From the IMG/VR virus record IMGVR_UViG_3300032290_000758, positions 1 through 55,074 of that record: a stretch of 55,074 nucleotides of DNA, one strand, 5' to 3'. The DNA comes from a virus. Its lineage: Duplodnaviria > Caudoviricetes. Below, piece by piece: positions 1 to 55,074 of this stretch. The position numbers were made by a program, and so were the translations under genes. Numbering within the stretch: position 1 is the stretch's first letter; every line of letters starts with the position of its first letter. The notes below the pieces were generated by a model. The model did no database searches. It was not told the DNA's origin and was given only the letters and a program-made list of their open reading frames with translations.

Positions 1-1455
1 GACTCTGATAATACAGCCTTTTATTTAGATCCTAATGCCACAAGTACATCATTGAATGTAGCAGGTAGGATGGTTGGTACTGCGTGGACAACAACTGCTA
101 GAAACTACTCTAATGAATGGATAGAATTCCCTAACCATAGTGGTTTATTTTCTCCCCTTAATGGCGCACACTTCTATCCTAATAATGCTACTTATGGATC
201 TTGGAGAGTAGCTGGTTCAAGAAATGGATGGGGTGGTTTTGAGTTTGATGCTAGCAACGGTCAGGTTAGTTTAATGATTAGTCCTAGCTCCAATCAGTCA
301 GGATTTCATAATAATAGTTATGGATGGCAGTTTTTTTGGAGCAGTGGTATATTATATGTTTATAAAAATGCATATGGTGGAGGAACGCAAGCTACTGTAT
401 TAGATAGTAGTAATGCTCCATACGCATGGAACATGAATCAGTATGTGAGAACATCAGATAGTGTAACATTTGCTACTTTATCAGTGAGTGGTGCAACCTA
501 TCTACCAAACAATGCTTTATTATCGATAAATGGCGAGTCGGATGTTTGGGGTGCAAGGTTTAGAACTACCACAAGTACAACTAACCTTGGTGCTCAATTA
601 AAAAATATTATTTGGTGTGGAGGTGGAGCATTAGAAGGTTTCGCTGTTAAAGGAAATTACGGTGGTGCTCCCACTGCATTTGAAGTGAGAAATGATGGTA
701 TTGTTTGGGCATCTAGTTCATTCCGTGCTCCTATATTCTACGACTCAGATGACACCACATACTACGCAGACTTCGCTAATACAGGTACTTCAATTTTTAC
801 CGCAGGTATTATTAGATCTTCAGGGGTACAAGTAAAGGGAAGTTCAGGTGGTGGTCAGATTTATCCTACTATGTCTAATGGTGGGGTTAGTTTGTATGGT
901 GGTAATAACTTTACCAATGGAGCCTACTTTACCGTAACAGGTGTTGACTACGCTTCATCTCCCGGAGCGGGTAGTGCGGAATTTGTAATTAGAAGTGCAG
1001 CATCTTCTAAGTTTGCATTGTTTAGTTATAACGGGTCTACTTGGACAGGAAGATATGGTTTATTCGGGTCAACTGGTAACGTGACTATCGGAGATGCTAA
1101 TACTGATATTGGATATCGTCTATATGTTATCGGAGATATATATGCTACTGGAAATATCATTGCATATTCTGATAAGAGAGTAAAAACAAATATCAGAGAA
1201 ATAGAAAATCCGCTGGATCGTGTGCTAAATTCTAGAGGTGTACTCTATGATCGTACTGACACCGATGATAAAAACCAAATCGGTTTCATCGCTCAAGAAT
1301 TAGAAGAGCAGTTCCCTGAGTTAGTATCTACTAGTACAGATGGACGTAAGGGTGTTCTATATCCAAACATGGTAGCGGTTCTTTTAGAAGCTATGAAAGA
1401 GCAACAGAAACAAATTGATAAACTTAAAACCTTAATCAATGGCGCTTCCAAGTAG
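1..1455 (+). CDS. Tail fibre, C-terminal part (5'-truncated), with peptidase S74 intramolecular chaperone domain
   Basis: The frame is open from base 1 (DSDNTAFYLDPN...). The protein is G/S/T/N-rich with repeated 'APIFYDSD..YY.D' units. The C-terminus 'YSDKRVKTNIREI...IGFIAQE...FPELV' plus a coiled coil is typical of S74. Confidence 0.85.
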   Translation, partial: DSDNTAFYLDPNATSTSLNVAGRMVGTAWTTTARNYSNEWIEFPNHSGLFSPLNGAHFYPNNATYGSWRVAGSRNGWGGFEFDASNGQVSLMISPSSNQSGFHNNSYGWQFFWSSGILYVYKNAYGGGTQATVLDSSNAPYAWNMNQYVRTSDSVTFATLSVSGATYLPNNALLSINGESDVWGARFRTTTSTTNLGAQLKNIIWCGGGALEGFAVKGNYGGAPTAFEVRNDGIVWASSSFRAPIFYDSDDTTYYADFANTGTSIFTAGIIRSSGVQVKGSSGGGQIYPTMSNGGVSLYGGNNFTNGAYFTVTGVDYASSPGAGSAEFVIRSAASSKFALFSYNGSTWTGRYGLFGSTGNVTIGDANTDIGYRLYVIGDIYATGNIIAYSDKRVKTNIREIENPLDRVLNSRGVLYDRTDTDDKNQIGFIAQELEEQFPELVSTSTDGRKGVLYPNMVAVLLEAMKEQQKQIDKLKTLINGASK

Positions 1456-1972
1456 TGGTCCTCTATCAATGAGCCAAATAAGGACAGAGCTAGTAAACGG
1501 TGGTATTAGTGATAACATACCTGACACTGCTTACGGATTAAGAGCTTTAAGCGCAGCCGCTGGTAAGTCAACACCAGATGGAATGGATGAGTTTCTTGGG
1601 TATAATGCTGGCGGTGGCACTACTCGTACTGTTACTTGGAGTGTTAACATTCGTTCAGGAAATTGGGTCTCAAAACAATTCACAATAGAGGGTGGTGCAA
1701 ATCTATATGTAAGCACTAGTAATGCGGGTAGCGGATCTTTTACAGTACCCAATATGTCTACATTGGATTTGTACGCATTTGCTCTTATTCAAAACGCAGC
1801 TTTTAACCAAGCCATGGCAGCTGTATTTATTAGGTTATATGATGGTATTCAAGCATTTCCATACGAGACAATAACCTCAAAAGAAAATTGTAGCAATATT
1901 GAGGTAGAGGCAATGGGCAGTTTAATTGTAGATCAGAATATTATTATAGAATTTTTAATTCAATCATGTTAA
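1439..1972 (+). CDS. Tail fibre-associated/tip protein
   Basis: N-terminus 'MALPSSGPLSMSQIRTEL' is commonly seen directly after phage tail-fibre genes. Confidence 0.6.
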   Translation: MALPSSGPLSMSQIRTELVNGGISDNIPDTAYGLRALSAAAGKSTPDGMDEFLGYNAGGGTTRTVTWSVNIRSGNWVSKQFTIEGGANLYVSTSNAGSGSFTVPNMSTLDLYAFALIQNAAFNQAMAAVFIRLYDGIQAFPYETITSKENCSNIEVEAMGSLIVDQNIIIEFLIQSC

Positions 1973-1983
1973 AACAAAACAAA

Positions 1984-2337
1984 ATGGTACTTACAACAAA
2001 AGTAAACAGCATGCTGACTGCTAAGTCTGAAGATGGAATGACAGACGTAGTAAAAAGTGCAAGCTGGACAAGAACAGCTACAGAGGTAGTAGGTGAAGGT
2101 GAAGATGCAAAGACTTATATTGCTAGCTTCCCCGGCGTAACTCCTTTTAACACCCCCGATCCTGCATCTTTTACTCCTTACGAGGATATCACAGAAGAGC
2201 AAGTAATTGGCTGGGTTGATGCAAAAGTAGATATGCCTGCTATTGATGCAACCTTAACATCAAATGTAGAAAACCAAATTAATCCTCCAATAGTAGAGTT
2301 GCCTTTACCATGGGCGCCTCCAACTGAAAACAATTAA
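1984..2337 (+). CDS. Tail-fibre accessory/assembly protein (hypothetical)
   Basis: Motifs 'FTPYEDITEEQVIGWV' and 'NPPIVELPLPW' are typical of small genes beside fibre genes in aquatic phages. ATG at 1984 is preferred over the ORF-track start at 1966. Confidence 0.55.
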   Translation: MVLTTKVNSMLTAKSEDGMTDVVKSASWTRTATEVVGEGEDAKTYIASFPGVTPFNTPDPASFTPYEDITEEQVIGWVDAKVDMPAIDATLTSNVENQINPPIVELPLPWAPPTENN

Positions 2338-2339
2338 TT

Positions 2340-2603
2340 ATGAAGACAATTCAACCTGTAGGTATTTGGGTTAATGGACAGATAAAACAGGCTGGCATTC
2401 TAGACGCCTCTGCTGTAAAGGTAGAATTAGGGAGCTGGGCAAAGTTCCAATACTCTCTTATAGTGGAAGGAGAGGGTGCTGTGGTTACTGGTAATTTAAT
2501 CATGAAAGATGCTGATTATCAGAACTGGGATCAGGACTCATTTGCTTGGGACTGGATCGCAGAGCAATTAAACCTAACCATCACCGGAGATTCACAAGAG
2601 TAA
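2340..2603 (+). CDS. Hypothetical tail-associated protein
   Basis: ORF tightly packed in the operon ('MKTIQPV.IW.NG...YQNW...AWDWIAEQLNLT'). Confidence 0.55.
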   Translation: MKTIQPVGIWVNGQIKQAGILDASAVKVELGSWAKFQYSLIVEGEGAVVTGNLIMKDADYQNWDQDSFAWDWIAEQLNLTITGDSQE

Positions 2604-2627
2604 TCTGTGAATTTCTATGGTGAAAAA

Positions 2628-2661
2628 TTATCTATTATAGATAGCTACTATTGTAACTTTG
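2628..2661 (+). promoter_or_regulatory. Palindromic operator plus Bacteroidetes -7 box upstream of lysis genes
   Basis: TTATCTA-TTA-TAGATAG at 2628-2644; TAACTTTG (TAnnTTTG consensus) at 2654-2661. Confidence 0.6.
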
Positions 2662-2677
2662 TGCAAAATTGTAATCT

Positions 2678-2953
2678 ATGTTAGATTTTAACCAAGCACT
2701 GAAGGGCTTAGATGGAACAGAAGTAAAGGATATGGACGGTACGTCCATTACCCTTGGTAAGCTTTTGTCTTCTCAGTTAGCTTCAGCAAACAAAGGAGAT
2801 GCACTGAAAATGTTTACATGGGCACAGAAGATTTACAACGGTGATACGTTGGATCTTGACCCCAGTGATGAGTCTACTCTTAAAGACTTTATTAAGTCTA
2901 ATGAGCAATTGACTGTTCTGGCTAAGGCTCAGTTATTAAGTGTATTGAAGTAA
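2678..2953 (+). CDS. Hypothetical protein
   Basis: 91-aa ORF directly after the promoter. Confidence 0.6.
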   Translation: MLDFNQALKGLDGTEVKDMDGTSITLGKLLSSQLASANKGDALKMFTWAQKIYNGDTLDLDPSDESTLKDFIKSNEQLTVLAKAQLLSVLK

Positions 2954-2959
2954 TTAATC

Positions 2960-3223
2960 ATGGCGAACAGTTTAGACAGGGTAAAGAGCTGGATCAGCCC
3001 TATGATTATCTCCGGATTTAGTGTGGTTTTATGGAGCCTACTACAGGAGATAAGAACGGATGTGAAATCTCTACTGCAGGCAGAGGCAGCTACAAATATT
3101 AAAATCGAGAATCTTGATAGAAGAGTAACCAGTCTTGAAGCCTTTATCGCCCAGAATAGACTGTTCGCTATTAAACCTGAAGAAATTGAAATACCTAGGC
3201 GTACTACTGCAAAACGTAACTAA
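2960..3223 (+). CDS. Single-TM membrane protein with coiled coil (holin/antiholin-like)
   Basis: Hydrophobic segment ISPMIISGFSVVLWSLL followed by a coiled coil; located in the lysis cluster. Confidence 0.5.
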   Translation: MANSLDRVKSWISPMIISGFSVVLWSLLQEIRTDVKSLLQAEAATNIKIENLDRRVTSLEAFIAQNRLFAIKPEEIEIPRRTTAKRN

Positions 3224-3383
3224 GGGATGGAAGACATCTCTTATAGGATCTGTGATTATTATCGCGGCATTACTAAGCGTTTTCATTAAGGACGCAACTT
3301 GGGTAGACGCTGCAGTGGCTATCTCGATTGGCATTGGGCTACTGTTTGCCCCTGACGATGCCATCAAGAAAGCAAACCAATGA
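3135..3383 (+). CDS. Putative holin (two TM helices; start uncertain)
   Basis: 'KGWKTSLIG' followed by two hydrophobic helices and a basic C-terminus. Confidence 0.55.
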   Translation: MKPLSPRIDCSLLNLKKLKYLGVLLQNVTKGWKTSLIGSVIIIAALLSVFIKDATWVDAAVAISIGIGLLFAPDDAIKKANQ

Positions 3384-3916
3384 AGTGCTTGATAATCATA
3401 CTGTTACTAGTTTCTTGCAATCCTGTTAAGCAGGTATTGAAAGATCAGGTTAAACTAGATGAGGTGGCTCAGGAGGTTATTAGAAGAGGGTATTGTGTTA
3501 ATGATACAACAATTATCACTGCAACAAAGGATAGCGTAATTTATCGTGACTCCATTGTTGAGAAGGTAGAAAGAATACCTTGTAAAGATTTTGATACCAC
3601 TATTGGTAGAGCTAGAATTTCTGTCAACTCGGGGGTGCTAAAATACAGCGCCAAAGATTCTGTAGTCTACAGAACTAAAACAGTTACAAATACGGTTAGG
3701 GATAGAGAGTACGAAAGAATACTCCTATATGATATACGCATGATTAAGGATACCTTATCTATGGAGCGTGCAGATGCCGCTATTATCAAATCCGAGTTTA
3801 AGGCATACAAGATTGATGCAAGAATTGACCGGGTAAAATTGTGGCTTATCATTATAGCCCTTGTGATCTTTACATTCAGAAAACAAATTTTTTCAGCATG
3901 GCGCTTTTTCGTGTAA
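3380..3916 (+). CDS. Putative unimolecular spanin (u-spanin)
   Basis: N-terminal lipobox LLVS-C, a periplasmic region, then a C-terminal TM helix (LWLIIIALVIFTF-RK). Confidence 0.6.
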   Translation: MKCLIIILLLVSCNPVKQVLKDQVKLDEVAQEVIRRGYCVNDTTIITATKDSVIYRDSIVEKVERIPCKDFDTTIGRARISVNSGVLKYSAKDSVVYRTKTVTNTVRDREYERILLYDIRMIKDTLSMERADAAIIKSEFKAYKIDARIDRVKLWLIIIALVIFTFRKQIFSAWRFFV

Positions 3917-4176
3917 TGGCAGCAAAGGATGGTAAGCACGCTTGGGAAGCAACGGGTGTGAACCCTAAGACGGATCGGGAGATTACGTTAAAAGGCGGCG
4001 AGTCTAAGCATCGTGGCAAGTGGGGTACACAAGGTGGTAAGAGTAAGGGCCAAGTTAAAAGCTTCTTTGCTAGACACAAAAAGAATGACAGTCCTAAAGC
4101 CTATATCAATATGTTGAACTGGAAGTACGGATCTCGCATAGGCAAATCTGTGAATATCCCCAATAGTAAGTTTTAA
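3898..4176 (+). CDS. Small basic phage protein
   Basis: K/R/G-rich with 'KSFFARH'; ATG at 3898 preferred. Confidence 0.5.
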   Translation: MALFRVMAAKDGKHAWEATGVNPKTDREITLKGGESKHRGKWGTQGGKSKGQVKSFFARHKKNDSPKAYINMLNWKYGSRIGKSVNIPNSKF

Positions 4177-4862
4177 TGAATATAAACGACGTCCATAATA
4201 CAATACTCTATTTTCTTAACAAGGAGCAGAATGGTTTTGTAACACACGAAGAGATCGATCTCGTGTTGGACAAAAGCCAGATGGTATTATTCAATCAATA
4301 TCACAACAACCCTAAGCAGGTTGCAAACTCTGCTAAGTACGGAGAGTCTCAGCGTATGGACGATGCGCTTAGCCCTTTTAAACAGCGCTATACTTTCACA
4401 TCAATCGCTACCCCTTCCGGTATAATCACACTTCCTAATGACTACATGCACCTGATCTCATTATATACAACTGTATATAATAACACACTTCAGAGAAATG
4501 TGTACTCAGCTGTGCAGGTGTTAAACGAAGAGGAGTTGATCGAGCGCCTAGAGTCTCAGGTTCTCCCTGTTACTCCAGATGACCCGATTGCTATTATGAA
4601 TAGCCAAAACAGAATACAGCTATTCCCTGAATCACCAGCTACTGGCGGTGTATATTATTTTAAAAGACCTGCGGTTCCCGTGTTTAGTTATACTCAATCC
4701 GGAAGAACTGTTACATACAACCCTGCTACTTCAACTCAGCTTGAGTGGAGGGATATGGATATTATGAACGTGATTGTAATTGCACTCTCTTACTATGGCT
4801 TGAATATGAGTAGTGAGATGGTTATGCAGTTTGCTTTAAATAGGGAGGTACAAGGACAATGA
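4176..4862 (+). CDS. Tail ring/head-tail adaptor protein (crAss-like)
   Basis: N-terminus 'LNKEQNGFVT.EEID' and 'LPNDYMHL'; first of three ring-type genes before the muzzle. Confidence 0.6.
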   Translation: MNINDVHNTILYFLNKEQNGFVTHEEIDLVLDKSQMVLFNQYHNNPKQVANSAKYGESQRMDDALSPFKQRYTFTSIATPSGIITLPNDYMHLISLYTTVYNNTLQRNVYSAVQVLNEEELIERLESQVLPVTPDDPIAIMNSQNRIQLFPESPATGGVYYFKRPAVPVFSYTQSGRTVTYNPATSTQLEWRDMDIMNVIVIALSYYGLNMSSEMVMQFALNREVQGQ

Positions 4863-5479
4863 CAACAATCTACTCCATAAGTGAACAGATACAGCGCTTG
4901 CTCAATGGTAACCCTACCATCTCTGATAGGGTAACACTGAAGGAAATTAAGCGTCTTGTTGTTCAGGTGGCTAACCAAGTTCTGAAGGCGGATCTATTTG
5001 CCGTGAATTTTTCGGAAGGCGATACCATACCTAATAACTGTATGGTGTTTACCTATGACAACGTAGTTGTTACTACATATAAAACTACTCTCAGTAAGGC
5101 AACACTACCTGCTATTCCCATCAGCTTACCTAAGAACATGGGTGTGCTACATGTGTCAAAGATTAATGCAATTGATGAACCTTTCATTCCTATTCCTACA
5201 AGTATGTATGGAATCATTAAACCTCAGGATCTTCTTGGGCAACTCTCTGGATTGATATCTTACGAGGTAGTTGGAAAGGATATTATTTTTAATACAAACC
5301 TGCCTGCGCAGAATGTGAACAGTGTTTACATCAGACTAGTAGGTCCAAGTTTAAATGCATTATCAGATTACGACATCTTCCCGGTGTCTTCTGATATGGA
5401 AGCCCAGATTATTCAAACTGTATATAACCTAATTGTTCAGCTTCCACCGGCGGATCGGGACATTGATAAAAGGAACTAA
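4859..5479 (+). CDS. Tail ring/structural protein
   Basis: Position in the ring-gene cluster; C-terminal 'FPVSSDMEAQII'. Confidence 0.5.
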   Translation: MTTIYSISEQIQRLLNGNPTISDRVTLKEIKRLVVQVANQVLKADLFAVNFSEGDTIPNNCMVFTYDNVVVTTYKTTLSKATLPAIPISLPKNMGVLHVSKINAIDEPFIPIPTSMYGIIKPQDLLGQLSGLISYEVVGKDIIFNTNLPAQNVNSVYIRLVGPSLNALSDYDIFPVSSDMEAQIIQTVYNLIVQLPPADRDIDKRN

Positions 5480-5481
5480 GC

Positions 5482-6243
5482 ATGCAAGTAACAACGCTAG
5501 ATAAAATAGTAAGGGGTTCGCTCGCAGATCGGGGGTATACCATGCATTGGTACCTACAATTCATGACATACGCTGTGAGCTGTCTTCGTGAATTAAATTT
5601 TGATGTACTTCAAAATATAAAGAGTGTACGCCTGCCTATCAATTCTTATAAGGCTGCAACACTCCCAGTTGACTTTGTTGATTATGTCCGCGTTGGGAAC
5701 GAACTAGGACAATACCTATACCCTTGGGGTGAGAAGAGGGATTCTTTTAACCGCCTTAATAAATTCGACTCCAATGGTAACAAAATACCTTATTCAGACG
5801 TCGAAGCAACAAACGGTCTTTTACCTAATAACTGGGAAGGATTCTGGTACACAAACTACGTTAATGACAAGGGAGAGCATCTTGGACGTATTTTCAATAA
5901 TATCCCGGGCTTTAGAGAGTCCTTTGTTATCCTCAGAGAACGCAACGAAATACAATTAGACGTAAGCTACAAAGGTCAGTTTATTGTAATGGATTACATA
6001 ACTGATGGTATGTCGCTGACAGCTGCTAATGCTGTACATCCATATGCGATCGAGACGATCAAGGCATATATTATTTGGAAGATGATTTCACATGGTCGTC
6101 AGTATAATCTTGGTGAGAAGCAACTTGCTAAAGATGAGTACTACAACCAGCTTAGAATATTAAGGGCTAGGATGAATGGAGTGGATACACTTGACATCCG
6201 TCGTAGCCTACAGGCTTCTTATGGACCTGTGATAAAGAACTAA
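5482..6243 (+). CDS. Tail tubular protein (crAss-like ring protein)
   Basis: 'RELNFDVL', 'LPVDFVDYVRV', 'IVMDYITDG..VHPYA.ETIKAYI' pattern. Confidence 0.65.
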   Translation: MQVTTLDKIVRGSLADRGYTMHWYLQFMTYAVSCLRELNFDVLQNIKSVRLPINSYKAATLPVDFVDYVRVGNELGQYLYPWGEKRDSFNRLNKFDSNGNKIPYSDVEATNGLLPNNWEGFWYTNYVNDKGEHLGRIFNNIPGFRESFVILRERNEIQLDVSYKGQFIVMDYITDGMSLTAANAVHPYAIETIKAYIIWKMISHGRQYNLGEKQLAKDEYYNQLRILRARMNGVDTLDIRRSLQASYGPVIKN

Positions 6244-6244
6244 T

Positions 6245-9200
6245 ATGCCCGTAACTAAGAAAACATTTCTAGGCGGCGTCAATCAAGACGATGCCGATTT
6301 CCTCTTGGACCCTAAGGAATACCTTGGAGCCCTAAATATCCGATTTGCTACATCAGAAGGTGGCGAGGTCGGGAGAATTACTAACATTGAAGGGACGGTA
6401 ATAAAGAATACAACTATCAATTCTTCAGGGAATACACTGTCATTTGTTTTACCTAGCGGTATTAATAGAACCATAGGCGCTTATGAAGATACAGATAGCC
6501 GCCGCATGTTCTGGTTTAATTGGAACTCTAACGGCAACCATGGCATTTACTGTTATGATTCTGACGACGATCTGATCTATACTGTATTAAAGAATACAAT
6601 ACTTGACTTCCAGTCTGACAAGTTTATCCATAGCGTATCTATGGCGGATAGTCTTTTGTATTGGACTGATAACTATAACGAACCTAGAAGAATTAATGTA
6701 GACGCGGCGATTAAAATGAATCATCCGTCTTACAACTATTCTAGCTCATATATACCATTTACTGTTAAGGTCACTACAGCTGGATCTGGTTATGTGAATG
6801 GAACATATAATAATGTTCCACTTACAGGTGGGTCAGGCGCAGGCGCCACTGCTACTATTGTTGTGTCTGGTGGTGCTATTACATCTGCGACTATCGTGTT
6901 TGGTGGATCTGACTACTTACTAAATGATACGCTAAGCGCAAGTAATGTTAACTTAGGTGGTACAGGATCTGGTCTTGTTCTAACCATTAATATGGTCCTC
7001 AACAATTCTGTTTTGACTGTAATTAGAAACCAGCCTTGGGCACCACTAACTGTGGCTAAGTCACAGACTGTTGGGCAGACTAACAACTTTATAGCAGACG
7101 AATCATTCCAATTTTCCTACCGTTTTGTATACAGGGATAACGAGGTGAGTACATTCTCTCCCCTTTCTAAACTTATTGACTACAACTCTATACTAGAGAA
7201 TATAGCAAATCTTAATACCGTAGATATTGCCATGCCTCTTGATCAGAAGATCGAGCTTGATGTAATCAAGGTTGAGTTTGCTGTAAAGTATATGACTGGT
7301 GGTGCTGTTCTTGTGTTTAAGACCATCGAAGATCTATCTTCACTTACCGCACACAACGCAGGTACTGCTATTACGTTTAAGTTCTACAACGATACAATTG
7401 GCGTAGCGGTTGACGGTGCTAGTGCTGTGAAACCATACGACTCTGTTCCTCTTAAGGCAAAGACCTTGGAGATTGCAAAAAACAGATTGTTCTTGGGTAA
7501 TCTTACTGATGGATACGATACACCTAAGACCACTTCACTCAGCATTGGAAATGCTATTGCTGATACTGCTGTTGTCAAGGGTGGTTGGTATATGCTGGTG
7601 TATAGAAAGTTTGGCGTAACAAATATTAACTACATCTTAAGGGTTGATAATATTACTTCGAACGCTGGCTACTATCAAACAAACCCGGTTACCCTTGGTA
7701 CACCTCTACCCTCTACTGTAAATTACGGTAGCATGGTGTACATGGGAATTGGATTAAGTGGTATTTCCATATATCTTAATGTTGTTATGCCAGATATATA
7801 CCAGCTGTACTACCTAAATCAGGACGCGACTATCACTCAGAGTAGTGGCCTACCTATAGGTACTGGCCTAGTTGGGTCTACTGTATTTAAGTCAGACTCC
7901 TATTATAGAGCTGGCGTAGTATTCTTTGACGGGGCTGGACGTAAGTCTGGTGTTGTTTCAAAAGATAACATTCGTGTTAGTATCCCTGATCGGGATTATA
8001 ACGGTACTACTTTCTATACTGGTGTAAACTGGAGTTTGAATAATATTTCTGCAGTTTCAGAAATTCCTAACTGGGCAACACACTACGCTGTTGTTAGGAC
8101 TAAATGTCTGCGTGCTAGCCTGTTCTTCCAGATGCGTGCTGACTCTATTCACTACATTCCTAAAAATGATGATGGTACCTATGGCGCCGTAAAGCATTTC
8201 TATGCTAGTAACGACTTTGGGGTGGCAATCAATGTGAAGAGTTTATTTAGTGCTGGTCTTGGTTATAGCTTTAACGCTGGAGATATTCTTAAGCTATACA
8301 TATCAGGAGTAGGTATATACAGCCTAAAGATTAAAGACACTTATGGTAGTTATATTATTACTGAGCTGGTTAATCTGGGTAACACATCCTCCCTTGTGGC
8401 TTTGTATGAGGTATACACTTCTTATATTCCAAGTACTACTGAATACTTTTATGAAGTCGGTCAGATTTATAAAGTAAACAATCAGGGTACCCCGAGTCGC
8501 CAGTACAGTAATGTAGCTGGAACCTTTACAGGTGACGTTACACTAGTACAAAGGACTATCGGAGTTAGTACATTCTTAGCAGAGGCGATGAGCCCTATTG
8601 ATAAATACTGGCAGAACTGGTACACAGATGCTGGGCGTGTTAATATTGAAGTAGAAGATGGTCAGCGCGAGAAGCCTGTTACAATAAGTTACTCTAATGT
8701 GATCATCCCGGGTACTAGATCTAATGGTCTAAGTTCATTTGATGTTCTTGATTTTACCACGGTTCCTCAGGAGCTTGGGGGTATAAGCAGACTTGTCTTC
8801 ACATCAAAAGTACAATCAGAGGGCACAGTTCTTCTTGGTATTGGAGAAGGCGAGACAGCAAGTATATATATTGGAGAAACACAAGTATTCGACAACACTG
8901 GGTCTTCGTTCCTTGCTAAGAGCACAGGTGTTATTGGTAATGTGAATGTATTAAAAGGATCGAAAGGAACCATACATCCAGAAAGCGCTTTTGAGTGGGA
9001 AGGATCTGTAATATTCTTTGATGCTAATCACGGTGCTTGGGTTAGATATGACGGTAATGGACTATATCCAATATCAGACAATAAAATGATCCGCTACTTC
9101 AGAAGAGTAGGTCAGGATATATCTAACTACTACAAGAATCCTTCTGAATATAATTTAATAAATCCTAACCTTCCATTACGTGTACTTGGAGCAGTTGATC

Positions 9201-10252
9201 CCTTCCATGACGAATATATTTTATCAATGCCTAGAATGTTCTTGAATCCCAAGAATAGTATTCTGGCTGATATGGAACTTGCTAGTATTACTACAGCATT
9301 TACAACAGTAGCTCCTCAGTTAACTGCAACTCCAAACACACTTTCTGGATTTACTTACGTGTTAAACTCTGGTCCTTCTACTTCTCAGTCGTTCACTATA
9401 TCCGGAACAAACTTAATACCCAACGGAACGGTAAGCGTACCATGCTCATCTTCTTTTGAGGTATCTACAGATAACATAACATTCTCATGTCTTGCAACCC
9501 TACCATACACAGGGTCTGGAACCTTTGCAATCAATACGATATATGTTCGTATGAAAGCCGGAAAAGCTACAGCAAGTTATAATGAAATACTAACAATCAC
9601 CGGTGGTGGCGCATCTACTACGGTATCTGTTCAAGGGTCTGTAACTCAGCCTTCAACTCCGACTATCATCATAAATCCTAATGTGATGGGCGGACTTTCT
9701 TATGTAATTAACAACGGTCCTTCAATAAGTGTGGGTGTTGCAGTAACTGGTTACAACCTAAGCCCAGCTAGTGGTAACGTATCAATACCGACTTCTTCGT
9801 TCTTTGAGTTCTCTCTTGATGGTACTACATATTCTACCAGCTTAACCTTACCATATACAGGTGGCGCTCTTGCTAATACCAATGTTATAGTAAGATTAAA
9901 GGCTGGACAGTCTATCTCTAGCTACACTGAGGTACTTAACGTAACAGGTGGAAGTGCGTCTGCTAGTTTGACTTTATCTGGTAATGTAACCGATATTATG
10001 CCAGCCGCGTATGTATATGATGCGGGAGTTGGTATGAGCGTGTCGCAGGCTTGTAACACATATGTAAGTAGCCCGCAGAGTGTATACTCAATGGACGATC
10101 CGTCACAGTTCGGAGTTGGATCTCAGATATTCATTGACCTAGCCCTTACATCTCCGTTGACGGGATACACTCACATTTTCATTAATGGATCTAACTGGGA
10201 TCTTAACCCTTCTAACGGTGTAGTTATTGCTTACTCTTCAATTCAGTGCTAA
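6245..10252 (+). CDS. Tail stabilization (muzzle) protein, N-terminal part, with appended Ig-like repeats
   Basis: 'F.GG.NQDDAD..L...EY..ALNIR', 'LLYWTDNYNEPRRIN', 'FSYRF.Y.DNEVS.FSP', 'NRLFLGNL.DGYD' are characteristic of crAss-like stabilization proteins. Confidence 0.75.
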   Translation: MPVTKKTFLGGVNQDDADFLLDPKEYLGALNIRFATSEGGEVGRITNIEGTVIKNTTINSSGNTLSFVLPSGINRTIGAYEDTDSRRMFWFNWNSNGNHGIYCYDSDDDLIYTVLKNTILDFQSDKFIHSVSMADSLLYWTDNYNEPRRINVDAAIKMNHPSYNYSSSYIPFTVKVTTAGSGYVNGTYNNVPLTGGSGAGATATIVVSGGAITSATIVFGGSDYLLNDTLSASNVNLGGTGSGLVLTINMVLNNSVLTVIRNQPWAPLTVAKSQTVGQTNNFIADESFQFSYRFVYRDNEVSTFSPLSKLIDYNSILENIANLNTVDIAMPLDQKIELDVIKVEFAVKYMTGGAVLVFKTIEDLSSLTAHNAGTAITFKFYNDTIGVAVDGASAVKPYDSVPLKAKTLEIAKNRLFLGNLTDGYDTPKTTSLSIGNAIADTAVVKGGWYMLVYRKFGVTNINYILRVDNITSNAGYYQTNPVTLGTPLPSTVNYGSMVYMGIGLSGISIYLNVVMPDIYQLYYLNQDATITQSSGLPIGTGLVGSTVFKSDSYYRAGVVFFDGAGRKSGVVSKDNIRVSIPDRDYNGTTFYTGVNWSLNNISAVSEIPNWATHYAVVRTKCLRASLFFQMRADSIHYIPKNDDGTYGAVKHFYASNDFGVAINVKSLFSAGLGYSFNAGDILKLYISGVGIYSLKIKDTYGSYIITELVNLGNTSSLVALYEVYTSYIPSTTEYFYEVGQIYKVNNQGTPSRQYSNVAGTFTGDVTLVQRTIGVSTFLAEAMSPIDKYWQNWYTDAGRVNIEVEDGQREKPVTISYSNVIIPGTRSNGLSSFDVLDFTTVPQELGGISRLVFTSKVQSEGTVLLGIGEGETASIYIGETQVFDNTGSSFLAKSTGVIGNVNVLKGSKGTIHPESAFEWEGSVIFFDANHGAWVRYDGNGLYPISDNKMIRYFRRVGQDISNYYKNPSEYNLINPNLPLRVLGAVDPFHDEYILSMPRMFLNPKNSILADMELASITTAFTTVAPQLTATPNTLSGFTYVLNSGPSTSQSFTISGTNLIPNGTVSVPCSSSFEVSTDNITFSCLATLPYTGSGTFAINTIYVRMKAGKATASYNEILTITGGGASTTVSVQGSVTQPSTPTIIINPNVMGGLSYVINNGPSISVGVAVTGYNLSPASGNVSIPTSSFFEFSLDGTTYSTSLTLPYTGGALANTNVIVRLKAGQSISSYTEVLNVTGGSASASLTLSGNVTDIMPAAYVYDAGVGMSVSQACNTYVSSPQSVYSMDDPSQFGVGSQIFIDLALTSPLTGYTHIFINGSNWDLNPSNGVVIAYSSIQC

Positions 10253-11010
10253 TGCCCTTTATATCTACCATAACAGTAAATATCACCCCTGACAAAACAT
10301 ACAAGATTACCGCGCCGGCTAACGTCGATGTGTTCTATTCTGGTGTTAAGGTATGGGGTGGTGGCGCCAATAACTACTTTATAGCAAACGATACAAATAC
10401 GTTTATTGTGCAGTCGGCTAGCACAGTTACTGGTAGTGTCGTGTTAACGGAGATTCTTACTAACTTCTATGAGGCTTATGACGGAGCTGGTGGTACTTGG
10501 GTTTACCCCCAGAGGCTAGACAAATGGACTGGTAAGTATAGCTTCCGCCCAGAGTGGATGAGCATGGTTGCAAATAGGATTGTTTCATTTAAGGAAGGTA
10601 TGCCCAATATACATAATGGCACCTTTAACACCTTCTATGGTAAGGTTTATGACAGCGCCATTGCTGCAGTACATAATGAGGATGGTAATACAGTAAAAGT
10701 ATATAATAATGTGGCTGTAGAAGGGGAGATCCCGGGCAGGATGCATTTCAGAACAGAGGTTCCTAACGTCCAGAGTTCTGACTTAGTTACCAATGAGTTC
10801 GTGGTTCGTGAGGGTGTTAATTATTCTGACATTCTACGTGACCGCATGAGCCCCAATTCTTCAGGCACCTTCGATCAAAAGCTTATGAAAGGCGACAAGG
10901 TTCGGGGTGAGGTTTGTAAATTCCTTTACCTTCTGAATCAGCCAACCACTCGTAAGAGTATTAAGTTCCTATCTATCGGTTACACTCCTTCCACAGGCCA
11001 GAGCGTATAA
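10252..11010 (+). CDS. Tail stabilization (muzzle) protein, C-terminal part
   Basis: TAATG stop/start overlap with the upstream gene; 'KWTGKYSFRPEWM...SFKEG..IHN...FYG' resembles the usual muzzle C-terminal region. Confidence 0.6.
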   Translation: MPFISTITVNITPDKTYKITAPANVDVFYSGVKVWGGGANNYFIANDTNTFIVQSASTVTGSVVLTEILTNFYEAYDGAGGTWVYPQRLDKWTGKYSFRPEWMSMVANRIVSFKEGMPNIHNGTFNTFYGKVYDSAIAAVHNEDGNTVKVYNNVAVEGEIPGRMHFRTEVPNVQSSDLVTNEFVVREGVNYSDILRDRMSPNSSGTFDQKLMKGDKVRGEVCKFLYLLNQPTTRKSIKFLSIGYTPSTGQSV

Positions 11011-11060
11011 TTTCACCCCCTATTTATCAGAGGGTTTAGTATTTCATATTCGAATTTTGC
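11011..11060 (+). promoter_or_regulatory. Late-type promoter of ejection-protein operon
   Basis: TTTCACCCCC at 11011 and GAATTTTGC ending at 11060; spacing identical to four other promoters. Confidence 0.55.
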
Positions 11061-11079
11061 TAAAACTAAATTTTAGTTT

Positions 11080-11694
11080 ATGGGACCATTTGCAGCAGTG
11101 GGTTTAGGCTTACAAGGTTTGGGTAGCGTTTTCGGGGCTATTCAGGGCGCAAAGATGCTTAAAGAAGCCAAGAAGATTAAACCCTTCTATGAGAAATATA
11201 AGACTAGTAATGCCGCCAAGGATATGCTTGGTATGGCACAGACTCGTCTTAATGCAATAAACCCTATGAAGGCGGCTGGTCAAAGACAAGTACAAACATC
11301 TCAGGCTAATGCAATGTCTGGGGTAAACAGAAACGTAACAGACTCAAGCCAAGCTTTGGCTATGGTAGCTGGACTACAAGGTCAGGCTGATCAATCTATG
11401 TTTAATAGAGATATGCAGGATGCTGCGTTTCAACAACAGAACATGGCTAACCTGATGAACGCACAGAATGTAATGATTGGTGAGGACAGAATGAAGTATC
11501 AGGACATGATGAATAAATACATGGTAGATCTAAACCAAAAGAATAACTTAAGATTTGCTGGTCAGCAAAATGTTTTAGGAGCTGTTCAAAACCTAGCAGG
11601 ATCACTATTTGGTGCACAACGACTAGCTAATGACTCAGCAGGTAATGTAGCAAATGGTGGAGCTGGTGCTGGTTTCGCAGCTGGTACTAAGTAA
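11080..11694 (+). CDS. Internal virion (ejection/pilot) protein
   Basis: G/A-rich amphipathic N-terminus and Q/M/A-rich helical body; first of three genes of increasing size. Confidence 0.6.
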   Translation: MGPFAAVGLGLQGLGSVFGAIQGAKMLKEAKKIKPFYEKYKTSNAAKDMLGMAQTRLNAINPMKAAGQRQVQTSQANAMSGVNRNVTDSSQALAMVAGLQGQADQSMFNRDMQDAAFQQQNMANLMNAQNVMIGEDRMKYQDMMNKYMVDLNQKNNLRFAGQQNVLGAVQNLAGSLFGAQRLANDSAGNVANGGAGAGFAAGTK

Positions 11695-11702
11695 TAAATA
11701 AA

Positions 11703-13109
11703 ATGATAAGACCACTCGAATATAGTAATGCGCCTCTTCAGATGCTATCATCTCTTGCAGATGGTATCAAGCAGGAAAAACTTCTTGCAGAAAGAAGGTA
11801 TCAAGAGGAATTTGATCAGGGCTTAAAGCTAGCTCAGATGATTAGCCCAGAAGTTTTAAATAAGAACTTCGATGCTCAAGTTGTTAATGAAGGTATTGGT
11901 GCTGTTAGAAATAATCTTCGTGAGTTTATAAAGAATAATCCAAACGCAGGGCTAGGGCAAATTCAGAGTCAAGTTCAAAAACAAATAGGTACTATATCTG
12001 ATTGGAGTACTAAAGTAAAGACTATTAAGTATAATCTAGAGGAAACATTCAAGCAGATCCCTCAGGATAAGAAAGTAAACAAAGATCGCTGGATGAACGC
12101 AGCTCTAACTAAGGCGTTATATAAAACCAATCCAGATGGCACTAGGACATTTAGAAATTCACAAGAGCTTGACCCTTCATTTGACTATTCAACTGATGTA
12201 TGGAATACAAGCGGTGAAGCCTTTATAGATATACCGGGTGTTAGTGGCGAGATTGATAATAAAATTAAAAATTCATCTACTAATACAGAGACTGTAAAAG
12301 TTTCAGTTGGCGCTACTAAAAATAAGCCCGGCTACACTAAGATGGAAAGCTTAAAGATTCCAACGTGGGCGAGATGGAATGAGTCTGAGAATAGGGTTAC
12401 TGTATTAAAAGACGCTAATGGTGTGATTGACCAAGATGTATATAATCAATTTACTGGAGGATCTAATTCGGAGTATGACAAGTTTGCAAATATTAAAGTA
12501 AAGTCAGCATTTGCATCTGGTCAAACTCTTGGTGGGGTCAAAGCGGAAGATGTGTTTGAGAAAGATGGATCAATCAAAGATCCTACAAAATTTGAGACAG
12601 CAAAGAAAGCGTGGTTGACAGGATACCTAGAGAAGTTTGTTCCTAAAACATCCAATGAGACTACATCAACACAGCCAGCCAGAATGGAGGTTTTAATTAA
12701 TAATAGCACTACCGGAAACGATGACAATGTAATGATTGATGTGGTTAAAAACATCAAGAGCTACATGCAGAACAATCCTAGAAAAAAAGGCATGAACTGG
12801 TACCCGGTTACAGCATTTGATGACGTTTCTCAGGATGTAATTATAAGTGAAGCTCGTAGAAAAACAGGATTAAATAGTCTTGGTCTTGCAGAGCTACAGG
12901 TTCAGGATTTTAACGGGGTCCCTTATATTGTACCATCGAAAGATATTACTGATCCAAACGATCCTACTGTTGTTAAGTATAAAGCTGGCCAACCACTTAC
13001 CCCATTGAGTACAAAGGCTAATATGTCTGCCAATAAATCATTAGGGACTAGAGCTATCAGAGCGGTAGTGACGCGTGATAATAAACGGGATGGAGCTTCG
13101 GAATTATAA
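11703..13109 (+). CDS. Internal virion (ejection) protein
   Basis: Position between the pilot and giant protein genes; charged helical composition. Confidence 0.5.
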   Translation: MIRPLEYSNAPLQMLSSLADGIKQEKLLAERRYQEEFDQGLKLAQMISPEVLNKNFDAQVVNEGIGAVRNNLREFIKNNPNAGLGQIQSQVQKQIGTISDWSTKVKTIKYNLEETFKQIPQDKKVNKDRWMNAALTKALYKTNPDGTRTFRNSQELDPSFDYSTDVWNTSGEAFIDIPGVSGEIDNKIKNSSTNTETVKVSVGATKNKPGYTKMESLKIPTWARWNESENRVTVLKDANGVIDQDVYNQFTGGSNSEYDKFANIKVKSAFASGQTLGGVKAEDVFEKDGSIKDPTKFETAKKAWLTGYLEKFVPKTSNETTSTQPARMEVLINNSTTGNDDNVMIDVVKNIKSYMQNNPRKKGMNWYPVTAFDDVSQDVIISEARRKTGLNSLGLAELQVQDFNGVPYIVPSKDITDPNDPTVVKYKAGQPLTPLSTKANMSANKSLGTRAIRAVVTRDNKRDGASEL

Positions 13110-13119
13110 TAAATAAAAC

Positions 13120-16100
13120 ATGATTGAACAATTGCAACCACAAGATCCTCCATATAGGAAAAGGGTATTTGATCTTTTAGCTGGAAATTTTGATGACTTC
13201 AAAACAAGTGAGCAAGACTTCTACAAAAAACTAGATACAGATCCTGCCTATACAGATAAGGTGTTTGAAGTTCTCAGTTCAAACTTTTACGATTTCAAAC
13301 GCCCTAAGCAGGAGTTTGTTTCAATGCTCGTTGAAAAAAAAAATCCAGTCGAAACTACTACTCCGGATTATACATCAAAGCCTGCGCTTTATGCTCCAAG
13401 ATCTGTCGCTACTTCCCAATCAAAATCACCATCACCTTCGGGCCTCACCTATAACGACATCGAGGCTGTACTAGTAAAGAGTAATGACTTAAGAAAGAAG
13501 GTAGAGAATAACGATAAACTTGCCCTTAAAGCTCAGGAAATGGGCTGGGGTGAAAGTTGGAAGAATCAAGTAAAGCAAGATAAGTCTGCGTACGACGCTG
13601 CGCAATTGGAAAAGAATAGTGTGCTTCAGCAGTATGGTACACAGGTTTCTCGCCCTGTAGATATCCTCATTGAGAACGGCGACTATAAGAAGTTCTTTAA
13701 TGAGGATGATGTATTTGATGAAGGTAAAGCTGTTGCATATTTTCAGAAAGTATCAGAGAAGTACGGTGGCGGCTCCTACCTACAGAATCAGTGGGTAGTT
13801 AATTTAAAGAGTAAAGCACAACTTGAGATGGATAAGCCAAGGTTTAATGCGCTTGTCAGTGAGGAGATGAAGAAGAGCGGGATTAAACCTGAAGATGTTA
13901 ACATTGAAGAAGCCGGCAAGAAACTATTCGATAAACTTACACAAGATAAAAGAGCTACAGCAGAAAGCCTAGTAAAAGAAAGAGACGCTGAAGCTTCAAG
14001 GATGTTTATAACTGCAGATAATAAAGCTAAAGAGGCTGCAACGGTATTTGACCAACAGGCTACAGCTCTTAATGAGCAGATCAAAGCTGGAACTATTACA
14101 TACGAAAATGCAGTAGAGCAGTACGATCAACTTAAAAAACAATACGACCTAGTTATTAAAGGTCTTGACAACGGATACAAAGAAGCGATCCGTAAAGTGA
14201 ATATCAAATTTAACGGTAAGTTTAATCGCATTGAAGACGAGATCAGACAAATCGGATCTACAATTGATGGTGATAAGGCATTTGAATCCCTGCCGCCTGA
14301 TGTGAAAAAGAAATTTCAGCAGGTTTATATAAACGCAAGTACACGCTTATCTGATGAAAAGAATGCAAAAGCAAAAGAGAAAGATAAGAATGCATCGTTC
14401 TTACCTACTGGTCTAAATATTTTCGGTAAGGGTATTGTTTCTGGATTGAATCAAGGTCTTGCAAATATTGGTGAGTATTTGAATATGCAGGGATACAGTG
14501 GCGGGTTGGTCAATTCACTTCGTGGAAGGGCTACTGCAGCTGAATCATTTGCGCCTGCACAATATAAATGGAATAAGGATGAGTGGTTAAAGAGAGCTTT
14601 AGCTTCCACGTCCACATCTATTGGCGCATCTGCTCCTATCTTACTACCTACTATTGGTGCATTAGTTGCTACTGGTGGTGGTGCTGCAGGTGTAGTTGGT
14701 GCTGGTCTTGGTTCATTTGCTGGAGAAAGCGCACAGCTCGGGGGAGAACAGTTTAAGCAGTCACTAACTCAGACAGGAGATGTAGAAGAAGCATCTAAGA
14801 AATCTGAGCAGATGATGCGTGGCAACATGATCACTATGCCACTATACTTTATTGGTGGTATGGGGGATGCTATGATTGCTACTGGTAAAGGATTACGAAA
14901 GCTTGCTACTGGTGTTGCTCTTGAGCAATTAGAAGAAGTACCAACAGAATACATTCAAAGCTATAACCAAGCTGTTGCTAATGGTTATAAGAAAGGTATA
15001 GGCGCATTCATAAAAGAGAACCCAGAGATCGCTGCTGATACATTCATATCAACAGTTGGGCAGGGTGCCGCCATGAAAGGTTTCTCGAAAGCTTTATCGC
15101 CATTACAAAAATTTATTCCTAACTCTACCACTCAGATGTTAACCGACGTGGTTACAAAAAATGGAGTAGATTTTGCCAACGCTCTTATTGATAAGTGGTA
15201 TGAGAATGGTAAGATAAGTAAAGAGGTTGTTGCTACGCTAAAGCAAGACGTTACTAAAATATCTGCAAAGATTCCTAAGTTACAGGAAGCTGGTGTTGAA
15301 GGAGACAAGGCGAAGCTAATGTCTTCACTTTCTGCACAATCCCAAGAGCTTTCTGCAAAGGTTAATGCAGAACAAGATCCTGCACTAAAGGCGGTATACC
15401 AAAACCAGCTTAATGCTCTCAATCAAGATATAAATGATTTGACTAAGGAGAACGCTCCTTATGTTGTATTTAAAGTACCCGGAAGTCAGAATGATACACG
15501 CGTGATGACGGTTCGAGAGTTCAATGCTTTGCCGGCAGAGTCTTCTAGTGATCTAGTAAAGAGCTCAGACGGAATCACTGTCGTAGGTGACGAAGCGCTA
15601 AATCAAAAACTAACTGAACAGAAGAAGCAAGTGGGCAATCCAGAGGGTGTTGCTCCCGGTATTTATACAATAGAATCTGCAGTCACTTCTTCATCTCCAG
15701 AACTATCTATTATAGATAATAAGCCTGCGGGAAAAAGACTTTTTAACGATCCTAACCCTGCAGCTACAGAGATTGAAACTTCCTACAAACAACAAAAGGG
15801 TATCGTAGCCCCAGAGCCTGTAAAGATTGAGAAGCTTGACGAAGCAAAGTCTAAGTCTATAGCAGATGCTTACGATGCTATGCAAGACAACCCTTCAGAT
15901 CCTGAGGTAAAAGCTTCATACGAGGCTATGGCCGGTGAGACGATGGATCAGTTCGGTGCTATAGCTAAATCTGGCGTAGTATTCGAGGTATGGGAAGGAC
16001 AGGGTGAGCCGTACAAGAACTCTGAGGAATTAATTAAAGATGTGCGCGATAACAAGCACATGTATATTTTATCTACTGAGAAGGAATTTGGAGGACAGGC

Positions 16101-19100
16101 TATTACAGATAAGCAAAGAGAAAGAAACCCTCTGCTTAGAGATAGCGGGGCAAAAGATAAAAACGGTAAACCTCTTCTTATAAATGACGTGTTCCGAGGC
16201 GTGCATGACTTCTTTGGACATACGAAACTTGGTAACTCGTTTGGCGCCATAGGTGAAGAGAATGCTTGGAACGTACACGCACGTATGTATAGCCCATTAG
16301 CTAGACGTGCTATGACAACCGAAACTAGAGGGCAAAACTCATGGGTAAACTTCGGGCCTCAGATGAGAAACGAAGATGGATCAATTAAAAAGAAAGGTGA
16401 TCCCGGTTATCTCAGCCCAAGAGAGCGTGCTTTTGCTGAACAAAAAATTGGTTTGTTGCCAGAGGAATTTTCAATCATTGAGGAGTCTTACTCTGTAACA
16501 CCTTCTATAGATAATAGCAATAACATTTCAACTAGTGAGCCCAAAAAAAATATAGCCACAAGACTTAAGAATGAAATCTTTGGCGACACTGATACGAAGG
16601 TTCAGTCAGTACAGAAAGCGCTTAAATCTACTGGCGTTAAGGTTACAATGGTTGATAATGCTGAGGAGTTTGATAAGAGAGTAGCTGAAGCTGGTGGACA
16701 AAGAGGGCTTGAGGGTGTATTCCTTTCTGATACTGGAGAGATATTAATCAATAGGAGTAAACTAGATCAGGGCATTGCTGATGGCAAAGTTGTTTGGCAC
16801 GAAGCCTCTCACCCTGTCGTAAACATTGTAAGAAACACAAACCCAGAACTTTTTAATAAAGTAGTTAGTGGTCTCAATGCCGCCGCTGCAAATAACCAAG
16901 GAGTTGCAGAAGCTCTCGCTTGGGCAAAGCAACAATACAAAGAAGAAGGACAGGGAACTATAGATGACGAGGCAGTGGTAGAGACTATAGCTGGAATCGC
17001 TGAAGGGACTATCGACATTAGCAAACTTTCTACTGGTCTCAAACAATCTATTATAGATATTATCAACCGAATTGCTAAGACATTAGGTTTTGGTCAGGTG
17101 CTTGATGATACAGATGTAGCTGCATTTAAGAAACTCGCCAGTCAAATATCTGAAGCCTTAACTCAGGGCACAGACATCAGTGAGATTGTAGGTCAGGAGA
17201 ATGTGAGGGACTATATGAATAACATCGAGTCCCCTGAGGTAGTTGCAGGTGGCACATTAAATGTACAGGGGCGTGCGACCGATAAACCTGCTATCAATGT
17301 TTACGAATCTAAGGAGGTTGAACCATTGCCACAGAAATCTCTTGAAGAAGTTTATGAGCAGTTTGGGGGTAAAGCAGTAGTGATCAATTCAGATCCTACG
17401 CGTGTAGGAGAGCTTCAGCTCCCTTCCGGTAAAACCATATTCATGTACGGAGGTCCTGCTTACTTAGCAGTAAAGGATAACGTAGAAGGTAGTGTAGGTT
17501 TTGCTACAACACAACAGTCTAAGGTAAACACATGGAGTAAATATATTAAGGGAGTGTTTGACGATAAACCCGGAGTAACGCTTATTGGCACACAGGCGCC
17601 AACATCAATGCTTAGTAACTCTTATGCACTTCGTTATGTAATGGATGCTATCTCAATGCTCCCTAAGAGTGTATTAAGATCTGCAGAGTTTAAGAAAGAG
17701 TTCTTTGGAAAAGATCTGGTTGCATTAAAAGATGCATTCGGTGAAGATGGTTATAATGCATTTGTAAAAAAATATAAAAGTGCTGACTTATCTAACTCGG
17801 AGACTATCGACAAGATGATCTCTGAAATGGCGTACACAGTTGGAGATAATAACTCCCCTGCAAGCTTTAAAGCTAGGGGTGCATTTGTGTCTAACCTGTT
17901 GGGTGGTCTTGCTGCTAAGGCGGATATTAAAACTGTTGAGGGTGATAAGGGATATGTATCTAAGAAGCCTCAGAAGTTTATTGCCAAACAATTGATGGAC
18001 AGACTCGGTATTAATGCCGAGAAGGTGATGTATGAGTTAGGTGAGAAAAGCTTGGTGGATATGTACATGAACGAAGGGAAGTGGGGATTTGCTGTGGCTG
18101 GATTTGAAACAGATCCAAACATTTCTGTACAGGACGTACAGGATAAGGGAGTTACTCACCCATTATTTAACGCTAAGTTCCCCGGGAAGAATGCGTTTAT
18201 ATTAGATGGCGCCTATGATCTAAACCAGATGTTTACTCCTGTTGAAATGACCGGACCTTCTGGTGCACCATACACTAAGACCGCATCACAGATGTTGGCA
18301 GGAAGTATGTATGTAAAGGGGAAGCCTTCAGGTGAACAAGGGTCTTTCGAATACAAGAAAGCGTCACCAGCAGGAAGAAGAATACAAGCATCCAAAGGTA
18401 ACCGCCTCGAGTCTAGCAAAGACTTCAAGCTTGCTGCCTTCGTAATGAGAGAGAAAGCAGAAGGTGCTCCTCTGTCAGAGATCGTCACAGGTATCGCTTC
18501 GGTATTCCCGAGTATGTCACCTGCTGAGATCAAGATTTTAGTAAACGATCCTGAGAATTGGTTGCGTAGTAAGTTCTCTAACCTCAGCCCTGCTCTTCAG
18601 GATAACTTAATATCTAGAGCTAAGGTTCAAAACATTTATGCTCCCACTCCTAATTCTGGCGGTGGTACTACTAACACGGTGCCAATGTCTGCAGTAGAAG
18701 AAGCTATTAAGGAGCCTACTATTAAAGAGAAGGTAAACAAAGCACTCACAAACTTTAAGAATAACTGGATCAATTCAGCTAAAGGGTTACCAGACTGGGT
18801 AATATCTATCAGAGACTTTGCTGCTGGTACAAAACAAATCGAGATCAGTAAGGCGGAATTAACTATCCGCCAGTTAAAAGCTGTTGCTAAGAACATTGGC
18901 TTCAATGATTGGGATGCATTCTCTGAAGCAATGAAGTCTATCCCGGGCCCAGTACAGAAGCCTGTTGGAACTGGTAATAATATGGTTGCGTTTAATCCTG
19001 CACAAGCTGCAGCTGGCGCTCCTTATACTATTCCTAACAATATGCTTCCACAAACAACACCTCCTGCGGTACAGAAGTTACCTCTTGAGATTATACCGTT

Positions 19101-21390
19101 TGTGTATAAGATGCGTGGCCAGATAGATAGTCTAACTAATGACCTTATCGGTAGTGGTTATGTAACCCCCGAGCAGGCCGCAAAGCTAGAGGCAAATCTT
19201 GGTCAGTACGTTAACCGTGCCTACCGTTTGTATAACGAGAAAGGATGGAAGCCGTCGATCGATCAGATCCGTGAGACTGTAAAGTTCTTAGCTGATCAAT
19301 ACATATCAGACATCGCTGCACAACAAGCAGGTGTAATGACTCCTGAAGAAATTCAGAAAAAAGCTATCGAGCGTGCACAGCAAGATGTCAATGAAATACT
19401 AGATAAGAAAACCAATCCATACTTCGCCTCAAGTAATGAGTCCCGTAACATGGGCATCCTTAAAGAGAGAAAAGATATACCTGAACCTATCAGAAAATTA
19501 ATGGGTGAGTACACCGATCCGGGTACTGTATTCATTATGACTGTTGCTAAACAAGCTGCACTTAAAGCAGCTAGTGAGTATCTCACAAAGCTTCGTAACA
19601 TGGGAATGGGTTCTATATTCTTTGAACCTAACGATCCTAATAGACCGGCTAGTGCAAGCGTTCAAATTGCCGGGGAAGGTAGTGATACTAAGTCTCCATT
19701 AAATGGATTATATACCACACCTGATGTAGCTCAAGCTTTAGAATCAGTTGGCCCTACTTATAATGAAGTAGTGGATCTGTGGATGAAAGTTGTAGGTGCA
19801 GTAAGATGGGGTAAGACGGTTGGATCTGTTAAGACGCAAATCTTAAACTTTGAGTCTAACCTTGGATTCGCAGTGATGAACGGGCTGCTGATGACTGGTA
19901 ATACAGGAAAGGCATTTAATGAAGGACGGAAGTATGTCGGTGGCCAGTACTCTCAAAAAGAAATTAGTGCCATCACAGAAAAGGCTATTAAGCTGGGGCT
20001 GGTTAACCAGAGTGTGAGTGGTATGGAACTGCAAAAGATGCTGGGCTCGGGGGACATCCACGACATCGCATTAGATCTAGCAGTAAACCCAGACTCTAAA
20101 TATCGTATGGCTAAGAAAGCTCCCGGTAAAGTATTGGGTGAGTTCAATAAGCTGTACAGAATGGGGGATGATTTCTGGAAGGTGTATGCGTATATCAGCG
20201 AAAGAGAGTTAGTATCTAAGGCGCTTTTCAATAAAAAGTATGATCAGCTGACAGATACAGAGCAAGCCGATGTAGATGTTGAGTCTAGTGAGAGAGTAAA
20301 GAATACATGGCCAACATACGACAGGGTATTCCCTGCTGTGAAAGCAATCTCTGAGAAGACTCCGATCTTCGGTAACTTCATCAGCTTCCGGGCAGAGTCT
20401 CTTCGTGTACTCGCCAATTCTATCTCAATGGCGATGAAAGATCTGAAGAGTGACAACCCCGGGTTCCAAGGTTTGGGTGCTAGAAGAATGGCGGGAATAC
20501 TTTCTTATATCGCTATCAGAAGTGGTATAACCCATGCATTTGCACAGGCTGCTGGTATGGCCGCGTCTGGATTAACTGGTCTTTTGTTTGGAGGAGATGA
20601 TGAGGAGGGGCGTAAAAAGCGTGCTATCAAGCAAGCTGCTCCACCATTCATGCACACGCAGGATATCGCTGTAATCCCTACAAAAGAACCACACAAATTC
20701 ATCGTGTACAGTCTGTCTGGTATCGATCCGTATAACACTACGTTCAATACACTTAACGCGCTCACAGATGGTACTGCCACAATGAATCCCGGGGCTTCGG
20801 CTGCATTCACTGAATTCTTTGGTGGGTTTTTAAGTCCGGAGATGACGTTCAATACAGCATGGTCTGTGCTTACAAATACAAATCCAAAAAATGGCGACCG
20901 AATTGTTGGTGCTACTGACGACGGCTCTGAAGCTTATGCTAAAGTTGGAGCTTACTTATTTGATGAACTGAAACCTTCTACGATCGGGATGATACAGCGA
21001 CTAGCTGGAGATAATCCTAAGGCAGAGCTGTCTTCACTATTGGGTGCAAAGCCTTACGAGGTTGACCTGCACAAGTCCTTTTCATTTGCAATGAGTGATA
21101 TGGGTAAGCAGATTGAAGAGATCAACCGCCAGTACAATAGGGTTAAGTATGATACTAAATCTAGTGCTGAGGATAAGAAGCTGGCACAGGCAGAAGCTGA
21201 GCAGAAGAAGTCTCTCCTGATTCAGCGTATGAATCAGCGAATGAATGACTACATTCTTGTCGGTGCAGATCCGAAAGAACTCAAGAGTATTATACTACAG
21301 AGATCAACTATCAAAACCACAGGATTCGACAAGCCTACCAAATTTGGAATCATTACAGGTAAGGTTAATGAACAGATTCTATATAAGTAA
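13120..21390 (+). CDS. Giant internal virion/ejection polyvalent protein with zincin-like metallopeptidase motif
   Basis: 2756 aa; coiled coils; hydrophobic Gly-rich stretch; HDFFGH motif (nt 16204); HEASH zincin motif (nt 16798); helical C-terminal region. Confidence 0.7.
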   Translation: MIEQLQPQDPPYRKRVFDLLAGNFDDFKTSEQDFYKKLDTDPAYTDKVFEVLSSNFYDFKRPKQEFVSMLVEKKNPVETTTPDYTSKPALYAPRSVATSQSKSPSPSGLTYNDIEAVLVKSNDLRKKVENNDKLALKAQEMGWGESWKNQVKQDKSAYDAAQLEKNSVLQQYGTQVSRPVDILIENGDYKKFFNEDDVFDEGKAVAYFQKVSEKYGGGSYLQNQWVVNLKSKAQLEMDKPRFNALVSEEMKKSGIKPEDVNIEEAGKKLFDKLTQDKRATAESLVKERDAEASRMFITADNKAKEAATVFDQQATALNEQIKAGTITYENAVEQYDQLKKQYDLVIKGLDNGYKEAIRKVNIKFNGKFNRIEDEIRQIGSTIDGDKAFESLPPDVKKKFQQVYINASTRLSDEKNAKAKEKDKNASFLPTGLNIFGKGIVSGLNQGLANIGEYLNMQGYSGGLVNSLRGRATAAESFAPAQYKWNKDEWLKRALASTSTSIGASAPILLPTIGALVATGGGAAGVVGAGLGSFAGESAQLGGEQFKQSLTQTGDVEEASKKSEQMMRGNMITMPLYFIGGMGDAMIATGKGLRKLATGVALEQLEEVPTEYIQSYNQAVANGYKKGIGAFIKENPEIAADTFISTVGQGAAMKGFSKALSPLQKFIPNSTTQMLTDVVTKNGVDFANALIDKWYENGKISKEVVATLKQDVTKISAKIPKLQEAGVEGDKAKLMSSLSAQSQELSAKVNAEQDPALKAVYQNQLNALNQDINDLTKENAPYVVFKVPGSQNDTRVMTVREFNALPAESSSDLVKSSDGITVVGDEALNQKLTEQKKQVGNPEGVAPGIYTIESAVTSSSPELSIIDNKPAGKRLFNDPNPAATEIETSYKQQKGIVAPEPVKIEKLDEAKSKSIADAYDAMQDNPSDPEVKASYEAMAGETMDQFGAIAKSGVVFEVWEGQGEPYKNSEELIKDVRDNKHMYILSTEKEFGGQAITDKQRERNPLLRDSGAKDKNGKPLLINDVFRGVHDFFGHTKLGNSFGAIGEENAWNVHARMYSPLARRAMTTETRGQNSWVNFGPQMRNEDGSIKKKGDPGYLSPRERAFAEQKIGLLPEEFSIIEESYSVTPSIDNSNNISTSEPKKNIATRLKNEIFGDTDTKVQSVQKALKSTGVKVTMVDNAEEFDKRVAEAGGQRGLEGVFLSDTGEILINRSKLDQGIADGKVVWHEASHPVVNIVRNTNPELFNKVVSGLNAAAANNQGVAEALAWAKQQYKEEGQGTIDDEAVVETIAGIAEGTIDISKLSTGLKQSIIDIINRIAKTLGFGQVLDDTDVAAFKKLASQISEALTQGTDISEIVGQENVRDYMNNIESPEVVAGGTLNVQGRATDKPAINVYESKEVEPLPQKSLEEVYEQFGGKAVVINSDPTRVGELQLPSGKTIFMYGGPAYLAVKDNVEGSVGFATTQQSKVNTWSKYIKGVFDDKPGVTLIGTQAPTSMLSNSYALRYVMDAISMLPKSVLRSAEFKKEFFGKDLVALKDAFGEDGYNAFVKKYKSADLSNSETIDKMISEMAYTVGDNNSPASFKARGAFVSNLLGGLAAKADIKTVEGDKGYVSKKPQKFIAKQLMDRLGINAEKVMYELGEKSLVDMYMNEGKWGFAVAGFETDPNISVQDVQDKGVTHPLFNAKFPGKNAFILDGAYDLNQMFTPVEMTGPSGAPYTKTASQMLAGSMYVKGKPSGEQGSFEYKKASPAGRRIQASKGNRLESSKDFKLAAFVMREKAEGAPLSEIVTGIASVFPSMSPAEIKILVNDPENWLRSKFSNLSPALQDNLISRAKVQNIYAPTPNSGGGTTNTVPMSAVEEAIKEPTIKEKVNKALTNFKNNWINSAKGLPDWVISIRDFAAGTKQIEISKAELTIRQLKAVAKNIGFNDWDAFSEAMKSIPGPVQKPVGTGNNMVAFNPAQAAAGAPYTIPNNMLPQTTPPAVQKLPLEIIPFVYKMRGQIDSLTNDLIGSGYVTPEQAAKLEANLGQYVNRAYRLYNEKGWKPSIDQIRETVKFLADQYISDIAAQQAGVMTPEEIQKKAIERAQQDVNEILDKKTNPYFASSNESRNMGILKERKDIPEPIRKLMGEYTDPGTVFIMTVAKQAALKAASEYLTKLRNMGMGSIFFEPNDPNRPASASVQIAGEGSDTKSPLNGLYTTPDVAQALESVGPTYNEVVDLWMKVVGAVRWGKTVGSVKTQILNFESNLGFAVMNGLLMTGNTGKAFNEGRKYVGGQYSQKEISAITEKAIKLGLVNQSVSGMELQKMLGSGDIHDIALDLAVNPDSKYRMAKKAPGKVLGEFNKLYRMGDDFWKVYAYISERELVSKALFNKKYDQLTDTEQADVDVESSERVKNTWPTYDRVFPAVKAISEKTPIFGNFISFRAESLRVLANSISMAMKDLKSDNPGFQGLGARRMAGILSYIAIRSGITHAFAQAAGMAASGLTGLLFGGDDEEGRKKRAIKQAAPPFMHTQDIAVIPTKEPHKFIVYSLSGIDPYNTTFNTLNALTDGTATMNPGASAAFTEFFGGFLSPEMTFNTAWSVLTNTNPKNGDRIVGATDDGSEAYAKVGAYLFDELKPSTIGMIQRLAGDNPKAELSSLLGAKPYEVDLHKSFSFAMSDMGKQIEEINRQYNRVKYDTKSSAEDKKLAQAEAEQKKSLLIQRMNQRMNDYILVGADPKELKSIILQRSTIKTTGFDKPTKFGIITGKVNEQILYK

Positions 21391-21528
21391 AAGGATGACA
21401 TCATACGGTATTTTCCGCAACATGTTTGAATTAATATAGGTACAAAGCCTTACTATAAAATAATTATAAATATTTTAATTTTTACTTAATGCATTAGTAG
21501 TTTTGCTAATACATTAATCTTTTTTAAA

Positions 21529-21828
21529 ATGATATTAAATCAAGAAAAAAGAATTGTTAAGGTAGATGCTGGGGATGAGTTTGTCCTTGAAAGGGATATC
21601 CCGATAGTTGGCATGTTTAGGTCAGTTGGCTCAAATTTTAGATACCCGTTTAAGGACATGTTTGTCGGAGAGTCTTTTGAGGTTACGATAAATGAAAGTA
21701 ATGCCCGACGTGTAGTTTGCAATATCTCGTCTGCCTGTTCATATTTCATTAAAAGAAATAATAGTACGTCAAAGTTTACTGTTAGGAGGACATCTGAGAC
21801 AACGGTCAGATGTTGGCGTATCAAATGA
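21529..21828 (+). CDS. Small putative DNA-binding protein
   Basis: 'RYPFKDMFVGESFEV...VRCWRI' phage small-protein motif; own TAGTTTTG box upstream and terminator downstream. Confidence 0.55.
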   Translation: MILNQEKRIVKVDAGDEFVLERDIPIVGMFRSVGSNFRYPFKDMFVGESFEVTINESNARRVVCNISSACSYFIKRNNSTSKFTVRRTSETTVRCWRIK

Positions 21829-21838
21829 TTATAAAAGT

Positions 21839-21861
21839 AAGCCCCCAGATCGGGGGCTTTT
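21839..21861 (+). terminator. Rho-independent terminator
   Basis: AAGCCCCC-agatc-GGGGGCTT followed by a T tract. Confidence 0.7.
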
Positions 21862-21930
21862 AAATTAGTGATTGGTTGTATGTGATTTACACCATTCAAA
21901 TATCATTCCCAAACTAATTAAGTGACAATA

Positions 21931-21980
21931 TTTCATGGGCTATTTTAGGGAGTATAAAATTTAATACAATGTAGCTTTGC
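21931..21980 (+). promoter_or_regulatory. Late-type promoter, probably giving a near-leaderless mRNA
   Basis: TTTCA at 21931; TAGCTTTG at 21972-21979; ATG at 21984. Confidence 0.55.
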
Positions 21981-21983
21981 CTC

Positions 21984-22946
21984 ATGTTAGATATTACGAT
22001 ACCCGATTTAGATGGTGTACCCACTATACTTGATGATGTGACTACCGGAGTTGATCCTAGAGATGGAGAAAAGAAGCTCATCCAGAAAAGGGCTAAGATG
22101 AACCTACCATTAGGCGGAAAGAAGCCTGCCATTGAGCTAGCTCGCGAGATCGGGTATAAATTAAACCTTGATCCTAGTATGATTCTTGGTAGCGCATTTG
22201 GCGAAGGTTTTAACTTAATGTATGACAATAAGAGACAAAATGAAAAATCAGCAGCATACGAATACAATAGGATGATGGGGAATATAGATGATAAAAAACA
22301 CCCTATAGATGCATTCTACTTTGGTGGCTTGGATAACTTCGGCCCTGTTGTTAAGGAGCTCAAGCAAAAGGGGTATATTGATCCGGAGATGGATTTTAAA
22401 ATCATGCCTGTCATGAACGAGGCGGTGGAGAAGAAATTTCTTTACAAGCCGAAGGTAGATGAAAATGGCAGGGTGGTGTATGATAAAAACGGGAAAATAG
22501 TAGTAGGTGAATATATTGGCCCAAAGGAGATAGTTGACAGGTATCTTAACTCTGATAAAATGGGTGACAATGATTTTACTAATGCAGTTACCGATACATT
22601 AAACTATGTGAAAAGTAAAGGCGGAGTTATAAATGAAAGCGTAGCTTTCTCCAGCTCTGATGATATGTTAAAAGCAAAAGCTGCTTATTTAAAGTTATTT
22701 AAAGATAAGGCCGAAAATTATGCAAAAAATAAAGGCGTATCTATCCCTAAAGAGGATATGAATTATATAATTATGTCCGCATATAATGGAGGCGCAGGTG
22801 CCGCATACGATCTTATTGATATGATGGCGGAGGGTAAAAAGAATATATCCAAGACTGGTGGTAGACGCAAAGAGGTACATAATAACCTGCAAAATAGGAT
22901 GAGGTACATTGACTATTTGTCTGAACTTACTGAAACCATACAGTAG
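21984..22946 (+). CDS. Lytic transglycosylase/lysozyme-like protein
   Basis: 'SAYNGGAG' SLT motif III and a candidate catalytic Glu in 'SAFGEG'. Confidence 0.55.
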   Translation: MLDITIPDLDGVPTILDDVTTGVDPRDGEKKLIQKRAKMNLPLGGKKPAIELAREIGYKLNLDPSMILGSAFGEGFNLMYDNKRQNEKSAAYEYNRMMGNIDDKKHPIDAFYFGGLDNFGPVVKELKQKGYIDPEMDFKIMPVMNEAVEKKFLYKPKVDENGRVVYDKNGKIVVGEYIGPKEIVDRYLNSDKMGDNDFTNAVTDTLNYVKSKGGVINESVAFSSSDDMLKAKAAYLKLFKDKAENYAKNKGVSIPKEDMNYIIMSAYNGGAGAAYDLIDMMAEGKKNISKTGGRRKEVHNNLQNRMRYIDYLSELTETIQ

Positions 22947-23421
22947 ATACATTCTTATAAATACTTACGCCCATCTTTTTAAATGGCATTGGCCATCCAT
23001 CCTCAAGTATTACCTTTTTGTGTGGTGAAGATTCTATCCACCCCTTCATTGCTACTTCAGGAGTCATATTAAATTTCTCTGGAAAATTCATTACAGCAAT
23101 TTCGTATGCTGGCTTATTCATTCCAAGCAATTCTTTAGGCTTGTCATACATTATACTCCACTTATCGTTCTTTCCTTGTGGTATACAACCGCCAGTCCAT
23201 AGCTTTGATTCAGACCACGTATGTAAACTACATGGGTTATCTTCTTTAAAGTTTAGATTAAGATCTATACTGTGCACTTCTGCAACGTAAGACAATGAGT
23301 CGCTATATTGTAATTTAGTTTTGCCATTCCTAACTCTATACTCATTTATTATATTGAAGAGTTTAACCTCTTCTGGCTCACGTTCGTGTAAGAATAATAG
23401 GCTAAATAGTATTACTATCAT
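22927..23421 (-). CDS. CAP/SCP (PR-1-like) domain protein with hydrophobic N-terminus
   Basis: 'INEYR...L..VAEVHS.DL', 'YEIA', 'GWIESSPHKKVIL', 'KMGVSI' CAP motifs. Confidence 0.8.
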   Translation of the reverse strand: MIVILFSLLFLHEREPEEVKLFNIINEYRVRNGKTKLQYSDSLSYVAEVHSIDLNLNFKEDNPCSLHTWSESKLWTGGCIPQGKNDKWSIMYDKPKELLGMNKPAYEIAVMNFPEKFNMTPEVAMKGWIESSPHKKVILEDGWPMPFKKMGVSIYKNVSTVWFQ

Positions 23422-23544
23422 TGTTAGTATTTATTAAGTCTTCTAATTTTTTTATTGTCTGCCCTAGGACTAACCCTATTTTAAGGTGATCCCCAGATTG
23501 AACAGCCTGTGCTAGTGCGATATAGATTTTTTTTAATTCGCTTT

Positions 23545-23766
23545 TCATGTTAATTCTGGTTTTAATTTTTCTCCTGCCGATGGGTTGCCATAAATATGTA
23601 TATCGTTTTGATCAAATGTTCTTACCTCACCGGTATGGTAAATCTTAATAATAAACTGTGGGTTGGAGTGAATAGATCCGGCGATCATGAATAGCGCCAC
23701 CCCATAGCCGAGTGGAGTCTCCACATCGAATGGGTTAAGAATCTCATGGATGGTTTGGACTACCAT
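23545..23766 (-). CDS. Hypothetical protein
   Basis: ORF packed in the leftward operon. Confidence 0.55.
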   Translation of the reverse strand: MVVQTIHEILNPFDVETPLGYGVALFMIAGSIHSNPQFIIKIYHTGEVRTFDQNDIHIYGNPSAGEKLKPELT

Positions 23767-23769
23767 ACT

Positions 23770-23964
23770 CTATCTGTTTTTAGTTGGTGTTCTAATAGCG
23801 ATTACTGATCCTACCTTTTCTACCTTGATGTTGTTAAAGGTTAGTACCCCCGAGCAGTCGGGACATTCAAGTTTCTTTTCCTGTAGCTCTGAGTCCCATA
23901 CATACTCCTTCAGCTCAGCGCCACATTTACATTTGTAGGTTCTTGGGATTAGTTTATTCCTCAT
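23770..23964 (-). CDS. Zinc-ribbon protein (FmdB-like)
   Basis: 'PRTYKCKCG...ECPDCSG'. Confidence 0.6.
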   Translation of the reverse strand: MRNKLIPRTYKCKCGAELKEYVWDSELQEKKLECPDCSGVLTFNNIKVEKVGSVIAIRTPTKNR

Positions 23965-24679
23965 TGCGTCTTCTTTTAATCATCTCCATAATAACTGAAA
24001 CGCTTTGTTTAAGCGATATAATATCTGACACATTAAAAATTTTATAATCAAAATCCCAGTCGTCTAATGCAGTCTCCGATGGATGGTCGTTCACTGGCTT
24101 TACCCCCGGTCTGTCGATACGTATAATTACTCCGCCTCTATCTTTAATCGCCTGTGCCTCATTAGGGAACCTGCAATCAGTAAATATCCAGTTCTGATCA
24201 GACATCACTGGAGATCCGTTTGCATCATATCCAAATACTTCTGGTTTATATCCGGCCATAGCTGCGTTTACCCATGCATTAGGATGGAGGCCATCCCTTA
24301 CTGCATCTGTCCCTAACTTCTGCAAGAAGTCTCTTACTGTAATTGGTTCATGTTTTGAGAACCATTTACTATCAGATCTGTCCCAATCTTCAGGGAATAT
24401 CCCTCTCCATATATTCCATTCAGGCCCAAGATTAGTTTTCTTAAACTCTTGATCCTCAAATTTATCGATGGATATACCAGTCAATATGCTGGCTATCTTT
24501 TTCATGGGGCCGGCAAACTTTTTTATCTGCCAGTTTGATTTCATCTCTAGTATAAATAGATGATTACTGTGTGTTAATTCCTCTAGTGTTATATCAACAT
24601 CCTTTATACAGCAGTATTGTATGAGCTTAGCGGCTAGGTCTTTGCCTGCTCCGGCGTAACCTGATAATCCTATAATCAT
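23954..24679 (-). CDS. Deoxynucleoside monophosphate kinase (T4 gp1-like)
   Basis: 'IIGLSGYAGAGKD' P-loop, 'RDFLQKLGTD', 'TDCRFPNE', 'HPSETALD'. Confidence 0.9.
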   Translation of the reverse strand: MIIGLSGYAGAGKDLAAKLIQYCCIKDVDITLEELTHSNHLFILEMKSNWQIKKFAGPMKKIASILTGISIDKFEDQEFKKTNLGPEWNIWRGIFPEDWDRSDSKWFSKHEPITVRDFLQKLGTDAVRDGLHPNAWVNAAMAGYKPEVFGYDANGSPVMSDQNWIFTDCRFPNEAQAIKDRGGVIIRIDRPGVKPVNDHPSETALDDWDFDYKIFNVSDIISLKQSVSVIMEMIKRRRNEE

Positions 24680-24969
24680 ATTGATTTAATTGTTATGTAT
24701 TCTTTAATTTCAATCTTGTCTTTATGGCTAGCTAGTAAAAGTGTAAGTATTTCTACCACCTCAAAGTATTCCATGACTAATGGCTTTCTATTTCGTAACT
24801 TAATTACAACACCATCTCCATCATCTATTAATTCACCAAACTTCTCGCCGGGTTCAGACCATTCAACGCTATTAGAATACTTAATCCTAACTCTATTACT
24901 ATTTATCTCTAGATCGTAATCATAAGAGTCAACAGGGCCATTATTTTTTTTATTTGTCCAGACTTGCAT
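24676..24969 (-). CDS. Hypothetical protein
   Basis: ATG at 24969, after a U-tract/A-rich leader. Confidence 0.55.
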   Translation of the reverse strand: MQVWTNKKNNGPVDSYDYDLEINSNRVRIKYSNSVEWSEPGEKFGELIDDGDGVVIKLRNRKPLVMEYFEVVEILTLLLASHKDKIEIKEYITIKSI

Positions 24970-24974
24970 AATAA

Positions 24975-25055
24975 TAAAAAAGAGGGAAGGCATACAGGTA
25001 CATCCGCGATGTAGCATTTGCCGTGGCTTTCCGGCTTACTCTGACTCTCCTTCCC
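24975..25055 (-). ncRNA. Branched intergenic RNA ending in a U-tract (attenuator/terminator-like)
   Basis: Minus strand: a GGGAAGG/CCUUCCC closing stem encloses GCCG/CGGC and UACAUC/GAUGUA hairpins and is followed by UCUUUUUU. Confidence 0.45.
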
Positions 25056-25062
25056 GGGTTAA

Positions 25063-25293
25063 TTAAAATGGTAACTTCTCTTCTGCTGTTGCAGGGGCAG
25101 GAGTATACACCTGAAGATAAGGCTTGCCCTCCTTACTCTTGCGCAAGGTTACATTAACCCAACCCTTCTCGTTTAGGTTGTCTGTCAGCTTTTGAATGTC
25201 ATCAGCTGTGAATCCGATACGGGTTTCTAGTTCTCCAAACTTGTTGGTTGCTTCTGTTGTACGTCCTACGTACACTTTGTCTGTGTTTGCCAT
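25063..25293 (-). CDS. Small SSB-like protein
   Basis: Beta-rich with a C-terminal 'EEKLPF' SSB-type tail; located in the replication module. Confidence 0.5.
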   Translation of the reverse strand: MANTDKVYVGRTTEATNKFGELETRIGFTADDIQKLTDNLNEKGWVNVTLRKSKEGKPYLQVYTPAPATAEEKLPF

Positions 25294-25295
25294 GT

Positions 25296-25436
25296 TTACT
25301 TGATTTTAATTGTTAACGTGTGATGAATTAATCCTAACTCAATTACTAGTTCTTTTTGCTTTTTGTTAAATACGATTACGAATACTGGTAGTAATAAGTA
25401 ATCATTGTGCTTTTCAAAAGTGGTGCTGAGTGTCAT
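25296..25436 (-). CDS. Small hypothetical protein (46 aa, not in ORF track)
   Basis: MTLSTTFEKHNDYLLLPVFVIVFNKK...; fills the gap between neighbouring genes exactly. Confidence 0.45.
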   Translation of the reverse strand: MTLSTTFEKHNDYLLLPVFVIVFNKKQKELVIELGLIHHTLTIKIK

Positions 25437-25777
25437 ATGATATGATTTGATTTTAGCATCTGCATGATTTCCTTAAAGTCATCTAGTGTCATTGCTACGA
25501 TAGTCCCTTGTCGATTTTTTTTATGAAAGACAACATTGTAGTTATGGCCTTTCGGCATCTCGTCTAACACCTTGTGCATACTACCTAGGTTCTCGACTGC
25601 TTTACACTGTACATTGAAGGGATCGGTGAAGCATAGGTCAATGCCTTGGTCATCTTTGTTCTTTGACTCAGATCGGGAGCTAACACATTTCTCATAGCCT
25701 AGCTCTCTAAAAAAGTCTCTTATCTGTAGCTCGAAGGAGTGGCCCTTCTGCCTCGCTGATCGTCCTCTTGTTGCCAT
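25433..25777 (-). CDS. Holliday junction resolvase (Hjc-like PD-(D/E)XK)
   Basis: 'ARQKGHSFE..IRDFF', 'GIDL', 'VQCK', 'VFHKKNR', 'MTLDDF'. Confidence 0.8.
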   Translation of the reverse strand: MATRGRSARQKGHSFELQIRDFFRELGYEKCVSSRSESKNKDDQGIDLCFTDPFNVQCKAVENLGSMHKVLDEMPKGHNYNVVFHKKNRQGTIVAMTLDDFKEIMQMLKSNHII

Positions 25778-26063
25778 ACGTGTACAGTCTTTTAAATTTT
25801 ATCAGATCAAGAATTGTGTCCCAGTCAGTGGAGGGATGGAAGATTGTTTTGTAGAACTTCATGGGATTAGCAGGGTCAATCATCAGTAGTTCTTTACCCG
25901 GTCCTACATCCTCTTCAGTTGCTGGTATTATCTCAAAGTCATTGGGCACTACCTTCCATTCTCCTCTGTATGCATTCCATATCAGCTCATAGATTTCCGG
26001 CGTTGATGAGCTTAGTGTAGTCTTTGATTGGCTGGTTGATGAATTTCGTTTTGTCCGTGCCAT
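25707..26063 (-). CDS. Hypothetical protein (start uncertain)
   Basis: ORF between helicase and resolvase, overlapping both. Confidence 0.4.
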   Translation of the reverse strand: MARTKRNSSTSQSKTTLSSSTPEIYELIWNAYRGEWKVVPNDFEIIPATEEDVGPGKELLMIDPANPMKFYKTIFHPSTDWDTILDLIKFKRLYTYGNKRTISEAEGPLLRATDKRLF

Positions 26064-27714
26064 CGTTTACTTTTTCGGTGGGGAAATATCTGGAGGTCGC
26101 AATCTCAAAGCGGAAGAAGTCTGTTGACTCCTGCCCACTGAATCGGAACCTAATCTTCCAGAAGTGGATCTCTGTTTGATTGCTCTCTCGGTTGCGGTAG
26201 ACAGTGATGCCTACGTCCGGTGCGTTGTAGTAGTGCGAGCTATCACCCACATCATACCCTGTTGGCACTTCGTACACTGCTTGCTTAACCTTAGAAAGTT
26301 TTTTTGGGTGCGCCACTAACCAAATGTGAATACCTAGATCACGAGCAAACGATCTTAAGTCGCGCATCATGTTGCCGATCTGGTTGTGTTTGTTCTCACC
26401 CGATCCCACGATTTGTCGCTCAACTGTACTCATGTTATCGATCACGAGCCCTCTTATACCATGGCGCTTCACCATCTCCTCAGCCTTTGCCATGATTGCC
26501 TCTACTGTTGAATCGTTCTCAGACAGCTTGTAGTACTTAAAATGATCGTTTAAAAACGGGGTGGCATCAATCACCTCATCTCTAGAGATACGGGCTGTGT
26601 TGGGCGCTGTGAAGAAGCTTTTACCAGTCTTGATAGAGATCAGATCTGTCATCGCAAAGCTTGCGCTAGCTTCTTCTGCTGAGTAGATTAGGTATGACCA
26701 GCCATGTCTCTCAGCCAGACGCACCAAAACATTTTTCAACCACGTTGTCTTACCGTGTCCCGGAATACCTGTGATAAGTGTTACCATCCCGGGGTGCCAC
26801 TGGAAGTGGTCGTCCAAGTTTTCCCATCCGGTGTCGAATCCTTTGGGATATCCTTGTTCCCAGAGTCCGACCAATTCGGTGGAGCTGACGGTGTCGATTC
26901 CGTCCACAGGGAAGGGCTCTGCGTTGTTGTAACAGTCGCGGAGTACATCCTTGCCGTGCTTGAGGAGTGTTTCGTTTGCATCCTTTTCAGGAAGATGTAC
27001 AATCCAACAATTCTGCTTACCAAGACGGCGGGCAAGCTCACTACGTAACGCCAGTCCCGGTTCGTCGTTGTCGGTGGCCAGATAAATTTTCTTTCCCTCG
27101 AAGTAGGGGAGCATCTCTGCCAACCATTCAAGCTTCTGGTTCCCTTTACTGGCTCCGTTAGGAACACTGACCGCAGTCTTAACACCAGCCTCGTAAAAAG
27201 ACAGAGTATCAATCTCGCCTTCAGTAATAACCAGTTCAGTGTCGCTGTTATCAATAGCAACGTCAATCCCATAAAGGCTAAGCATAGCGCCAGACACCAG
27301 CTTAAACCTCTTCTGAGAATCTCTGTACTTGATATTAACGAGTTCGCCATGTAAATAGTAATTGAAGTTTATACACTTTGATTGCTGATCTCCCATGTAC
27401 TCTGTGGACTCCGTCAATTTGTATCTGAGTAGCGTCTGGTTACTGATTCCTCTGGTGCCGAAGTAGTCGATCACACCCTGTGATAATGATTTATATTCTT
27501 CCACAGGGCGTGTGTATTCCTTTTTATTTTTCACCTTGACCGTACCAGACCAACCGCAGTTGTGACAGTTCCATATACCATCATCTACATTTACAGAAAG
27601 GCATGGATCTGCTTTGTGCTTACGAGTCTGTGAGCATTTAGGACATGTAGTCTTAACGTCACCACGAGAACCGTTACGCACGTTAATGCCATATCTTTTT
27701 AATTGCTCTATCAT
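25987..27714 (-). CDS. DNA primase-helicase (T7 gp4/Twinkle-like)
   Basis: Zn finger CPKC...CHNC; TOPRIM 'ITEGEID', 'SVPNGA', 'TDNDEPG', 'KDANE'; Walker A GIPGHGKT; 'LVAHP'. Confidence 0.95.
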   Translation of the reverse strand: MIEQLKRYGINVRNGSRGDVKTTCPKCSQTRKHKADPCLSVNVDDGIWNCHNCGWSGTVKVKNKKEYTRPVEEYKSLSQGVIDYFGTRGISNQTLLRYKLTESTEYMGDQQSKCINFNYYLHGELVNIKYRDSQKRFKLVSGAMLSLYGIDVAIDNSDTELVITEGEIDTLSFYEAGVKTAVSVPNGASKGNQKLEWLAEMLPYFEGKKIYLATDNDEPGLALRSELARRLGKQNCWIVHLPEKDANETLLKHGKDVLRDCYNNAEPFPVDGIDTVSSTELVGLWEQGYPKGFDTGWENLDDHFQWHPGMVTLITGIPGHGKTTWLKNVLVRLAERHGWSYLIYSAEEASASFAMTDLISIKTGKSFFTAPNTARISRDEVIDATPFLNDHFKYYKLSENDSTVEAIMAKAEEMVKRHGIRGLVIDNMSTVERQIVGSGENKHNQIGNMMRDLRSFARDLGIHIWLVAHPKKLSKVKQAVYEVPTGYDVGDSSHYYNAPDVGITVYRNRESNQTEIHFWKIRFRFSGQESTDFFRFEIATSRYFPTEKVNDGTDKTKFINQPIKDYTKLINAGNL

Positions 27715-27881
27715 TTCTTTAATTCTTTAGCTACTGCTTTAATTTTTAATTCCATATCATAGATCTTTATCTTGAGTGAATCGCCTCTCTCATAATACTT
27801 ATTCATCTTTCTAACTAACTCTTCTCGTTGATCTTCTAGCTGGTCGTACTTTAGGTACAATTCTTTTTTCTTATCTGTCAT
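27711..27881 (-). CDS. Small coiled-coil protein (56 aa, not in ORF track)
   Basis: MTDKKKELYLKYDQLEDQREEL...; overlaps neighbouring start and stop codons. Confidence 0.5.
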   Translation of the reverse strand: MTDKKKELYLKYDQLEDQREELVRKMNKYYERGDSLKIKIYDMELKIKAVAKELKK

Positions 27882-28323
27882 GTTTTTGTTTTTGAATCCA
27901 ATAATCTGTTGCGTCTTCTAGGTATGTAATAAATTTTTGCTTACTCCCAAATAGGGTGGCTGGACGTAGATATTGTCGCATCTTATCGTCATTACCCCAT
28001 GTCTCTAGTTTGTGTAGGATCACAGATTGAAACTGTTCGAATGTTACTTTTGGAATTTGCCTGATAATAGAACTTATCTTCTCGGTGTTTTGATAGTTCT
28101 TACTGTACACTTTATTGAAGTATGCCATCACTTGATTTGCTAGATCTTCATTCTGATATTTCTCGATCTCTTCCTTTATTGCAGTGTACTTATTGAAGTA
28201 TTCTAGTGGCGCATCAACAAGAAAACAAGACTCGTCAGTTACAAGTATAAGTTCGTCTAGTGCTGTTAGTGCATCCTTCTTCGTACTAAATTTCTTCAGG
28301 AAGTTCTGTGCGTCCGTATTCAT
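27871..28323 (-). CDS. Phage replisome-organiser-like protein (Phg_2220_C-type C-terminus)
   Basis: 'W.NDDKMRQYLRPATLFG.K.F..YL' motif. Confidence 0.7.
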   Translation of the reverse strand: MNTDAQNFLKKFSTKKDALTALDELILVTDESCFLVDAPLEYFNKYTAIKEEIEKYQNEDLANQVMAYFNKVYSKNYQNTEKISSIIRQIPKVTFEQFQSVILHKLETWGNDDKMRQYLRPATLFGSKQKFITYLEDATDYWIQKQKHDR

Positions 28324-28504
28324 ACATGCAGTCTTTTATAGTGTTAACTGGCCAGCCAGCGGCAATTAGCAGCGCGGCAAATGCATCTATTGCATCTTGT
28401 ATTTTAGTTTCATCAAGCCTACCAATAGGCGTCTTCCTTCCATGTGTCCTGTACTCGTTGACCCATGTTAGTCTCTTGCTGTATTGGTCGATTGTAATTC
28501 TCAT
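28286..28504 (-). CDS. Hypothetical protein
   Basis: ORF in the operon. Confidence 0.5.
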   Translation of the reverse strand: MRITIDQYSKRLTWVNEYRTHGRKTPIGRLDETKIQDAIDAFAALLIAAGWPVNTIKDCMYEYGRTELPEEI

Positions 28505-28763
28505 AATGCTTTAATTTGATCTTATGATAGAATAGCGTTGGATCTTTTCGATTTCTTTCAGATGTTACTTCTACATGGATGATGTAAATATTACCAAGTA
28601 CAGGCGGTGCTTTATCTCCCCATAATTCTGCCCTTAGTAGCTTGCCGCTACCAGTGTGGAATAACACAAACCTGAGCGAGTAATCTTTCCCATCTATTGA
28701 GAAAAATTTCTGTTCTGATATTTCGATAGCCTTAGCTTTAATCATGTTGCAACCAGTTATCAA
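28419..28763 (-). CDS. Putative OB-fold ssDNA-binding protein (DUF3127-like)
   Basis: Beta-strand pattern with 'AELWGDK', 'VEVTSER', 'FYHKI'. Confidence 0.35.
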   Translation of the reverse strand: MITGCNMIKAKAIEISEQKFFSIDGKDYSLRFVLFHTGSGKLLRAELWGDKAPPVLGNIYIIHVEVTSERNRKDPTLFYHKIKLKHYENYNRPIQQETNMGQRVQDTWKEDAYW

Positions 28764-29130
28764 TTTTTAAATATGCGTTTTGGTTATGGGTGTGTTTAAT
28801 GGCGTTTAGGCAAAGTGATACTTTCAAGTAGAACTTCTTGATGCTATCTTCAATGATGAAAATTGAACCTTCATCTACTCTACGCTTAGACTCGCGTAGG
28901 TTCGCCCTAAATTGCTGAATCTTGTTGCGGTGTGAATCGTAAGTCATATCTAAATAGTCTTGTACATTAGATGCGTCAAAACCATTCATGTCCGCGATAC
29001 CTACAAAAATCATTCGCGCAAGATCTTTAGCTCCCTCATAGGTCTCTGAGGTTTGAAGAATCTTTGATCCCGCTCTGTCCCAGATGAACTGAGGCTTCAT
29101 TAGCTTTTCGATTTCATTTAGTCTTACCAT
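28738..29130 (-). CDS. Hypothetical protein
   Basis: 130-aa ORF in the operon. Confidence 0.55.
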   Translation of the reverse strand: MVRLNEIEKLMKPQFIWDRAGSKILQTSETYEGAKDLARMIFVGIADMNGFDASNVQDYLDMTYDSHRNKIQQFRANLRESKRRVDEGSIFIIEDSIKKFYLKVSLCLNAIKHTHNQNAYLKIDNWLQHD

Positions 29131-29133
29131 AGT

Positions 29134-30135
29134 TTAGGATTTGTTTAATCGTATTTGAAATTGTTTTCTCCATGTTATTTTACCATTTGGTAGCTCCATA
29201 ATTTGAGCTCCGCCGTTCTGCTCCATGTATTGCTTGAGCTTGTTGCCATACAGGAGCTTCTCTGATTCAGCTTGCTTGATCATGTCGGTATGCTTTGCAT
29301 ATTCAGATGCCCAGTCAGCTTGCTCTTGACTACCGTGGATAGTAATATCATTCTCACGGTCTTTATGTTTTACAGATATGAAAGCGTTGAAGTCCTCTGA
29401 GTTATCCGCTGGTGGTTCAAACTGTGCAGCGATACCGTAGATATCTTCCTTATCACTTGCGCCTACTGATATAATCTCTGCGCGGGCAGCAAGTACTCTA
29501 CGCTGGTGTTCTTCCGCTTTCTGAAGGATAGCCTGCTGGATATCAGGATCAGCTTCAAATAATTTCACTAGCATATCCTGACCATCTACCTGCATACAGA
29601 TCTCTGCATAATTATATCCGGTCACGAGCATGTAATGGTTCATCTGTGCGATATAGTTCGGGGGAACACCATCGATATAAGAATCAACTGTCATCTTCCC
29701 GACGTTCTTAATCTCAAGTATTCCTTTTTTCTTTCCCATGGTTGGGTGAAGAGTGATCTCGCCATCTAGATTTGCAAATAGGGAGGGGTAATTGTGGTTC
29801 TCAATGATGGCTTTTATCTTGCGGAACTTGCGGATCTTGTTCTTACTTATTACATTCTTAACAAAGTTTTGCTCACCATCCCAATACTGCCACATCTCTG
29901 CTATAGTATCCTCCAGCATTTTCCCGAATGCCATCTGCCTGTTCATTTTAGTAGGCAATAAATCCATCCCAATTGATTGGTAGAATAGATTAATAGGGGA
30001 CTTCCATTTGTTCCATCCCAGTAGCGTACCAGCATCTGATCCACCTACCATGCCCCTAGACGAAAACGACTGGCGTAATTTCTGCCAGTCGCTTTCTGAT
30101 AAACCCTTAGTACTCGTTCGTTTAAGACTTCGCAT
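29134..30135 (-). CDS. YqaJ-like viral recombination exonuclease
   Basis: 'GGSDAGTLLG.NKWKSP', 'FANLDG', 'LEIK', 'P.NY.AQ..HYM.VTG'. Confidence 0.9.
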   Translation of the reverse strand: MRSLKRTSTKGLSESDWQKLRQSFSSRGMVGGSDAGTLLGWNKWKSPINLFYQSIGMDLLPTKMNRQMAFGKMLEDTIAEMWQYWDGEQNFVKNVISKNKIRKFRKIKAIIENHNYPSLFANLDGEITLHPTMGKKKGILEIKNVGKMTVDSYIDGVPPNYIAQMNHYMLVTGYNYAEICMQVDGQDMLVKLFEADPDIQQAILQKAEEHQRRVLAARAEIISVGASDKEDIYGIAAQFEPPADNSEDFNAFISVKHKDRENDITIHGSQEQADWASEYAKHTDMIKQAESEKLLYGNKLKQYMEQNGGAQIMELPNGKITWRKQFQIRLNKS

Positions 30136-30823
30136 CTTTAATTAGTTTAGTAAGCGCAGTTTTTTGCGCTAGGTTTAGTTTGTATTTTGGTAATGCCTCC
30201 TCTACTTCTTTGATCTTACCCTCCGAGATTGCCTTAATCATTGCGTCAAACTGTTTGGGTTGCAATGGCTGTATTTCTGAAGATGTTTTTTCTTCTGATG
30301 GTGTAGGCGCTGGTTCGGGGGCTTTTTTAATCTCCTTATATGCGCCCTGTTTAAGGGAATTAATATGCTTAGTCAAATCCCATACTCTTTCTCCTTTGTT
30401 ATCTATAGGGTTGCCATATTGATCACAGGCCACAGTTACCATAGGCATATCGTACAAGAATCTACCGATCCCCCACTGCACAGCGGCGCGTTTGAATGCG
30501 TCAGAGGCTGCTGACTTTCCTGCTTGCTCATACATCTGATCTTTCTCGTCGTTCTCCACTCGCGCTCCGCAATCCCATTTCCAGTAAATCTTAGCGTTCT
30601 CATCGTAGATACCGATGCCTGCAAAAATGAATCCTCCGATATCTTTGAAGGCAGATTCCCACCCATATATGCAGTGAACATCTAATACATCCATCACTTG
30701 CCTTGCATCAATAAAGGCTGAACAGAAGGCTTTGCTTTTATCTTTACTGCGGCTTTGTACACGCCATTGGTAGGGCACCGGAACCTTTAGGGTTTCGGAT
30801 ATCCCATGAATAAAACTCTTCAT
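30122..30823 (-). CDS. Rad52/Sak-like single-strand annealing protein
   Basis: 'WRVQ...AFIDARQVMDVLD', 'KWDCG', 'KSAASDAFKRAAVQWGIGRFLY'. Confidence 0.9.
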   Translation of the reverse strand: MKSFIHGISETLKVPVPYQWRVQSRSKDKSKAFCSAFIDARQVMDVLDVHCIYGWESAFKDIGGFIFAGIGIYDENAKIYWKWDCGARVENDEKDQMYEQAGKSAASDAFKRAAVQWGIGRFLYDMPMVTVACDQYGNPIDNKGERVWDLTKHINSLKQGAYKEIKKAPEPAPTPSEEKTSSEIQPLQPKQFDAMIKAISEGKIKEVEEALPKYKLNLAQKTALTKLIKDAKS

Positions 30824-31047
30824 ATTATATTATTTGTATAATTATCTAAAAACTGGTATTCCTCGGCAAGGAAATAAATCGTTTGCCAGTCGTAATAGAA
30901 CTTAGTACGACCCCCGACTGTTAAGGCTTTTATAAAATGTCCTGTTACTAACCGCTCGTGATTCTTCATGAGCCACTGTCGGTAGGGTTTTAAAGGGTAT
31001 TCTAACCCATTTATAACCATTATGTCTTTTGCAAAATCATACCGCAT
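30820..31047 (-). CDS. Hypothetical protein (first gene of leftward replication operon)
   Basis: Divergent from the repressor gene. Confidence 0.55.
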   Translation of the reverse strand: MRYDFAKDIMVINGLEYPLKPYRQWLMKNHERLVTGHFIKALTVGGRTKFYYDWQTIYFLAEEYQFLDNYTNNII

Positions 31048-31152
31048 GGTGTCTAAAATAATAAAACCATATAATAGATAGTTAAAAGATTTTCACAAAG
31101 ATTTGCACAGATATAAAATCTATATTAGATTTACGGTCTAAACAGTCTATAC
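31048..31152. promoter_or_regulatory. Lysis/lysogeny switch region with operator-like palindromes
   Basis: AAATCTA-TAT-TAGATTT (31116-31132) and half-site TAGATAG (31075-31081) between divergent genes. Confidence 0.55.
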
Positions 31153-31482
31153 ATGCTACGAATCAAAAGATCTAAAAAAGATCTAGGTGACTATTCAGAC
31201 ATTAAAGAGAGGTTCAGAAAAGTCAGGCTAGACAAAGGACTTACTCAGGCAGACCTAGCCAAAATTGTTGGATTGTCTGCTAGCTCTGTCGGAGCTATTG
31301 AACAGGGTCTGTACACTCCAAATTTTTCTGTATTACGTGCATTACATAGACGACTAGGGGTTAGCTACACGTATCTTATTGATGGAGAAAACGATAATAC
31401 AGAGGACTTGGTAGCTAAGGCAAAGGGGCTGGAGGAGGAAAATAATATGCTTAAGAAGGTAGTATCCAAGTTGACCAAATAA
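31153..31482 (+). CDS. XRE-family HTH repressor (CI-like)
   Basis: 'VRLDKGLTQADLAKIVGLSASSVGAIEQG..TP...LGVS..YLIDG' plus a C-terminal coiled coil. Confidence 0.9.
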   Translation: MLRIKRSKKDLGDYSDIKERFRKVRLDKGLTQADLAKIVGLSASSVGAIEQGLYTPNFSVLRALHRRLGVSYTYLIDGENDNTEDLVAKAKGLEEENNMLKKVVSKLTK

Positions 31483-31483
31483 A

Positions 31484-31521
31484 AATGCCGCCAGTGTTTT
31501 CACAGAGGCGGCATTGTTTTT
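31484..31521. terminator. Bidirectional terminator between repressor and integrase
   Basis: AATGCCGCC...GGCGGCATT stem flanked by A and T tracts between convergent genes. Confidence 0.7.
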
Positions 31522-31534
31522 AAAATTAATAATA

Positions 31535-32905
31535 CTAGATCCCTAGCTTGCCATAGAAGTTTTCGATCTCAGACTTGTGGCGTTGCTCTACAAACCCTAC
31601 GTACCTATGAAAGGCACCTGAGCCCACACAATGTCCTGAGGCAAACCTAACATGCTCTTCCGATACTCCATTAGCAAGCATGGTGGTAATTGCCGTCTTC
31701 CTTAACATGTGCGGGTGCACCATATCGCAAAGTTTTCCTGATACCTCGACATACTGTCCACGGTGGTTTTTTCTTGAGTATCTATATACTTCGTGCATCT
31801 CAGGATAATGCGCAAGGAACTTTTTAATTGCCCTCCTCGTGTACTGTGCGTTCATATTTTTTAGTGAATAAACCCCTCCGTAATTATCGATATTAAAGGC
31901 TATTTTTTCACTGATAAAACTTGGAAGCGGCATCATGGTTTCTTTCCCTGTTTTTATGTTATCCTTAATTAAGAACCCATCCCCATTTTTGAAACTAAAA
32001 TGGTACGGCATTAAGTTCGTGGCATCGCTAATTCTTAAGGAGGTTACTAGCATGATTGCAGTAATCTCCCACATAAACTTGTTCTCGTTCGAGAATTTGT
32101 GATAAAAATTATGCTTGTCATTCAAAAATGCCTTGATAAATTCCTCAGGAAGGGTGACTATAGGGGTCTGGTAGCTTTCTATTCTTGTTACTTTAGGCAG
32201 GGTCAAGAAAAGCTCATCTTTCCAGTAGTTAATCATTAACCCGACAATATTAAGCATATTAGACCTTGTGTTAATATCATACCCTTGATCTAGCATGTAG
32301 TTTTTAAGGTTTTCTAAGTGCTTATTTAGCTTATCTGCTATTTCTTTCTTCTGTCGCAAGTCCTTACCCGTCAAGTCTAGATCCATGATATCTAATGTGC
32401 CATATTTGGCGGCAAAAAATTCATAAGATCTTTGGCAGAACCGGTAAGCCCTTATACTAGCCTCCCTAAATGGCATATTTTTCTTGGTCTTAATTTTACC
32501 AGAAATCATACCCTGAACATATTCGTGAAGAAGAGAGGTGATCGAATATTGGTCCATTTCCACCACCTCTACAATTGGGGTGGTGAACTCCTGTTTAACT
32601 TTCTCTAAATCCTTATGCATATCGAAGAGCTGAGTGAGCAACACCTTTTGGCGAGACAAGTCTATATTTAGCATGCCTACGTCCGGGGTTGTACCCGCAA
32701 ATTGTTCGCGGCTAGGGAGCCATTTTACATGGCTTGGAACCCTGATGCCAGTGCTTAATCTGACCATGTCTTTTTGATGATAAATCCTACAGTAGATTGA
32801 GTTTGCTCGTTGATAAAATGTCATTTTCATGGGTAATAGTTTTTGTAAAAATATTAGGGTTAAATGGCCGTTTTTTAAGAAACTAACACAGGTTGATAGC
32901 TTCAA
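31535..32905 (-). CDS. int: Tyrosine integrase (Bacteroidetes type; start probably 32830)
   Basis: Catalytic R (SLRISD), K (NIKTG), HxxR (HMLRKT), H (SGH), Y (HRYV); N-terminal 'RLSTGI' arm-binding domain. Confidence 0.9.
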   Translation of the reverse strand: MKLSTCVSFLKNGHLTLIFLQKLLPMKMTFYQRANSIYCRIYHQKDMVRLSTGIRVPSHVKWLPSREQFAGTTPDVGMLNIDLSRQKVLLTQLFDMHKDLEKVKQEFTTPIVEVVEMDQYSITSLLHEYVQGMISGKIKTKKNMPFREASIRAYRFCQRSYEFFAAKYGTLDIMDLDLTGKDLRQKKEIADKLNKHLENLKNYMLDQGYDINTRSNMLNIVGLMINYWKDELFLTLPKVTRIESYQTPIVTLPEEFIKAFLNDKHNFYHKFSNENKFMWEITAIMLVTSLRISDATNLMPYHFSFKNGDGFLIKDNIKTGKETMMPLPSFISEKIAFNIDNYGGVYSLKNMNAQYTRRAIKKFLAHYPEMHEVYRYSRKNHRGQYVEVSGKLCDMVHPHMLRKTAITTMLANGVSEEHVRFASGHCVGSGAFHRYVGFVEQRHKSEIENFYGKLGI

Positions 32906-33230
32906 AAAATGGTGTGCAAAAATTTGATAAAACTTAAGCCAGACAAGGGTTACGGCGGCTTCTTAGAGACCCACAAAAACACCGAGCTGCACACAAAAAG
33001 TTGCACAGTTTGGAGCAACTTATTGATAGTCAGTGCTGCAAAGAATAATATTAAGATATCCATGAGAGACTTTTCAATTGCAAACTTATTCATTAACAAC
33101 ATAATACATATTACTTCACAGAATATTTAACAAAAGTTGCACAGATTTTCTTGAAATAGTTGCACATGTGTTTTTGATCCATTCCCCAATGAAAATACAA
33201 CATTTATCAACAAAATGTTTCACAGATTAT
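32906..33230. other. Putative attP region with arm-type repeats
   Basis: AG(T/C)TGCACA at 32985, 32999, 33135 and 33158, as two pairs flanking a ~125-bp centre next to the integrase. Confidence 0.6.
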
Positions 33231-33281
33231 TTTTTTACGATGATCATATAATTACTACATCAATATTTAACATTAATCATA

Positions 33282-33623
33282 TTAAGCGCCAATCTTTCTA
33301 ATCATTTGGATCACCTCTTCAATACCCTCACCCATAGGCGATTCTTTTTCTGTAGCCAATCTGCTTAGATTATCATATAAGAGCGCATACTCATCATCTG
33401 ATCTGTATCGTGACTTATGTAGCTTTCTGTAGTGAACGATTGACGTATGATCTTTACCCATCAGTCTTCCTACTTCTACTGTAGTCATCCCATAATGCTT
33501 GGTAAGGATGTTGCCGATGGCAAAGCGGATCCGGACAACGTCAGCTGATTTTCTTCTGGTTTTTCTGATATCGATTTTACGGAGACTGATACCTGCTTCG
33601 CATAGTTGGTCGAATAACTGCAT
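33282..33623 (-). CDS. DnaA C-terminal (domain IV)-like HTH protein
   Basis: 'KTRRK..VVRIR...MTTVEVGRLMGKDHTSIVHY' resembles the DnaA 'RDHTTV.H' motif. Confidence 0.75.
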   Translation of the reverse strand: MQLFDQLCEAGISLRKIDIRKTRRKSADVVRIRFAIGNILTKHYGMTTVEVGRLMGKDHTSIVHYRKLHKSRYRSDDEYALLYDNLSRLATEKESPMGEGIEEVIQMIRKIGA

Positions 33624-33778
33624 GATTCGTATTTTTTTATTAGGTCAATGATTGCTTCTGATAATTCCTCATTAATTAGTTTTAGCCTCCTCACTGTTGG
33701 TATGTTCTTCTCTTCTAGCTTCGTTAACTCCTCGTTGATTAGTAGAAATACTTTTTTTGCTGCTTGTAGTCGGTTCAT
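33485..33778 (-). CDS. Hypothetical coiled-coil protein
   Basis: ATG after an AACCAAACCAT leader; long overlap with the next gene. Confidence 0.4.
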   Translation of the reverse strand: MNRLQAAKKVFLLINEELTKLEEKNIPTVRRLKLINEELSEAIIDLIKKYESCSYSTNYAKQVSVSVKSISEKPEENQLTLSGSALPSATSLPSIMG

Positions 33779-33899
33779 ATGGTTTGGTTAATAGGTTATA
33801 TATGTAATTGTACCACTCATTTTCCGGTAGTGGATGTTCAGGGTAAACAGTTTTTACTTTCATTTTTATAGGATTTGGTAAAATAATTGTATTCATCAT
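33672..33899 (-). CDS. Hypothetical protein
   Basis: 'KTVYPEHPLPENEWYNYI'. Confidence 0.5.
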   Translation of the reverse strand: MMNTIILPNPIKMKVKTVYPEHPLPENEWYNYIYNLLTKPYEPTTSSKKSISTNQRGVNEARREEHTNSEEAKTN

Positions 33900-33927
33900 T
33901 AGATATGATTTAAAGATTTCTTTCTCC

Positions 33928-34242
33928 TCAATCTGTAGTTGCCTCGCTCTCTAGATCAGTGCCGAATGAATCGGATACATCATCATTATTATTTTTTGCG
34001 GTTGTGTTTGCATCGTAAATAATTTGAAGGTTTTCACCAACCCATTGAAATGATATGGTTTTAGGCTTGTATAGTGCATGCTGTGCCCACCATTGAAGAA
34101 GATAGCCTAGCTTACCTATTTCCAGTTCTTTAAATTGATGCACTGGTATGCCTTCTGGTTTAAATGCACCAATATAGTATGGGTACAGGGTGAAAGACTG
34201 GCGATCTTTAATAGCTGCAAGTACTTGGTCAAATAGCATCAT
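33928..34242 (-). CDS. Hypothetical protein
   Basis: ORF coupled to the upstream stop (ATGA overlap). Confidence 0.55.
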   Translation of the reverse strand: MMLFDQVLAAIKDRQSFTLYPYYIGAFKPEGIPVHQFKELEIGKLGYLLQWWAQHALYKPKTISFQWVGENLQIIYDANTTAKNNNDDVSDSFGTDLESEATTD

Positions 34243-34445
34243 CGGAATGTGATTTTTTTGTTTAGTTTAGGGCTATGGCACTTTGACTTCCGCCTAATGT
34301 ATTCACAGATATTTCCAACGGGTATACCCGTAAACTTTGAAGCTTCTGATCTTGACTCGAAAGTTCCGAGCAGTATTTTTTCTTCGATGTCAAATACCTT
34401 AGTGCGAACGCCGGATACAAATAGCCCGATTCGTTCTAGTCTCAT
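34239..34445 (-). CDS. NUMOD1-like DNA-binding protein
   Basis: 'VFDIE...LGTFESRSEASKFTGI..GNI'. Confidence 0.65.
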   Translation of the reverse strand: MRLERIGLFVSGVRTKVFDIEEKILLGTFESRSEASKFTGIPVGNICEYIRRKSKCHSPKLNKKITFR

Positions 34446-34463
34446 ATATCTCTTCGATATCTT

Positions 34464-34664
34464 TTATTGTGATATTTTGGTTATTAAAATCCCGTCAGGA
34501 GTTCTTTCTACTAGAAAACCATTTCTTTCAAGCGTGCTGAGATGTTCTTCTTGAGACATAATGTATCCATCAGTTTTTGAGAATCCTACTGAATCATGTA
34601 ATTGTCCAGTCAATGTTTCTTTTATTTTGATGCTGGACTTGCGGCTGAATGCATTCTCGTTCAT
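34464..34664 (-). CDS. Hypothetical early protein
   Basis: Small ORF in the early operon. Confidence 0.5.
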   Translation of the reverse strand: MNENAFSRKSSIKIKETLTGQLHDSVGFSKTDGYIMSQEEHLSTLERNGFLVERTPDGILITKISQ

Positions 34665-34855
34665 GGGTTGTTTTTCAGGGTTGTTAATACGTCTTTCATT
34701 CTGTCAAGCTTGTTTAATACTGCTGCTAGCTCTATCCCTTTTAATTCTTGCTTGATTTTGTTCTCTAGCTGTAGACCTTCATCATATCTACGATGATCAT
34801 CCGTCATGACATAGTAAGGGTCATAATCAGCTAACATTTTTATTATATTTTTCAT
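34661..34855 (-). CDS. Hypothetical early protein
   Basis: 'YDPYYVMTDDHRRY..G' small phage protein motif. Confidence 0.6.
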   Translation of the reverse strand: MKNIIKMLADYDPYYVMTDDHRRYDEGLQLENKIKQELKGIELAAVLNKLDRMKDVLTTLKNNP

Positions 34856-34869
34856 TTGGAATGCTTTTT

Positions 34870-34925
34870 AAAAAATAATCCCCCCTAGTGCCTTACCAAA
34901 ACCCATTAGAAGGCAGTTCGGGGGG
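34870..34925 (-). terminator. Long hairpin with internal loop followed by U-tract (terminator/attenuator)
   Basis: Minus: CCCCCC-GAAC-UGCCUU-loop-AAGGCA-CUAG-GGGGG then AUUAUUUUUU. Confidence 0.55.
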
Positions 34926-34952
34926 TGTCCCATCATATTAATGTCCTCAGGG

Positions 34953-35129
34953 TTATGGACAGATCGCTACTAAACCTAGATTGATTGCTCTCTCTCCTTC
35001 ATCTGGCGTGGCGAACTCTATAATTAAGGGCCATTGCCTGCGATCATCGTATTGACCAATGATCTCAAACTCGAATTCTTCATTCTCAAGCTCTCTAACA
35101 TCTGAGGGTGTGTGGATTAAGTATTTCAT
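34953..35129 (-). CDS. Hypothetical acidic early protein
   Basis: ATG at 35129 just after the upstream stop. Confidence 0.5.
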   Translation of the reverse strand: MKYLIHTPSDVRELENEEFEFEIIGQYDDRRQWPLIIEFATPDEGERAINLGLVAICP

Positions 35130-35131
35130 AT

Positions 35132-35302
35132 TTATATTTTTTGATACCGCTTCCATCCGGCTTTTTTAATGTCGGCTTCAGCTAATTCTCTGTATTCTTT
35201 TCGCAGTTCGGCGCGCTTCTTTTTGTCTTTGCATTTGTGGTACTGCTCCCACACCTCGTCAATGCGATCTAAGACAACGAGGTTGTCGTAAACCTTATTC
35301 AT
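35132..35302 (-). CDS. Small basic early protein (56 aa, not in ORF track)
   Basis: MNKVYDNLVVLDRIDEVWEQYHKCKDKKKRAELRKEY...; ATG 18 nt after the hammerhead cleavage site. Confidence 0.55.
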   Translation of the reverse strand: MNKVYDNLVVLDRIDEVWEQYHKCKDKKKRAELRKEYRELAEADIKKAGWKRYQKI

Positions 35303-35314
35303 GGCCTATGTTTT

Positions 35315-35459
35315 GGTTAAGACGATGCGGATACCCGTTGCGGAGTGGCGATTTGTCCCCCGCCGTTTGCCCTATCGGGATCGCTCATTCGGGGTATCTT
35401 TTACACGCTTGTACTTCACGTGTGCATCGTTTCGGATAATGAATCCTCATCAATTAACC
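35315..35459 (-). ncRNA. Type I hammerhead ribozyme, U3 core variant, with 95-nt insertion in stem III
   Basis: Minus: GGUUAA-UUGAUGA-GGAU(UCAUU)AUCC-GAAA-CGAUGC...[95 nt]...GCAUCG-UC^UUAACC; all three stems are perfectly paired. Confidence 0.8.
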
Positions 35460-35471
35460 TCTGTTTGGCAT

Positions 35472-35765
35472 CTAGTTGTTGGATGTGATTACATTAATTA
35501 AACAGTCTTTGTATTTGTAAGGGTCAGATAAATATCTTTTGACTTCTGATTTTTCTAATTCAGATGGCTCGCCTAATAATTCTAAAGGGATGGAATATAT
35601 TAGATGCCCAAATTCCGCTCCATTTTTTAGTTCAAATCCAATATCGGCATAAAGGCTCTGCCCGTACTCCTCTAATTCAGGGTCGTCTTCTTTGCGTTCA
35701 TATAAAACAAGCGCACCTTTGGGCCAGCCTTTAAAATCCTGATTTAGTTTAAATAGATCTTGCAT
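35472..35765 (-). CDS. Hypothetical early protein
   Basis: 97-aa ORF with A-rich leader. Confidence 0.55.
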   Translation of the reverse strand: MQDLFKLNQDFKGWPKGALVLYERKEDDPELEEYGQSLYADIGFELKNGAEFGHLIYSIPLELLGEPSELEKSEVKRYLSDPYKYKDCLINVITSNN

Positions 35766-35791
35766 AGGTTTAATTTTTTGTGGTTCGGGGA

Positions 35792-35875
35792 TTACATTGA
35801 ATACTTGTCTGCAATAAGGTTGACGAACTTTAGAACTACAATGAGTACTATTAGTAAAGCAATAAGCTGTTTCAT
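35792..35875 (-). CDS. 27-aa hydrophobic peptide (not in ORF track)
   Basis: MKQLIALLIVLIVVLKFVNLIADKYSM; A-rich leader. Confidence 0.45.
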   Translation of the reverse strand: MKQLIALLIVLIVVLKFVNLIADKYSM

Positions 35876-35934
35876 GATTTTTATTTTATAGGTTATTTTA
35901 TTAGCGGTGGCATTTTTGACTGCCTACTGCATTT

Positions 35935-36210
35935 CTATTGGCAGCACAGATCCCATGGTTCAAGATTTTTGATTTTTTCTTCATCGAGGTCGAACATTTC
36001 GATGATAAAAGAGGCCAAATCTTGACGAGTCTCTTCTGAGCTGAGGTCGTTGGTTCCTATCTGGAATGCGACCTGTGTACCTGTCATGCCTAGGGATCGG
36101 GAGCAAAACTTACTGTCTTGACCTAGATAGAACTCTTTTCCAAATGCTTTAAGTGTCCAGTCACGACCGAAGCCATATGCCCCGGGAGTAGTTTCGATAA
36201 TAGGTTTCAT
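35935..36210 (-). CDS. Hypothetical early protein
   Basis: 'FYLGQDSKFCSR.LGM' conserved-looking core. Confidence 0.6.
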   Translation of the reverse strand: MKPIIETTPGAYGFGRDWTLKAFGKEFYLGQDSKFCSRSLGMTGTQVAFQIGTNDLSSEETRQDLASFIIEMFDLDEEKIKNLEPWDLCCQ

Positions 36211-36223
36211 GGTAATAGGGTTT

Positions 36224-36281
36224 GGTGAGGACTGCCTCCGGTCTCGATCCGGGCGCCATCAAAATGGGGGCAGTTCGGGGG
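36224..36281 (-). ncRNA. tRNA-like three-way-junction element
   Basis: Minus: an ACUGCC/GGCAGU stem encloses CCAU(UUUG)AUGG and the T-arm-like CCGG(AUCGAGA)CCGG, followed by CCUCACCA. Confidence 0.45.
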
Positions 36282-36296
36282 AAATGTAGTTATACT

Positions 36297-36491
36297 CTAT
36301 AATAGAGAAGCACGTCTACAAAGAATGGCCCAGCGGATATCTCTCATGATCTGTTGAGGATCGCCGCCTAATTGCTTAAGGATATACTTGGTGCGGTTAT
36401 GGGTGGAGAAAGAAGCTTCAGTTCTCCGGATCACGACGCCATTTGCTTTGGCGGTGAAAATGGGGGTTTTGATGCGGGTTCTGGTTTTCAT
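36297..36491 (-). CDS. Basic hypothetical protein (first early gene)
   Basis: ATG 8 nt after the hammerhead; R/K-rich. Confidence 0.55.
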   Translation of the reverse strand: MKTRTRIKTPIFTAKANGVVIRRTEASFSTHNRTKYILKQLGGDPQQIMRDIRWAILCRRASLL

Positions 36492-36499
36492 GGTATAGC

Positions 36500-36550
36500 A
36501 GGGTTTCGTCCTTCTGGACTCATCAGTACGGGAATATACCCGTAGACCCT
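36500..36550 (-). ncRNA. Type III hammerhead ribozyme
   Basis: Minus: AGGGUC^UACGGG(UAUAUU)CCCGUA-CUGAUGA-GUCC(AGAA)GGAC-GAAA-CCCU; perfect core and stems; cleavage between 36545 and 36544. Confidence 0.95.
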
Positions 36551-36781
36551 TTGACTTACCGGGAAGATATCAGTGATAAATCGCCTGACTCATTCGCCCT
36601 GTGCAGGTTAGTCCTTTCGGTTCTCTAACCCCAACACCCTAACTGCAACTGGTGCAGGTTTGGCGCGACATTTGGAGTATATTCACTCCGGCTACTCATT
36701 TGCGAGCCTGTTCGATGCCCGCTGAGATTTTAAGAACTAAGCTATCTGATATCTAGAGTTAAACTCTATTTCCGATAGCCA
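36551..36781 (-). ncRNA. Structured 5' leader/ncRNA released by the hammerhead
   Basis: ORF-free and GC-richer than its flanks; hairpins GCUAUC/GAUAGC (enclosing UAGAGUU/AACUCUA), GGAGU/ACUCC and GGUUAG..CC-GAAA-GG..CUAACC. Confidence 0.5.
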
Positions 36782-36784
36782 GTG

Positions 36785-36815
36785 CGATATTATCAACCAA
36801 TTTTCATACTCCAAA
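36785..36815 (-). promoter_or_regulatory. Host sigma-type early promoter
   Basis: Minus: TTTG-N19-TAATATCG, matching the Bacteroidetes -33/-7 layout (TTTG-N19-21-TAnnTTTG) with two mismatches. Confidence 0.5.
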
Positions 36816-36911
36816 TATTTATTACACTTTTTTTCAAAAATTGTAATATTTACTTATATATAAGTTAATCGAAAACACTTAAATGCATGTTTTTTAGGGT
36901 TCGGGGGCATA

Positions 36912-37232
36912 CTAAAGCCTATAATTCCGTAAGTAGTTAATAACATAAAATAGATACTCCCTTCCCTTAGCACTAAGAGTATACTGGAAATCTGTCTTCT
37001 CAATCAATCCCGATCTAATTAGCTTATGTAGGGACTGCGCTAGATAACTAGGGTCATCCTGCTTTCCGTACTTCTTGCATAAAGATTTAAGCATGGCAAA
37101 GCGCATAGACCCGCGACGCTTCAACATCATGAGCAGGGCCAGCTGGTGATGGTTGGGAACAGGGATATCCAGACGCGCCGACATCTTGCGCAGACATTGC
37201 TCCCAGATTAGTAGGTACTTATCGAGTATCAT
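36912..37232 (-). CDS. Winged-helix (MarR-like) transcription regulator
   Basis: 'SLHKLIRSGLIEK...YTLSAKGREYL'. Confidence 0.7.
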   Translation of the reverse strand: MILDKYLLIWEQCLRKMSARLDIPVPNHHQLALLMMLKRRGSMRFAMLKSLCKKYGKQDDPSYLAQSLHKLIRSGLIEKTDFQYTLSAKGREYLFYVINYLRNYRL

Positions 37233-37263
37233 TTTAGAAAAGAGGGAGGGGGGTTATTAGGAT

Positions 37264-37299
37264 TGTATACACACACGCGCAAACACACGCACGCGCGCA
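37264..37299. repeat. Alternating purine-pyrimidine (CA/CG) tract
   Basis: TGTATACACACACGCGCA-A-ACACACGCACGCGCGCA. Confidence 0.7.
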
Positions 37300-37626
37300 G
37301 GTTTCCCCACATTCCGCGTTTCCTTTTCCAACTAAAAGTTTCACAGTTTCTCATATAGGTGTGCAACTCTGATATTATATATTACTGTGTAGCAGTCTTT
37401 TATGGTTATGTAGTTGTTAACTGAGTCTTAATAGGAGCCCTAAAATGGAATTCAAAATTGGCCATTCATACCCCACCCAGTCTCGCATTCCGAGTTCGCG
37501 TTTTGGGCCCGACCCGGTCCAAAATATATATAACCCCCACCCTGCGTCCACATGAATCACTCCATTTTTTTGGGGGTGGTTTTTCACTTGTTTTTGCATG
37601 GGGTTGTGTATTTAATAAGAGGCTCG

Positions 37627-38091
37627 TTATTGGCCGATTTCAAAATGCATGGCGTCATATCCACGGTCTGCTCCGTAGCTAATAAACCCGTTCTTTTTAA
37701 AGATGGCGAGCATCTCTTTGTATTCTGGTTTAGCGAACTGGGCGTTTGGCCATTTAGTCTTGAGGCCATTTCTTGCTGGGTCCAGATCGATGGCAATTCC
37801 CCAAGCATGTCGAGACCATTTAGTTTTTGATCCTCTCATGGTTCTGAGGTTAACGCATCCGCCGAACAGGTCGATCCCTAGTTCTTGGATCTTGGGCAGT
37901 TGGTAGATTTCTAGTAGTTGTTCGAAGACGGCTTGGAAGTTTGGCGCAACTAGTTTGTGGCATTGCATTTTCTGAACAGTGGCTTTCGTATCCCATGCGA
38001 TTCGCATCGGGTATGGGAGTTTTAGTACGGTTAGGCTGGAGATATCTCCGGGTTGTCCGTACTTCTCGATGATTTGTTTGTCTGTGAGCAT
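37627..38091 (-). CDS. Endolysin, M15-family L-Ala-D-Glu peptidase
   Basis: 'R.MRG...WSRHAWGIAIDL' and 'DAMHFE' Zn-peptidase motifs. Confidence 0.9.
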   Translation of the reverse strand: MLTDKQIIEKYGQPGDISSLTVLKLPYPMRIAWDTKATVQKMQCHKLVAPNFQAVFEQLLEIYQLPKIQELGIDLFGGCVNLRTMRGSKTKWSRHAWGIAIDLDPARNGLKTKWPNAQFAKPEYKEMLAIFKKNGFISYGADRGYDAMHFEIGQ

Positions 38092-38188
38092 TCTCAAAAA
38101 TACTTGAACAATAAAGCTATTTTATGAGATTTTAACAGATGTTAATATCTTATAATATATAATAGATAGTTTTCCGATATTTGTCCGG

Positions 38189-38472
38189 CACACCTTTCGG
38201 GATATTTCTACGGCTCGGGTGTGATGCCAGAGTAACGTCTCTGGCAGTGCGCAAGAGTGGGATAGCAGACGATGGCGCAATCCGGATGCAAAGGGAGGAA
38301 GGATAGGTCTGCAGGCTGGCACTCAGTCTTAAAGTAGCTCCCAGATCGGTTGGCGGTGTGACCAAACCGGGACAGTTGATGCGGAGGCCGACGGCGCTCA
38401 AGCAAAACTGAAAGCAGAGGCTGAGGACATAGTCATGTCTCTCAGTCTCGCGAAGACCTCAAACGCTAAGCA
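38189..38472 (+). ncRNA. Putative large structured ncRNA (~280 nt)
   Basis: GC-rich with no + strand ORF; preceded by GATATTTG; helices CACACC/GGTGTG, TGCCAGAG/CTCTGGCA, GAGTG/CACTC, GCAGAC/GTCTGC, CGGTT/AACCG, GAGGCTGAG-GACAT/ATGTC-CTCAGTCTC. Confidence 0.6.
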
Positions 38473-38541
38473 ATTAGATCAGAGTATAGAATATGACACC
38501 CTATTTTAGAGATTTATAGATTAGTTCCAAGATAATTTGCG

Positions 38542-38799
38542 TTGGTGAAGGCGCATACAAAAGTCTATATAGAATATTTTGGCTGGTCTGATTTTTACCC
38601 TTGTGAAATTTGCGGGGCCAAGGCAGTGGATATTCATCACATTCATGCTCGAGGTATGGGTGGCTCCAAAACAAAAGATGTCATCGACAACCTCATGGCC
38701 CTTTGTCGTTCATGTCATATCGAGTACGGGGACAAGAGGCAATTTATGGATTTTCTAAAAAAGCGGCATCAGGTTATTGTTAATAAACATGTGAAATAA
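38542..38799 (+). CDS. HNH endonuclease
   Basis: CEIC...DIHHI..RGMGG...NLMALCRSCH. Confidence 0.9.
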   Translation: MVKAHTKVYIEYFGWSDFYPCEICGAKAVDIHHIHARGMGGSKTKDVIDNLMALCRSCHIEYGDKRQFMDFLKKRHQVIVNKHVK

Positions 38800-38820
38800 A
38801 ACTATCTATAATAGATAGTT
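38800..38820. promoter_or_regulatory. Perfect palindromic operator
   Basis: AACTATCTA-TAA-TAGATAGTT. Confidence 0.65.
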
Positions 38821-38839
38821 ATTATGGAAATTTATATAC

Positions 38840-39403
38840 ATGCAGCCCATCTATAAAATTTTTGTTCGTATTGAAAAGCGCTTTCAAGATGAGCTGGTTA
38901 CAGAGAGTGGTCTTCATCTGTATTACGATAGTAGCTACAAACCAGAGGAGAATTCAACAATAGTTGGAGAGGTGGTAGGCATACCAGCTAAACACGATAA
39001 AGAAAATTACTCTGACGATTTTCAGTTCAATGTTCAGGTAGGCGATAAACTCTATTTCCATTACAATGTAGTAATGCGTGAAGAGAATTGTATTGATAAG
39101 GATATATGGATGGTGGATTATTTTGACGCGATCGCGCTGGTGCGCGATACTAAAATAGTGCCTGTCGGATCATATGTTTTAATAGAACCCATCAACGAAA
39201 AGATTGAAACGACCCTCATTGTCCCCGACACCGTGGACACTGAGAGTTGTCGTGGTATTGTCGTTGCCAGTAACGATCCGGAGATTCCAGATGGGTCTGA
39301 GGTGGAGTACGAGGAGGTTGGCAAGTTCTGGAATGTGATTGAAGGGCGCCGGCTGTACTGTATGTTTAATAGTAATGTACTACTAGTCTATGAAAAAAAG
39401 TGA
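38840..39403 (+). CDS. Co-chaperonin GroES-like protein (two tandem domains)
   Basis: 'MQPIYKIFVR...TESGLHL...GEVV..P...VQVGDKLYF' and a second unit 'PVGSYVLIEP...LIVPD...GIVVA'. Confidence 0.7.
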   Translation: MQPIYKIFVRIEKRFQDELVTESGLHLYYDSSYKPEENSTIVGEVVGIPAKHDKENYSDDFQFNVQVGDKLYFHYNVVMREENCIDKDIWMVDYFDAIALVRDTKIVPVGSYVLIEPINEKIETTLIVPDTVDTESCRGIVVASNDPEIPDGSEVEYEEVGKFWNVIEGRRLYCMFNSNVLLVYEKK

Positions 39404-39773
39404 TGTAAAAAAAATTAGGGAGATATCAGATCGTTTGCCGGTAGTATACGAGCAAACCATTTCTGGTTTCTATATCGAAGCAGAAGAGTATAAACCCAAT
39501 ATAATTAATCACCCTATCAACCACGAAAGACGTTTGCGTAAAGCTTACGAAAAGCTTGGAATGGATGGTGTGAGAGGATACTTAGAAACAATTATCAAAC
39601 TTCAAAGGCAACGCCATGAAAATTTCGTTGAAAAAAGAGACGGGGATAGTGGACGAGAGGCTGATAGTAATGTGCATACTGGTAATTCAATTTCAGCACA
39701 AGAAGAGGGTAAGGTCGATAGCACTGAGTTGGATAAGAAGCAAAAGTCTAGAAGAACTAAAAAAGGAGATTGA
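39390..39773 (+). CDS. Hypothetical protein
   Basis: 'INHERRLRKAYEK.G..GV..Y'. Confidence 0.55.
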   Translation: MKKSDVKKIREISDRLPVVYEQTISGFYIEAEEYKPNIINHPINHERRLRKAYEKLGMDGVRGYLETIIKLQRQRHENFVEKRDGDSGREADSNVHTGNSISAQEEGKVDSTELDKKQKSRRTKKGD

Positions 39774-39788
39774 TAGAAACTTTAGCGA

Positions 39789-40286
39789 GTGCTAGATTGT
39801 GAAACACCATTAGGACAAGTCTTCATTGAAGAGCAGTACAGGGTACAACGTGTGTTGGAAGCTCGTGGCTATACTGTGATCAACACTAGTGGTAAAGATA
39901 ATAACGCGGATGTGTTGCTTGCTAAGACGATAGATGGAAAATTGACTATATCCGCAATGGCAGAGATTAAGTGTAGAAAGACGGCAGGTGATGTAACGCT
40001 GACTAGAGAGTATTTGAAAAGCAATGGAGGTTACTTAATAACCTACAGTAAACTAAAGTACGGATCTTATGCGGGCTCTCTACTAAACATACCATTCTAT
40101 GTAGTGGTATCACTGATGGCAGAGGGTGTTATTCTAGTTTGGCAAATAACGGACAGTACTGGAGGCTTTGTGGAGAAGTTTGAAGTGAGGGAGACACCGA
40201 CCCGTAAAACCGTCAATGGCGGTGAGATAACTAGGCGGAATGCTTTCTTATCAATGGAGTCAAAATTTTTAACGGTCATTGAATAA
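39789..40286 (+). CDS. PD-(D/E)XK nuclease-like protein
   Basis: 'ADVLL...MAEIKCR'. Confidence 0.6.
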   Translation: MLDCETPLGQVFIEEQYRVQRVLEARGYTVINTSGKDNNADVLLAKTIDGKLTISAMAEIKCRKTAGDVTLTREYLKSNGGYLITYSKLKYGSYAGSLLNIPFYVVVSLMAEGVILVWQITDSTGGFVEKFEVRETPTRKTVNGGEITRRNAFLSMESKFLTVIE

Positions 40287-40644
40287 AGGAGCAGCGGCTG
40301 AGGTTTTGTTTGACTACCACATCATTGAGCGTGGTATGATGACAGCACGCCCGATATATGATTCTGGTTATGATCGTATTGTTGATCATAAAGGCAATCT
40401 AACCCGGGTGCAGATTAAGATGACCGCCTGCAAGCAGAGCGGTTCTTACTGGGTATCTACTAGTGGTGTAAAAAGAAGAAGGTATGTTAATGAGTTTGAT
40501 GTGCTGGCTATTTATATAAAGCCTGCGTGTGCGTGGTTACTGATGCCGCTTTCTGAAATCACTGGCAGCGCAATGCGTGTGAAGGTTGATGGTCGATTTG
40601 AAAAGTATGTAAACAATTGGGGAATATTCTATGCGAAGAACTAA
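40279..40644 (+). CDS. PD-(D/E)XK endonuclease (group I intron-associated type)
   Basis: 'KGAAAE', 'YDRIVD', 'RVQIK', 'FDVLAIY'. Confidence 0.75.
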   Translation: MNKGAAAEVLFDYHIIERGMMTARPIYDSGYDRIVDHKGNLTRVQIKMTACKQSGSYWVSTSGVKRRRYVNEFDVLAIYIKPACAWLLMPLSEITGSAMRVKVDGRFEKYVNNWGIFYAKN

Positions 40645-41065
40645 AAATATAAAGATAAATATGTACCAGTGTGCGGTACATTTTATTCTTACCGATGATC
40701 TAGCTAAGGAGTATAACCGCATTTACCGTAAGCATAAGGAACTGCCTATATACGCAGCGGAAGATGGTGAGGCTTGGACACTTACGTTTGATATTTCTGA
40801 TTATTATATCCTAGTATCAGAGAAACATAAGTTTGTTAATACAATAGCGCACGAGGTATATCATGTTGTATACAGTATACTTAATGATAGGGATATTGAT
40901 GACGAGGAGAATGGGGCTTGGCTGTGTGGTATGCTTATGGAGGAGGCTTTAAAATTTTATAAAAATGGCATTCATAGACCGGTACGTAAAGTTGAAGGTG
41001 ATGCTGGAAGGGCCAGACAGGACGGCTCTGATCACGCACGTCTACATAAACCCAATGACAATTGA
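40631..41065 (+). CDS. HEXXH metallopeptidase-like protein
   Basis: 'TIAHEVYHVV...DEENGAWL.G'. Confidence 0.65.
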   Translation: MRRTKNIKINMYQCAVHFILTDDLAKEYNRIYRKHKELPIYAAEDGEAWTLTFDISDYYILVSEKHKFVNTIAHEVYHVVYSILNDRDIDDEENGAWLCGMLMEEALKFYKNGIHRPVRKVEGDAGRARQDGSDHARLHKPNDN

Positions 41066-41213
41066 CGCCTTCACTGAAGAGGTGGTTACTTATGATCTCG
41101 AATTTGAAAGCGAGGTAGAACAGAATGCTGTAAGGGTATGGACAAAGCACGACATTCATCTTGTACTGATGGGTATAGATGACTTTATGGATCTCCTTAA
41201 TTCCAGATACTAA
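40965..41213 (+). CDS. Hypothetical protein
   Basis: 'VYINPMTIDAF'. Confidence 0.55.
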   Translation: MAFIDRYVKLKVMLEGPDRTALITHVYINPMTIDAFTEEVVTYDLEFESEVEQNAVRVWTKHDIHLVLMGIDDFMDLLNSRY

Positions 41214-41263
41214 TTTCACCCCTTGATTTTTAGCCTCTCTATTTTAGATAGATCTAGCTTTGC
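41214..41263 (+). promoter_or_regulatory. Late-type promoter with operator
   Basis: TTTCACCCC at 41214; CTCTCTA-TTT-TAGATAG at 41235-41251; TAGCTTTG at 41255-41262. Confidence 0.65.
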
Positions 41264-41269
41264 TGCGGC

Positions 41270-42235
41270 ATGAAAGTATTGTCCTATGTAAAAGGTATGG
41301 ACGGATGCTCCTACCACAGGATTTACCTGCCAAACCAGACATTTGAGAACCGCGTTGTTTCACAGCTTACAGATGAAGATCTGAAGTGGTGCGACATGCT
41401 CCACTACTCTAGGCACGTATTTGAGTCCCCTGAGTTTTTAAGACAGAAGGCGGATGAATTTGGGTTTAAAGTAGTAGTTGATACAGATGACTGGTGGGAG
41501 GTTGGTAAAGACCATCCGAAGTACCCAGTCTGGGTCCGGAGCAACATGGCTCTGCAGATCCGCCAGCATCTGATGTATGCGGATGCGGTCACTACAACCC
41601 ATGAGCGGTTGGCGGAGATCGTACCCAACAAGAATGTATATGTACTACCCAACACTGTTCAGTATGGTGAAGGGCAGTTTAAGTATAGAGAACAACCAAT
41701 CAGTGAGCGTGTAAGATTACTGTATGCAAGTACGGTCATGAATTATGCGAACACTCAGATTATAGCGGGCGCTATGAAAAAACTAGCCCACCTACCAATA
41801 GAGATTGTTTTGGTAGGCTACGACGAGAGGAACCCGCTCTTTGACATAGTGGTTAAAAATCTAACAGCTGGAGTCATCCCTTACAGGACGATAAACTGGA
41901 CTGGTGCAGATTCTTACATGTTAAATTATGAGGGCGATATCGGAATTATCCCGAGTAAGCCCACTATGTTTAATAGTTTGAAGAGTAACCTAAAGGTTTT
42001 AGAATACGCTGCTCTCAAGCTTCCTGTTGTTGTATCCGCCAATCATCCCTATATGGGGTTACCGGTAGACTACTTCAAAGGTGAAAATGAGTTTGTGTTA
42101 CAAGTAAACCGATTGGTATCAAACCCCGAGCTGCGCAAAAGACGTGGCGACGAGCTTCATGAGTTCTGCTTGGGAAGGTATGACATGAAGAAATGGTCTG
42201 ATAAAAGAAAATCCGTATATGAAGAAATCATATAA
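41270..42235 (+). CDS. Glycosyltransferase (GT-B, GT4-like)
   Basis: 'GCSYHRI..P', 'VVDTDDWW', 'ADAVTTT..RLA', 'VYVLPN', 'FN..KSNLKVLEYAA...PVV.S...PY'. Confidence 0.85.
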   Translation: MKVLSYVKGMDGCSYHRIYLPNQTFENRVVSQLTDEDLKWCDMLHYSRHVFESPEFLRQKADEFGFKVVVDTDDWWEVGKDHPKYPVWVRSNMALQIRQHLMYADAVTTTHERLAEIVPNKNVYVLPNTVQYGEGQFKYREQPISERVRLLYASTVMNYANTQIIAGAMKKLAHLPIEIVLVGYDERNPLFDIVVKNLTAGVIPYRTINWTGADSYMLNYEGDIGIIPSKPTMFNSLKSNLKVLEYAALKLPVVVSANHPYMGLPVDYFKGENEFVLQVNRLVSNPELRKRRGDELHEFCLGRYDMKKWSDKRKSVYEEII

Positions 42236-42292
42236 ACCTAAAGATTTACAATCTGATAGTGAATGTCAATCTATCACTTTACATAAAAAAGT

Positions 42293-42901
42293 TTGGTAAT
42301 GATTGTAGAAAAAGAATATGCAAGAATGGAGTTTAATCCACTTGCAAAAAAGAGTTTGGTTTCCGCCTATCCTAAACTAAAGGGAATTGTAGGAGATGCA
42401 GACGATAAGATGATCAGGTATGTATTACTCATGTACGACATGAACAGCCCGCTGAGAGAATACTATCCAGAGCTGGATAAGAGAAAGCAGTTTGCTGCAT
42501 CACTTGCAGGCTATGATCTAGACACTGAGGATGTAACTGGTTTATTTGACTTCAAGATAAAAGTAGAAGACGAGGAAGTGCCACACGAGGATTTGCTGAA
42601 CCTCATCGTAAAATATTTAAAGTATCAGAACAACTACGTGTGGACTATGATCGTCGGAAACGAACAAGCTTTCTACGAGTTTAATAAACGAGTCATGATT
42701 CCTGTTGATGGTAACAGAGATAAGGATATCCTTCAGGCGGTTGATATCAAGAATAAACTGATGGATGCTCAGGATAATATCGTCCAGAGACTACAGAAGT
42801 ATTTTAGAGAATTGACCGGAGAAGACGAACAACTAGAACAGGCTATCACTAAAAGAAAAAGACTGAGACCAGAAAATATCGATGTACGCGCCAATATCTA
42901 A
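42293..42901 (+). CDS. Putative terminase small subunit (start uncertain)
   Basis: Helical protein immediately upstream of and overlapping terL. Confidence 0.45.
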   Translation: MVMIVEKEYARMEFNPLAKKSLVSAYPKLKGIVGDADDKMIRYVLLMYDMNSPLREYYPELDKRKQFAASLAGYDLDTEDVTGLFDFKIKVEDEEVPHEDLLNLIVKYLKYQNNYVWTMIVGNEQAFYEFNKRVMIPVDGNRDKDILQAVDIKNKLMDAQDNIVQRLQKYFRELTGEDEQLEQAITKRKRLRPENIDVRANI

Positions 42902-44903
42902 CGGAAGCCAAGAGGTTGTTCAAGGACTAACCTGCAATATTCCTCCCGTCGGTTTTGTTGTAAATGTACAGACCGGTGAGTTGGAAAATAGAGGCGTGTA
43001 TTCAAGATCTCCTAAAAAGTCTGATCAGTGTTGGGAAGCAGTTAAACCTCCACCAGATTACCACAAACTACGAGAGAAAGAAATTCAGCGACAGCTGGAA
43101 GATAAAGAGTTCTTTGATCACAAGCTTGAAACATTCAGGCTACAGGAATGGGATCGCAGATTAAACGGATTCTGGTTTTATAATAATGGGGTACCCACTT
43201 ATATAACCGGACTTCATTACTTCTATCTCAACTACTGGACGCTAGATACAGGACTACCTAAGTACCGAGATACAGATAGAAAGTATTTCTACTTCATGCA
43301 GTACTGTATAGAAGATCCGGAGTCTTTTGGAATGGTAGAGATTACGAAGCGTCGTCAGGGTAAGACTTTCCGTGGTGGTGTATTCTTATATGAGTACGTA
43401 TCAAGGACAAGAAACACACGAGCTGGTATCCAATCCAAAACTGGATCGGACGCCAAAGAGGTGTTTAGAAAAGCGGTGGTGCAGCCATTCAAAAAGCTAC
43501 CACACTTCTTTGTCCCAGTATACGATCAGAGTAAAGGTCTAACACCAACATCGGAGTTAAGGTTTTATAACACAGTGGTGAAGGGTAAGAAGGCTAGTCA
43601 AATATTAGATGAAGAAGAACTTGAAAGTATGATTGACTGGAAACCTTCTGAGGCTATTTCTTATGACGGTCAGAAGATACACAGGATGTTACATGATGAG
43701 GTGGGAAAGACAATGGAAGTAAATGTTTGGAACAGGTATCTAGTAACTAGATACTGTAACCTAGATGATGAGGGGAGAATTATTGGTAAGCACCTACTGA
43801 CTACTACTGTAGAGGATATGGAGCAGGGTGGCGCAGAGTTTAAAATGATATGGTCAAGTTCAGATCAGGAGAATAAGAAAGGTAAAAGAACTGCTTCTGG
43901 ATTGTACAGGTACTTCTGCCCTGCAGACGAAACAAGGTACTATGATCAATACGGATACGCAGATAAAGGAAAGGCATTAAAAGAGATCCTTGAAGAAAGG
44001 AGGTTGCTTGCAGATGATGCTCGTGCCTTGAGCTCGGTTATCCGCAAGGAACCACTTAGTTGGGAGGAGGCTTTTAGAATAGATGGAAGTAAGTGTTTGT
44101 ATAACCCGGAGAAACTAAACGAAAGGTTAGATAGATTAAGCTGGAAAGAAAATGTGACCACTAGAGGAAATTTTGTGTGGGCTAATGGCGAGAGAGATAC
44201 GAAGGTATTATTTGAGCCGGCAGCTAATGGAAGGTGGGAAGTAGTGAAGCTTTTTGATAAAGATGAGGATAGTAATAAGGTTGACAAAAAAGGAGATCTA
44301 TTCTATCCTAACAACACTTTGCAGTTCGTGATGGGTGTCGACCCTGTGGACCATTCTGCTACAGAAGATGGCAGAAGGTCTAATGGTGCCGGCATAGTCC
44401 TGCAGAAGTTTAACGCGGCTCGGGGGGATGATATGTACAACTATGCTTTTGTAGCTAGGTACCTATACAGACCAGAGAGCGTTCAGACCTTCTACGAGGA
44501 TATGATCAAGATGGCGGTGTATTATGGTTGCAGTGTACTGTTCGAGAACAATAAGATCGGGCTGATGCACTACTTCAATGATCGTAACTACGGTCAGTTC
44601 TTGATGTGGTTGCCGGAGAGAAATCAACCCGGGATCGCGGCAAGCCCTAAGACACACCAACAGATTGCAGAGTTAACAGAGGACTATATCAACAACAATA
44701 TTGAAAGGGTATTCTTCAAAGATCTCGTTCAGGATTGGTTAGAGTTTGATATGTCCAAGACAACAAGATTTGACATAGCTATGGCGGCTGGTTATGCTTT
44801 GATAGCAGATCAAGCTAAAGTGCTAAAAAAAGATATTAGTCAGGTACGAGATGTATCTGATTACTTTAAAAAAAATAAAATATGGACAAACTGGACGCGG
44901 TAG
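42882..44903 (+). CDS. terL: Terminase large subunit (crAss-like)
   Basis: 'YITGLHYFYLNY', Walker A 'KRRQGKT', Walker B 'LHDEVGK', RuvC 'GVDPVD', 'FENNK', 'FDIAMA'. Confidence 0.93.
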   Translation: MYAPISNGSQEVVQGLTCNIPPVGFVVNVQTGELENRGVYSRSPKKSDQCWEAVKPPPDYHKLREKEIQRQLEDKEFFDHKLETFRLQEWDRRLNGFWFYNNGVPTYITGLHYFYLNYWTLDTGLPKYRDTDRKYFYFMQYCIEDPESFGMVEITKRRQGKTFRGGVFLYEYVSRTRNTRAGIQSKTGSDAKEVFRKAVVQPFKKLPHFFVPVYDQSKGLTPTSELRFYNTVVKGKKASQILDEEELESMIDWKPSEAISYDGQKIHRMLHDEVGKTMEVNVWNRYLVTRYCNLDDEGRIIGKHLLTTTVEDMEQGGAEFKMIWSSSDQENKKGKRTASGLYRYFCPADETRYYDQYGYADKGKALKEILEERRLLADDARALSSVIRKEPLSWEEAFRIDGSKCLYNPEKLNERLDRLSWKENVTTRGNFVWANGERDTKVLFEPAANGRWEVVKLFDKDEDSNKVDKKGDLFYPNNTLQFVMGVDPVDHSATEDGRRSNGAGIVLQKFNAARGDDMYNYAFVARYLYRPESVQTFYEDMIKMAVYYGCSVLFENNKIGLMHYFNDRNYGQFLMWLPERNQPGIAASPKTHQQIAELTEDYINNNIERVFFKDLVQDWLEFDMSKTTRFDIAMAAGYALIADQAKVLKKDISQVRDVSDYFKKNKIWTNWTR

Positions 44904-47269
44904 ACTTTCCAAGTCACCTCATCGATCCGAAGGAGAAGAACAGAGACTGGGTTCTCCAATTTTGTAAAGCTGCTTATTCTTCTTTTGAGAATGATAACCC
45001 GCGAGAAATTTTCTACCACGCAAGGTATCGCTACGAAGTAATTAAGTCGTATGCGATGGGCAACCAAAGTATCAACAAGTATAGACCGTTGATGCAGGTC
45101 GATGAAGCAAGTAATGAAGACTGGCTGAATATCGACTGGTCGGTTATTCCAATTGTTCCGAAGTTTAGACGTGTAGCACTTGGTAAGTTAAATAAGGTTG
45201 ACTACAATATTGTAGCAACTCCAATTGATTCACTAGCTGCTGAAGAAACTACAGCCTACTTCGCTGATCTAAAGTCAAAGATCCTTCTGCGTGAAGCCGC
45301 AATGAAGGTTGATCCTTCTTTAATGGAGATGCCTGAGCTTCAAGTGCAGCCGGGTGAAGCTGCAGATATGGAGGAGCTGGAGATGCAGATGAATTACACA
45401 TGGAAGCATCAGATGGCTATCGAAGCTGAGCAGGGGATTAAGCTAATCTTAGAGCAGAATAAGATCGAGCAAATGAGAGAAAAAATTAAGGAAGACTTAT
45501 TTGATTACGGCGTTGCAGGATATAAAGAGTTTATTGATAGCAATGGCGCTGTTAAGGTTCGAGTTGTAAATCCAAGAAACATCCTTATTAATCATTGCAA
45601 GAAGAATGACTTTAGTGATGCTTCTTATGTTGGTGAGATTATTGAGATGACTATCTCTGATCTAAAGCAAGCTGCAGGTCATCAGTTTACAGAAGAGCAG
45701 TACGAGCAGATTGCTAAGCAGTATACAGGATTCTTAGGAAACCCTAAGGAGTGGCCTTCTTCATTATCTGTTTATAATAAAGGGTATGATAAGTTTAGAA
45801 TCCGCTTATTGGATTTAGAATTTTTCTCTGTTAATGAAATGGTATACGAGCAGCGTATTGACAGACGAGGAAATAAGATATTTGCCCGCGCAAAATACGA
45901 TGATAAGAACAAGAGAAAAGATAAGTTCGATCGTGTAGCATTCAAGGTTGTATATAAAGGAAAGTGGGTAATCGGAACTAACTACATATTCGATTATGGA
46001 TTATGTACAGACATGAAACGTGCTCAGTCGAGCTTAATGGATACAGAACTAAGCTATCATTTAATGGCGCCTGAGTTCTATGACATGAAGGCTTATGGAT
46101 TAATGGAGCAAGTGATCCCAATTGCTGACGCTATCCAAATAGCATGGTACCGTTTACAGAACGCGATAAACCAAGCCAAGCCTAAGGGTATTATGATTGA
46201 GATGGGAGCTCTTGAAGATATCCCACTTGGTAAAGGTGGAAAGTCTTTGACTCCACTAAAGGTTATTGACCTATTTAATAAGACCGGTACGTTAGTATAT
46301 CGTAAGAGCGATCCTCAGGGCCGGATGACTAACTATAAGCCTATTGAGGAATTAGAGAACGGATTAGGTCGAGATGTAATGGCTTATTATCAGATGATAC
46401 AGAATCATATTCAAATGATTCGTGATATTACTGGTATGAACGAGTTTACCGATGGTTCTACTCCAGATCCACGTGCGCTTACCACAGTTGCTAAGTTAGC
46501 TTATGAGGGTACTAATAATGCCCTTACACATATTGTTCACGGTGATAAGTTCTTACTTGAATCCCTTTCTAATGCTGTTATTCTGAGACTTCAGGACGTA
46601 GCTAAGTCTGGTTATGTTAAAGGGTACGTGAGAGCGCTTGGAACAAATACCATGAAGTTTATTCAGGTATCTCCGCATCTAGGGCTGTATGAATTTGGGA
46701 TCTTTTTAGAAGATAGGCCAACAGATGAGCAGCGTGCTATGTTGATGCAACAGGTTCAGGCCGGACAAGTAAACGGATTACTCGATATCGAAGATGCTAT
46801 TATTATTCAGAATACCGATAACCTAAAAGTATCTCAGCAATTACTTGCCTATAAAATTAAGAAGCGCCGTCAGCAGGAAGAAGAGAAAGCTATGCGTCAG
46901 CAGGAGATGAATGCACAGGTACAACAGCAGAGTGCTATTGTATCTGAACAGGCAAAGCAACAAACATTACAAGTTGAAGGACAGGTTAAAGGTCAGCTTA
47001 TCCAAGTTGAGAAAGAATTTGATGCTAAGCTTCTTGAGATTAAGTACCAGTATGAATTACAACTAGAACAGTTACGTCAAGGCGGCAAGATTGAAACTAA
47101 GAAGGAAGAGAATAAGGGTAAGAAGAGCGTAACGAAGTTGAAGATGGGACAGCCTGATGATGAGGTAGAGGAGTTAGATATACAACAACAGTTTAATCCT
47201 TCTTTATTAGACAACGAATCAGGAGCTGTTTTAGAAGATCAAACAAAAGTTCAGAGTTTACCTGAGTAA
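44882..47269 (+). CDS. Portal protein (crAss-like)
   Basis: 795 aa after terL; 'YAMGNQSI.KY', 'LNIDWS.IPIVPKF', 'IRDITGMNE..DGSTPD'; Q-rich C-terminal barrel. Confidence 0.88.
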   Translation: MDKLDAVDFPSHLIDPKEKNRDWVLQFCKAAYSSFENDNPREIFYHARYRYEVIKSYAMGNQSINKYRPLMQVDEASNEDWLNIDWSVIPIVPKFRRVALGKLNKVDYNIVATPIDSLAAEETTAYFADLKSKILLREAAMKVDPSLMEMPELQVQPGEAADMEELEMQMNYTWKHQMAIEAEQGIKLILEQNKIEQMREKIKEDLFDYGVAGYKEFIDSNGAVKVRVVNPRNILINHCKKNDFSDASYVGEIIEMTISDLKQAAGHQFTEEQYEQIAKQYTGFLGNPKEWPSSLSVYNKGYDKFRIRLLDLEFFSVNEMVYEQRIDRRGNKIFARAKYDDKNKRKDKFDRVAFKVVYKGKWVIGTNYIFDYGLCTDMKRAQSSLMDTELSYHLMAPEFYDMKAYGLMEQVIPIADAIQIAWYRLQNAINQAKPKGIMIEMGALEDIPLGKGGKSLTPLKVIDLFNKTGTLVYRKSDPQGRMTNYKPIEELENGLGRDVMAYYQMIQNHIQMIRDITGMNEFTDGSTPDPRALTTVAKLAYEGTNNALTHIVHGDKFLLESLSNAVILRLQDVAKSGYVKGYVRALGTNTMKFIQVSPHLGLYEFGIFLEDRPTDEQRAMLMQQVQAGQVNGLLDIEDAIIIQNTDNLKVSQQLLAYKIKKRRQQEEEKAMRQQEMNAQVQQQSAIVSEQAKQQTLQVEGQVKGQLIQVEKEFDAKLLEIKYQYELQLEQLRQGGKIETKKEENKGKKSVTKLKMGQPDDEVEELDIQQQFNPSLLDNESGAVLEDQTKVQSLPE

Positions 47270-47322
47270 TTAAGTTAGGGCTAATAATATGGATTAATCT
47301 AAATAGATTAATAATCCAAAAT

Positions 47323-47372
47323 TATCACCCCCTAAAATCCATTGCTATCTAATATAGATAGAAAACCTTTGC
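47323..47372 (+). promoter_or_regulatory. Late-type promoter of capsid operon with operator
   Basis: TATCACCCCC at 47323; CTATCTA-ATA-TAGATAG at 47345-47361; AACCTTTG at 47364-47371. Confidence 0.65.
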
Positions 47373-47390
47373 AAACCCAAATAATACAAC

Positions 47391-48383
47391 ATGGAGAATG
47401 AACTAGATTTTAGTAACATCTCATTAAACGATGTTAAAATTAGTGGCCAGTCAATAGCCGCTAATGAACCCGCAGTTGAACCTGCGGCTACAGATGCTGC
47501 CCCACCGGCATCTAATCCGGCACCAGATCCAGCTCCAACAGCTGAACCAGCGCCGGAACCGGAGCCAGCTCGTGCAAGTGAGCCAGCTCGGGAGTATCAG
47601 TGGAAAGATGACTTCATTAAAGGAGTCGTAGAGTTCTATGAAAAGACAGGTGATATCACACCATACCTGCAAGCAAAGCTTGTTGACTTTAACGGTATGA
47701 GCGATGAGGAGGTTATGAGACGTAATCTCCGAGAGCAATACCCGGATGTTTCTGAAAAGGCTTTTGAACGTCTTTATAAGCAACAGATTGTCGACAAGTT
47801 TAAGCTCGATAGTGAGGAGTGGGGCGAAGAAGATTCTGATCTTGGCAGAGAATTGCTCAAGGCAGAAGCTACCAAAGCGCGCCAGAAATACATCGAGTGG
47901 CAAAATGGCTTCATGGCTCCCGAACCGGTCGTGAGTGACGAAGCCAAACAGGAAGAAGCGCAACTAAAAGAAGCGTTTCAAAAGTTTGAGCAGGATGTTC
48001 GTACAAACAAGATGACTAGCCAACTACTTAATGACAAGAGAATTGCTATTAAGGTAGGCGATGCAGAGTTTAATTATGAGCTATCCAATCCAAACGAAAT
48101 GGTGGATCTGACCCTAGACAATAACAAGTTCTTCTCACAATTCGCGGCCGGCGATGGTCAGTTGGACTATAGTAAGTGGTATAAGACCGTTGCATATAGT
48201 CAAAATCCGGAGCTTTTTGAAAAAGCTCTGATTAACTACGGCAAGACGCTAGGGCGTGAAGAAGTGACGAAGGAAATAAAAAACCCCTCAAGTAATGCAG
48301 TTGGAGATGTTCCGACGGAAGATACAGGTGATTTTACCACAGGACTTCTAAATGCATTTCTGAATCGAGGGATAAGTAAATAA
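47391..48383 (+). CDS. Capsid scaffolding-like protein
   Basis: Acidic, with a P/A/E-rich N-terminus; between portal and MCP. Confidence 0.65.
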   Translation: MENELDFSNISLNDVKISGQSIAANEPAVEPAATDAAPPASNPAPDPAPTAEPAPEPEPARASEPAREYQWKDDFIKGVVEFYEKTGDITPYLQAKLVDFNGMSDEEVMRRNLREQYPDVSEKAFERLYKQQIVDKFKLDSEEWGEEDSDLGRELLKAEATKARQKYIEWQNGFMAPEPVVSDEAKQEEAQLKEAFQKFEQDVRTNKMTSQLLNDKRIAIKVGDAEFNYELSNPNEMVDLTLDNNKFFSQFAAGDGQLDYSKWYKTVAYSQNPELFEKALINYGKTLGREEVTKEIKNPSSNAVGDVPTEDTGDFTTGLLNAFLNRGISK

Positions 48384-48410
48384 TTTATTAACCCAATTTA
48401 ATCTACCATT

Positions 48411-49730
48411 ATGGCAGGTACACTCGGAAACATTACTAAGAGTTATGTTTCCTCAACTACTTTTCTTGATCAGCGTGAAATCCTGAACAAGATTCTCGAC
48501 ATCACAAACGAAGAAGCTTCGTTTTTGGACATTATGGAATTGACTGGTCGTTCTAATCCTACCAGCGTTCCTCAGTATCATCACTTTGTAAACGAAGAAC
48601 TGTATGTTCTAGCTACTGTTTCTGCAGTAACTGGTTCTGGTGTTAGTGCTGCAACAGGTTCAACCCTTACTGCAACTATCGACGCTGCTGCGGCTGCTTA
48701 CGTTAACACAGGTGAATTAGTAATGTTCCCCAACGCTAAAGTTGGTTATGTAGCTTCTAAGCCTTCAACTTCTAATATCATTATTAAGAGTGTTGATGCG
48801 AGCACATTGACTTTGGCTGCAAATGATAAAATCTCTTTCTTCTCTAATGCTGCTGGTGAAGGGTCACTTTCTCCTGAAGCTAAGCGTTGGGGTGCTGAAA
48901 AGCACTATAACCAAGTGCAGATCTTCAAGGGTAAGTTCTCTATCACTGACATCCAGAAGGCTTCTAAAGTAGAAGTAGAGTTTCAGGGTAAGCCTTTCTA
49001 CATGTACAAAGGTCAGCACGAGAGCTTGATGAAGTTCCGTGGTGATATCAGTGCTTCTTTAATGTTCGGTCGCATGAGTGACACTCAGTTCTCTGATGCT
49101 TCACCTGTATTGACTGACGCTGAAGGTAAGCCTGTACAAACTACAGCTGGTCTTGATCAGTATGTAACAAGTAAAGGTATCGATCAGTCTTTATTGACTA
49201 GCGGTACTGTAACACTTGCTGACATTCAAACTCTGACTCAGACTTTGAATAAAGCTCGTGCAGCTTCTGAGTATTTCTTGTTTGTAGGTACTACTATGAA
49301 CATCGCCTTCGATAACCTGTTCAACAACTTGGGCAACAGTGCACTTCTTTCTCAGGGTGCTCGTTTCCAAATCTCAAGTAAGTTGGATCTTGGAATCGAC
49401 AGTGTGAAGATCTACGGTCGTACTTTCCACAAGAAGTATTTACCAATCTTAGATCACAAGAACATTGTGAACTTCACTGGTGGTCCTAACTTCAAGGATA
49501 GCGCTTACGGTGCTCCTGCTACGAAGATCAAGACTAACGACGGTCAAATGCTTGATCGTATCGGAGTTCGCTACATGAACGGTGATGGAACTGACCTGAA
49601 GTATCGTGAGATCCTTCTTGGTGGTTTAGCTCCAGTACCAACTAATGAGCGTTCTGTGCTCGAAGTACACTACGAGTCCGTACAAGGTCTCGAAGTTCTC
49701 GGAGCAAATACTTTCTTCAAGTTGAAGTAA
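48411..49730 (+). CDS. Major capsid protein
   Basis: 439 aa after the scaffold gene; 'YNQVQIFK..FSIT' and 'T.GL...V' HK97-type elements; strong codon bias; terminator follows. Confidence 0.85.
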   Translation: MAGTLGNITKSYVSSTTFLDQREILNKILDITNEEASFLDIMELTGRSNPTSVPQYHHFVNEELYVLATVSAVTGSGVSAATGSTLTATIDAAAAAYVNTGELVMFPNAKVGYVASKPSTSNIIIKSVDASTLTLAANDKISFFSNAAGEGSLSPEAKRWGAEKHYNQVQIFKGKFSITDIQKASKVEVEFQGKPFYMYKGQHESLMKFRGDISASLMFGRMSDTQFSDASPVLTDAEGKPVQTTAGLDQYVTSKGIDQSLLTSGTVTLADIQTLTQTLNKARAASEYFLFVGTTMNIAFDNLFNNLGNSALLSQGARFQISSKLDLGIDSVKIYGRTFHKKYLPILDHKNIVNFTGGPNFKDSAYGAPATKIKTNDGQMLDRIGVRYMNGDGTDLKYREILLGGLAPVPTNERSVLEVHYESVQGLEVLGANTFFKLK

Positions 49731-49735
49731 GTCAT

Positions 49736-49772
49736 ATAGGTAGGGGTGTAAAAGCCCCTACCTTATATTTTT
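49736..49772 (+). terminator. Rho-independent terminator after MCP
   Basis: AGGTAGGGG-tgtaaaag-CCCCTACCT then TATATTTTT. Confidence 0.75.
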
Positions 49773-49789
49773 AACCAAATACAAACCAA

Positions 49790-50623
49790 ATGCGTAAGAC
49801 GAACTTGTACAACAAGCTTTCAGAAAAGCTTGTCAAATCAACAATGTTAAAGCCGGGAGAAACAGTTACCTATAGGCTTTACGACATGCAGCCCAGCCCA
49901 ATAGATCCTACAAAGTTGGCTATCCCTGCTGCAAAAAATGTTCCCCCAATTGACACAATATGGGATGATGAAAAGCAGGAATATGTAGACATCGCTTGTA
50001 TTAAATCAGTAGATGCTCAAGGCAACCATGTATTCCAAGAGATCTTCTTTTACAAGAATATGGCTGGCCATTTAATTTTACAAGGCGGTCGTGCCCTAGA
50101 CCAAGAGATACATACTTACCTATGTCTTTGCGATTACAATGCATCTAAGCCAAACAGAGACACGAATAAAGAAATTATTTTCGAGCGTGTAGACGAAGAG
50201 GCAAAGGCGGAAAAGCAAAGTCGTACCCGCAATATTCGTCGTGAGGCGCTTAATGCTGCTGCTGATCTTAGCCCTGAACAGGTGAAGGATTTCGCTGCTG
50301 CACTAGGTAAAGACGATACTAAGCCTGTAAAGGTTTTACGTAATGAGCTTGAAGAACTTGCAGACAATGATCCGCAAACATTTATGGATCTTATCAACAA
50401 TAAACAGGCGGTAATGAAGGCTACAATTAATCGTGCAATTAATAAAGGTGTAATCATTTACGATCAGGAGCAATCAAGATTCGAGTGGCCAAACAAAGAG
50501 GCTATTCTTACTGTAGCTAGATCTACGGGGTCAGATGCAGTAGATGAGTTGGTTAGTTTCTGCGTCAGCTCCGCCAAAGGCGACAAGGTCTTTCAGACCA
50601 TTTCAAGTAAGGCCAAAAAGTGA
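49790..50623 (+). CDS. Conserved post-capsid protein (crAss-like head module)
   Basis: 'FERVDEE..AEK', 'A..DPQ.FM.L.N', 'RAINKGVI'; position directly after MCP. Confidence 0.6.
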   Translation: MRKTNLYNKLSEKLVKSTMLKPGETVTYRLYDMQPSPIDPTKLAIPAAKNVPPIDTIWDDEKQEYVDIACIKSVDAQGNHVFQEIFFYKNMAGHLILQGGRALDQEIHTYLCLCDYNASKPNRDTNKEIIFERVDEEAKAEKQSRTRNIRREALNAAADLSPEQVKDFAAALGKDDTKPVKVLRNELEELADNDPQTFMDLINNKQAVMKATINRAINKGVIIYDQEQSRFEWPNKEAILTVARSTGSDAVDELVSFCVSSAKGDKVFQTISSKAKK

Positions 50624-50675
50624 TGGTCTTAGTTCACAACTGAACTGAGGTTCATCTCGTGTTTGGTTGTTTGGT

Positions 50676-50706
50676 AATCCCGGGGGTTTCTACCTTCGGG
50701 ATTTTT
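50676..50706 (+). terminator. Rho-independent terminator
   Basis: AATCCCGGGGGT-ttct-ACCTTCGGGATT followed by T's. Confidence 0.7.
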
Positions 50707-50759
50707 CATAGGGTATTTTTCGAAGTATTAACCGTAAGCTGTATGAGATTTGCAGCCAA

Positions 50760-51935
50760 ATGCCCACAATCTCAAATACTTCGTTCAATGTCAAGTTTGA
50801 TCTTGACGGAACCCCAACGCTGGTCTTAACCGACACCACTACAGCTCCGCCTGCCGGTCTCGTGGGTATCTTCGAGATCATCCAGCCTGATGGCTATGTG
50901 AGGACTGGAAACATTTCTTCTCCAGACATTCCGTCTGCAGGGTCTAGCTTTTCGTTCATCTTGACTCTAGACTCTTCCGGGCAGGTGCAGAGGGGTTCTT
51001 ATACTATTAAGTATACTGCGGCGGCTCCGGGGTACATATCTACAGATTTTACTAGGACGTTCCAATTTCAGTATGCGCCAGTAGTGCTAAACTTAATAGA
51101 AGAATTTGATGTATTCACTCCAAAACTTGAATACATAGACTCAACAGTATATCAGGTTTCTAATTATAATAATACTAACGTAGTAAGAATCTGGACTGCA
51201 GTATCTATTCCTACCGGAATCATTACTTCTACAGCTGCAACTTTTGATATTAAGTATAATAATAAGTATTGGGATGCCTACTATACTATTACATTAAGCG
51301 CTCAAACCTTATATACACATCAGGTTTATCCTTGGCTGACAGTAGAAGAGACTATCACTAAAACTATTAACACTTATGCAGAAACGCCTAAGACGCTGCT
51401 ACAAATAGTTGTATTAATAAGTTCATTAAAAACAAAGATCGATCAGGCGGTTGATACTGTTTCTGATCTTGAACAAGTTATTGCAGACTTTGATTATGCT
51501 CAGAGTTTATTTGTACACATTATTGATAAGTTAAAGGTTAGCAATCTAGCAAATATCGATAGAGACCTTAAAGATCTATTAGCTGTTTTACATAACTATC
51601 AAATTCCTGCATATGTTCCAACAAACCTAGAAATCCCTCCATACAACTGGAGTGCTTATAATACGGTTTCTTGGGGCAATATCACAGGAAGTATACAAAA
51701 CCAGACAGACCTCTGGAATATCCTACAATCTCTTACTATACAGAACAACTATGTGCACGATCAGCAGGTAGCTAGTGCTACTTGGGTCATTACACATAAC
51801 ATGGGTAAAAAACCTAGTGTAAGTATAGTTGATACTGCCGATGATGAAATAATCGCTGAAGTTAAATACAACTCCAATAATCAATTAACCCTGTCTTTCT
51901 CTGCTCCTGTGAGCGGGAAGGCGTACTTAAATTAG
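50760..51935 (+). CDS. Virion structural protein (tail/fibre hub)
   Basis: Beta-rich; 'VSWGNITGSIQNQTDL' and a C-terminal 'W.ITHNMGKKPSV.IVD' domain. Confidence 0.6.
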   Translation: MPTISNTSFNVKFDLDGTPTLVLTDTTTAPPAGLVGIFEIIQPDGYVRTGNISSPDIPSAGSSFSFILTLDSSGQVQRGSYTIKYTAAAPGYISTDFTRTFQFQYAPVVLNLIEEFDVFTPKLEYIDSTVYQVSNYNNTNVVRIWTAVSIPTGIITSTAATFDIKYNNKYWDAYYTITLSAQTLYTHQVYPWLTVEETITKTINTYAETPKTLLQIVVLISSLKTKIDQAVDTVSDLEQVIADFDYAQSLFVHIIDKLKVSNLANIDRDLKDLLAVLHNYQIPAYVPTNLEIPPYNWSAYNTVSWGNITGSIQNQTDLWNILQSLTIQNNYVHDQQVASATWVITHNMGKKPSVSIVDTADDEIIAEVKYNSNNQLTLSFSAPVSGKAYLN

Positions 51936-51939
51936 TTTT

Positions 51940-53034
51940 ATGTCAAAGAAAATGTTGGTCAATTTAGACCTAACGAAAAATCAGATCCTCAACGTAGCGT
52001 TGCAGAACCTGTCTTCCGCTCCCAGCTCCCCAGTTGCTGGTCAGGTGTATTATAACACCTCGGATGGAAATGTTTATTACTGGGATGGTTCGACTTGGAG
52101 AAGTGTATCCGGTGATATTACCGAGGTAATTGCTGGTTCAGGTTTGACCGGTGGTGGAACCAGTGGTGCTGTTACCTTAGATCTTAATCCAGATAATACT
52201 ACTATCGAGGTTAGCTCTGATATCGTAAGGATTAAAGATTTAGGAGTAAGTACAGGTAAGATTGCTGATAGTGCTGTTACAACTATTAAGGTAGCTGACA
52301 GTAATATCACATTTGCTAAGATCCAGAACGTAGCAACCATGACTGTGATTGGTCGTGTGGCTTCCGGTTCGGGAGTAGCTAGTGAGATTTCTATCATCGA
52401 TAGTAATACAATGACTGGTGCGTCATCTTCTAACCTTGCAACTGCTGGCTCGATCAAGTCGTATATCGACAATACAATTGCTGGTTTAGGAAACCTAGAG
52501 GGTGGATTTGCTGCAGGTTCTTCTGTAAACTTCCCTACTGCTTCTGGCGGTACAAAGAAGGGTGATTACTGGTATGTTACAAGCGCAGGTACAGTGCAAG
52601 GAGTTGTATTAAATATTGGTGATGTATTAATTGCTAATATCGATAACGCTTCTCCTACTTCATCTTCTGACTGGACATTCCTTGAGTCTAATCGTGATCA
52701 AGCTACTGAAACAGTTCTCGGCGTTGTAAGACTTGCCACTCAAGCAGAAGCTAACGCAGGCACAAACGATACTGCAGTTATCACCCCATTAAAATTAAAA
52801 ACAGTTCTTGATAACCGTATTGGTGGTTATGCAGCTAACATTGGAAACGGATCTGCTACATCTTACGCTGTTACTCACTCACTGAATACAATTGATGTAA
52901 TTGTGATGATTAAAGACAACTCAACTCTTGAAGAAGTTTTCGCTGATGTTGTTATCACAGATGCAAATACTGTAACAGTAAGTTTTGCTATTGCTCCCAC
53001 GAGTAATGCATATAGAGTAATAATTAAGAAGTAA
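51940..53034 (+). CDS. Tail fibre/collar structural protein
   Basis: 'APSSPVAGQVYYNT', 'KIADSAVTT.K' repeats, 'ATET..GVVRLATQAE', 'VTHSLNT.DV'. Confidence 0.7.
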   Translation: MSKKMLVNLDLTKNQILNVALQNLSSAPSSPVAGQVYYNTSDGNVYYWDGSTWRSVSGDITEVIAGSGLTGGGTSGAVTLDLNPDNTTIEVSSDIVRIKDLGVSTGKIADSAVTTIKVADSNITFAKIQNVATMTVIGRVASGSGVASEISIIDSNTMTGASSSNLATAGSIKSYIDNTIAGLGNLEGGFAAGSSVNFPTASGGTKKGDYWYVTSAGTVQGVVLNIGDVLIANIDNASPTSSSDWTFLESNRDQATETVLGVVRLATQAEANAGTNDTAVITPLKLKTVLDNRIGGYAANIGNGSATSYAVTHSLNTIDVIVMIKDNSTLEEVFADVVITDANTVTVSFAIAPTSNAYRVIIKK

Positions 53035-54383
53035 TGAGATTTCTTACAAACATATTAGCAAAAGCTGGTCTGATAGTAGATGGTACTACGCAATTAAATA
53101 CAATTGCTAACGCTACTGTTGATACAGATAAGTTTCTTGTAAGTGATAATGGGGTGGTAAAGTATAGGACCGGCGTGCAAATAATATCTGATATCGGCGC
53201 ACTTTCATCTTCAGCTGTGTCAGGTACGACAAACTATATTCCTAAGTTCACAAGTTCAAATACTTTAGGCAATAGTGTTATTCAAGAATCAAGTAATAAT
53301 ATTGGGATTGGCATCAGTAGTAGTGGTGGTAAATTAGAAGTAAATGGAGTAGTAAGAATTTACGATAATCTCTATTTAACAAAAAGCACCTCCTACATCT
53401 ATGGTGGCGATCAATCTGGAAGATTGGTTTTAGCAAATAACACCACTAATGCTAATATAACAATATTTGGAATTAATAACGGGAATAACATTAGTCTTAC
53501 CACCAATGCAAGTATTACTTTCTCTGCTGGTACAGGTTCTGCTGAGCGGATGCGTGTAGACTCTTCTGGAAACTTGGGCTTAGGTACCTTTGGGCCTTCT
53601 TATAGGGTAGACGTGGTAAGAACTGGTTCTGGTATACAAGACGTTTTATCACTTGACAACTATTTTCAAAATACTGGCGTTGTTGATGGTGTTAGAGTAA
53701 ATATAAGAGGTTTTAGAATTGAGGCTTCATCTACATACGGTAGTGCGGATAATAAATTGACGTTTGGTTTTGGTGTAAATAAAGATTTCACTTTAACACA
53801 ATCTGGCAATTGCGGGCTTGGAGTAACCCCTTCTGCGTGGTGGACAAGTGGGAAAGCAATACAGGTTGGTACAAATTCAAGCTTCTCAGATTTAAATGGA
53901 GATTTGCACGTTACAGATAATGCTTTTTATAATGGCACTAACTGGATTGCTATTACAACAAACATAGCAAGTAATTACTATCAATCAGCTGGCGCACATG
54001 TTTGGAGAACGGCTTCATCAACAACCGCTGGTAATACTATTTCTTGGACGCAAGTTATGAACTTGACTACTGGGGGTAATCTTACAATTACAGGAACACT
54101 TACGGAACAGTCAGCCATTAAGTATAAAGAGAACATAGTACCAATTCAAGATGCATTAGGTAAAGTTGAACAGCTTAAGCCAGTATCATATAATAAGAAA
54201 GGATCTGAAACGAAAGAGATAGGTCTGATAGCCGAGGATGTATTTGATGTATATCCAGAATTTGTTTTATGCGATGACGATGGACAGCCTCTGGGAGTAC
54301 ACTACTCTCGTCTTACGGCAGTGCTTATTGAATCGGTAAAGGAATTAAAAAAAGAAATCAATCAACTAAAGTCAAAGAGCTAA
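53034..54383 (+). CDS. Tail fibre with C-terminal S74-like chaperone
   Basis: 'GTTNYIPKFT', 'ERMRVDSSGNLGLGT', C-terminal 'SAIKYKENI...LKPVSY...IGLIAEDV...PEFV'. Confidence 0.85.
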   Translation: MRFLTNILAKAGLIVDGTTQLNTIANATVDTDKFLVSDNGVVKYRTGVQIISDIGALSSSAVSGTTNYIPKFTSSNTLGNSVIQESSNNIGIGISSSGGKLEVNGVVRIYDNLYLTKSTSYIYGGDQSGRLVLANNTTNANITIFGINNGNNISLTTNASITFSAGTGSAERMRVDSSGNLGLGTFGPSYRVDVVRTGSGIQDVLSLDNYFQNTGVVDGVRVNIRGFRIEASSTYGSADNKLTFGFGVNKDFTLTQSGNCGLGVTPSAWWTSGKAIQVGTNSSFSDLNGDLHVTDNAFYNGTNWIAITTNIASNYYQSAGAHVWRTASSTTAGNTISWTQVMNLTTGGNLTITGTLTEQSAIKYKENIVPIQDALGKVEQLKPVSYNKKGSETKEIGLIAEDVFDVYPEFVLCDDDGQPLGVHYSRLTAVLIESVKELKKEINQLKSKS

Positions 54384-54386
54384 TAT

Positions 54387-55074
54387 ATGGCTTCATTACA
54401 GAGTACGTCGGTAACCGGTAATCTAGTATCAACAGGGATATTAGAAGGTGCAACGCTTAAAAGAACAGGCGGGACAGGATCTCAATTCCTTAAGGCGGAT
54501 GGTACTGTAGATAGCAGTGCATATATTACTGGTATTACATCTGGCATGATCACCACTGCTCTTGGCTATACACCAGTTCAGCCAAACGGTACTGGTGCTT
54601 CTGGCACATGGAGCATCAGTGTTAATGGTACAGCAGCAGGAGAAACTCTAGCTACAGTGACAGGAAGAGGTGCAAGCACGTCCTCCGCTTTAACATTAAA
54701 TGGAAGTGTTACACTTACATCTGCTTATACAGGTGGTAGTGGAGACTGGACGGGTGTAAGTACTCCAATATTAAAGATTGCTCCTATTTCAGGCTATTGG
54801 AGAATACCTCACCTATCAAATAATGCAACTGTTTCAGGAGTTTATAATTATGAAACAGGTAAGGATGTGTATTGGGGTGAACCTACTGATAGTGGTAACT
54901 ATTATTTCAGAGGAAGGGTATTAAAGCATGAGAACTCGTTAGGTCAAATTTCAACATATTTACATTCTAATAACTACAATTCATACACTCCGACTCTAAC
55001 AGGTACTGGAGCAAGCGGTACTTGGGGTATTAATATTACAGGTAATTCTGCTACTACATCTCAGACTAACTTTA
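54387..55074 (+). CDS. Tail fibre, N-terminal part (3'-truncated, not in ORF track)
   Basis: Open from ATG 54387 to the window end; 'GGTGSQFLKADG', 'TALGYTP', two 'GTGASGTW.I.I/V.G' repeats. Confidence 0.85.
   Translation, partial: MASLQSTSVTGNLVSTGILEGATLKRTGGTGSQFLKADGTVDSSAYITGITSGMITTALGYTPVQPNGTGASGTWSISVNGTAAGETLATVTGRGASTSSALTLNGSVTLTSAYTGGSGDWTGVSTPILKIAPISGYWRIPHLSNNATVSGVYNYETGKDVYWGEPTDSGNYYFRGRVLKHENSLGQISTYLHSNNYNSYTPTLTGTGASGTWGINITGNSATTSQTNF

What the first reader, a model, noticed from the sequence alone, without database searches (positions are those of the whole stretch)
34870..36815. Candidate system: ribozyme-punctuated early operon
One predicted transcript, starting near 36781, passes in order through a ~235-nt structured leader, hammerhead 1, a gene, a tRNA-like element, three genes, hammerhead 2 with an insertion, two genes and an attenuator hairpin. 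Both cuts fall shortly before a start codon. Self-cleavage would release a discrete ncRNA and mRNA segments with 5'-OH ends. The 36544-35321 segment (~1.2 kb) would carry both 5'-OH and 2',3'-cyclic phosphate, the RtcB substrate for circularisation. Hammerheads are known in phages, but their roles are largely unexplained. This arrangement suggests programmed processing or circularisation of host-takeover mRNA.
Basis: partly seen in the sequence, partly recalled or inferred. Interest (0 to 1): 0.88.

Follow-up and report, generated by a model that had tools for sequence, protein, structure and literature searches.

The report
Phage operon punctuated by ribozymes and mini-tRNAs
A block of small phage genes is separated by one intact hammerhead ribozyme, one probably crippled hammerhead, and a tRNA-like mini-element from a large unnamed family, all placed to cut the long transcript into short-leader mRNAs.

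Summary
HH1 (36552-36498, minus strand) is a complete type III hammerhead. It heads the same kind of operon in at least 7 related phage contigs, and its stems covary.

HH2 (35459-35315) belongs to a very common phage type I hammerhead family. It carries U instead of the invariant C3, seen in 0 of 96 folded relatives. Its stem III holds an insert of about 95 nt, and two other natural strains have replaced its 5' half. It is probably slow or dead.

The "tRNA-like element" (36281-36226) scores 76 bits against a model built from relatives. The family has about 55 distinct members in related freshwater phages. Each has a C-run, a 7-8 bp acceptor-like stem, a T-arm-like hairpin and a CUCAUCAAAAC trailer, with an ATG 17-21 nt downstream. 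These elements sit in the same slots as hammerheads.

Hammerheads clustered around phage genes, and the ideas of processing or circularisation, were published in 2011. Circularisation of the 1.2-kb segment is unlikely.

The mini-tRNA family is absent from Rfam and from my literature searches. Its apparent interchangeability with hammerheads is the new part. No cleavage has been shown. The promoter was not found.

The parts
36912..37232 (-). 106-aa winged-helix-like regulator gene upstream of the leader
   Evidence: There are weak hits to phrog_4278 (E 1.8e-4) and phrog_2440, a transcriptional regulator (E 4e-3). A similar 108-aa ORF sits at the same place in relative L081, at 2876-3202. I judged the likeness by eye from the two translations.
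36546..36911 (-). Non-coding leader. Its 3' part (about 36665-36560) is conserved with relatives L193/L204.
   Evidence: No ORF of 50 aa or more lies on the minus strand here. The fold has z = -2.9. Blocks are shared with L193, and two helices change on both sides (CUGCA/UGCAG against CUCGG/CCGAG, and GGGUUAG/CUAACCU against GGGUUGC/GUAACCU), read from alignment A5. Only 2 distinct homologous sequences were found, so covariation cannot be tested statistically. There is no Rfam hit.
36498..36552 (-). HH1: type III hammerhead, predicted cut between 36545 and 36544
   Evidence: RF00008 scores 43.0 bits (gathering score 48.5), E 3e-7. The MFE fold reproduces the three stems at -19.2 kcal/mol, z = -2.95. 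Seven distinct homologues at operon heads have an invariant core, and 11 of 16 pairs show changes on both sides.
36297..36491 (-). 64-aa ORF (gene A)
   Evidence: ORF list. A similar 64-aa ORF lies in relative L081 at 6547-6741 (likeness judged by eye). There are no family hits.
36226..36281 (-). tRNA-minihelix-like element. C-run 36281-36277; P1 36276-36269 pairs with 36236-36229; hairpin 36267-36256; T-arm-like hairpin 36252-36238; trailer from 36228; ATG at 36210.
   Evidence: It scores 76.1 bits (E about 6e-20) against model R2, which was built from 10 relatives without the window. In the subtype alignment 97% of cells are paired, and 5 of 13 pairs change on both sides. It is 84% identical to L081 over 64 nt. 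ARAGORN and Rfam give nothing.
35935..36210 (-). 91-aa ORF (gene B)
   Evidence: ORF list. tblastn relatives lie next to hammerheads in L074, L033 and L107.
35792..35875 (-). 27-aa hydrophobic ORF (gene C)
   Evidence: ORF list only. It is followed by UCCCCGAACC. The G of that motif is changed in strains X3 and X4 (35786).
35472..35765 (-). 97-aa ORF (gene D)
   Evidence: ORF list. No relatives were found in IMG/VR. Window 35448-35696 is replaced by 243 other letters in contigs of runs X3 and X4.
35315..35459 (-). HH2: type I hammerhead with U3 (35453) and an insert of about 95 nt in stem III. Predicted cut between 35321 and 35320.
   Evidence: The MFE fold gives the three-way junction. The descriptor finds stems of 6, 4 and 7 pairs only when U is allowed at position 3. 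It is the best window hit of family model R1: 22.4 bits, E about 2e-4, a local match at 35452-35412. Stem I GGUUAA/UUAACC and stem II GGAU/AUCC are identical to many family members.
35132..35302 (-). 56-aa ORF (gene E), ATG 18 nt after the HH2 cut
   Evidence: ORF list. No family hits.
34953..35156 (-). 67-aa ORF (gene F; an internal ATG at 35129 would give a shorter form)
   Evidence: ORF list and direct reading.
34868..34925 (-). Terminator-like hairpin that starts with the same CCCCCCGAACUGCC motif and is followed by AUUAUUUUUU
   Evidence: The fold is -25.4 kcal/mol, z = -2.15. Contigs of other strains diverge at 34881 and 34838.

Best explanation
The window is a nearly complete phage contig from fresh water. 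Its portal protein is related only to phages of Flavobacteriia. On the minus strand, a regulator gene and a conserved non-coding leader are followed by six small ORFan genes that are most likely transcribed together.

Three kinds of RNA 'punctuation marks' interrupt the transcript, each ending a few to about 20 nt before a start codon.
1. A type III hammerhead (HH1) would cut off the leader RNA, leaving it a 2',3'-cyclic phosphate end. The first mRNA would keep a 5'-OH and a 5' hairpin.
2. A 56-nt tRNA-minihelix mimic has a C-run, an acceptor-like stem and a T-arm-like hairpin. I infer that host tRNA-processing enzymes cut it: RNase P at the C-run/G1 boundary, RNase Z or a similar enzyme after the stem. 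This would free a short A/C-rich leader for the next gene.
3. A type I hammerhead (HH2) would do the same job by self-cleavage. In this genome it carries a U3 core mutation and is probably impaired or decaying.

The net effect is to convert a polycistronic early transcript into mono- or oligocistronic mRNAs with short unstructured leaders. This would suit hosts that initiate translation without a Shine-Dalgarno sequence. The repeated elements also act as recombination joints for swapping gene cassettes.

Shown here: the elements, their families, covariation, positions and synteny. Inferred: co-transcription, every cleavage, the enzymes involved and the benefit.
For: Host group. Portal matches in cultured phages: 87 records, of which Flavobacterium 68, Cellulophaga 15, Tenacibaculum 2, Maribacter 1 and uncultured 1, at 25-28% identity.

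HH1. The core is canonical at 43 bits. Seven distinct operon-head homologues have 11 of 16 covarying pairs.

HH2 family. A pattern that left position 3 free gave at least 117 IMG/VR loci. 119 instances (96 unique) fold as full type I hammerheads, with up to 5 per locus, and in 80 of 96 the first ATG lies 18-33 nt after the cut. HH2 has the same stem I, the same stem II and the same ATG distance of 18 nt.

Mini-tRNA family. Scanning 19 loci from the pattern scan plus G001 and the window gave 57 unique well-formed elements. I dropped 2 as chance (no trailer or ATG). Of the remaining 55, 53 have a stop triplet 0-8 nt before the C-run and 44 have an ATG 17-21 nt after P1. In subtype a, 100% of 219 cells are paired, 43 cells change on both sides, 0 of 500 shuffles reach this, and the loop G-UUCGA-N-UC is invariant, matching the tRNA T-loop consensus as I recall it. 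The window's subtype is 97% paired, and the window element scores 76.1 bits.

Same slots. The order 'type III hammerhead, then type I hammerheads and/or mini-tRNAs' is seen in L189, L191, L193, L194, L195, L200 (6 of 19 loci), G001 and the window. Phage G005 carries mini-tRNA elements in this operon, and I ran no hammerhead descriptor over the whole record. The downstream product of a hammerhead (UUAAUCAAAAAC..AUG) resembles the mini-tRNA trailer (CUCAUCAAAAC..AUG).

Recombination joints. In strains X3 and X4 the replaced segment ends exactly at the HH2 core (35447).

Precedent. Clustered hammerheads cleave in vitro and were proposed to process phage transcripts (PMC3088659).
Against: - No RNA data exist for this phage, so no cut, end or transcript has been observed.
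- No promoter was identified.
- HH1 scores below Rfam's gathering threshold (43 against 48.5).
- One minor contig in run X4 joins 36543 to 36500, skipping HH1. What lies between is not known.
- HH2: none of the 96 unique folded relatives has U3. All 15 T-at-position-3 matches in IMG/VR lack stems I and III. The 5' half is absent in two strains.
- In the window and in L081 the T-arm-like loop (AUCGAGA, UUCGUGA) departs from the T-loop consensus. ARAGORN and the Rfam tRNA model do not recognise any of these elements.
- The strong sequence conservation of CCCCC-GAACUG is not something RNase P or RNase Z is known to need (my recollection).
- The 9-mer CCCCCGARC is over-represented genome-wide on one DNA strand, including antisense to late genes where no helix follows it. 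This hints at a further or different, possibly DNA-level, role.
- A genuine tRNA in the G001 operon does not share these flanks.
Confidence: 0.6

Rival explanations
1. HH1 and HH2 both cleave, and the 1.2-kb RNA between them (36544-35321), with a 5'-OH and a 2',3'-cyclic phosphate, is circularised by host RtcB or by hammerhead-catalysed ligation.
For: The chemistry is correct for any RNA flanked by two hammerheads (established knowledge, recalled). Both elements lie on one strand with no terminator-like site between them in the scan.
Against: HH2 carries U3, unlike all 96 folded relatives, and its 5' half is missing in two strains. The segment contains a conserved processing-type element at 36281-36226. 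Perreault et al. report that they could not detect circular or spliced products from clustered hammerheads (PMC3088659). In related phages the number, kind and spacing of the marks vary freely, so no particular circle is conserved.
Confidence: 0.06
2. The repeated elements (hammerheads and mini-tRNAs with their conserved flanks) are mainly DNA-level 'mobile regulatory cassettes'. They provide short identical sequences for recombination that shuffles ORFan genes among phages, like PeSL motifs of T4-type phages. RNA cleavage would be secondary or vestigial.
For: The replacement in strains X3 and X4 ends exactly in the HH2 core, and other strain breakpoints lie at the terminator-like element (34881, 34838). 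The flanks CCCCCGAACUG and CAGUUCCUCAUCAAAAC are conserved in sequence, not merely in pairing. The genes between the marks differ among relatives. The 9-mer is polar on the DNA, independent of gene direction. PeSLs are a precedent (PMC2839356 and PMC4122927, search listing and abstract starts only).
Against: Hammerhead cores are invariant while the stems covary. The T-arm shows multiple compensatory pair types and a conserved T-loop sequence. The fixed 17-21 nt distance to the ATG (44 of 55) and the start right after a stop triplet (53 of 55) point to selection on the RNA and on expression. The two roles are not exclusive.
Confidence: 0.2
3. The mini-tRNA elements are not cut by RNase P or RNase Z. 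They could be binding sites for a phage or host protein that recognises CCCCC-GAACUG. Possibilities are a sequence-specific endoribonuclease, an antiterminator (nut-like: a linear box plus a hairpin), a 3'-end protector of the upstream mRNA, or a decoy for tRNA-directed host defences.
For: The sequence of the C-run and the first six P1 pairs is invariant in 17 of 17 subtype-a members, although only part of it was fixed by my search. The same motif precedes quite different structures: type I hammerheads in G001 at 4100 and in a contig of run X17, a terminator-like hairpin in the window at 34924, and simple hairpins. At least four interior types share only P1, a terminal hairpin and the flanks.
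Against: Subtype a has a 7-bp stem stacked on a 6-bp stem with a consensus T-loop, plus a D-loop-like AUGGU strand (the D-loop likeness is judged by eye against the G001 tRNA). This is what enzymes that recognise tRNA shape read. No candidate protein was identified, and the neighbouring ORFs have no family hits.
Confidence: 0.2

Closest known systems
Clustered hammerhead ribozymes flanking genes in prophages (Perreault et al. 2011, PMC3088659; passages and section 8 read)
   Same: Several hammerheads of different types lie on one strand and flank single genes or short blocks in phage DNA. Processing into single-gene mRNAs was proposed there, and circular or spliced products were considered.
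   Different: Here the array is mixed with a second, non-ribozyme element class in the same slots. One hammerhead has a U3 core change and a large stem III insert. The type III copy is fixed at the operon head behind a conserved leader. Arrays in related contigs are denser: 8 type I copies in L104 in my list.
HHphage of haloviruses HF1/HF2 (same paper, Discussion passage)
   Same: A hammerhead lies 13 nt upstream of the start codon of the first ORF of an early polycistronic transcript. The mapped 5' end lies within 3 nt of the cut.
   Different: That host is archaeal, the ribozyme is a single one, and it is a core variant that depends on high magnesium.
tRNA punctuation of mitochondrial transcripts, and the MALAT1/mascRNA tRNA-like 3'-end signal (recalled, not looked up here)
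   Same: tRNA-shaped elements inside long transcripts recruit RNase P and RNase Z to define the ends of the flanking RNAs.
   Different: The phage elements are 41-50 nt and have no anticodon arm and no D stem. They carry conserved linear flanks (a C-run and CUCAUCAAAAC). They are in a bacterial virus. No cleavage has been shown.
HDV-like theta ribozymes next to tRNAs in gut phages (Kienbeck et al. 2024, PMC10879173; search listing and abstract start only)
   Same: Small self-cleaving ribozymes and tRNA-type RNAs cooperate in RNA processing in Caudoviricetes genomes.
   Different: The ribozyme class is different (HDV-like). Real tRNAs are the product there. In this window the tRNA-like parts look like signals rather than products.
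PeSL promoter/stem-loop cassettes of T4-type phages (PMC2839356 and PMC4122927; listing and abstract starts only)
   Same: Repeated regulatory motifs flank ORFan genes in early or hyperplastic regions and mark the joints of gene replacement between close strains.
   Different: PeSLs are promoter-terminator composites. Here the repeats are ribozymes and tRNA-like RNAs, and no promoter is evident.

Membership tests
Hammerhead ribozyme, type III (Rfam RF00008): HH1 | Conserved core C3 U4 G5 A6 N7 G8 A9 / G12 A13 A14 / A15.1-U16.1 / H17 | tested here: met
   CUGAUGA, GAAA and GUC are aligned to the model consensus. The strict descriptor hits it.
Hammerhead ribozyme, type III (Rfam RF00008): HH1 | Three helices around the core, with stems I and II closed and stem III open | tested here: met
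   MFE fold. Across 7 homologues, 11 of 16 pairs change on both sides.
Hammerhead ribozyme, type III (Rfam RF00008): HH1 | Score at or above Rfam's gathering threshold | tested here: not met
   43.0 bits against 48.5. Rfam also scores the clear hammerheads of relative G001 at only 23-26 bits.
Hammerhead ribozyme, type III (Rfam RF00008): HH1 | Self-cleavage after H17 | not testable with these tools
   No RNA holder was listed among the sequencing runs, and contigs cannot show RNA ends.
Hammerhead ribozyme, type I (phage GGAU/AUCC stem II subfamily): HH2 | C3 pairing with G8 in the core | tested here: not met
   U at 35453. None of 96 unique folded relatives has U3, and none of the 15 T3 pattern matches in IMG/VR folds. 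Natural U3 is reported in print only together with A8 (PMC3088659 section 8).
Hammerhead ribozyme, type I (phage GGAU/AUCC stem II subfamily): HH2 | Remaining core (U4 to A9, G12 A13 A14, A15.1-U16.1, C17) and three helices with stem I open | tested here: met
   (stems of 6, 4 and 7 pairs). The family model gives a local hit of 22.4 bits, E about 2e-4, the best in the window.
Hammerhead ribozyme, type I (phage GGAU/AUCC stem II subfamily): HH2 | Family habit: cut 18-33 nt before a start codon, and a short stem III hairpin | tested here: inconclusive
   The distance of 18 nt fits (80 of 96 lie at 18-33 nt). The stem III region is about 105 nt by my count, longer than in 95 of the 96 relatives.
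Clustered phage hammerheads (Perreault 2011) | Two or more hammerheads on one strand flanking genes in phage DNA | tested here: met
   The phage nature rests on terminase, portal and tail genes.
tRNA | Cloverleaf with an anticodon arm, detectable by tRNA finders | tested here: not met
   ARAGORN finds none in the window. Neither ARAGORN nor Rfam puts a tRNA at the elements of G001 and G005. There is no Rfam hit at 36281-36226.
tRNA-like minihelix (acceptor stem stacked on a T arm) | A 7-bp terminal stem directly followed on its 3' side by a hairpin with a 7-nt T-loop (G53 U54 U55 C56 R57 A58 .. C61; consensus recalled) | tested here: inconclusive
   Met in subtype a in 17 of 17 members. The window's copy has a 4-bp stem with loop AUCGAGA (A at position 54), one base between this hairpin and P1, and one A/C mismatch or bulge in P1.
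Intrinsic terminator (element at 34925-34868) | G+C-rich hairpin followed by a U-run | tested here: met
   -25.4 kcal/mol, then AUUAUUUUUU. The consensus scan did not list it.

The most novel reading that the evidence does not exclude
Freshwater Flavobacteriia-type phages may use a previously undescribed class of 41-50-nt mini-tRNA signals. Each has a C-run, a GAACUG acceptor-like stem, a D-loop-like strand or small hairpin, a T arm and a CUCAUCAAAAC trailer. These would be interchangeable alternatives to hammerhead ribozymes for cutting early polycistronic transcripts just upstream of each start codon. That would be a viral, bacterial-world counterpart of mitochondrial tRNA punctuation: the phage can either bring its own RNA catalyst or borrow host RNase P and RNase Z.
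Probability: 0.4. Interest if true: 0.8.

Novelty: new variant of a known kind. Interest (0 to 1): 0.62.

Why it matters
What bacterial and phage hammerheads are for has been open since their discovery. Here hammerheads and a tRNA-shaped element occupy the same intercistronic slot, with the same distance to the start codon and similar downstream leaders, across many related phages. That gives a concrete, testable answer: the job is to create a defined short 5' leader for each cistron, and different cutters can do it.

It also supplies a new structured-RNA family of about 55 distinct members with strong covariation. The family has no Rfam model and could be tested directly with RNase P and RNase Z.

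The hosts are probably Bacteroidota, which initiate translation without a Shine-Dalgarno sequence (recalled). The result may therefore bear on how internal cistrons are translated in that phylum.

Finally, it shows that these elements are breakpoints of gene-cassette exchange between strains.

Tried and rejected
RNA and tRNA scans.
- Rfam at gathering thresholds over the whole window gave nothing.
- ARAGORN gave nothing.

Proteins and relatives.
- PHROGs and Pfam on the six small ORFs and four neighbours gave only weak regulator hits and the M15 endolysin.
- Relatives of genes D and B in IMG/VR by single-protein query: none.
- blastn of 33500-38500 against cultured phages: no match.
- Endolysin relatives: 27 loci, with no hammerhead in any of them. 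The endolysin travels separately from the operon.

Sequencing runs.
- No RNA holder was listed.
- The one run guessed to be RNA (X17) was re-labelled 'probably DNA' when laid, and holds only short, diverged pieces.

Collection scans.
- Metagenome scan with a 33-nt stretch of HH2's stem III: nothing. I did not use the second scan that was allowed.
- Genome collection scan for the mini-tRNA pattern: 12 hits, all in unrelated coding sequence of G+C-rich genomes. None (0 of 12) is a real element, so neither a host nor a prophage was identified this way.
- blastn of one mini-tRNA element against cultured phages gave only two short chance-level hits. The same search with a type I hammerhead gave short core matches in Flavobacterium and other phages.
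- Leader scan with a 17-mer: 14 loci, of which only L193 and L204 (one sequence) are true homologues. Leader covariation could not be tested.

Ideas dropped.
- I considered that CCCCC-GAA-C-hairpin-GUC is the 3' two-thirds of a split, trans-completed hammerhead. No CUGAUGAGGGG-type partner exists in the window: 13 loose matches against 8.6 expected, none on the right strand or in the right context. The interiors are also too varied, so I dropped the idea.
- The motif as an ECF-type or Bacteroidota promoter: no shared -10 element, and no TAnnTTTG nearby. I could not support it.
- The tRNA in G001's operon does not share the mini-tRNA flanks.

Limits.
- Supplementary files of PMC3088659 (alignments, Figures S1-S8) were not seen. 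They may already contain type I hammerheads of this subfamily.
- That the mini-tRNA family is not in print rests only on searches and on Rfam release 15.

Full report
What the window is.
The window is one whole IMG/VR virus record of 55,074 bp, estimated 80% complete. It encodes a large terminase, portal, head and tail proteins, a primase/helicase, a RecE-like exonuclease and an integrase-like protein. Cultured-phage records with a portal match number 87: Flavobacterium 68, Cellulophaga 15, Tenacibaculum 2, Maribacter 1 and one uncultured, at 25-28% identity. A Flavobacteriia host is therefore likely but inferred. Near-identical DNA occurs in freshwater and subsurface metagenomes of several studies.

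Checking the observation.
- a 106-aa winged-helix-like gene (37232-36912);
- about 365 nt without an ORF;
- HH1;
- a 64-aa ORF;
- the 'tRNA-like' element;
- ORFs of 91, 27 and 97 aa;
- HH2;
- ORFs of 56 and 67 aa;
- a hairpin with a U-run.
None of the small ORFs has a Pfam or PHROG family. Gene B has tblastn relatives beside hammerheads in other contigs. By eye, gene A has a counterpart in relative L081.

HH1.
- Rfam's type III model aligns 36552-36498 end to end at 43.0 bits. This is below the gathering score of 48.5, with E 3e-7 in 4 kb and 4e-6 in the window.
- All core residues are canonical, and the cut is predicted at 36545|36544.
- The MFE fold is the hammerhead fold (-19.2 kcal/mol, z = -2.95).
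- A descriptor I wrote finds it as the only strict hammerhead in the window. 200 first-order Markov sequences of the same length gave 0.035 such hits each.
- Seven distinct type III hammerheads at equivalent positions in related contigs have an invariant core, and 11 of 16 pairs change on both sides.
- HH1 was invariant in the contigs of runs X3 and X4 that cover it. One minor X4 contig joins 36543 to 36500, skipping the ribozyme, and what lies between is unknown.

HH2.
- The sequence 35459-35315 folds by MFE into stem I GGUUAA/UUAACC, stem II GGAU/AUCC and stem III CGAUGC/GCAUCG around UUGAUGA...GAAA...GUC, with a branched insert of about 95 nt in stem III (z only -1.87).
- I scanned IMG/VR with the stem II part and left position 3 free.
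- Of the instances, 119 (96 unique) fold as complete type I hammerheads. Many have exactly the same stem I. There are up to five per locus. In 80 of 96 the first ATG lies 18-33 nt after the cut. HH2 is therefore a homologue and not a chance match.
- A covariance model built from 71 family members gives its best window hit on HH2's core: 22.4 bits, E about 2e-4. The match is local only, because of the insert.
- All 96 folded relatives have C3. The 15 instances with T there have no stems. A dedicated scan for T at that position returned the same 15 and nothing else.
- Published natural U3 variants covary with A8 (PMC3088659 section 8). HH2 keeps G8.
- In contigs of runs X3 and X4, from two studies, window 35448-35696 is replaced by 243 other letters. 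This segment holds most of gene D, the stem I 5' strand and the core strand of HH2 down to G8. The similarity ends at A9 (35447).
- I conclude that HH2 is a decaying or at best slow copy. Its activity is untested.

The tRNA-like element.
- A blastn comparison of the window with all fetched loci showed 84% identity over 64 nt between window 36284-36221 and L081 (alignment).
- L081 is a syntenic relative. It has a similar regulator gene, about 650 nt of non-coding sequence, a type III hammerhead, three type I hammerheads and then this element.
- Every copy starts with CCCCCGA(A/G)C. Searching this 9-mer in five related records gave 20 copies in G001 and 22 in G005. The reversed control gave 0, and the other three records had none.
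- In the early operons of G001 and G005 the motif opens a helix: GAAC... pairs with ...GUUC 40-50 nt downstream, and GAGC with GCUC.
- A pattern scan of IMG/VR returned 19 loci. Together with G001 and the window these hold 57 unique well-formed elements. I dropped two as chance.
- The common plan is: a stop triplet 0-8 nt upstream (53 of 55), a C-run, a 7-8 bp P1, a variable interior ending in a hairpin that abuts the 3' strand of P1, the trailer CUCAUCAAAAC, and the first ATG 17-21 nt after P1 (44 of 55, counted).
- Subtype a (17 sequences) has a 10-nt strand containing an invariant AUGGU, and a 6-bp stem with an invariant G-UUCGA-N-UC loop, which is the tRNA T-loop consensus as I recall it. 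All 219 cells pair, 43 cells change on both sides, and 0 of 500 shuffles reach this value.
- The window's subtype b (11 sequences) is 97% paired, with compensatory changes in 3 of 4 T-arm-like pairs. The small hairpin CCAU/AUGG never varies.
- A model built from the ten non-window members scores the window element at 76.1 bits.
- Caveat: my selection required CCCCGA(A/G)C and a helix, so the outer P1 pairs are fixed by construction.
- Rfam (E<=5) and ARAGORN see nothing at these elements.
- I found no description in four literature searches.

Architecture.
In 6 of the 19 loci (L189, L191, L193, L194, L195, L200), and also in G001 and the window, a type III hammerhead comes first. It is followed on the same strand by type I hammerheads and/or mini-tRNA elements every 250-1000 nt. 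In the other 13 loci the head of the operon may lie outside the fetched stretch. The RNA downstream of a type I cut (UUAAUCAAAAAC..AUG) resembles the mini-tRNA trailer. The two element classes therefore look interchangeable.

Leader and ends.
- The leader's 3' part is conserved with L193/L204 and shows two helices with changes on both sides. Only two distinct sequences exist.
- A second leader class (G001, L189, L191/L195) shares AGUAACC and GAUUUAUC with the first.
- Its function is unknown. HH1 would give it a defined 3' end.
- I could not find a promoter.
- The block ends in a terminator-like hairpin that begins with the same CCCCCCGAACUGCC motif.

Mechanism.
The best-supported reading is intercistronic processing into short-leader mRNAs. 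The cuts would be made by self-cleavage at the hammerheads and, by inference, by host RNase P and RNase Z at the mini-tRNAs. A tRNA gene in G001's operon lacks an encoded CCA, which fits a host that uses RNase Z, but this is weak. The sequence conservation of the C-run and GAACUG, and the strand-polar genome-wide 9-mer, are not explained by this model. They keep a protein-recognition or DNA-level role open.

Comparison with what is known.
Clustered hammerheads, their in vitro cleavage, the processing hypothesis and the failed search for circles are in Perreault et al. 2011. The finding as written is therefore a new member of a known arrangement. The mini-tRNA family and its exchangeability with hammerheads appear to be new.

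Verdict.
Circularisation is unlikely. Interest is moderate to high because of the mini-tRNA family, not because of the hammerheads themselves.

Noticed in passing
window, 10 sites: + strand 19166, 23847; - strand 44426, 36907, 36281, 34924, 30321, 29664, 20053, 14744: The 9-mer CCCCCGARC occurs 10 times, against about 0.8 expected from length alone by my arithmetic, and 8 of the 10 are on the minus strand. In relatives G001 and G005 it occurs 20 times (16+/4-) and 22 times (4+/18-), with 0 for the reversed control. Many copies lie antisense to late genes with no helix following. It could be a Chi-like or other polar DNA signal, or a signal on read-through RNA. It is unexplained.
   Followed up: partly
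window 34501-34450 (-): This is the second-best hit of the type I hammerhead family model (15 bits, E about 0.07). It is hammerhead-shaped, but with CUGACGG and CAAAA in place of CUGAUGA and CGAAA. It may be a decayed hammerhead at the end of the 66-aa ORF.
   Followed up: no
window 35448-35696; 36501-36542; 34838/34881: Strain differences in other metagenomes fall at the RNA elements. A 249-nt segment is replaced by 243 other letters, ending in the HH2 core (X3, X4). One X4 contig skips HH1. Contigs diverge at the terminator-like hairpin.
   Followed up: partly
window 35394-35380 (-), inside the HH2 stem III insert: The insert contains CCCCGAAUGAGCGAU. This resembles both the C-run motif and the AAUGAGCGA strand of mini-tRNA subtype c (for example L197 1982-2049), so the insert may derive from such an element. 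I judged this by eye.
   Followed up: no
window 36665-36560 (-); L193 8990-9110: There is a conserved leader domain directly upstream of the type III hammerhead, with compensatory changes in two helices. It has no Rfam match, and only two distinct sequences are known.
   Followed up: partly
L175 (G001) 9405-9493 and 9720-9814: A tRNA (Rfam 35 bits) with a long insertion and no encoded CCA lies at the end of the relative's punctuated operon. A second tRNA-like gene there is called by ARAGORN with an odd anticodon loop.
   Followed up: no
L104 2808-6441; L120; L125; L146: Some viral contigs carry very dense arrays of type I hammerheads, each before a small gene. My list has 8 in about 3.6 kb of L104, and 5 each in L120 and L125. 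The first family census counted up to 5 per locus.
   Followed up: no
X17 contig over window 35382-35460: A wastewater contig carries an HH2-like hammerhead (79 nt, 7 differences). Its upstream flank, read from the loose-end letters on the other strand, holds the same C-run motif directly before stem I. G001 position 4100 shows the same arrangement.
   Followed up: no

What the first reader, a model, noticed from the sequence alone, without database searches (positions are those of the whole stretch)
35315..35459. U3-variant hammerhead with a 95-nt structured domain in stem III
The core is UUGAUGA/GAAA/GUC, with a U3-G8 wobble in place of C3-G8, and the stems are perfect. Stem III is capped by a folded insertion (35329-35423) containing an ACACG/CGUGU hairpin and a GAUACCC/GGGUAUC stem around further helices. 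Standard motif searches could miss it. Inference: a natural allosteric (ligand- or protein-gated) ribozyme, or a ribozyme carrying a cargo RNA. Cleavage leaves an 18-nt leader on the 35302 gene.
Basis: partly seen in the sequence, partly recalled or inferred. Interest (0 to 1): 0.85.

Follow-up and report, generated by a model that had tools for sequence, protein, structure and literature searches.

The report
Phage hammerhead ribozyme with mutated core
This is a real member of a common family of self-cutting RNAs that phages place between their genes, but this copy carries a rare, probably weakening core mutation and an unusually large extra RNA domain, and nothing shows that this domain acts as a switch.

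Summary
On the minus strand, 35459-35315 folds as a type I hammerhead: stem I 6 bp, stem II 4 bp, stem III 7 bp, U at core position 3, and a 95-nt insertion capping stem III. Cleavage would fall 18 nt before the AUG at 35302.

It is not a chance motif. None of 2500 shuffles gave stems this good. Outside position 3 it matches a large phage family almost letter for letter. That family has 110 other copies in 118 viral loci, usually 20-29 nt upstream of a start codon.

U3 is not a family feature. It was 0 of 203 distinct family cores and gave no collection hits. It is polymorphic among near-identical relatives: one run keeps U3 and another has C3.

The insertion is the largest credible stem III cap seen. 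It has no homolog anywhere searched, no Rfam match, and a fold that is not significantly better than shuffles.

Best reading: a lineage-specific, probably attenuated hammerhead. The allosteric or cargo reading is unsupported.

The parts
35454..35459 (-). Stem I, 5' strand (GGUUAA). Preceded at 35460 by the A that is invariant in the family alignment.
35447..35453 (-). Core 5' segment UUGAUGA. Position 3 (35453) is U where the consensus has C. G8 is 35448.
   Evidence: Family cores: 201 perfect, 2 U4C, 0 C3U. 35453 reads as C3 in run X8 and U3 in run X10.
35434..35446 (-). Stem II GGAU/AUCC with 5-nt loop UCAUU, identical to family member L078:6382-6447. The loop reads UGAAU in runs X4, X7 and X8.
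35430..35433 (-). G12 A13 A14 A15.1 (GAAA)
35424..35430 (-). Stem III, 5' strand (A15.1 + CGAUGC)
35329..35423 (-). 95-nt insertion capping stem III. It holds hairpin ACACG/CGUGU (35423-35403), AAAA, then a three-way domain closed by GAUACCC/GGGUAUC (35398-35392 with 35336-35330). GC is 0.56 against 0.41 for the window.
   Evidence: Identical in the 4 runs laid. No homolog found.
35322..35328 (-). Stem III, 3' strand (GCAUCG + U16.1)
35321..35321 (-). C17. The predicted scissile bond lies between 35321 and 35320.
   Evidence: position in the motif. Cleavage itself was not tested.
35315..35320 (-). Stem I, 3' strand (UUAACC), followed by the family's A-rich tail
35303..35320 (-). 18-nt leader that cleavage would leave on the downstream gene
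35132..35302 (-). Downstream ORF, 56 aa. It is an ORFan: only its own cluster was found, on 6 contigs.
35472..35765 (-). Upstream ORF, 97 aa. Its stop lies 12 nt before stem I. 35448-35696, which covers part of this ORF, the spacer and the ribozyme's 5' end, is replaced in runs X4 and X7.

Best explanation
This is a genuine evolutionary member of a widespread phage-encoded type I hammerhead family. Members of that family sit in the tiny spacers of co-directional gene blocks and cut the polycistronic RNA about 20 nt before the next start codon.

Here the minus-strand early-gene transcript would fold into the three-way junction. If it cleaves, it is cut between C17 (35321) and U1.1 (35320). The upstream 97-aa gene's RNA would then end in the ribozyme plus the 95-nt domain, with a 2',3'-cyclic phosphate. 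The 56-aa gene's RNA would begin with a 5'-OH and an 18-nt A-rich leader.

Two things are peculiar to this lineage.

(a) Stem III, the variable arm of the family, has grown a 95-nt GC-rich cap.

(b) The window's allele has a C3-to-U3 transition. This turns the C3-G8 Watson-Crick pair of the active site into a wobble pair. I infer that this makes the copy slow or inactive, that is, an attenuated or decaying ribozyme and not a designed 'U3 variant'.

I infer that the insertion is a lineage-specific expansion of a tolerant loop. At most it may help protect the 3' end of the upstream fragment. I do not read it as a ligand sensor.

Shown here: the motif, family membership, gene context, the rarity and polymorphism of U3, and the lack of homologs of the insertion. 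Inferred: the cleavage chemistry, reduced activity, and the role of the insertion.
For: Family membership. Of 139 matches, 111 with C3 fold as type I hammerheads. With a stricter stem I, 110 others plus this one remain.

This element shares the commonest stem I (GGUUAA), an identical stem II and loop with L078:6382-6447, the GAAAC, the A before stem I and the A-rich 3' tail.

Stems I and III covary across 71 members: 6 of 6 and 4 of 6 pairs change on both sides. Those rows were pre-selected for pairing by my filter.

A covariance model built from these 71 finds exactly one site in the window, the 5' half at 35465-35392 (30 bits, E 1e-4).

Context. In 77 of 91 distinct elements the next ATG-ORF starts 10-39 nt after the cut (57 at 20-29 nt), and in most listed rows the upstream stop lies within about 12 nt of stem I. 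Here the values are 18 nt and 12 nt. Clusters of hammerheads flanking single genes in prophages are described in PMC3088659 (section read).

U3 is rare and recent. A scan of 1.01 Mb of fetched loci allowing one core mismatch gave 201 perfect cores, 2 U4C and 0 C3U, with 0 hits in reversed-sequence controls. The U3-specific pattern gave 0 hits in viral contigs and 0 in metagenome contigs. All 5 foldable copies in bacterial genomes have C3. Among near-identical relatives, run X8 reads G on the + strand at 35453 (= C3) and run X10 keeps A (= U3).

Expected effect. In a comprehensive mutagenesis of a tertiary-stabilised hammerhead, all single mutants in this turn had low activity. Only the C:G to G:C swap rescued activity (PMC9901934, passages read). 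Natural U3 is reported together with A8 (PMC3088659, section 8 read), which is not the case here.

Insertion. Stem III caps in 203 elements: 160 of 3-8 nt, 11 of 9-19, 17 of 20-39, 12 of 40-69 and 3 of 70 or more. The last three are this one, one artefact spanning two ribozymes, and one weakly folding AT-rich case. The cap sequences differ between lineages.

The insertion does not prevent the ribozyme fold. The ensemble probability of all three stems is 0.32, against a family median of 0.49 for short caps and 0.39 for long caps.
Against: No activity data exist. A U3-G8 wobble could retain useful activity, and the cited mutagenesis used a different (type III) hammerhead.

The U3 allele occurs in the window's record and in run X10 from another study, so it is neither an assembly error nor quickly purged.

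The insertion is identical in all four runs laid. It is GC-rich (0.56 against 0.41) and folds into a tidy hairpin plus three-way domain inside the MFE structure. It is much more stable (-29.6 kcal/mol) than the other large caps. All this is what a functional domain would also look like.

The run X8 allele that has C3 comes from a single 259-nt contig at depth 5.9. It also carries an extra base between A9 and G10.1.

The metagenome scans had no positive control.
Confidence: 0.55

Rival explanations
1. A fully functional, constitutive hammerhead. U3-G8 is tolerated in this scaffold. The ribozyme cuts the operon RNA as its relatives do, and the large stem III domain acts as a stable 3'-terminal structure that protects the upstream fragment after cleavage.
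For: All stems are perfect and every other family-conserved nucleotide is present. The hammerhead fold is in the MFE structure and has an ensemble probability inside the family range. The spacing to the start codon is typical. U3 is seen in two independent samples. Rare natural core variants that keep some activity are documented (PMC3088659 section 8; PMC7151607 introduction). In a type I hammerhead the ribozyme body stays on the 5' product; this follows from the topology.
Against: 0 of 203 family cores carry U3, and two collection scans found none. That argues for strong selection for C3. Single mutants of this turn had low activity in the deep mutagenesis study. A relative carries C3.
Confidence: 0.25
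2. A natural allosteric (gated) ribozyme. The 95-nt domain would bind a metabolite or protein, and binding would tune a deliberately weakened U3 core.
For: A compact GC-rich hairpin plus three-way domain sits on stem III. Two mutually exclusive pairings of its G-rich segment can be drawn by eye; this is my reading of the sequence, not a computed result. A weak core would leave room for activation. The domain is invariant in four runs.
Against: No Rfam aptamer or other family matches at E<=10. The fold of the domain alone is not significant (z -1.79). No homolog was found in the window, 125 loci, viral contigs or metagenome contigs, so there is no covariation. U3 is polymorphic, not fixed with the domain. 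The regulated gene is a 56-aa ORFan with no metabolic link.
Confidence: 0.05
3. The insertion is a DNA-level or unrelated element that landed in the one place the ribozyme tolerates. It could be a protein-binding palindrome or recombination site, or a degenerate nested ribozyme copy. Its RNA fold would then be incidental.
For: ACACG-N11-CGTGT is a perfect palindrome. The window has 2 such sites against 0.08 expected. The GC content differs from the surroundings. In runs X4 and X7 a recombination junction lies inside the ribozyme's 5' core, which shows that this spot is a module boundary. The three-way domain has junction strands faintly like a hammerhead core (my reading by eye).
Against: The second palindrome (4244-4266) has different inner sequence and lies in a structural-gene region. 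The family model finds no second ribozyme inside the insertion even with filters off. There is no repeat of the insertion anywhere, and no promoter-like or terminator-like site there.
Confidence: 0.12
4. A chance match to the hammerhead descriptor with no evolutionary relation to ribozymes.
For: The first-stage scan covered very many windows, and the descriptor allows a long gap. Rfam gives no hit.
Against: 0 of 2500 shuffles gave stems this good. Outside position 3 it is identical to family consensus features that the descriptor does not require: the stem I sequence, the stem II and loop, the flanking As and the 3' tail. The family model hit has E 1e-4. The gene context is typical. Rfam also misses canonical family members.
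Confidence: 0.02

Closest known systems
Type I hammerhead ribozymes of bacteriophages and prophages that flank single genes (Perreault et al. 2011, PMC3088659; sections 6 and 8 read)
   Same: Type I topology and the consensus core apart from position 3. Location between co-directional phage genes. The same presumed role in cutting polycistronic RNA. The window's phage also encodes an integrase, which fits the paper's association with integrase genes.
   Different: This copy has U3 with G8 kept. The paper reports U3 only when it covaries with A8, or in a saltern phage variant with a 2-nt insertion. It also carries a 95-nt stem III domain. Whether the particular GGAUU..AUCC subfamily found here is in that paper's data set could not be checked, because supplements are closed.
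RAGATH-1 hammerhead (Rfam RF03152)
   Same: Type I, a short stem I of the ucuua/uaaga kind, GAAAC, and a hairpin stem III. Copies of this kind lie on the same contig (L017) as the family described here (sub-threshold hits of 33 and 31 bits).
   Different: RAGATH-1 has a one-pair stem II and an extra upstream hairpin. The present family has a 4-bp stem II with a 5-nt loop and no upstream hairpin. Rfam did not report the present family's two L017 copies at E<=10.
Natural hammerhead core variants: Bcep176 phage A6C, saltern HHphage with U3 plus a 2-nt insertion, and the CChMVd extra A between A9 and G10.1
   Same: Rare natural deviations in an otherwise invariant core. Some are slow but thought to be used in vivo (PMC3088659 sections 8 and 9; PMC7151607 introduction; PMC3705267 passage). 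The allele in run X8 has the same kind of extra base as CChMVd.
   Different: Here the change is a lone C3U transition with no compensating change, and it is polymorphic within one phage population. No kinetic data exist for it.
Natural ligand-controlled ribozymes (glmS ribozyme; the c-di-GMP-II aptamer next to a group I intron) and engineered hammerhead aptazymes
   Same: The idea of a sensor domain attached to a catalytic RNA. Engineered aptazymes place aptamers on hammerhead stems. (glmS is from the review passage; the c-di-GMP-II case and aptazymes are recalled.)
   Different: There is no recognisable aptamer, no conservation beyond one lineage, and no metabolic gene context. Membership is not supported.

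Membership tests
Hammerhead ribozyme (class) | Three helices around a junction, in the order stem I 5' strand, core, stem II hairpin, GAAA, stem III, H17, stem I 3' strand (type I) | tested here: met
   stems of 6, 4 and 7 bp, all standard pairs, present in the unconstrained MFE fold
Hammerhead ribozyme (class) | Core C3 U4 G5 A6 N7 G8 A9 | tested here: not met
   the sequence is UUGAUGA. Position 3 (35453) is U and the other six positions fit. G8 is unchanged, so position 3-8 is a U-G wobble.
Hammerhead ribozyme (class) | G12 A13 A14, the A15.1-U16.1 pair, H17 not G, and the G10.1-C11.1 pair | tested here: met
   GAAA at 35433-35430, U16.1 at 35322, C17 at 35321, G 35446 paired with C 35434
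Hammerhead ribozyme (class) | Site-specific self-cleavage giving a 2',3'-cyclic phosphate and a 5'-OH | not testable with these tools
   No raw RNA reads were available. The runs laid were all assembled contigs, which cannot show RNA ends.
Hammerhead ribozyme (class) | Match to an Rfam hammerhead covariance model | tested here: not met
   no hit at gathering score or at E<=10. The test is weak here because canonical family members are missed too.
   The family model R1 hits 35465-35392 at 30 bits, E 1e-4, and this is the only hit in the window. The model cannot span the insertion, so its 3' half is mis-assigned.
   77 of 91 distinct elements. Here 18 nt to the ATG and 12 nt from the upstream stop.
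   201 perfect, 2 U4C and 0 C3U among 203 distinct elements. The U3 pattern gave 0 hits.
   160 of 203 caps are 3-8 nt. Here the cap is 95 nt, the largest credible one. 29 of 203 have 20-69 nt.
Riboswitch-type aptamer or allosteric ribozyme | The sensor domain belongs to a known aptamer family | tested here: not met
   (E<=10 over 35200-35600, both strands): only an unrelated 13-bit match outside the element
Riboswitch-type aptamer or allosteric ribozyme | The domain is conserved with compensatory changes across lineages | tested here: inconclusive
   No difference is listed inside the domain in any of the 4 runs laid, so there is no variation to judge. No divergent homolog was found.
Riboswitch-type aptamer or allosteric ribozyme | Ligand-dependent change of cleavage rate | not testable with these tools
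   This needs bench assays.

The most novel reading that the evidence does not exclude
The 95-nt stem III domain is a new sensor module, binding a protein or a small molecule. It would activate an intentionally weakened U3 hammerhead, so that separation and translation of the downstream 56-aa ORFan gene is gated during infection. That would be the first natural allosteric hammerhead.
Probability: 0.05. Interest if true: 0.8.

Novelty: new variant of a known kind. Interest (0 to 1): 0.3.

Why it matters
No natural hammerhead with a lone C3U change has been characterised, as far as my reading went: PMC3088659 sections 6 and 8 and passages, plus passages of PMC9901934 and the introduction of PMC7151607. 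This phage population offers natural alleles differing at 35453 (U3 in the window and run X10, C3 in run X8, though the X8 contig also differs at other core and flanking positions). That invites a test of how much the C3-G8 pair matters in a tertiary-stabilised type I scaffold.

The 95-nt cap is the extreme of a recurrent and unexplained tendency of this family to expand stem III.

The family-level picture may matter more than this one copy. There are hundreds of ribozymes placed about 20-29 nt before start codons, up to about 15 per 8 kb, and they are invisible to Rfam. This points to ribozyme-made monocistronic RNAs with defined short leaders as a common phage expression strategy.

For this single element the most likely outcome is ordinary: a weakened member of a known class.

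Tried and rejected
- Protein route to relatives. The flanking ORFs (97 aa, 56 aa) and the integrase gave no confirmed relatives in viral contigs. The 56-aa protein has only its own cluster in the large protein collection. PHROGs found nothing for 9 of the 10 neighbouring small ORFs.
- DNA route. blastn of 34900-36300 against the phage collection gave no match.
- Insertion homologs. blastn-short against the window plus 125 loci gave only 12-nt chance hits. A 22-nt stretch of the insertion gave 0 hits in viral contigs and 0 in metagenome contigs. A family pattern with an 85-115-nt stem III gave 3 stretches, all in loci whose hammerhead had already been placed with a shorter stem III (cap 4, 47 and 4 nt), so I take them as chance downstream matches; they were not re-inspected. 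The family 5' half joined to this stem III gave 0 hits. Own or very near records may be left out of these collections. The metagenome scans had no positive control.
- tRNA-like reading of the 7-bp-closed domain: ARAGORN found nothing.
- Nested second hammerhead inside the insertion: no model hit there with filters off.
- A hammerhead-like 3' tail repeat at 33778-33791 lies inside coding sequence with no 5' half. The ATAACCTAT motif is at chance level.
- Promoter and terminator scan of 34500-36500: nothing in the element.
- RNA evidence: no RNA holder listed.
- Stretches without cover in the laid runs (35465-35681 in X4 and X7; 35527-35774 in X8; 35186-35247 and 35558-35681 in X10) say nothing.
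- In X4 and X7 the contig joins 35447 to 35697 with 243 other letters between them. Those letters are not shown, so I cannot tell whether those relatives keep a 5' core.
- Papers that would give C3U rate constants (PMC2733889, PMC1986816, PMC2271363) are not held. I give no numbers for them.
Supplements of PMC3088659, which may list this subfamily, are closed.

Full report
WHAT IS THERE

The window is a 55-kb IMG/VR virus record. It is a phage with structural genes on the + strand. A minus-strand block of small early genes also holds an integrase, a Rad52-like recombinase, a YqaJ exonuclease and a primase-helicase.

The finding lies in that block, in the 169-nt spacer between a 97-aa ORF (35765-35472) and a 56-aa ORF (35302-35132), both on the minus strand.
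- stem I GGUUAA/UUAACC
- core UUGAUGA
- stem II GGAU/AUCC with loop UCAUU
- GAAA
- stem III ACGAUGC/GCAUCGU
- C17 at 35321
- a 95-nt insertion (35423-35329) capping stem III

The unconstrained MFE fold of 35475-35300 gives exactly this three-way junction. Cleavage would leave an 18-nt leader.

IS IT MORE THAN CHANCE?

A descriptor allowing C or U at position 3 and up to 250 nt in stem III finds only this site in the window. In 2500 dinucleotide shuffles there were 42 loose matches and none with 17 or more stem pairs.

The stronger argument is comparative. Of 139 matches, 111 with C at position 3 fold as type I hammerheads, while the U-at-3 matches in that set do not fold and look like coding sequence.

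Outside position 3 the window's element matches this family in features my descriptor never asked for. These are the commonest stem I sequence, a stem II and loop identical to L078:6382-6447, the A before stem I and the A-rich tail after it.

Across 71 aligned members, all 6 stem I pairs and 4 of 6 stem III pairs change on both sides. The rows had been pre-selected for pairing, so what counts is the variety of pair types, not the 99.9% of cells paired.

A covariance model from this alignment hits one place in the window, 35465-35392(-), at 30 bits and E 1e-4. It aligns the 5' half correctly but cannot span the insertion, so it mis-assigns the 3' half.

Rfam 15 reports nothing here. Rfam also misses canonical family members: there was no hammerhead hit at gathering score in 10 loci. 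In L017 at E<=10 it reported only two sub-threshold RAGATH-1-like copies, not the two family copies.

WHAT THE FAMILY DOES

In 91 distinct elements, the next ATG-initiated ORF of at least 40 aa starts 10-39 nt after the cut in 77 cases, and at 20-29 nt in 57. In most listed rows the upstream ORF's stop lies within about 12 nt of stem I, or overlaps it. The window's element has 18 nt and 12 nt.

The model finds 211 hits at E<=0.1 in 100 loci (819 kb), with about 15 in L026 alone. This matches, and extends, the published picture of hammerheads flanking single genes in prophages, which was proposed to cut long phage transcripts into gene-length RNAs (PMC3088659, section 6 read; review PMC6765202, passages).

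Copies in bacterial assemblies come from a Bacteroidota MAG, a Flavobacterium isolate, two contigs of an Aliivibrio MAG and a Gammaproteobacteria MAG. All five that fold have C3.

THE U3

Position 3 pairs with G8 in the active structure (PMC3884650 introduction). Natural U3 has been reported together with A8 (PMC3088659 section 8), or in a saltern phage variant that also has a 2-nt insertion (PMC7151607 introduction). Here G8 is unchanged.

In a comprehensive single- and double-mutant map of a tertiary-stabilised hammerhead, all mutants of this turn had low activity. The exception was the C:G to G:C swap (PMC9901934, passages).

In the family, selection on the core is evident. Allowing any one core mismatch, 1.01 Mb of fetched loci gave 201 perfect cores, 2 U4C and no C3U, with no hits in reversed-sequence controls. 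A U3-specific family pattern gave 0 hits in viral contigs and 0 in metagenome contigs. The metagenome scan had no positive control.

The locus occurs in public metagenomes from 13 studies. Contigs of four runs were laid on 35000-35900. Run X10 (freshwater, a 151-nt record covering 35406-35556) keeps A on the + strand at 35453, that is U3, so U3 is not an assembly error. Run X8 (freshwater, another study, one 259-nt contig at depth 5.9) reads G there, that is C3.

X8 also has one extra base between A9 and G10.1 and a diverged upstream flank. An extra A at that place is known from the CChMVd plus-strand hammerhead, where it lowers the rate only moderately (PMC3705267 passage).

Runs X4, X7 and X8 share two changes in loop II, to a loop sequence that is common in the family.

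In X4 and X7 the contig joins 35447 to 35697, with 243 other letters replacing 249. A mosaic boundary therefore falls between A9 and G8. The replacing letters are not shown, so whether those relatives keep a 5' core is unknown.

U3 is thus a recent, polymorphic transition in one lineage and not a conserved design.

THE INSERTION

It is GC-rich (0.56 against 0.41) and folds into a hairpin plus a three-way domain. Taken alone, the fold is not significantly better than shuffles (z -1.79, 14 of 200).

It matches no Rfam family at E<=10 and no tRNA. It has no copy in the window or in 125 loci and no match in two collections. No other family member with a cap of this size turned up in viral contigs: the three stretches matched lie in loci whose hammerhead had already been placed with a much shorter stem III, so I take them as chance matches.

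No difference from the window is listed inside it in any of the four runs laid. This reflects how close those relatives are and gives no covariation.

Stem III is the variable arm of the family. The last group is this one, one artefact that spans two ribozymes, and one weakly folding AT-rich case. The larger caps differ in sequence between lineages.

The insertion does not prevent the ribozyme fold. The ensemble probability of all three stems is 0.32, inside the family range (median 0.49 for short caps and 0.39 for long caps).

With a single cleavage site 3' of the insertion, the domain would stay on the 3' end of the upstream fragment. It cannot be released as 'cargo'. A role as a 3'-end stabiliser is an inference only.

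VERDICT

My confidence in each reading:
- 0.55: a lineage-specific variant with an expanded stem III and a probably attenuating C3U allele.
- 0.25: a fully active constitutive ribozyme.
- 0.12: an incidental DNA-level or foreign insert.
- 0.05: gating by a sensor domain.
- 0.02: a chance motif.

Novelty: a new variant of a known kind. Interest is modest for this copy. The family-level regularities are the more useful by-product: the tight spacing to start codons, the high copy number per contig, the recurrent stem III expansions and the invisibility to Rfam.

Noticed in passing
L002-L126 (for example L026:2286-8613, L030:507-3443, L078:2802-6447): The phage type I hammerhead family is very abundant and tightly placed. 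There were 211 model hits in 100 loci, with about 15 in 8 kb of L026. In 57 of 91 distinct elements the cut lies 20-29 nt before the next ATG. This suggests ribozyme-made monocistronic RNAs with a defined short 5'-OH leader. I did not find this spacing stated in the parts of PMC3088659 that I read.
   Followed up: partly
L004, L009, L030, L078, L033, L017, L045, L075, L006, L020: Rfam 15 reports none of the canonical members of this family at gathering score. It also did not report the two family copies of L017 at E<=10; only two RAGATH-1-hammerhead-like copies at 396-498 and 816-897 appeared, below threshold. The family seems to lack a fitting Rfam model.
   Followed up: partly
window 35447-35697: In runs X4 (depth 454) and X7, one contig joins 35447 to 35697 with 243 other letters in place of 249. 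A mosaic boundary therefore falls exactly between A9 and G8 of the ribozyme. In X8 the flank upstream of stem I is also diverged. Conserved ribozyme sequence may serve as a recombination point between phage gene modules.
   Followed up: no
L026:4993 (+) and L086:6396 (+): Two family-like type I hammerheads have C at core position 4 (CCGAUGA) but intact stems of 6-8, 4-5 and 6-7 bp. They were the only core variants among 203 distinct elements.
   Followed up: no
L045/L098 (47-nt cap), L073/L030 (46-nt cap), L030/L045/L075 (33-nt cap): Some expanded stem III caps are shared between different contigs with a few substitutions. These expansions are therefore inherited domains in several lineages. 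Their role is unknown.
   Followed up: no
window 35403-35423 and 4244-4266: The perfect palindrome ACACG-N(11-13)-CGTGT occurs twice in the window against 0.08 expected. One copy is the first hairpin of the insertion. The other lies in the structural-gene region.
   Followed up: no
window 35392-35336 (minus strand): By eye, the three-way domain of the insertion has junction strands that faintly resemble a hammerhead core (CGAAUGAG, CAAAC) and a possible 5-bp pseudoknot (GCGAU with AUCGC). The family model gives no hit there with filters off.
   Followed up: partly
L033:2228-2319: A tRNA with a long variable arm (43 bits) lies about 1 kb downstream of a run of hammerheads on the same viral contig.
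   Followed up: no

Follow-up and report, generated by a model that had tools for sequence, protein, structure and literature searches.

A conserved type III hammerhead motif between a structured leader RNA and a start codon in a probable Bacteroidota phage

The window, by which we mean the whole stretch of 55,074 bases that was analysed (a linear, metagenomic virus record of IMG/VR, estimated to be 80% complete), carries on its minus strand a complete type III hammerhead motif, located between a structured leader RNA and a start codon. The operon that follows on the same strand consists of small ORFs and then of recombination and replication genes. From the sequence comparisons set out below, we think it quite likely that the motif is a genuine ribozyme, maintained by selection in the 5' leader of the phage operon, and that it cuts this leader off the mRNA.

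By its sequence, the element has all the features of a canonical type III hammerhead (Table 1). Its paired part runs from 36550 to 36500 and lies within a slightly longer match to Rfam family RF00008. Stems I and II are capped by loops and stem III is open, which is the type III permutation. A15.1 (36504) is paired with U16.1 (36546), and position H17, which has to be other than G, is a C at 36545. The closing pairs are standard at both 10.1-11.1 (G36519-C36508) and 1.1-2.1 (U36544-A36527); nonstandard pairs at either place are listed as a reason for rejection by Perreault et al. (2011; PMC3088659). Pairing in stem III ends 8 nt before the ATG at 36491, such that the 3' product of the predicted cleavage would keep a 5' UTR of 53 nt. 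An earlier note on this DNA had proposed a canonical type III hammerhead here, and the full core, the closing pairs, the three stems and compensatory changes in all stems among 10 copies bear this out; the cleavage position that it gave, its spacer of 8 nt and the 53 nt of 5' UTR left on the mRNA agree with our coordinates. Both the Rfam scan and our own covariance model found this one hammerhead in the window. The sole other Rfam match in the window at E <= 1 was to SCARNA7 (E = 0.21), which we took as chance, so that no other ribozyme was found there, nor were any tRNAs.

Table 1. Features of the hammerhead locus and of its surroundings, in window coordinates.
Feature	Position	Strand	Detail or basis
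Type III hammerhead ribozyme (predicted)	36498..36552	-	RF00008 match extent; MFE fold; covariation
Stem III	36550-36546 with 36504-36500	-	5 bp, A15.1-U16.1 included
Predicted cleavage site	between C17 36545 and U1.1 36544	-	consensus position
Stem I hairpin	36527..36544; pairs 36544-36539 with 36532-36527	-	6 bp
Loop I	36538-36533	-	UAUAUU, 6 nt
Catalytic core strand C3-A9, CUGAUGA	36526-36520	-	pattern match 36504-36526 and RF00008 alignment
Second core strand, G12 A13 A14 A15.1	36507-36504	-	GAA = 36507-36505
Stem II hairpin	36508..36519; pairs 36519-36516 with 36511-36508	-	4 bp
Loop II	36515-36512	-	AGAA, bare tetraloop
64-aa ORF, first after the ribozyme	36297..36491	-	kept in relatives, not always the first gene there
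106-aa possible winged-helix regulator	36912..37232	-	phrog_2440 transcriptional regulator, E = 0.0043; phrog_4278, E = 1.8e-4
Leader RNA, conserved core	36594..36674	-	sole window match of own model, 91.9 bits; covariation
Approximate full leader	36546..36780	-	no ORF of at least 40 aa (36853-36552); 5' end inferred
Imperfect palindrome at leader start	36741..36779		12-nt arms, 15 nt apart
Weak candidate promoter, Bacteroidota type	36785..36815	-	TTTG 36815-36812, 19-nt spacer, TAATATCG 36792-36785

We then asked how readily such a motif arises by chance. The core alone (CTGANGA..CGAAA) is at chance level, with one match in the window against 0.39 expected and at least one match in 33 of 100 shuffles. 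The spaced pattern GTC-N18-CTGATGAG-N10-CGAAAC was present once in the window and in none of 100 shuffles. With cmscan, RF00008 matched over model positions 1-54 of 54 with 43.0 bits, E = 3.7e-8 on a 501-nt excerpt and E = 4.1e-6 on the whole window (both strands, 4227 families). The gathering score of the family is 48.5 bits, a curation threshold that corresponds to no biochemical feature, and because the element is 5.5 bits short of it, a default Rfam scan returns nothing here. Thus, the scan with Hammerhead_3 that the earlier note had suggested as a check gave a full-model match of low E-value that nevertheless stays under the cut-off. Folding agreed with the assignment: the minimum free energy (MFE) structure of a 61-nt piece was the three-stem junction (-19.2 kcal/mol, z = -2.08; 6 of 200 shuffles as good), and within 301 nt of leader context the hammerhead fold was both the MFE and the centroid structure. 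A chance resemblance to the hammerhead consensus would be in keeping with the expected frequency of the bare core and with the score under the gathering threshold, but it conflicts with the whole-window E-value, with the empty shuffles of the spaced pattern and with the presence of a covarying element in nine other sequences; we regard this explanation as effectively refuted by the sequence comparisons, its probability being close to nil.

The other copies were gathered through the primase gene or the leader pattern, never with the ribozyme sequence as bait. A search with the primase-helicase yielded 154 related stretches, 80 of which were kept, and in five records this protein was 79-82% identical. 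At E <= 1, RF00008 matched four of these five close relatives (44.3, 39.4, 33.4 and 31.4 bits), none of them above the gathering cut-off; the fifth, G001, aligns at the DNA level and has a variant hammerhead in which N7 is C and additional bases separate A9 from stem II. A covariance model of the ribozyme was built from five copies (the E-values of our own models are rough), and ten distinct copies were obtained in all, namely that of the window and nine others, from five related phages and four other contigs. In their alignment, 97.1% of the cells are standard pairs and 9 of the 14 pairs show compensatory change (4 of 6 in stem I and 3 of 4 in stem II); 0 of 500 shuffles reached any of five measures, and sliding the partner strand by 1-3 columns left 25-42% of the cells paired. 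The alignment is small, its sequences are related, and its fitting to a model favours structure; the register of the stems is not in doubt, since invariant core bases bracket them. Apart from N7, the core positions are identical in all ten copies. The same picture of covariation came from a set of 13 sequences that adds four unrelated phage type III copies, in which the search pattern partly fixed stem I.

Other routes to relatives were less productive. Homologues of the endolysin led to 27 loci, with the hammerhead core in none of the fetched flanks. The winged-helix gene, the 64-aa ORF and the integrase-like ORF gave zero loci as queries with a tool that finds close relatives only; homologues of the first two are visible among the ORFs of the relatives. 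A DNA similarity search against isolated phages gave no match. A scan keyed on stem II was set aside: of its 29 loci most are not type III, as a hairpin after GAAAC closes stem III.

The motif could also be a remnant without activity, or no more than a conserved boundary at which exchangeable gene cassettes recombine, and would then undergo no cleavage in vivo. Close relatives do differ in the genes after the ribozyme, and the place behaves as a mosaic junction, as illustrated by one DNA contig of run X3 in which 36501-36542 is swapped for 617 other letters. A boundary for recombination, however, needs identity and not compensatory pairs, yet 9 of 14 pairs covary and the core bases are fixed in all ten copies; we find this explanation very improbable.

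The position of the ribozyme relative to the start codon is conserved as well. Each of the ten copies is followed by an ATG, 11-18 nt past A15.1, and the ORFs that start there range from 34 to 253 aa and belong to at least six unrelated protein sequences, as judged by inspection of the translations. The arrangement of ribozyme and ATG is thus conserved, although different genes come after it. A pattern scan of IMG/VR, with the same stem I and core, returned 43 loci, 36 of them distinct and most of type II (stem II open) by inspection. An ATG of an ORF of at least 50 aa was found within 60 nt of 31 of the 36 distinct hammerheads, compared with 462 of 1800 positions picked at random in these loci.

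The genome context is that of a tailed phage. From 38542 onwards, the plus strand encodes an HNH nuclease, a GroES-like protein, a glycosyltransferase, the large terminase, the portal protein, and head and tail-fibre proteins. The minus strand, from 38097 to about 22900, begins with an M15 endolysin, followed by the 106-aa protein and by the leader stretch that ends in the hammerhead; after it come the small ORFs, a tyrosine-recombinase-like gene, a RecE/YqaJ exonuclease and the primase-helicase. The 64-aa ORF had no Pfam or PHROG match. The 106-aa protein might be a winged-helix regulator, as its PHROG matches faintly suggest; its Pfam match to AlkZ-rel (19.7 bits) is under the cut-off of 26.5. 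In the window, as in each of the five close relatives, its gene precedes the leader. The matches of the large terminase, all at 31% identity or less, were to phage records of Flavobacterium (68), Cellulophaga (15) and Bacteroides (3), to uncultured records and to a few others, which makes a host within the Bacteroidota probable. None of the sequencing runs listed as containing this DNA is an RNA run, and contigs of two other runs, rated as probably DNA, cover only positions outside 36238-36814.

Directly 5' of the ribozyme we found a structured leader RNA with covarying hairpins that had been overlooked in the first reading of this DNA. The 366-nt stretch up to the cleavage site holds no annotatable gene; its sole minus-strand ORF of at least 40 aa, a TTG frame of 49 aa, shares sequence with the winged-helix gene by overlap, and between 36853 and 36552 there is none of this length on that strand. 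The conserved core of the leader contains two covarying hairpins: the first is enclosed by an invariant helix (GCGCC with GGUGU), and the second, which comes after it, has a GAAA loop. The core corresponds to no Rfam family, at E <= 1 in the window or at E <= 5 in the loci of five relatives. In three relatives, the leader DNA is 74-79% identical over about 150-170 nt. An alignment of 13 leader sequences has 97.6% of its cells paired and 9 of 19 pairs with compensatory changes, the invariance of helix 1 being partly imposed by the search pattern. Of 500 shuffles, none equalled this alignment in covariation score, in the proportion of paired cells or in the number of cells changed on both sides; its count of compensatory pairs was reached by 1 shuffle and its count of further pair types by 27.

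Leader and ribozyme do not always occur together. Scanning metagenomes with the leader pattern gave 26 matches, comprising 17 true leaders and 9 chance matches in GC-rich coding DNA. A type III hammerhead stands directly after 6 of the 17 leaders, and the other 11 have no adjacent hammerhead. All six matches in viral contigs were in records with a hammerhead. The place of the leader core, directly 5' of the cleavage site, is kept in 8 distinct loci that contain this core, and in two relatives (G002 and G003) the hammerhead stands behind a different 3' leader domain. Leaders without a hammerhead and hammerheads behind another domain indicate that the two are separable modules, and that whatever the leader does would not depend on this ribozyme. 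More distant relatives of the leader family have 2-4 tandem type I hammerheads between successive small genes; these were seen by regular expression and with our own model, the Rfam scan of ten loci at the gathering threshold having returned tRNAs only. The pattern matched four loci of cellular genomes, all of them GC-rich chance matches, and no prophage or host was reached in that way.

Sequence conservation with the relatives starts near 36730. At the start of the leader, the imperfect palindrome forms a 5' hairpin in the 301-nt context fold and could be an operator or an RNA hairpin; a further palindrome is located at 36813-36855. Upstream of the leader, we searched for the Bacteroidetes-type promoter consensus (PMC6847099). 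An exact TTTG-N21-TAnnTTTG was present in 8 of 14 loci examined and a -7 box with TTG at 17 nt in four more; the window and L201 had neither. The TTTG of the window is homologous to the -33 element of the promoters of the relatives and its -7 box, TAATATCG, is poor; no exact TAnnTTTG lies upstream of the leader in the window. A sigma-70 promoter scan gave 9-of-12 matches at best, and a terminator scan was likewise weak. As the window has no exact promoter, read-through from the upstream genes is possible. The ribozyme had been placed before the first early gene, which holds insofar as the 64-aa ORF is the first past the long leader and a promoter precedes the leader in relatives; less favourable to that description are the lack of an exact promoter match in the window and the endolysin and winged-helix genes upstream on the same strand. 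From the promoters of the relatives, the 64-aa ORF would be the first of its transcript, and the gene content of the operon suggests that it is early.

The following sequence of events would account for this arrangement; in it, the promoter, cleavage in vivo and any effect on translation or stability are inferred. Transcription would start upstream of the structured leader, which is roughly 230 nt long. Once transcribed, the hammerhead would fold and cut itself co-transcriptionally after C17 (36545). The 5' product would be the leader, ending in ...GGGUC with a 2',3'-cyclic phosphate and retaining of the ribozyme only the 5-nt strand of stem III. The 3' product would be the operon mRNA, with a 5'-OH and the hairpins of stems I and II. 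Its 5-bp stem III would fall apart, leaving the 17 nt from -17 to -1 single-stranded, and the bases freed in this way would include GAAA at -16 to -13 and the A at -3 relative to the ATG. The ribozyme would thus uncouple the long structured leader from the first ORF and fix the 5' end of the mRNA. In Bacteroidetes, Shine-Dalgarno sites are missing and A-rich, unstructured start regions are favoured; in Flavobacterium johnsoniae, initiation proceeds without Shine-Dalgarno pairing and is helped by low structure and by A at -3, -6, -12 and -13 (PMC6847099). The freed bases would form an A-rich, open start region of this kind, and given these start preferences of F. johnsoniae, cutting off a structured leader is a plausible benefit in such a host.

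We also considered that the main purpose could be the other product, that is, a free-standing non-coding leader RNA with an exact 3' end, acting in trans or binding a protein, which would be compatible with the events proposed above. Processed leader RNAs that act in trans or bind protein are known from P1 (c4) and P4 (CI). The type III topology, by which only 5 nt of ribozyme remain on the upstream product, speaks for such a role, as do the strongly structured core, conserved across divergent phages with one copy per genome, its placement directly 5' of the cleavage site in 8 distinct loci, and the phage hammerheads that release small RNAs in VIPR arrays (preprint, 10.64898/2026.04.26.720920). 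However, no target was found; the only long match elsewhere in the window is a 15-mer of the terminase gene (42922-42936), and an action of the leader on that gene was rejected, as the identity is same-sense and none of the 5 relatives has it. In 11 of 17 metagenome loci the same core has no hammerhead beside it, and in G002 and G003 another 3' leader domain precedes the hammerhead; these facts also count against a dedicated release, and we hold it to be rather unlikely as the main purpose. A bolder form of this idea, that the leader core (36674-36594) represents a new functional class of RNA in freshwater Bacteroidota phages, for which the hammerhead makes the 3' end, is put forward as a tentative proposal only, with a similarly low probability. 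If it were true, one primary transcript would give rise to a defined regulatory or protein-binding RNA and to a translatable operon mRNA, related phages would solve the same problem with a leader that lacks an adjacent ribozyme or with type I hammerheads between genes, and the family would be a natural comparative system for the purpose of phage hammerheads.

For the contact between loops I and II, the first reading found no support in this copy. Such a tertiary contact, which fast cleavage at physiological Mg2+ requires, had been thought compatible with UAUAUU and AGAA, but their best Watson-Crick or wobble match is 2 bp, which shuffled loops equalled (1.0); the test covers Watson-Crick or wobble pairs. 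In relatives, loops I and II could form pseudoknots of 3-5 bp (UGCUG with CAGCA in G005 and, by inspection, UGCUG with CGGCA in L223), of the kind described by Perreault et al. (2011; PMC3088659). Stem I exceeds stem II by 2 bp in the window copy, a geometry that the legend of Figure S4 in the same study ties to type III pseudoknots. With only 2 bp of loop-loop complementarity, fast cleavage by the window copy at cellular Mg2+ is not assured.

This weak contact could make cleavage condition-dependent, and it bears on the proposal that the ribozyme down-regulates or conditionally gates the operon, either because the 5'-OH end is degraded, as in glmS, or because the leader or some factor controls folding. 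In RNAalifold, a long-range helix joins the leader segment CAUCAG with CUGAUG of the core, and regulated cleavage was suggested for some phage hammerheads (Perreault et al., 2011; PMC3088659). We discarded a sequestration of the catalytic core by CAUCAG, as a complement of at least 6 nt was found in only 3 of 6 lineages and was at chance level in one of them: the longest complement measures 8 nt in G002 and G003, where 30 and 35 of 1000 shuffles did as well, and 6 nt in G005, where 496 of 1000 did, whereas the window, G004 and G001 have only 4-5 nt. Moreover, the hammerhead fold is the MFE structure in context, and the Rfam scans of the window and of the loci of five relatives contained no ligand-binding motif. 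We therefore judge gating or down-regulation of the operon to be distinctly unlikely, and retain as our preferred explanation a maintained ribozyme that cuts the leader off the operon mRNA.

The hammerhead itself is no new ribozyme class but a further example of the published phage hammerheads; hammerheads have been known from phages and prophages since 2011, and the literature already includes bacterial type III hammerheads, hammerheads adjacent to phage genes and, in a tailed virus, one that precedes the first early ORF (PMC3088659). What is new is the conserved leader RNA, a motif undescribed so far to which this locus draws attention, and the comparison across its family, with type III hammerheads directly after the leader in one clade and type I hammerheads between successive genes in another. 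The roles of self-cleaving ribozymes in bacteria were still called "largely elusive" in a 2019 review (PMC6765202). The present locus is an unusually clean case, in which a single canonical hammerhead keeps its spacing to the start codon whichever gene follows and stands directly behind a covarying leader, with a promoter that is recognisable in relatives. Its sister lineages have the same leader without a ribozyme, or type I hammerheads between genes. Together they make the hypothesis that the ribozyme frees the start region and fixes the 5' end amenable to testing with reporters in a host that lacks Shine-Dalgarno sites.

Among known systems, glmS is also a ribozyme of a 5' UTR, dependent on a metabolite cofactor and with a known down-regulating outcome. 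Like glmS, the window element would be a self-cleaving 5' leader RNA that leaves a 5'-OH on the coding part, but it has a different fold and the window gives no sign of a ligand. With the hammerheads of RF00008 and the criteria of Perreault et al. (2011; PMC3088659), as far as that source sets them out, it shares the core, the A15.1-U16.1 pair, C at H17 and the closing pairs; it scores 43.0 bits, within the 31.4-44.3 bits of its relatives but under the gathering score, and differs in the bare tetraloop of stem II and in loops that offer only 2 bp for a pseudoknot. As in the VIPR vrRNA arrays, a phage hammerhead would free an adjacent non-coding RNA; according to that preprint, the vrRNAs are made up of 9-16 YNNGG repeats in tandem with a conserved tail behind them (10.64898/2026.04.26.720920), and this identity was rejected for our leader, as neither strand of the window has a YNNGG run longer than 3.

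A published parallel is HHphage of the haloviruses HF1 and HF2, in which a hammerhead precedes the first ORF of an early polycistronic transcript by about 13 nt, with the mapped 5' end of the transcript within 3 nt of the cleavage site (PMC3088659). In both cases, the virus is a tailed dsDNA virus with the hammerhead just before a start codon, here 8 nt after stem III. HHphage is an HHmeta-like structural variant in an archaeal virus as described there, whereas the window element is canonical and its phage probably infects Bacteroidota; unlike in the account given of HF1 and HF2, the predicted ribozyme is preceded here by a conserved structured leader. In prophage operons, multiple hammerheads flank genes and a role in the processing of polycistronic RNA was proposed (PMC3088659; PMC6765202). 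The window element is likewise intergenic in a phage operon, as a single copy, and being of type III it would stay on the downstream mRNA and not on the upstream product.

In the window, the leader RNA that directly precedes the type III hammerhead on the minus strand belongs to a motif represented by at least 16 distinct sequences from phages or metagenomes, some of them adjoined by a hammerhead and others standing without one. In the close relatives the leader is much longer than in the window, reaching up to ~600 nt, and includes an extra conserved 5' domain that is missing from the window leader. Searching 185,579 species genomes with the leader pattern revealed no prophage copy. A string of 15 nt in the leader (36602-36616, minus strand) recurs unchanged in the terminase gene, in its 5' part (42922-42936, plus strand), for which the chance expectation is ~0.02; the identity is probably a coincidence, since the string was not found in five relatives.

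The gene of the possible winged-helix regulator is separated from the leader by a stretch containing two AT-rich inverted repeats (36813-36869) that could be a terminator or operators. This regulator, the leader and the replication genes all lie downstream of the M15 endolysin gene, which is thereby in an unusual location for a lysis gene. On the structural-gene strand, a single ORF of 2,756 aa (13120-21390, plus strand) was observed, and a pattern search of viral contigs yielded no close relative of the ORF with the integrase domain.

Features of the window and of a close relative's locus (L144)
Feature	Position	Strand	Remarks
Structured leader RNA motif, core	36594-36674	-	Covarying hairpins; no Rfam family
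Leader, approximate extent in the window	36780-36546	-	
AT-rich inverted repeat	36813-36855		20-nt arms, 80% complementarity
AT-rich inverted repeat	36848-36869		11-nt arms, 91% complementarity
M15 endolysin	37627-38097	-	First gene of the minus-strand block
456-aa ORF with phage-integrase domain	31535-32905	-	Pfam E = 4.3e-10
Hammerhead variant	L144:1472-1536	-	Record G001; identical copies in L199, L215 and L226

The hammerhead variant of the close relative G001 carries C at position N7, and its A9 and stem II are separated by one or two additional bases; its core is otherwise complete and the changes in stem I are compensatory. The Rfam type III model RF00008 gave no match to it at E <= 1, and the covariance model that we built from five hammerhead copies scored it at 33.8 bits. 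In a DNA contig from public run X3, both flanks of the window site were matched (36462-36500 and 36543-36589) and 617 other letters replace the 42 of the window (36501-36542), the break beginning 2 nt past the hammerhead cleavage site. This replacement suggests that some strain carries another cassette, or an extra one, at the ribozyme position.

In another contig (L209:11886-12535, minus strand), what follows the leader core is a different, ~65-nt element that lacks a hammerhead core; behind it lies an A/C-rich UTR as in the relatives with type I hammerheads. An Rfam scan of this locus at the gathering threshold returned one tRNA only, elsewhere in the locus. The leader core is also shared by more distant phages (L194, L198, L206, L212, L201, L195, L217, L070 and L067), which have 1-4 tandem type I hammerheads between consecutive small genes. 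The string GUC-UUAACC is also present at the leader end in these phages, where there is no hammerhead core. In their type I hammerheads, stem I is formed by GGUUAA/UUAACC, the cut is predicted to fall after GUC, and a conserved A/C-rich 5' UTR followed by an ATG lies 3' of each copy.
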